Below are positions 1 to 20,000 of a DNA stretch of 20,000 nt, in pieces. The DNA lies in IMG/VR virus record IMGVR_UViG_3300028173_000001. One strand, written 5' to 3'. Positions within the stretch are counted from its first letter, which is position 1; each line of letters begins with the position of its first letter. The stretch comes from an uncultured virus (IMG/VR IMGVR_UViG_3300028173_000001) (lineage: Duplodnaviria; Heunggongvirae; Uroviricota; Caudoviricetes). The notes under the pieces are model-generated. The model did not search any database. It was given only the letters and a program-made list of their open reading frames with translations, and was not told the origin of the DNA. Position numbers and translations under genes: made by a program.

Positions 1-68
1 AAGAATTCAGATACGCCCTGCAGCAAGTTCGGGATGATGGATACGAGCAATCACACGATGCATACTAG
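1..68 (+). CDS. 3' end of an upstream CDS (partial, ...EFRYALQQVRDDGYEQSHDAY*)
   Basis: Frame starting at nt 3 is open to TAG at 66-68 and is co-oriented with downstream genes; too short to assign function. Confidence 0.45.
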   Translation, partial: EFRYALQQVRDDGYEQSHDAY

Positions 69-142
69 GCAGCTTCTTTACATTACGCTTAGGTAACCTA
101 CCAATGGCGTGTTTAGGGCGTACAGGAAAGGACACAGGTATC

Positions 143-457
143 ATGAAAATAACAGAAAACCAATTACGGAAAGCAATCCGTAAAGAAAAATCAAAAATGA
201 GCGAAGGACGCGTCGGCAAACGAGCGCTAGCCATGCACACCCCCATTGAAACACGATCTGCACTTGAATATCAGGTTGAGAATTTTCTTGAAATTGTAAT
301 GGCCGATGCGGCTGATGAGTTGGGTGATGATGAGGGTGGCGAATTCGCTGAACTTGCCTTGCTAGAAGTAGTCGCGGGGCCAGCAGATACGCTAGGTTAT
401 CTTACCCTTGCCAGGGAGCTAAGGGCAATTGAAACAAAACGGTACTCGCATTACTAA
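143..457 (+). CDS. Small acidic protein with MKITENQLRKAIRKE leader; putative head-internal/virion protein
   Basis: ATG at 143, in frame with track ORF 104..457, preceded by purine-rich AGGA/AGG; N-terminus matches ORFs at 13709 and 13970; stop overlaps the next start (TAATG). Confidence 0.75.
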   Translation: MKITENQLRKAIRKEKSKMSEGRVGKRALAMHTPIETRSALEYQVENFLEIVMADAADELGDDEGGEFAELALLEVVAGPADTLGYLTLARELRAIETKRYSHY

Positions 458-1428
458 TGGCATATCGTTATCCAAAACTTGTTGATGTCCTTTTTGAGGA
501 TGTGACTGACGATATTGCCAAGGCTGCCAAGGGTGGACCCGGTGCAGTACGATCGTTCGTAGACAACCATCCTGACCCGGATGAGTTGAAGGCTGCCCTT
601 CATGGCACTCACGACAATGTCAAAGCGGACGACACGACGAAAGTGTCAAAACCAGCAATGAGACAAATTCGGGATTTCAAACCTACACAGAAAGAAATTG
701 ACATGATGAAGTCGGCGGCGTTTCCATTGGGAAGTGCAAAGGCTCTTGCAAAAGCAATCTCCTCAAACACAACAGACGCTCCCGGCTCAATTACCGTATC
801 AGGCGATGATGTGATCGATGGGCACCATAGATGGTCAGGTGTATGGGCAATCAGTGGACCGGATGGTGTAATCAGCGCCGAAGATTTAGAGCTTCCTGGA
901 GACACAACCCAGAAACTCGCCGCAGCTCAACTTGCCATCGCAGCACACAAAGATCCAAACCAGGATATGCCAACAGCATCAGGAAAGATCGCAAACAACA
1001 TTCTGGGCAAGTCATCGAGCGAAATTGAAAAGATGATGGCAGCAAATGTGGGACGCCAGGTAGACCGTCGAGCCCCCGGCCCAATGCTAAACGATGAAAT
1101 GGTTTCGAACTCATCAAAAGATAAGACCATTGCAAAATGGGCAGGCTTCAAACCAGGTGCTGATCCTAAAGAAGTGATCGTGAAAATCATCAAGAAGATT
1201 TCGGCAAACCTGGCAACTGTGCCAAGCAACACGAAAGCGCCCGCCCGAGAGGATATGCCCCAACTTGACGACAAATCAATTGGCGGTAAAGCTGGAAAGG
1301 CAGCGATTTATGACAAGCTGCAGAACGCTGAAATCAATATCAAAAGCCCATTAAGCCCACAGAAAGAATCTGCTGAGCGTGATGGGAATCTATTGACAGA
1401 GCGTTGGTGCCAATTGGCTAAATGCTAA
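457..1428 (+). CDS. ParB/Sulfiredoxin-like N-terminal-domain protein, putative virion protein
   Basis: 323-aa ORF coupled to the previous gene. PTQKEID...ITVSGDDVIDGHHRW matches the ParB/Srx 'DGHHR' signature. Leader KLVDVLFED; C-terminal LLTERWCQLA. Confidence 0.7.
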   Translation: MAYRYPKLVDVLFEDVTDDIAKAAKGGPGAVRSFVDNHPDPDELKAALHGTHDNVKADDTTKVSKPAMRQIRDFKPTQKEIDMMKSAAFPLGSAKALAKAISSNTTDAPGSITVSGDDVIDGHHRWSGVWAISGPDGVISAEDLELPGDTTQKLAAAQLAIAAHKDPNQDMPTASGKIANNILGKSSSEIEKMMAANVGRQVDRRAPGPMLNDEMVSNSSKDKTIAKWAGFKPGADPKEVIVKIIKKISANLATVPSNTKAPAREDMPQLDDKSIGGKAGKAAIYDKLQNAEINIKSPLSPQKESAERDGNLLTERWCQLAKC

Positions 1429-1807
1429 AGTCTCTGTAGACAGGGACTTTCTTGAATCGATAACATTTACTTGGATCCACGATCGGGGCACCACGCGGGC
1501 TGAACGTTGCGCTAGGAACCCTGTTTTTATACACAACGTAAAAATCATCATCGTTCTGTCTTTCAACAAGCTCTTCAAGCGATAGCATTTCGTCTTTGTG
1601 CGATGAAACGCTTACGGCAACACTTTGCACGGAATCACCAGCAACATAAAAAACAAGACAGGACGGCAACTCAGATTGCATGATATGTGTCCCCAGCATC
1701 GGTGTTTTGCCCAGGAAGTCATTCATATCAGTGTACAGTTCACCCATTTCTTCGTAATCAGGAAGATCCGCCGGCGTGATTATCTTATGTTTTGTTTTGT
1801 GTTTCAT
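1418..1807 (-). CDS. Hypothetical protein (~129 aa, MKHKTKHKIITPADLPDY...)
   Basis: In track ORF 1418..1951; better start is the ATG at 1807 with GAGG Shine-Dalgarno upstream, leaving an AT-rich divergent intergenic gap 1808-1861. Confidence 0.65.
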   Translation of the reverse strand: MKHKTKHKIITPADLPDYEEMGELYTDMNDFLGKTPMLGTHIMQSELPSCLVFYVAGDSVQSVAVSVSSHKDEMLSLEELVERQNDDDFYVVYKNRVPSATFSPRGAPIVDPSKCYRFKKVPVYRDFSI

Positions 1808-1861
1808 AATTTTATTTCCTCTTGAATCATAGTATAATATTTTCATACAGAGGTAAAATAA
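1808..1861. promoter_or_regulatory. Divergent overlapping sigma70-like promoters
   Basis: + strand TATAAT at 1833-1838 ahead of GAGG-ATG 1862. - strand TTTACC-N17-TACTAT ahead of GAGG-ATG 1807. Very AT-rich. Confidence 0.5.
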
Positions 1862-2368
1862 ATGATAAAACCATATCCGACACCAGACCCAGCAGTTATG
1901 CGCAAAATTCTTGATGGAAGCCGACCGCCTGACTACGTGACATATTGGCATCGAATGCCGGGAAGGTATGTCTTAAAAGAGACAGGTGAGGATTGCGCCG
2001 ACGAGGAGGCACGCCCATTGTTTTATGGAACTGTGACAGAGTGGTATTCGATTTTGGCCGAGGCTGTCCACGACGCATGGCGGAAAATAACAGACAACGG
2101 TATAACAGGGATGACATCGGGAATCATTGTTTCACGTGATATTCAAAATGTCCTTGAGGCAACGCATTGGTTTCGCGGAATATACCATCATTGCAGTTGC
2201 TGCACGGCGAAAACAGAATGGCCAGTGATCGGGACTTTAGACGGGATTCCTGTTTATGCCAGCGATGAAGTGGGAAACAAGGTTGTTGTGTTTATGACGG
2301 GTTGCGATAAATGCGATCTTGAAGCCACTGCGGAGATTAGAATTAAAGGAATGGACAGGATCATCTAA
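1862..2368 (+). CDS. Stand-alone protein resembling an internal (A-domain-region) segment of a gp23/HK97-fold major capsid protein
   Basis: GAGG SD. YWHRMPGRYVLKETG...PLFYGTVTEWYSILAEAVHD...IIVSRDIQNVLE...F...VIGTLDGIPVY resembles the gp23-like MCP segment as I recall it (F.GTV.EWYETL.E.I.D...F.V.SP.VA.ILE...VG.L...VY). Not database-verified. Confidence 0.6.
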   Translation: MIKPYPTPDPAVMRKILDGSRPPDYVTYWHRMPGRYVLKETGEDCADEEARPLFYGTVTEWYSILAEAVHDAWRKITDNGITGMTSGIIVSRDIQNVLEATHWFRGIYHHCSCCTAKTEWPVIGTLDGIPVYASDEVGNKVVVFMTGCDKCDLEATAEIRIKGMDRII

Positions 2369-3084
2369 GAATCTTCAGCGATTGAATCTCGAAGTATGTC
2401 CCGTAATGTTTTCCATGCCGGCAACTCTGTTGGTATAATGAATCGGTGATCCGTTTTGATCGCCTGATTGACAATCGAAAAGCGATGCCTCCTGTCACGC
2501 AACGATAACATCTGGACGCCTAGCAGGCTATGCTCCGGATCTTGGTGTGCAGCCTTTGCAGAACCCAACATGCGCCGTAACTCTACCTCAAATTTTACGG
2601 CAGGATCTTTGTTCTGTCTTCTTCTGAAATCATCAGCTTCCCTTCTTTCCCATGCTGAACCATCACCATACCAAGCATCCATGTCAAGTTTATCGTCTGA
2701 CATTGATTTACCCAAAAATTTGAGTTCCCCGGTGTGTTTGATTTTTTCCCAGATGTCATTTTTGATAAGAACCTCAGTTCCCCAGTCGAAACGATGTAAG
2801 CCACCGCTCTTAGCGATAGCCCACTCAGGAACGCGATAAGCATAAACGTGACCAACAATGTGATGGTTGGCTCGAATACCTCGCGGATTGGTCGACATAA
2901 AGATTCCGCCGTCTTCCCGACCTGCTAACCAGTCTCTGCTCCATCCCTCACCTCGACGCTCAGGCCTAACCTGGACAGGTCGTTTATCAATGCGATAGAG
3001 CACACGACTTCCTTTTCTTTCATCCCGGATCTCTTTGAGGACTGACCGGACGAATGTTTCAAATTGTTGATCGCTACGTGACAT
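2365..3084 (-). CDS. Putative ADP-ribosyltransferase-fold protein (R-S-E type) with capsid-targeting-like leader
   Basis: Start MSRSDQQ at 3084, in frame with track ORF 2365..3114. Ordered motifs VLYR, GIFMSTNP, VYAYRV, GTEVLI; leader FETFVRSVLKEIRDE. Confidence 0.55.
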   Translation of the reverse strand: MSRSDQQFETFVRSVLKEIRDERKGSRVLYRIDKRPVQVRPERRGEGWSRDWLAGREDGGIFMSTNPRGIRANHHIVGHVYAYRVPEWAIAKSGGLHRFDWGTEVLIKNDIWEKIKHTGELKFLGKSMSDDKLDMDAWYGDGSAWERREADDFRRRQNKDPAVKFEVELRRMLGSAKAAHQDPEHSLLGVQMLSLRDRRHRFSIVNQAIKTDHRFIIPTELPAWKTLRDILRDSIAEDS

Positions 3085-3089
3085 GCATA

Positions 3090-3096
3090 TAAATAT
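3090..3096 (-). promoter_or_regulatory. Candidate late promoter motif ATATTTA, 5 nt before ATG 3084
   Basis: Reverse strand reads ATATTTA-TATGC-ATG. Confidence 0.5.
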
Positions 3097-3115
3097 ACGT
3101 TTCGCTCTCAGCAAG

Positions 3116-3122
3116 ATATTTA
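3116..3122 (+). promoter_or_regulatory. Candidate late promoter motif ATATTTA
   Basis: Recurrent intergenic ATAnTTA motif; back-to-back with a - strand copy at 3090-3096. Confidence 0.5.
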
Positions 3123-3150
3123 TTTTTGAACTTCAATGGAGAAGAAACAC

Positions 3151-3543
3151 ATGGCTAAAGATACAAAACCAAAATCAACAACAACGACAAAGACAACGCC
3201 CAAAGCAGTTGCTCCGAAGCCAGCAGCTCCGAAGCCTGTCGTAGTAAAAGCGGAAACACCAAAACCTGTTGTTGTCGCTCCTAAAGTTGTGACTCCCAAG
3301 GTCGTAACCCCAGCAGCACCAGATCCGAAAGTCCGCAACAAGAAAATTCATGAGGTCTGCGAAGATATTATGGCAAACGAGTTTTTCGTTCTTTCACATG
3401 CGGAAGCACACCCAATCGCTATAAAAATGGTCGATGAGAATGCTGAGCACCTCCGAACTGTCGTGAAATACTTTTCATACCACGAACGAGAAAAACTATG
3501 CAATGAGCTAGCACAAAAGCATAATCTCACTCGCTCAAAATAG
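3151..3543 (+). CDS. Protein with Lys/Pro/Ala/Val/Thr low-complexity N-terminus (histone H1-like composition) and small helical C-terminal domain
   Basis: PKAVAPKPAAPKPVVVKAETPKPVVVAPKVVTPKVVTP repeats; ATG 3151 follows GGAG (alternative start 3136). Confidence 0.7.
   Translation: MAKDTKPKSTTTTKTTPKAVAPKPAAPKPVVVKAETPKPVVVAPKVVTPKVVTPAAPDPKVRNKKIHEVCEDIMANEFFVLSHAEAHPIAIKMVDENAEHLRTVVKYFSYHEREKLCNELAQKHNLTRSK
3199..3330 (+). repeat. Degenerate coding tandem repeat (PK[P/V]xx units; GCTCCGAAGCC twice)
   Basis: Visible at DNA and protein level. Confidence 0.7.
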
Positions 3544-3587
3544 ATACCACCACCGGATACGGTTTTGACTATTTTACGAATTCCTCA

Positions 3588-3594
3588 ATACTTA
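3588..3594 (+). promoter_or_regulatory. Candidate late promoter motif ATACTTA
   Basis: 6 nt before ATG 3601. Confidence 0.55.
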
Positions 3595-3600
3595 TAGTTA

Positions 3601-3846
3601 ATGCTGAAAGAAAACACAAGAGTCAATTCAATGCAAGAAAAAATAGTCAAACCCAGGTGTGAGTTCAAAGCAGCACGACAGTTCACTCACCTTCGCAAAA
3701 TGATTGATACGATCACGGAACTTGAAAATCAATATCTGCAAAAAGCGAAGCTATACGATAGGATCATGGACGTTTTAGTGCTTGCTGAAACAGCAACAGA
3801 GAAAATAGACAGAATAGAACAGATCACAACACAACAGGTTGTGTAA
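3601..3846 (+). CDS. Small coiled-coil hypothetical protein
   Basis: 81-aa helical ORF; ATG 6 nt after ATACTTA motif; stop directly precedes the next gene. Confidence 0.6.
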   Translation: MLKENTRVNSMQEKIVKPRCEFKAARQFTHLRKMIDTITELENQYLQKAKLYDRIMDVLVLAETATEKIDRIEQITTQQVV

Positions 3847-3847
3847 C

Positions 3848-4177
3848 ATGGCCGAAGAAAAAGACCAAAGTAACTGGAACGAATATTCTAAGCTTGTGCT
3901 AAAGGAATTAGAAACTTTAGCGACTGGAATCGACGGGCTGTCTGAGGAAATGAAAGCGCTAAAACTGAGTTTTGCGACACTGTCGGCCAGAGAATCGAAA
4001 ATCGATGAACTCAAGGCATGGAAAGACAAGATCGACGAAGTCGCGTCGCCAGCTCAACTCAAGACACTCGTCGAAAAAGTAAATAAGCACGAAATATTCA
4101 TGGTCAGAGCAGTTACTGCCTTCGCAGTCATACAAGTTATAATGGCAGGAGCCATGGCAGTAATGAAGCTTTTTTAG
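3848..4177 (+). CDS. Coiled-coil protein with C-terminal transmembrane helix (XhlA/holin-like architecture)
   Basis: ATG at 3848; heptad-rich NWNEYSKLVLKELETLATGIDGLSEEMKALK; hydrophobic C-terminus AVTAFAVIQVIMAGAMAVMKLF. Confidence 0.65.
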   Translation: MAEEKDQSNWNEYSKLVLKELETLATGIDGLSEEMKALKLSFATLSARESKIDELKAWKDKIDEVASPAQLKTLVEKVNKHEIFMVRAVTAFAVIQVIMAGAMAVMKLF

Positions 4178-4197
4178 CTCGCCGTCTCCCCTCACTG

Positions 4198-4204
4198 ATA
4201 TTTA
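4198..4204 (+). promoter_or_regulatory. Candidate late promoter motif ATATTTA, in the loop of the CCTCAC/GTGAGG hairpin
   Basis: Upstream of neck gene. Confidence 0.55.
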
Positions 4205-4220
4205 TAGGTGAGGTCGAATT

Positions 4221-5390
4221 ATGGCGAGTTTTCTAAATACACTAAACCCAACACCGTATGGCATTTTTGATTCTGACTTAGCATTTCAAAGTGAAGCAGA
4301 CAGTCTCGTTCTGTTTGTCAAGCGAAAGCTCGGCGATGATGTTCTTAGCGTCGAGTTAACGAAAAAGATGATTTGGATGTGCCTTGAAGAGTCGCTCTTC
4401 GAATACGGAAAAATTGTAAATGAGTACCAAGCCAAGAGCCAACTGGCAAACTTCTTGGGCGTCGCTACAGGATCGCTAGAAGGCCAAGAGCAGAAATATT
4501 CACGCGAGACTCTAGAGTTCTTTCTCAGGAAAGCAGAGCCGTATGCGATGCAGGCGGGTTTGGGTGGCTCATACAATGCAGCCTCAGGCTCAATCACATT
4601 AGTGAAAGGCCAACAAGACTACAACATCTATGAAACGCTAAACGATGCCGCCGGCGACCCACTCGTCGATTCTAGCCTCAATAAAACTGGAGGCAAAATG
4701 AAAATCATGGAAGTGTTTCATTTCAATCCTCACGCTGCATATCGTTTTTTCAACCAGTCATCTGCAACGAATTATCTTGCAAACGAGTTCTCGTTCGAGT
4801 CTTTCACACCAGAAACAGTTTTTTACGTGCTACCTGTATTTGAGGACATCTTGCGTGGCGGAATGCTTGATTTGTCGAACAGGGTTAGGCGGTCAAACTA
4901 CACGTACAAAATTGTTGGCCAAAACATTCGAATATTTCCAGTGCCATCGTCATACGATCCACAGAAGTTGTGGATGAGGGTAATGTTTGAGCCTGATCCG
5001 ACGGATCCAGACATTAATGATCCGTCAATTTACGGCGTTTCAAACCTGTCAAACATTCCGTTTGGAAACATTCAATTCTCGAAAATCAACTCCATCGGCC
5101 GTCAGTGGGTCAGACAATATGCCATGGCACTTGCGATGGAGCTACTCGGTTGGATTCGAACAAAGTTCGCATCTGTCCCAATTCCAGGCGGCGATCTTAG
5201 TCTCAATGGGCAGGAATTGCTGACGCATGGCCGAGAAGACAAAGAGAAATTGGTGACATCATTGCGAGAAATGCTAGAGTCAACTACATACGAGAAACTT
5301 GTCGAAGTAGAAGCTGCTGCGGTCGAGAGTCTACAAAAAATATTACGAAGCATCCCAACTCCAAATGGGCGCGCGATTTTCATAGGATAA
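4221..5390 (+). CDS. gp13: Neck/head-completion adaptor protein, T4 gp13-like
   Basis: 389 aa; C-terminal WVRQYAMALAMELLGWIRTKFASVPIPGGDLSLNGQELL matches the gp13-family 'W..Y..AL....G....KF....PGG...LNG' motif; N-terminal RKLG...VEL; SD GGTGAGG; position upstream of tail genes. Confidence 0.85.
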   Translation: MASFLNTLNPTPYGIFDSDLAFQSEADSLVLFVKRKLGDDVLSVELTKKMIWMCLEESLFEYGKIVNEYQAKSQLANFLGVATGSLEGQEQKYSRETLEFFLRKAEPYAMQAGLGGSYNAASGSITLVKGQQDYNIYETLNDAAGDPLVDSSLNKTGGKMKIMEVFHFNPHAAYRFFNQSSATNYLANEFSFESFTPETVFYVLPVFEDILRGGMLDLSNRVRRSNYTYKIVGQNIRIFPVPSSYDPQKLWMRVMFEPDPTDPDINDPSIYGVSNLSNIPFGNIQFSKINSIGRQWVRQYAMALAMELLGWIRTKFASVPIPGGDLSLNGQELLTHGREDKEKLVTSLREMLESTTYEKLVEVEAAAVESLQKILRSIPTPNGRAIFIG

Positions 5391-5394
5391 CATC

Positions 5395-6060
5395 ATGGCA
5401 AGGTTATTTTTATCGCCGCGAGAAATAGATTACATCAACGATGTGAACAAAGAGCTTATCAAGGATGTTGTAGGGCAGAAGATTTATTATTATCCTGTCA
5501 GACCTGACATCATGAAAATCCATGATGTGTATGAAGAATCTCCAAGCAAAGTATTCGATCCGCCAATTGAGATCGAGGCGCGAGTCGACTACAAACCTGA
5601 TGAGAACAGAATCAACCGCTACGGAATCGAAGAGTTTTATACGATTGAGGTATATCTGCATTACAGGGACTTACTAGATCGTGGGATTGAAACGAAAATT
5701 GGCGATTACTTTTCATACGATGTGACGTTCTTTGAGGTAATACAGCACCAGTACGATAACTCAATTTATGGGCAAATTGAACATGTCATGGGCGTGAAAT
5801 TGATGGGTCGTCAGGCAAGAAAAGGCCAGATGTCACAGACACCGCACGGCCCAACGTTCGAAGAGTACACCGATCCGGATGCAGTGCAGGATACATTTGT
5901 CCAGCAACGAGGTTTCGAGGAGAACAGACTCGGGGCGACAGATGATATTCGATCGCTGCAACAAAAAGGTGTTCTAACAGCGCCAATTTCAGGACCAGCC
6001 GAGGTTTCATCGAAGGGCGATGAAACAGACGCAGGATCTTCATTTTACGACGAAAGTTAA
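5395..6060 (+). CDS. Neck/head-closure protein, T4 gp14-like
   Basis: 221 aa between gp13-like and gp15-like genes; ELIKDVVGQKIYYY, VYEES..KVF, KIGDYF..DVTFFEV typical of head-closure proteins. Confidence 0.7.
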   Translation: MARLFLSPREIDYINDVNKELIKDVVGQKIYYYPVRPDIMKIHDVYEESPSKVFDPPIEIEARVDYKPDENRINRYGIEEFYTIEVYLHYRDLLDRGIETKIGDYFSYDVTFFEVIQHQYDNSIYGQIEHVMGVKLMGRQARKGQMSQTPHGPTFEEYTDPDAVQDTFVQQRGFEENRLGATDDIRSLQQKGVLTAPISGPAEVSSKGDETDAGSSFYDES

Positions 6061-6062
6061 CT

Positions 6063-7340
6063 ATGTCAACACGCGAACAACTCGAAGCCAACAGAGGTGG
6101 TAATCCACCTGCAGCCGGCGACAATACGTCAGGCATCAACCTAGAGCTCCCAAGCAGCACGATTGAGGACATCGATCGTGCGTTGTTCAATTTGTTCGAT
6201 AAAGATCTTCCACTAACATATTCATATAAAAAAGAACCGAAAAAAATACCGATTGTGTTTGCATCTGGCGAGAGGTTTGCATTAATAGCCAGAAAGAAGC
6301 CCCTCCGCGACAAAGCTGGCGCCCTGATATTGCCCATCATTTCAATAATGCGTACAAACGTAACGCAAGATAATGAAATGGGTATGGCATCAAATACCAC
6401 AGTTCCGCATATCATTAAGAAACGCCTATCGAAAAAAGATCCCAGGTATCAGCGTTTACTAAACAAGACAGGTCTCAAGAACTCTGATGATTTGGCAACC
6501 GGCGAAGCATTCATGAACGATGGAACAGAAGCTCCACTAAAAGGCGCGAGCCCGGGTCGTGTTGCTTCTCGCCGGGGCGAATACGAGCTATCAGACAACG
6601 TAAGATCTGGAAACCTGCTCACCCCGAAACTAGACAACAATATTTTTGAAGTGATTGAGATGCCACCTCCTACTTTTATCACTGCAACATATGATATTAC
6701 AATTTGGGCGCAATATGTGATACAGATGAATGACATTGTAATGGCAATCATGACAAATGCACAAAATTATGCGCAAAGGACGTTCAGAATTGAATCAGCA
6801 AAGGGATATTCATACGTCGCCTACATGGATTCATCATTCGATCCAGCAAACAATTTTGATGATTTCACAGATGACGAACGGATTGTTCGCACGTCGTTCA
6901 CAATGAAAGTGCCAGGTTTTTTGCTAGGGGAAACATACCCCGGCGCCCCGAATCGTCTTCGGTCGATTCTGTCGCAGCCTCAAATATCATTTGAAATGGA
7001 CATGACATCCGTACAGATCGTTGATGATGTTGTTGTTGGTTCACCAAGTGGTGATCCCGGTGACTATGTGCTGGATGACTCGCGGCAATTGTTTGCGCCA
7101 TTGCCAGGTGGGGCTGTTGCCGGCCAAGAGTCGGTGACGTACAATAATTCGAAAAACCTGAATGCAAAGTCACATGACAGAGATGAATCTGCGATGATCG
7201 GCGGTGCCGTGAACGATGTGAACGTGCGTACTGTTGAGTCATTTGTTGATCCGTTCACCGGGAAAACAACCCGCCGGTACAATGTTGTCAAAACGAGGAC
7301 AAATAGAAGTGGCGAAACTATTTATCGCGAGATTTTTTAG
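6063..7340 (+). CDS. Tail terminator/sheath stabiliser, T4 gp15-like
   Basis: 425 aa; KIPIVFASGERF, LILPIISI.RT, P..ITATYDITIWAQY..QMNDIV, RIVRTSFTMKVPGFL; immediately upstream of sheath genes. Confidence 0.75.
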   Translation: MSTREQLEANRGGNPPAAGDNTSGINLELPSSTIEDIDRALFNLFDKDLPLTYSYKKEPKKIPIVFASGERFALIARKKPLRDKAGALILPIISIMRTNVTQDNEMGMASNTTVPHIIKKRLSKKDPRYQRLLNKTGLKNSDDLATGEAFMNDGTEAPLKGASPGRVASRRGEYELSDNVRSGNLLTPKLDNNIFEVIEMPPPTFITATYDITIWAQYVIQMNDIVMAIMTNAQNYAQRTFRIESAKGYSYVAYMDSSFDPANNFDDFTDDERIVRTSFTMKVPGFLLGETYPGAPNRLRSILSQPQISFEMDMTSVQIVDDVVVGSPSGDPGDYVLDDSRQLFAPLPGGAVAGQESVTYNNSKNLNAKSHDRDESAMIGGAVNDVNVRTVESFVDPFTGKTTRRYNVVKTRTNRSGETIYREIF

Positions 7341-7374
7341 TTGCATGAAATATTTGATTTTTGCATTCTCGAGG

Positions 7375-7381
7375 ATACTTA
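7375..7381 (+). promoter_or_regulatory. Candidate late promoter motif ATACTTA
   Basis: Upstream of sheath 1. Confidence 0.55.
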
Positions 7382-7421
7382 CAATGGACGCTTCTTGAAC
7401 ATTTGAAGCTAAGGAGAAAAC

Positions 7422-10400
7422 ATGGCTGAGCAAACATTTCGATCTCCTGGATTTTTCGACCAGGAAATAGACCTATCAGGTCAGCAGGTTGCGCCAACGG
7501 GTGTGCCAGCCGGTGTTGTCGGCACATCTGAGAAAGGACCGGCATTCGTTCCGGTTACTGTCGGATCTTTCGCTGATTTCGAAACAAAATTTGGAACACT
7601 CAACGCAAAGCGGTTTGGTCCATATGCTGTTAAGCAGTGGCTTGACAATAGGACAGCACTTACATATGTGAGATTACTCGGTGCCGGTGCAAATGAGACT
7701 GCGACCGATATTTCAAACACCCGCGGGTCAGGAATTGTCAAGAATGCAGGATTTAGAATTACAGGCAGCGATTCGTTGAATACTGATTTGCCTGGCAGTC
7801 AAGGGCTTGTCCAGTTCATCGTCGCGCGGCATGATGCTGTTGCAAACGATGAAACAAATGGCTACCCGATGTTTACTGACAATAGCAGCATCAACAATGC
7901 ATCGTCTATGAACCTCGTCCGGGGCGCAGTTTTGCTCGCCACTGGCACAAGAATGATGGCGCTAGACAATACAGGAACCTACGCTGATCAGTCTGCGCCC
8001 GGGTACAACTCGGCACTCGTCGGTTCAATTCCATCCAGCCCATTGACACAAAACAAATATTTCAAACTGATTCTTAGCTCTTCGTCTGGAAAAGACTGGG
8101 CGTATGATGAAGGCTATGACGGAATCAAAATTCTGACCGCCTCACTCGATCCCCACGACGCGAACTACATCGGCAAGGTCCTGAACACAGATCCACTCAA
8201 GTTCCAAGAGGAAGAGCATCTGCTTTACCTCGATTTCGCAGTCGAGCATGCACTTGCTCCTGTGATTTCAAGTGTTGTACCAACTGTCGCGTTGGTTTCA
8301 GGTTCAGCGAACAAAAGCACATCCGCCGGAACTCCGGTCGGGTTTATGCAGCTATTCGGTCGATATGATACACGATACCAGACTCCACGAACAACGAATT
8401 TCATCTCACAGCCATATGGTGATGCTGAGTATGACTTGTTCAGTTTTGAAACAATTGACGATGGTGTTTACGCCAACGAAAAATTCAAGGTTTCGATTGC
8501 AGGTCTGCGAGCAAGCACAAACGAAAAACAACCATACGGTTTGTTCGAGGTGCAAATCAGATCATTCGAGGACAGCGACGGCAATTCAGCAATTCTGGAA
8601 AGGTACCCGAACTGCTCACTTGGCCCGAACTCTGAGCGATACGTTGCACGCCTCATTGGCGACAAAAAGGTTCGATTTGATTGGGACCAGGAATCACCAG
8701 ATGAGCGCCGCCTAGTTGTAACAGGAAAATACCCGAACGTTTCGCAGCGTGTTCGGATCGTAATGAATGAGCAGGTTGAGTTGGAGAAGGTTCCAAAAAC
8801 TTCGTTGCCATTCGGTTTCCGGGGAGTTCCGGTCATCAAGACGACTGATACGCTGACTGATAGCTCAACGGCACTTACAGGTCTCAACGGAGAAACAATT
8901 GGTGATGTAACAAGGCGTCGCCTTGGTGTTTACCATACATCAGGCACATCAGTTATGGCCACCACCGGTTCTATCGTACCTCCTCTTCCTTTCCGAGTGA
9001 AAGTGACGAAGGGTGCAGTCCAGGGTATAAGCCCAACATTCCTAGGCGATCCTGGCAGCACAGAACGTGTTGACGGTCGACTATACTGGGGCGTCAAAAC
9101 TGATCCGCTGCCTGTTTCATCAAGCAACGATTCGACACTCGGTATCACTGATGCGGTCCTTCGTTCAAATGAAGGTGCAGGAATCAACCCACTTGTTAGA
9201 ACATACACGAAGTTCCAGGGTATCTCGAAGATGGACAGTTTGGTAACCGGTTCCGGTGCAGACTTCTTCAACGATAACAAATTCACCTTGGCACGAGTGG
9301 CCCTATATAATGCCGCAACACAGCTTTCTGATGTCACGACGCAAGTCACCGGCACAGCCCGAGAGCACATGCTCCAAGCTGCATACGTACGAAATGGTCG
9401 TCCGAACCCATCCACATACACCGTTACTGACGGTGCACGGACAGGACGAATCACCATGGCGTCGTTGATCGCAACATCATCGGCACTGTTCAATCGCTTC
9501 ACCGAGTACCACAAGTTCACAAACGTGTTCTACGGTGGATTTGACGGAACGAACATCCTTGATGAAGACCAAGGATACTTCCGTGACAAAGCATTGTCAT
9601 CTGACACAGGCGGTAAAGCACAACCAACACCCGGAGCCGCAGACAGAATTGGTCTTGCACTAATCGGAACTGCTAACCAGGCGGGCGGCGGACGACTCAA
9701 CAACAATGTTGCATCGATTCGAACCGCTGTGGACATCATCACAAACCCAATCTCATCAAGGATCAACCTGTTGGCAATCCCTGGTGTGAGAGAGCCATTC
9801 GTAACCGACCATGCTTCAGATGCGGTCAAGAAATACGGTCTTGCATTGTATGTTATGGATGCTGTGGAATTCGACAAGAGCTCGAACCGATTGTACGACG
9901 ACTCTGAAGCAAATTCTGATGTCACAAAGACAATTGACCAGTTCGAAACACGTGCGATTGATAACAACTACGTCGCGACATACTTCCCAGATGTTACAAT
10001 CGAGGACAAGGTGAATAACCGGGTCGTTCAGGTTCCACCGTCTGTTGCCGCAATGGGCGCACTAGGTTTCAACGACCGTGTCCAGCAGGTTTGGTTTGCT
10101 CCGGCAGGCTTCAACCGTGGAGCGCTAGGCTTCGTGAAAAACGTTGAGAATAGGTTGTCAGCAAAGGATAGGGATTCTCTATACGATGCTAAAATCAACC
10201 CAATCGCAACGTTCCCACGATCAGGCTACGTAATCTTCGGCCAGAAAACGCTACAGGTTGCACAAACGGCACTAAACAGAATCAACACAAGAAGGATGTT
10301 GATTGACGTAAAGCGAAGGATTCGTTCTATCGCGCAAGGTCTTGCATTCGAACAGAATGATGCGACAACTCGAAAGAAGTTCTCTGCTGATTCAATCCGT

Positions 10401-10589
10401 GAGCTGACATACGTTCAAGCCCGACAGGGAATCGAAGCATTCCAGGTTATTTGTGATGAAAGCAATAACACAAAGGCGGAAATTGACCAGAACAAACTTC
10501 GTGGTCAAATCAAAGTGAAGCCCACCCGAGCGATTGAGTTCATCTCGGTTGACTTCATTATTACAAACAATGGCGTAAGTTTTGAATAA
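7422..10589 (+). CDS. gp18: Contractile tail sheath protein 1 (1055 aa)
   Basis: N-terminal SPGFFDQEIDLS...GVVGTSEKGPAFVPV; C-terminal WFAPAGFNRG, RDSLYDAKINPI, IFGQKTL, LNRINTRRML, KPTRAIEFISVDFII; SD AAGGAG. Confidence 0.95.
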   Translation: MAEQTFRSPGFFDQEIDLSGQQVAPTGVPAGVVGTSEKGPAFVPVTVGSFADFETKFGTLNAKRFGPYAVKQWLDNRTALTYVRLLGAGANETATDISNTRGSGIVKNAGFRITGSDSLNTDLPGSQGLVQFIVARHDAVANDETNGYPMFTDNSSINNASSMNLVRGAVLLATGTRMMALDNTGTYADQSAPGYNSALVGSIPSSPLTQNKYFKLILSSSSGKDWAYDEGYDGIKILTASLDPHDANYIGKVLNTDPLKFQEEEHLLYLDFAVEHALAPVISSVVPTVALVSGSANKSTSAGTPVGFMQLFGRYDTRYQTPRTTNFISQPYGDAEYDLFSFETIDDGVYANEKFKVSIAGLRASTNEKQPYGLFEVQIRSFEDSDGNSAILERYPNCSLGPNSERYVARLIGDKKVRFDWDQESPDERRLVVTGKYPNVSQRVRIVMNEQVELEKVPKTSLPFGFRGVPVIKTTDTLTDSSTALTGLNGETIGDVTRRRLGVYHTSGTSVMATTGSIVPPLPFRVKVTKGAVQGISPTFLGDPGSTERVDGRLYWGVKTDPLPVSSSNDSTLGITDAVLRSNEGAGINPLVRTYTKFQGISKMDSLVTGSGADFFNDNKFTLARVALYNAATQLSDVTTQVTGTAREHMLQAAYVRNGRPNPSTYTVTDGARTGRITMASLIATSSALFNRFTEYHKFTNVFYGGFDGTNILDEDQGYFRDKALSSDTGGKAQPTPGAADRIGLALIGTANQAGGGRLNNNVASIRTAVDIITNPISSRINLLAIPGVREPFVTDHASDAVKKYGLALYVMDAVEFDKSSNRLYDDSEANSDVTKTIDQFETRAIDNNYVATYFPDVTIEDKVNNRVVQVPPSVAAMGALGFNDRVQQVWFAPAGFNRGALGFVKNVENRLSAKDRDSLYDAKINPIATFPRSGYVIFGQKTLQVAQTALNRINTRRMLIDVKRRIRSIAQGLAFEQNDATTRKKFSADSIRELTYVQARQGIEAFQVICDESNNTKAEIDQNKLRGQIKVKPTRAIEFISVDFIITNNGVSFE

Positions 10590-10615
10590 GACGATACGTA
10601 AAGGTAGGAGATAAA

Positions 10616-13600
10616 ATGGCAGAATTCACTTTTCCAGTTAGTCCGGGCGTAGTGGCGAATGAAATTGACCTTTCAGGACCCACACAGGTTTCTCCCTCTG
10701 GAATTCCTGCAGGTGTTGTAGGAACGTCAGTACGAGGTCCTGCTTTCGTCCCAGTGACTATGGCAACATTTCAAGACTTTATTTCAACGTTCGGGAATAG
10801 CGACGGCACAAAATTTGGACCGATTGCAATGCGTGAATGGTTGAGGAACGCCGATTCGGGTGTATTCGTTCGTGTTCTTGGTGCCGGTGACGGTTCTGCA
10901 AGGCTCTCGACGGGTAACAACCAGGGCAAGGTAACCAACGCAGGATTTGTTGTTGGTGATAGGCTTGTCCAGTCAAACGGGCTCGTCGGCGATAACTCAT
11001 ATTCAGGTGCTGAAAACTTACCAGGTGGAGCGCTCGGCCGTTCATACATGCTGGCAGCTATCATGTCTGAGTCAAACGGTTCAACATACCTTAGCGACGC
11101 TGGCATCCAGAAGAACGTCAACGCAACTCCGATTCTCCGTGGTATGCTAATGGCACCTTCTGGTGTTATCCCGGCATTGAGTCACTCACTTGACCTTGCT
11201 GGTAACATGGCTCCGGCTGCAAACGAAGCCGCTTATCCATCATTTGGCGGATCAGGTGTCGGTAATGCTGGCGGAAACATTGGTAGCGTCGATGTTAGTA
11301 ACTCGAAGCAGGAGTTCGTTCTCCTATTCAACGGTCACAAAAATAACGCAACATACAAGAATGTTGTTACGGCATCATTCGACCCCAGCGTTCCAAACTA
11401 CTTCGTAAACGTGCTCAACACAGACCCATTGAAAATCGAAGATGCTGGGCATTATCTATATACGCACTACGATATCGATCCAGCACTTGCTGTTGCGACC
11501 GGTACAAGCGTGATCAACCCAACAGTCTGGTTCACAAATCTTGAGCCAGTTGCTTTGCTTTTGACTTCGACACTCAACCGGGACGTAGGTTCTGCAACAT
11601 CGGCAACAACCGTTGGTGTACCTAACTTCGAGAACTTCGAGGACAGGTTTGAGGCGGCATTCAGTCCATTCGTCGTATCACAGAAATTCGGTGGCGCAAA
11701 CAAGGATTTGTTCAGACTAACAACATTGTCTGACGGTCTCATCGGTGCAGGCGAAGTCAAGGTCACGATTGAAAACATCGCGGCTTCATCAAAGGCGAAT
11801 AATAAGTACGGCACTTTCGATGTGTTGATTCGACGCTTCACAGACAACGATTTGAACCCAGCAGTTCTGGAATCATTCAGAGGCTTGAGTTTGGATCCGT
11901 CGTCTGACAACTACATTGCAAAGCGAATCGGTGACCAGCGAACATACTTCGACTTCGAAGCAGCAACTGGAAACCAGAAGATCGTTGTCGAAGGTGATTA
12001 CCCAAGCGTTTCAAACTACGTCCGAGTGACGTTGAGTAGCGACTTGAAGAATGATCGATTGGACCCAACGGCATTGCCAACAGGTTTCCGTGGAATTCAT
12101 CACTTGATTACGTCAGGCACAACAATCGCAGGAACAGCAGGCTCAATCCTAACAGGAAGCTTTGCCACATTGCGAGGTTCGATGTCAGCCAGCATTTCAT
12201 CTGATCTGCTCAAACGGGTTGTTCAGCCTCCTATCCCAATGCGTGAGTCGATCTCTACCGGTGCTTCACCAAAGAAAAACGTCCAGCAGTCATTCACATG
12301 GGGAATCCAATTCGAAACGAAGACAAGCGTTTCACTTCCTAACAAGAATGAAAAACTGGATGCATCGTTGCTATCCTTCACAAGGTATTACCCGAAATTC
12401 CACACAAGTTGGCAGAACCCACTAGTCGGTGATAATGCTGGAGCTGCTGACGTGGGCGGAACGATTTTCGACGCTGACCGTTTCAACAACAACTTCTTCT
12501 CTCTTGAGAGGGTGCAGGTTATTACTGGATCGAATGACAGGCCAGACCCACAACAGTGGGCAGCTGCTTCGTATCGCCGAAATGGAACGCAGGCATCATC
12601 GCTTGATGACCGTGACGGAACTTCGAAGACCAACGTTCGATTCTTGGATTCAACTAAGGATTTTGCGCACATTCCAAGCCAGAAATACTTGAAGTTCACA
12701 TTCCCACTCCAGGGCGGATATGACGGAACCAACGTATTTGACTCTGAGAAATCGAAATTCACCGATACGGCTGTTCGTCGTGAGATGGATGACTCGACTT
12801 TGCAGGGCGGCAAGAACGGACCAACCGTTGCAGCGTTGCGAAAAGCAGTCGACGTGATGGAAGCAAAACAGGATGTTGACATTCAGTTGTTGGCAATCCC
12901 TGGACTTCGTCACTCATCTGTTACAGACTACGCAATCGAATCAGTCGAACGACGATTTGATGCATTGTATGTCATGGACATCGAGGAAAAGGACGAAGTT
13001 AACACGTTCGTGACATCATCAGCTCAGGTAATCAGCGTGACGAACACGGTCAACGCTTTCCAATCGAGGGCTTTGGATTCATCGTTTGCGGCAGCATACT
13101 TCCCAGACGTGGTAATTCAGGATGTTGCAACCAAGACGAATGTGAAAGCACCGTCTTCGGCTGTTGTTCTTGGTGCCATGGCACTGAATGATGCAATTGG
13201 TCATCCTTGGTTCGCACCTGCAGGCTTCTCACGAGGTGCTTTGCAGAGTGCATTGTATCCAACGGTTGAGCTTCTACAGGCAAATCGTGATGCACTTTAC
13301 AGCGCTGATGTCAACCCAATCATCGGTGACGTCCAGGCAAATTCCGGAGTAACCGTATTCGGCCAGAAAACATTGCTTGCAGCACAGAGCGCTCTCGACC
13401 GTGTGAACGTACGACGTTTGCTAATCGACATTCGTAGAAAGGTCAGAGATGTGGCACGAACATTCTTGTTTGAGCCAAACCAGGCATCTACAATCGCATC
13501 ATTTGAAGCGAGGGTACAACCGATCTTGGCAGCCGTCCAGTCACAAGGTGGGTTGGATAGATTCAAGGTCAAGATTGACGCGTCGACAACGACACAGGCT

Positions 13601-13699
13601 GACATTGAGAATAACACCATCCGCGGTAAAATCTTCTTACAGCCAACAAAATCAATCGAGTTCGTCTCGCTTGACTTCGTGGTAAGCAACAATATCTAG
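10616..13699 (+). CDS. gp18: Contractile tail sheath protein 2 (1027 aa), paralogue of the preceding gene
   Basis: SPGVVANEIDLS...GPAFVPV; PWFAPAGFSRG, RDALYSADVNPI, FGQKTL, LDRVNVRRLL, FLFEPN, QPTKSIEFVSLDF; SD AGGAG. Confidence 0.95.
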   Translation: MAEFTFPVSPGVVANEIDLSGPTQVSPSGIPAGVVGTSVRGPAFVPVTMATFQDFISTFGNSDGTKFGPIAMREWLRNADSGVFVRVLGAGDGSARLSTGNNQGKVTNAGFVVGDRLVQSNGLVGDNSYSGAENLPGGALGRSYMLAAIMSESNGSTYLSDAGIQKNVNATPILRGMLMAPSGVIPALSHSLDLAGNMAPAANEAAYPSFGGSGVGNAGGNIGSVDVSNSKQEFVLLFNGHKNNATYKNVVTASFDPSVPNYFVNVLNTDPLKIEDAGHYLYTHYDIDPALAVATGTSVINPTVWFTNLEPVALLLTSTLNRDVGSATSATTVGVPNFENFEDRFEAAFSPFVVSQKFGGANKDLFRLTTLSDGLIGAGEVKVTIENIAASSKANNKYGTFDVLIRRFTDNDLNPAVLESFRGLSLDPSSDNYIAKRIGDQRTYFDFEAATGNQKIVVEGDYPSVSNYVRVTLSSDLKNDRLDPTALPTGFRGIHHLITSGTTIAGTAGSILTGSFATLRGSMSASISSDLLKRVVQPPIPMRESISTGASPKKNVQQSFTWGIQFETKTSVSLPNKNEKLDASLLSFTRYYPKFHTSWQNPLVGDNAGAADVGGTIFDADRFNNNFFSLERVQVITGSNDRPDPQQWAAASYRRNGTQASSLDDRDGTSKTNVRFLDSTKDFAHIPSQKYLKFTFPLQGGYDGTNVFDSEKSKFTDTAVRREMDDSTLQGGKNGPTVAALRKAVDVMEAKQDVDIQLLAIPGLRHSSVTDYAIESVERRFDALYVMDIEEKDEVNTFVTSSAQVISVTNTVNAFQSRALDSSFAAAYFPDVVIQDVATKTNVKAPSSAVVLGAMALNDAIGHPWFAPAGFSRGALQSALYPTVELLQANRDALYSADVNPIIGDVQANSGVTVFGQKTLLAAQSALDRVNVRRLLIDIRRKVRDVARTFLFEPNQASTIASFEARVQPILAAVQSQGGLDRFKVKIDASTTTQADIENNTIRGKIFLQPTKSIEFVSLDFVVSNNI

Positions 13700-13708
13700 G
13701 AATAGCAC

Positions 13709-13966
13709 GTGAAAATTACAAAAAAACAATTACGAAGACTTATCAATGAAGAGAAGATCCTCTCAGAGATGAACGCGGACGGCACGGTTTCTGATGATGA
13801 GGACCAGGAGCGCGACGACCTTATGGCAAACGTTGAAAGAGAGATTGACTCACTGATCAGGTATATCGACGATGAGGCTGAACGTATCGGCGGCGGTTTT
13901 AGAGCACCAGGAATCAAATATCAGGCGATGAAGGTACTCAATAGAAAAGTACAAAGGTGGATGTAA
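13709..13966 (+). CDS. Small acidic protein with MKITKKQLRRLINEE leader; putative head-internal protein
   Basis: GTG start with GGA upstream; leader shared with ORFs at 143 and 13970. Confidence 0.75.
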   Translation: MKITKKQLRRLINEEKILSEMNADGTVSDDEDQERDDLMANVEREIDSLIRYIDDEAERIGGGFRAPGIKYQAMKVLNRKVQRWM

Positions 13967-13969
13967 CCC

Positions 13970-14488
13970 ATGAAAATCACACGACGACAAATTAGAAACT
14001 TGATTCGAGAAAGCACACCATGGCGTGCCAAACCAGTAGGAAAGGTAGTAAAACCAGGCGATATTGTTACAACGGAGATCTTTGGTAAAACAAGGAAAGG
14101 CACTGTCAAGAAAATGCACAAAATGGGTGACATGGCCGACGTAGATTTTGGAAACGGAGACGTTTATGGGATCATGACGAATCGACTGGCACCTTCGAAA
14201 CAGGTCAATGAACAAAATTATGGTCGCGATCAGAATTATGGTTACTCACCGACAGGCAGAAAGCCCCGCAAACGAAGCTATAACCAAGCAGGTCCCGCAT
14301 CAATGTCTGCTGCAAAATCGTTGAGGGCAAAATTCAAGCGCCGATACCCAGATGCAGAAATAAAAATTGACGGCAGAAACGGGTGGATCATTGTAAACGG
14401 CAGAAAGGTCGTCAACATGGGTGCCAACGGAAGTAGCAATTACGACGAGATGGCAGAAAAAATGGAAGCTGTGTTGTCGGGATTCTAG
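13970..14488 (+). CDS. Basic two-module protein with MKITRRQIRNLIRES leader and SH3/KOW/Tudor-like first module
   Basis: Shared leader; VKPGDIV...RKGTVKK...ADVDFGNG beta-barrel-like pattern. Confidence 0.7.
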   Translation: MKITRRQIRNLIRESTPWRAKPVGKVVKPGDIVTTEIFGKTRKGTVKKMHKMGDMADVDFGNGDVYGIMTNRLAPSKQVNEQNYGRDQNYGYSPTGRKPRKRSYNQAGPASMSAAKSLRAKFKRRYPDAEIKIDGRNGWIIVNGRKVVNMGANGSSNYDEMAEKMEAVLSGF

Positions 14489-14495
14489 GTTTACC

Positions 14496-14502
14496 ATACT
14501 TA
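14496..14502 (+). promoter_or_regulatory. Candidate late promoter motif ATACTTA
   Basis: Upstream of tail tube. Confidence 0.55.
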
Positions 14503-14542
14503 GACCTGTAACATAACGAAGCCTCAGTCTTAGGAGATTAAA

Positions 14543-15031
14543 ATGGCAGAAACACTATCAGTAACGGACATGCTTCCGAATAAATTTGAGCCAAAACGTC
14601 AGTTTAGGTGGGTCCTTGCTGTTGAAGGCATCGACGCCTTCATTGTGAAGACTGCCTCGCGACCAAACATTGCGATTGAAGAGCTGGAAATTCCGTATAT
14701 CAATCACAAACGATATGTGGCAGGCAAGGCAACATTCGAAACACTATCGATTACGCTTCACGACCCAATTGCTCCATCCGGCGCTCAGCAGGTTATGGAA
14801 TGGATTCGAACACACTTCGAGTCGGTCTCAGGTCGAGCAGGCTACGCAGACTTCTACAAGCGCGACATTCAGTTGAAGATGCTTGATCCGGTCGGTACAG
14901 TCGTTGAATTGTGGGATATCCGTGGTGCATTCTTGACAGCGGCTGATTTCGGTGCACTAGATTACAGCACGTCAGACGCATCAGAGATTGCACTCACGGT
15001 CAGGTATGACAACGCCGTGCTTCAATTTTGA
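14543..15031 (+). CDS. gp19: Tail tube protein, T4 gp19-like
   Basis: 162 aa; FEPKRQFRW, TASRP, IPYIN..RYVAGK, ITLHDPI, YKRDIQLKMLDPVG.VVE.W...GAF, FGALDY, LTVRYD; SD AGGAG; downstream of sheaths. Confidence 0.92.
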   Translation: MAETLSVTDMLPNKFEPKRQFRWVLAVEGIDAFIVKTASRPNIAIEELEIPYINHKRYVAGKATFETLSITLHDPIAPSGAQQVMEWIRTHFESVSGRAGYADFYKRDIQLKMLDPVGTVVELWDIRGAFLTAADFGALDYSTSDASEIALTVRYDNAVLQF

Positions 15032-15053
15032 TGTAACGTTACGATAACGAGGT

Positions 15054-15081
15054 TTTACATAGTCCCTCCCATTGATATACT
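15054..15081 (+). promoter_or_regulatory. Sigma70-like promoter for HNH gene (TTTACA-N16-TATACT)
   Basis: -35 at 15054-15059, -10 at 15076-15081, inside the hairpin described next. Confidence 0.55.
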
Positions 15082-15108
15082 AGTGTCATAGGGAGGGACT
15101 ATGTTTTT
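15057..15108 (+). terminator. Long hairpin plus U-tract; candidate intrinsic terminator of tail-tube mRNA that also sequesters the HNH SD and start codon
   Basis: Perfect 14-bp inverted repeat ACATAGTCCCTCCC (15057-15070) / GGGAGGGACTATGT (15091-15104), followed by TTTT. Confidence 0.7.
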
Positions 15109-15904
15109 ATGTCCAAGTTGTAATTACAAAACTGAAAAAATTAACTCATTGCGTATTCATGCACAAAAAGCGCATAAGCTTTCAAGCGAGGCAATATATC
15201 TGGCTGCAGTTGTCAAGCATAAACAGCCTACGTGTGCTTGTGGTTGCATGTCAAAGACAAAATTCCATGGAATCACAAAAGGATATTCAAAGTTTTGCCC
15301 AGGTCATCAAGCGCGTATCAAAAATAACTGGGGCCACAATGAAAACGCACAAAAGAAAAGCCAGGCTTCCCGGCGGGAAATGTTGAAATCTGGAGAAATG
15401 ATTGTCTGGAATAAAGGGATAACGAAGCATGATGATGAAAGACTCCGCATTGCCGGAAGATCGGTCGCAAAAACATGGACAACCGAAAAACGAGAAAAGT
15501 ATAGCAAAATAATGTCAAAAAATAGATTGGCCGGTATTATTCCATCTTTGACAGGATCAGAACACCCGCAATGGAAAGGCGGAACGTCAACAATCGGTGC
15601 TCTTTGCCATTCAAATAACCGACTATACAGCGAATGGAAATTTCCAAAGCTCGCCGCAGCAAAATTCAAGTGTGAAAGATGCTCAAGCACAACAAAATTG
15701 CACATCCATCATGATAAAGAAAAAATGGCAGCGATAATCAAGAAGTTCCGCAGTGACGTTGATTGTCATGTCTTGACACCAGAACAAAATAGAATAATCG
15801 TTGAAAAAGTGATTGATTACCACACGTCACAAAATGTATCCGGAATCGTTCTATGTAAGATTTGCCACGGGCACGAACATCCATCTTTGAACTTTGACAA
15901 CTAG
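15101..15904 (+). CDS. Free-standing HNH homing endonuclease with C2H2 zinc finger and NUMOD3-like DNA-binding motifs
   Basis: CPSC...IHAQKAH finger; CACGC...FCPGH; WNKG and HPQWKGG motifs; C-terminal CERC...LHIHH...N..GIVLCKICHGHEH; more AT-rich than flanking structural genes. Confidence 0.85.
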   Translation: MFLCPSCNYKTEKINSLRIHAQKAHKLSSEAIYLAAVVKHKQPTCACGCMSKTKFHGITKGYSKFCPGHQARIKNNWGHNENAQKKSQASRREMLKSGEMIVWNKGITKHDDERLRIAGRSVAKTWTTEKREKYSKIMSKNRLAGIIPSLTGSEHPQWKGGTSTIGALCHSNNRLYSEWKFPKLAAAKFKCERCSSTTKLHIHHDKEKMAAIIKKFRSDVDCHVLTPEQNRIIVEKVIDYHTSQNVSGIVLCKICHGHEHPSLNFDN

Positions 15905-16018
15905 CTCAATCATGTCAATCACCTAACAGTCCCACCTCATCCCGTGTGCTTCCCGAATCATTTCAATACATACTACATACACATTGGTGATTGATACGTC
16001 CAGAACCCATCCTGCACG

Positions 16019-16025
16019 ATAATTA
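16019..16025 (+). promoter_or_regulatory. Candidate late promoter motif ATAATTA
   Basis: 5 nt before ATG 16031. Confidence 0.45.
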
Positions 16026-16030
16026 GTAAT

Positions 16031-16813
16031 ATGAACATCTCATCAATCAGGACCTTCGTCCGCACAACTCTCCTACAAGAAAAAGCACGTACCGCCAAAA
16101 TGGCGTCGAATGACAATTTAGCGTTAGCCGTATACAAGGATCGCGATGGACCTGGCGACATCCTGTACATTCTTTTTGACAGGAGTATGTTTATACATTT
16201 TCTAATTCAGGAAATTAAGGATATGGCCCGCGCAAGTAAAGTGTCAGTCAGCGACATTCTCGCCGATTTTGACGACCATGCCGGGATACTTCCAGATGGA
16301 ATGGCTGGACATGCAGAATCATTCATTATGGGGACGATTGATATAGAAAAAGCGTCAAGTAACAGCAATGGTGCTAGTATGGTGCATGGCCCAGCCGCAT
16401 CGAAAAATTTTGGTCCGCTCATGTATGATATAGCCATGGCGGAAACAGGTGAATTAATGCCAGACAGGCAGCCTGGTGTATCACCGTCAGCTCAGCGCGT
16501 CTGGAAATATTACAAAAACAAGCGCGCTGACGTTGAATCTACGCCGCTAGATAACAAAAAGAAACCCATAACCCCACAAAAATCTGATGACGCCCGCGTA
16601 CACAATCCTGGAAAAGAAAACTTCGGTAATTTTTTGGATTCATCATACCATCTTACGGGCAAAAAACCAGACGTTGAATCAATGATTTCATCATTTAAAA
16701 GACTAGAAAAATACATTGATGTTAAGTTGGGCATTCCAAGTCATGAGCTTGAAGATATTTTGTGGAACGCAGCAGACGAATTTTATAACATAAAACACGA
16801 CACAGAAAACTAA
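16031..16813 (+). CDS. Putative GNAT-fold acetyltransferase-like protein with capsid-targeting-like leader
   Basis: AASKNFGPLMYDIAM...LMPDR..VSPSAQRVWKYY resembles GNAT motif A/B ('G.G..LY...L.sD...S..A..vW'); leader IRTFVRTTLLQE. Confidence 0.55.
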   Translation: MNISSIRTFVRTTLLQEKARTAKMASNDNLALAVYKDRDGPGDILYILFDRSMFIHFLIQEIKDMARASKVSVSDILADFDDHAGILPDGMAGHAESFIMGTIDIEKASSNSNGASMVHGPAASKNFGPLMYDIAMAETGELMPDRQPGVSPSAQRVWKYYKNKRADVESTPLDNKKKPITPQKSDDARVHNPGKENFGNFLDSSYHLTGKKPDVESMISSFKRLEKYIDVKLGIPSHELEDILWNAADEFYNIKHDTEN

Positions 16814-16835
16814 CTCCTACGACTTTCACACACTT

Positions 16836-16842
16836 ATACTTA
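16836..16842 (+). promoter_or_regulatory. Candidate late promoter motif ATACTTA
   Basis: Upstream of chaperone gene. Confidence 0.55.
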
Positions 16843-16844
16843 TG

Positions 16845-16877
16845 TTTACAAGCGTGCATACAGGACTACAGTATGCA
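16845..16877 (+). promoter_or_regulatory. Sigma70-like promoter TTTACA-N16-TACAGT overlapped by inverted repeat TGCATAC/GTATGCA
   Basis: TTTACA 16845-16850, TACAGT 16867-16872, repeat arms 16855-16861 and 16871-16877. Confidence 0.4.
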
Positions 16878-16900
16878 GGTGACAATTACAGGAGTGATAC

Positions 16901-17755
16901 GTGAGCAACAAAAGAGAAGGGAACCATGTTTTCGATGCCCAGCGAGCGCAAGCTAGTGGAATGCAGACAAGAAATGTGATGAGGGAAGATTTTGGAATGG
17001 AAATTCCAGTTGATGCCGCACCACTGCCATCACAGGGGAAAATCTACCCAGAGGGTTCGGCGGCGCACAATTGTGAAACGCTTGAAATCCGGGCCATGAC
17101 GGCAAAGGACGAGGATATTCTAACCAGTCGCGCTCTCCTCAAGAAGGGCACTGTCATCACGGCACTTCTTCGTTCATGTCTGGTAAACAAAGCAGTCCGG
17201 GTTGATCAGCTTATCTCCGGAGACCGTAATGCGCTAATGGTTGCCGTCAGGATTACAGGGTACGGCTCTGATTACGAGGTCGAAATTCCTTGCCCAGAAT
17301 GCGATGTGTCTCAAAAGCAGTCATTCAGTCTTGCAGAACTTCCTATCAAGCGACTCGAAATTGAACCGTCAGAACCAGGCGAGAACAAATTCACCTTTAC
17401 TTTGCCAGTCAGCAAGAAGGTTGTAACGTTCAGGTTCCTAACGGGCGCCGACGAGCAAAATATTGCACTAACGGCAGAGCGAAAAAGAAAGAAGAAGTTG
17501 TCGGGTGATCTCGATAGCATGGTGACCAGTCGGCTCCAGGCAGCCGTTGTTGCCGTTGACAACATCGAAGACCGTTCAAAGCTAGCAATGTTTGTGCATA
17601 ACATGCCAGCCCGAGACAGTCGGGCACTTCGCAAGTTCATGAATGACAATGAGCCGGGCATCGAGATGAAGTGCGTTATGACTTGTGAAAGTTGCTATGA
17701 GTCTTCGGAGGTAGACCTGCCCATCGGCACTTCGTTTTTTTGGCCTGACGCCTAA
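16901..17755 (+). CDS. Tail/baseplate-hub assembly chaperone, T4 gp26-like, with two CxxC motifs
   Basis: GTG start with AGGAG; LPSQGKIYP, IRAMTAKDEDIL, GDRNALMVAVRITGYG, CPEC, FTLPVSKKVVTFRFLTG.DE, CESC, ends FFWP; lies between tube and tape measure. Confidence 0.8.
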   Translation: MSNKREGNHVFDAQRAQASGMQTRNVMREDFGMEIPVDAAPLPSQGKIYPEGSAAHNCETLEIRAMTAKDEDILTSRALLKKGTVITALLRSCLVNKAVRVDQLISGDRNALMVAVRITGYGSDYEVEIPCPECDVSQKQSFSLAELPIKRLEIEPSEPGENKFTFTLPVSKKVVTFRFLTGADEQNIALTAERKRKKKLSGDLDSMVTSRLQAAVVAVDNIEDRSKLAMFVHNMPARDSRALRKFMNDNEPGIEMKCVMTCESCYESSEVDLPIGTSFFWPDA

Positions 17756-17990
17756 CGATAAAGAGGTCTACCTCGAGCCTATATTTGCATTGATGTATTA
17801 CATGGGCTTTACGTTTCATGACGCGATGAATTTGCCGATTTGGCAACGCAAATGGTTTGTACAAAGGTTTGTTACTGAGATTGATTCAAGCAACACATCA
17901 AAAAGTGCGTCTGACAACACTCCAGACCAAAGAGCATTAATGGGACGCCAGAGAGAACAAGTGCCGGCAAGGTTACGTAGATTCACCTAA
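17742..17990 (+). CDS. Chaperone extension ORF (lambda gpT-like); probably expressed as a +1 frameshift fusion with the preceding gene
   Basis: Frame open from 17715; reads (FF)GLTPNDKEVYLEPIFALMYYMGFTFHDAMNLPIWQRKWFVQR; no convincing SD at 17790/17793; T7 run at 17735-17741. Confidence 0.7.
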   Translation, partial: GLTPNDKEVYLEPIFALMYYMGFTFHDAMNLPIWQRKWFVQRFVTEIDSSNTSKSASDNTPDQRALMGRQREQVPARLRRFT

Positions 17991-18003
17991 CTTTTTCGAA
18001 GTC

Positions 18004-18010
18004 ATATTTA
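18004..18010 (+). promoter_or_regulatory. Candidate late promoter motif ATATTTA
   Basis: Upstream of tape measure. Confidence 0.55.
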
Positions 18011-18025
18011 GTATAGAGGTATGGC

Positions 18026-20000
18026 ATGGCAGATGAAGGTTCAGTCCAACTACAAATACAAAATCAAATGAACGAAGCGTTGAAAGCTCGTTCTACTTTG
18101 CTTAATACTCAAACTAAGATTTTGTCGACACAACTTGATTTGGTTGTCAAGATGCGTAATGCTTTGAAAGGTGAGGGCCTCAAAGAAGCACAAAAGGCAA
18201 TTGACGATGTCACCACATCTTTGGACGCAAATGTTATCGCTAGCGAAAAAGCTGCAGAAGGTAACCGTGATCTAGGCACCGCCGCCGCAGAAACTGGTCA
18301 AAAGATGGAGAAGGCAAAAAAGCCTCTGATCACTGGCAAGAAGGTTTTCGGGGCATTTGCTGATGCAATGTCTGCTGGCCTTAGCACAATGACAAATGTT
18401 GGAAGTGCAATCCTTAATATCGCAGGCGCAATCGGCGAGTTAGGAATCACAATCCTATCGACCCCGTTTAAGATATTCGATGCGTTTATTGAAACAGCCC
18501 AAACTCTGCCGAGAAACACCGCAATCGCCGACGCACTCGAAGAAATTAGAGACATTTTCGGTGATATTGCCACAGGGCCAGGAAAAGCTGTCGCAAGCCA
18601 GCTAAACACGATTAGCAAATCAGCAAGAGATCTGGCCGGAACTGGATTGAGTGTTACTCGTGTTTTCGGTTTCGGTGCTGAGGGAATTGCAGGGGCACTC
18701 AAGGCTGTAAACGAATTGGCTCAAGGAACAGGTGAATCGTTCACGCGATTGAAAGGGGTTTTCCAAGAGTCAGGCTTGCAGCTTACGATGATGCAAAAAG
18801 GTTTGGGCGTCACGGCTGAAAACATGGGCCAGTTGATGAATATTGCTGAGCTCCGCGGAAAGGATGTCGGCCGGGCAATCGAGGAATTCTCAAAAATAAC
18901 GCTGCAAACGGCTGAAGAGTTTGGGATGGGTGTCAAAACCATGGCCAAGGGAATGGCAGAGCTTAACATAGATGTCTCGACGTTTGGTCACCTGGGCCCG
19001 AAAGCATTTGCACCGATGGTTGTGTATGCAAAGAAATTGGGTATCGAGGTGAAGCAACTGGCCGGCACGATGAAAAAGTTCTCCGGATTTTCTGACACGG
19101 CAAAGGCTGCATCAGAATTGGCTCAGGGTTTCGGTATGAACATCGACGCTATGAAGCTGATGGCAGCGCAGAATCCTGCCAAGAAAATTGATATGTTGAG
19201 GAAATCATTCTTCAATGCCGGAAACGATATTTCGAAGATGAGCTACCAGCAACGACAATACCTCGAGCAAACAACCGGTCTTGAGGGCACGGCGCTTGAG
19301 GCAGCGTTCTCGCTGGAAAAGCAGGGACTCTCATATGAGAATATTGAGAAGCAAGCCAAAAAAGCCGGCAAGCAACAGATTACACAAAAGAAAGTGATGC
19401 AAGATCTTGGTAAGCAAATCAAGAAACTCAATCACTTGATGAACGTCGAAAAATATGCCGGCTTCTTCGACGCGTTCATCAAAGGCTTCGGTGTCGGTCT
19501 CATGAAGGCAGGCGGAATGCGAGGTGCTCTGAAAGATATCCAGAAGGCACTTCTGAAGGTACACAAAGCAGGCCGAGAAGTCGCGTATATGTTTGTGAAA
19601 TATTTCCCTGGCGTGAAAACTATGCTGTCAGCTATCAGCGAATTGTTTGATCCTGCAAAGATAAAAAACTTCACTGATGGTATAAAGGGCGCATTCGAAA
19701 AGCTGTTCAAGTCTGAAAATGGATGGAGCGCGTTTTTTACAAACATTGAAAAAGTGTTCGAAGAACAAGCAGGTCCTGGCGGAAGCATCCTCACAAAGCT
19801 GAAGACAGGATTTAATAAGTTTGCCGGATTCATCATGAAAGGGGTAGCACTGACGATTGAAACGGCTGCAACGAAGCTGTTTGATACAGTACTGCCAGCA
19901 ATTCAAGGGTTTCTTGACAAGCTAACGGCGGCTATCAAGAAAGAGGCGGGCAAAGGAGCCGATGGCATGAACATATTTGAAATATTGTTCAACATGGGCG
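18026..20000 (+). CDS. Tape measure protein (partial; runs off the window)
   Basis: ATG 18026 with GAGG SD. Frame MADEGSVQLQIQNQMNEALKARS... is open for ~658 codons to the window end; Ala/Gly/Lys-rich helical content; follows the chaperone pair. Absent from the ORF track. Confidence 0.85.
   Translation, partial: MADEGSVQLQIQNQMNEALKARSTLLNTQTKILSTQLDLVVKMRNALKGEGLKEAQKAIDDVTTSLDANVIASEKAAEGNRDLGTAAAETGQKMEKAKKPLITGKKVFGAFADAMSAGLSTMTNVGSAILNIAGAIGELGITILSTPFKIFDAFIETAQTLPRNTAIADALEEIRDIFGDIATGPGKAVASQLNTISKSARDLAGTGLSVTRVFGFGAEGIAGALKAVNELAQGTGESFTRLKGVFQESGLQLTMMQKGLGVTAENMGQLMNIAELRGKDVGRAIEEFSKITLQTAEEFGMGVKTMAKGMAELNIDVSTFGHLGPKAFAPMVVYAKKLGIEVKQLAGTMKKFSGFSDTAKAASELAQGFGMNIDAMKLMAAQNPAKKIDMLRKSFFNAGNDISKMSYQQRQYLEQTTGLEGTALEAAFSLEKQGLSYENIEKQAKKAGKQQITQKKVMQDLGKQIKKLNHLMNVEKYAGFFDAFIKGFGVGLMKAGGMRGALKDIQKALLKVHKAGREVAYMFVKYFPGVKTMLSAISELFDPAKIKNFTDGIKGAFEKLFKSENGWSAFFTNIEKVFEEQAGPGGSILTKLKTGFNKFAGFIMKGVALTIETAATKLFDTVLPAIQGFLDKLTAAIKKEAGKGADGMNIFEILFNMG

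Follow-up and report, generated by a model that had tools for sequence, protein, structure and literature searches.

ORF168, a 168-amino-acid protein encoded in the genome of an uncultured tailed phage (IMG/VR record IMGVR_UViG_3300028173_000001), is very probably a functional paralog derived from the phage's own major capsid protein (MCP). It consists only of the axial (A) domain of the HK97 fold and belongs to an old, fast-evolving family that we call mini-MCPs. The window, the whole stretch of 20,000 nucleotides that we analyzed, corresponds to G000:C1:127416-147415, read on the minus strand, of a virus record of 318,267 bp. Seawater and marine metagenome runs from 15 studies contain DNA nearly identical to it.

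ORF168 matches the A-domain of the phage's own MCP

An in-frame TAA lies directly before the ATG of ORF168, so an N-terminal extension of the protein is impossible. The first-pass annotation, made from the sequence alone, had described the ORF as a stand-alone MCP fragment that follows the A-domain region and had proposed aligning it to the MCP of the same genome, a gp23-type protein of 632 aa. That alignment gave a significant match (BLASTP, 31% identity over 81 aa, E 1e-12, ORF168 residues 28 to 105 against MCP residues 446 to 526), and an HMM of 60 full-length MCPs of the clade scored ORF168 at E 3.5e-18 among the 4,091 stop-to-stop ORFs of the genome. The likeness is far beyond chance. In the structure model, the core of the match runs as strand, loop, long helix, strand, and helix (Table 1). 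ORF168 scored below the curated threshold of the Pfam Gp23 model (PF07068; E 0.089, 12.6 bits versus a cut-off of 24.4), had no match in PHROGs, and retrieved nothing at E ≤ 10 in a sequence search of the PDB. The resemblance to Gp23 pointed out in the first-pass annotation was correct, yet ORF168 would not be found by routine annotation, because the Pfam Gp23 model alone stays below its threshold. Compared with T4 gp23, the protein covers about a quarter of an MCP.

The profile of the mini-MCP family aligned to MCP residues 434 to 573 (E 2e-46), and its final 14 positions aligned to MCP residues 618 to 631, a match that is not significant alone. Because the alignment is confined to these two segments, the N-arm, the E-loop, the insertion region, and P-domain segment 574 to 617, which is a highly conserved part of that domain, are absent from ORF168. 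The N-terminal propeptide is missing too. ORF168 does not comprise a complete HK97 fold of N-arm, E-loop, P-domain, and A-domain, and the earlier observation that it lacks the parts needed to build a shell was accurate. We conclude with high confidence that ORF168 corresponds to about MCP residues 434 to 573 fused directly to the C-terminal strand, with a CxxC turn at the joint.

The AlphaFold2 model of ORF168 is a confident single α/β domain (pLDDT 87.2; pTM 0.84). A Foldseek search with this model, another check proposed beforehand, placed HK97-fold capsid proteins in the ten top-ranked PDB rows; just one match reached E ≤ 1e-3, and unrelated folds appear further down the list. A structure search of the ESM Atlas with ORF168 also reached Gp23 clusters (TM 0.63 to 0.65).

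Cysteine and histidine residues extra to the MCP had been pointed out in two places, HHCSCC and CDKC. Six of them (H109, C111, C113, C114, C148, and C151) are invariant in all five aligned sequences, four of which are distinct (the row of the L007 ortholog is letter-identical to P0001), and H110 varies. The GCDxC turn is common to ORF168, a second paralog in the same genome, P0004, P0005, and P0011. The H-x-C-x-C-C loop probably forms a structural metal site, which would compensate for the deleted MCP segment.

Table 1. Coordinates of ORF168, its surroundings, and related features of the genome. Positions are those of the window unless preceded by C1, which marks coordinates of G000:C1.
Feature	Position	Strand	Remarks
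ORF168, stand-alone MCP A-domain protein ("mini-MCP")	1862-2368	+	168 aa plus stop
Core stretch, residues 26-106	1937-2179	+	MCP profile positions 416-496, own MCP ~446-526
H109-H110-C111-S112-C113-C114 cluster	2186-2203	+	Lowest-confidence loop of the model; block pLDDT 63
C148-D-K-C151 ("GCDxC" turn)	2303-2314	+	At the joint where MCP segment 574-617 is missing
Divergent intergenic region	1808-1861		54 nt; TATAAT 1833-1838, GAGGT 1850-1854
Divergent 129-aa ORF	1421-1807	-	No family match; syntenic in L007
Convergent 249-aa ORF	2365-3114	-	No family match
Own MCP	C1 152842-154740		632 aa, gp23-type
Second mini-MCP paralog	C1 209348-209836
N-terminal propeptide/N-arm mimics, paralogous	C1 148352-147663, C1 304097-303570		Profile 16-86, E ~2e-7
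112-aa ORF	C1 86721-86386		Ends in MCP 572-595 P-domain strand peptide, E 3.7e-8
108-aa ORF	C1 103549-103226		Ends in MCP 95-123 N-arm/E-loop-start peptide, E 3.6e-4
Spine-helix-region ORF	C1 102369-101902		Resembles MCP 390-473, E 6.5e-4
Small ORFs with M-K-I-T-E N-terminus	143-457	+	In ORF 104-457 the motif begins at an internal Met
Small ORFs with M-K-I-T-E N-terminus	C1 149775-151699	-
Tandem tail-sheath paralogs	7422-10589, 10616-13699	+	1,055 and 1,027 aa
360-aa zinc-finger-like ORF	C1 151732-152814	-	C2H2-type motifs
267-aa ORF	15101-15904	+	N-terminal C2H2 finger

Mini-MCPs form a diverse family

We searched about 1.84e9 representative proteins with ORF168 (phmmer, E ≤ 1e-3) and obtained 69 matches, 15 of them MCPs of 536 to 669 aa and 40 of them proteins of 240 aa or shorter. 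Inspection of 38 shorter matches (121 to 256 aa) revealed a common plan in 32: they start near the motif W-x-R-x-P-G, have no P-domain segment, and end with the MCP C-terminal strand. The other six are fragments or chimeras of full MCPs. In the minis, the initial Met lies from a few to about 25 residues before the W-x-R-x-P-G strand, with a longer N-terminal extension in some, and the strand is followed by a conserved G-T-V-x-E-W-Y-E-T-L helix, the A-domain sheet, and the C-terminal strand. We delimited the family as proteins of 125 to 240 aa that start shortly before W-x-R-x-P-G, are without MCP segment 574 to 617, and end in the MCP C-terminal strand; ORF168 lies within all of these limits. 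Mini-MCPs are a diverse family of uncultured phages that have this type of MCP.

Existing resources hold little trace of the family. Only 6 of 29 aligned members reach PF07068 at E ≤ 1e-3, and 4 of 29 reach phrog_138; neither Pfam nor PHROGs has a model dedicated to it. Searches with tblastn using ORF168, P0179, and P0153 found no mini in 50,697 GenBank phage records, and all four related GenBank phage records contain a full MCP only.

We built a tree from 42 minis and the A-domain regions of 33 MCPs by a quick search on 167 columns. One branch (SH-aLRT 90) separated all the MCPs from the minis. Five MCP rows had been dropped, as the regular expression missed their motif. The end branches of the minis measure 0.5 to 2.2, versus 0.05 to 0.3 for most MCPs. 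ORF168 and its orthologs are sister to P0004 (40% identity), within a subclade that has the G-C-D-x-C turn at the deletion joint and also holds the second paralog, P0005, and P0011. The second paralog is 27% identical to ORF168 (E 8e-11).

The minis keep the W-x-R-x-P-G and G-T-V-x-E-W-Y-x-x-L motifs; the kept residues W447, R449, P451, G452, G477, W482, Y483, L486, and E488 (MCP numbering) are also invariant or nearly so in 32 MCPs. Other MCP-invariant motifs have been lost, namely, the H-R-K-T-L-R-G loop (I497-R499-T501-L502-G504) and D-P-Y-F-P-R-N (D559-P-Y-F-x-R564), and the family has lost every lattice-forming element of the MCP.

We also observed five proteins of 266 to 316 aa (P0158, P0152, P0171, P0128, and P0160), on contigs of 17 to 269 kb, that are MCP C-terminal halves called separately and retain the P-domain segment. 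They may represent split MCP genes, insertions of introns or endonucleases, or artifacts of gene calling.

Genome setting and other ORFs with MCP segments

The window contains T4-like morphogenesis genes (head-tail adaptor-like, gp15-like, gp19-type tube, and baseplate hub), and a 580-aa acidic, scaffold-like ORF precedes the MCP gene. The nearest GenBank relatives of the MCP come from Flavobacterium phages, a Microcystis phage, and metagenomic huge phages (42 to 54% identity; C-terminal 40%). Among the tail genes are two tandem tail-sheath paralogs, both of which match sheath C-terminal domains and phrog_23. Between the MCP and neck genes, at least six small ORFs share a nearly identical N terminus, M-K-I-T-E-[ST/N]-Q-L-R-K-x-[IV]-[RK]-E. 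By analogy with the internal proteins of T4, this looks like a capsid-targeting or protease-cleaved leader of internal head proteins. A 360-aa ORF directly downstream of the MCP gene has C2H2-type zinc-finger-like motifs and, as read by eye, an endonuclease-like C terminus. Like a 267-aa ORF amid the tail genes that has a C2H2 finger at its N terminus, it is a possible homing endonuclease.

Five further ORFs of the genome carry other segments of the MCP (profile E 1.8e-7 to 6.5e-4 among 4,091 ORFs; Table 1). The two N-terminal mimics are 36% identical to each other, and the one at C1 148352-147663 has a 75%-identical ortholog in L007. The MCP peptide at the end of the 112-aa ORF falls in the segment that the minis are missing. 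No second full-length MCP paralog was found with the HMM among the 4,091 ORFs. We considered whether ORF168 and the N-terminal mimic 2.1 kb upstream might be exons of one split second MCP and rejected this, because unrelated ORFs lie between the two, the central part of the MCP is lacking, and both have a start and a stop of their own.

Minis occur behind MCP genes and in sugar-modification clusters

In six IMG/VR loci (L180, L181, L184, L186, L188, and L189), one or two minis lie directly after the MCP gene on the same strand, in the order protease, gene of about 700 aa, MCP, and mini(s), with clade MCPs of 637 to 643 aa; these loci were fetched through MCP matches, which introduces an ascertainment bias. 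No mini was near the MCP in 185 of 197 loci with an A2-profile match or in 76 of 79 metagenome loci.

A different arrangement was found in three independent contexts only, in loci fetched through the minis themselves. L097, L205, and L206 contain, in this order, a group 1 glycosyltransferase, two or three MTases, a protein of about 330 aa (which matches Glyco_trans_1_2 weakly in L097), the mini, and a UDP-glucose dehydrogenase, sometimes with a homing endonuclease between the last two; in all three, the start codon of the mini overlaps or adjoins the stop codon of the gene before it. L098 has a DegT aminotransferase, a GNAT gene, a formyltransferase, a Glyco_trans_1_2-like gene, the mini, and a UDP-glucose dehydrogenase. 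The second paralog of our phage abuts two Glycos_transf_1 genes, one of which also scores 31 bits (cut-off 26) with the Pfam family "GT4 in conflict systems." Beyond them are genes for a PD-(D/E)XK nuclease plus a cupin, a cytidylyltransferase, PfkB, DegT, a GDP-mannose dehydratase, and an epimerase. Between L097 and L206, neighboring genes are 49 to 72% identical, whereas the minis are 37% identical over 150 aa and differ in their N-terminal domain; the mini is the fastest-evolving gene of the cluster. GIY-YIG and TnsA-like endonuclease genes lie beside minis in L097, L189, and L206.

Further searches for contexts returned little. Alignment-based locus searches yielded almost exclusively full-length MCPs. 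No relative of P0153, P0011, or P0051 was found in viral contigs, none of P0004 in genome contigs, and none of P0051 in metagenome contigs; P0004 had only MCP-like matches in viral contigs, and the search with P0009 found again just the L098 locus plus one similar contig.

ORF168 itself lies downstream of the MCP gene, from which 7.3 kb and about a dozen ORFs separate it, and is flanked by the run of small putative internal-head-protein genes and by neck genes. It sits in an island of three genes, the 129-aa ORF (minus strand), ORF168 (plus strand), and the 249-aa ORF (minus strand). For the last of these, which the Atlas contains from residue 11, the lone weak lead is a rifampin ADP-ribosyltransferase cluster (feature similarity 0.89; rank 15). 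No glycosyltransferase is present among the neighbors of ORF168. A 323-aa ORF upstream of ORF168 was considered as a counterpart of the glycosyltransferase-like partner of about 330 aa and was rejected, being unrelated to the partners of other minis.

ORF168 lacks the promoter motif of the MCP gene

We ran an upstream motif enrichment on 435 crude genes of the genome, which brought out three motifs. The motif [GA]ATA[TC]TTA had 48 matches in their 100-nt upstream windows, at about -13 to -38, and precedes the MCP (-28), scaffold (-25), and neck genes. A second motif, CGTGTAA[AG]A, precedes the third, TGGTATAAT, at a fixed distance of about 23 nt; such pairs are concentrated at C1 252 to 294 kb, in a stretch of small genes. 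By analogy with T4-like phages, we infer that the former motif marks late genes and the latter pair marks early ones.

The first-pass annotation had described ORF168 as having its own SD and TATAAT box in a divergent gene pair without the late motif, and each element of that description holds. GAGGT and TATAAT are both present in the gap that separates ORF168 from the oppositely oriented 129-aa ORF, and [GA]ATA[TC]TTA is absent from the 150 nt upstream, where only a bare TAGTATAAT is found at -30. Also missing are both the TG and the CGTGTAA that early-type promoters of this phage carry, and a generic scan of window positions 1300 to 3300 for sigma-70 promoters and terminators detected no more sites than in shuffled sequences. 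ORF168 is without the signal that the MCP gene uses, yet it is not demonstrably driven by the host polymerase. A 9-mer, ATCATAGTA, lies upstream of both paralogs and occurs three times in the genome; with chance estimated at about 1%, this sharing is at most a weak hint.

ORF168 is under purifying selection

Orthologs of ORF168 were found as three database proteins and in two IMG/VR loci; one locus is 100% identical, and the others are 84 to 85% identical. Compared with the L007 ortholog, ORF168 has a dN of 0.088 and a dS of 0.95, so that synonymous sites are near saturation, and a dN/dS of 0.093, versus 0.015 to 0.065 for four neighboring genes. ORF168 is under purifying selection, somewhat looser than that on its neighbors. 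Intact orthologs under such selection were what the first-pass annotation had suggested looking for, and the decayed or frameshifted homologs that it had named as grounds for dismissing the idea were not what we found.

The upstream region is conserved as well. When window positions 1808 to 1861 were compared with L007 positions 5947 to 6000, 49 consecutive intergenic bases were identical, including the TATAAT and the ribosome-binding site, while the genes on either side have diverged at about 18% of bases; this region is conserved far above neutral expectation. In four of four marine DNA runs, from four studies, contigs match window positions 1400 to 3200 without any difference, and one piece covers the whole of ORF168. 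Since these contigs are identical to the window, they offer no population variation for a selection test. The runs listed for this segment included no RNA run.

DISCUSSION

We tentatively favor the hypothesis that ORF168 mimics the capsomer interface and binds MCP that is not yet assembled, serving as an escort or adaptor. The minis have kept one set of MCP-invariant motifs and lost the others together with the lattice-forming elements, which is why we regard them as one-sided mimics of the capsomer-forming face. ORF168 would bind the MCP of its own phage, either unassembled or in nascent capsomers, would be unable to propagate the shell, and would have the role of an escort, cap, or adaptor. 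The module would, in other lineages, bring or hold something at the capsid protein. An MCP-binding module fits the observation that relatives are coupled to glycosyltransferases, carry an extra N-terminal domain, or follow the MCP gene. Because relatives follow the MCP gene or are glycosyltransferase coupled, the genome context points rather to a role in capsid assembly or capsid modification for the family. Several observations weigh against this hypothesis. The notion of an interface mimic comes from motif retention, and the retained motifs could simply be the core of the fold. The late motif used by the MCP gene is missing upstream of ORF168, whose own neighbors include no glycosyltransferase. 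The MCP-adjacent minis are biased by ascertainment, the sugar-cluster contexts number only three, and fast evolution, paralogy, and patchiness are equally typical of conflict genes and adaptors.

An alternative hypothesis, which sharpens an idea of the first-pass annotation and which we consider somewhat unlikely, is that the free A-domain is an immune decoy or shield that titrates or blocks sensors of the capsomer-forming face on monomeric MCP while withholding the P-domain and E-loop contacts needed for sensor activation. Such a decoy is mechanistically conceivable because the A-domain face is the surface read by several bacterial sensors, according to a 2026 preprint (10.64898/2026.01.04.697583). 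The family is small, fast evolving, paralogous, and patchily distributed, the late motif is missing at ORF168, the genome has ORFs with other MCP segments, and a glycosyltransferase beside the second paralog matches "GT4 in conflict systems," all of which would suit a decoy. However, one would expect a protein that faithfully imitates the sensed surface to trigger the sensor rather than silence it, and neither the translational coupling to glycosyltransferase-like genes nor the position after the MCP gene has an obvious logic under this hypothesis. A wider version of the idea, and an unlikely one, is that the phage deploys self-mimics in conflict with its host: the A-domain would mask or compete for the face read by Avs7/8/10- and Dsr1-type sensors, and seven MCP-segment ORFs (two A-domain minis, two N-arm mimics, two short-peptide proteins, and one spine-helix-region mimic) would be an epitope suite. 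If true, this would be counterdefense by fragmentation of the phage's own most-sensed protein.

The remaining explanations fare worse. ORF168 might be a minor virion component, either a reduced descendant of a gp24-like vertex protein or a decoration protein at capsomer centers, vertices, or the portal vertex. This would accord with the minis that fill the slot directly after the MCP gene in six loci (in T4, that slot is gene 24), with the lack of a second full-length MCP paralog in the genome, and with the position of ORF168 within the head-neck gene block. We judge this role very unlikely. Set against gp24-type vertex proteins, ORF168 is neither full-length nor located directly downstream of the MCP gene, a position that other minis do occupy (L180 to L189). 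Highly improbable, in our view, is a weapon against competing phages or satellites, in which a dominant-negative A-domain would poison the capsomers of related viruses while the phage's own MCP is insensitive. MCP motifs that are kept, an inability to extend the lattice, and fast evolution could be read in that way, but no foreign MCP is closer to ORF168 than its own (31%), the best full-length matches being 30 to 39% identical at E ~1e-8 or weaker, and we saw no exclusion-type context. That ORF168 is a nonfunctional remnant of a partial MCP duplication or debris of homing endonucleases is hardly credible. A zinc-finger ORF that reads by eye as a nuclease adjoins the MCP gene, endonuclease genes lie beside minis in three loci, and MCP-segment ORFs are scattered over the genome. 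This explanation is already largely refuted by a dN/dS of 0.093 with nearly saturated synonymous sites, intact orthologs, start and end points that are the same across a deep family, and a conserved upstream region.

Mini-MCPs differ from the closest known capsid protein paralogs. T4 gp24 is a head vertex protein with the full HK97 fold, a paralog of gp23 that forms the pentons (PDB 1yue), whereas ORF168 is an A-domain only, encoded at a distance of 7.3 kb from the MCP gene and without the late motif. MCP homologs of satellites, such as Ccm of PICIs, are full-length HK97-fold proteins that redirect the capsid size of the helper. As proposed here for ORF168, Ccm-type proteins are MCP-like proteins that act on the assembly of another MCP; unlike these satellite-encoded proteins, ORF168 is a single domain and is encoded by the phage itself. 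The archaeal protein PF0899 of Pyrococcus furiosus (94 aa; PDB 2pk8) has no detectable sequence relation to ORF168. Known MCP paralogs are full-length shell subunits, for example, gp24 and the satellite redirectors of capsid size. A literature search of article texts returned no description of stand-alone A-domain MCP paralogs, and a deep and diverse family of MCPs reduced to the A-domain appears to be new to the literature.

The placement of minis in glycosyltransferase clusters has a precedent in mycobacteriophages, in which phage glycosyltransferases modify capsid subunits of the virion (Freeman et al. 2023 as cited in the available part of PMC12619734). In the same part of that source, no MCP-fragment partner is described for these systems; the minis, ORF168 excepted, are linked to glycosylation by gene neighborhood only. 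The available text also reports four core glycosyltransferase groups in aquatic Bacteroidota jumbo phages, and the word "paralog" is absent from it (PMC12619734).

The A-domain face both builds capsomers and, according to the preprint cited above (10.64898/2026.01.04.697583), is read by bacterial sensors. Because the same face serves both purposes, a natural free A-domain is a ready-made probe, with which one could ask how the assembly and modification of the MCP are controlled in large T4-like capsids and whether phages can blunt capsid sensing.
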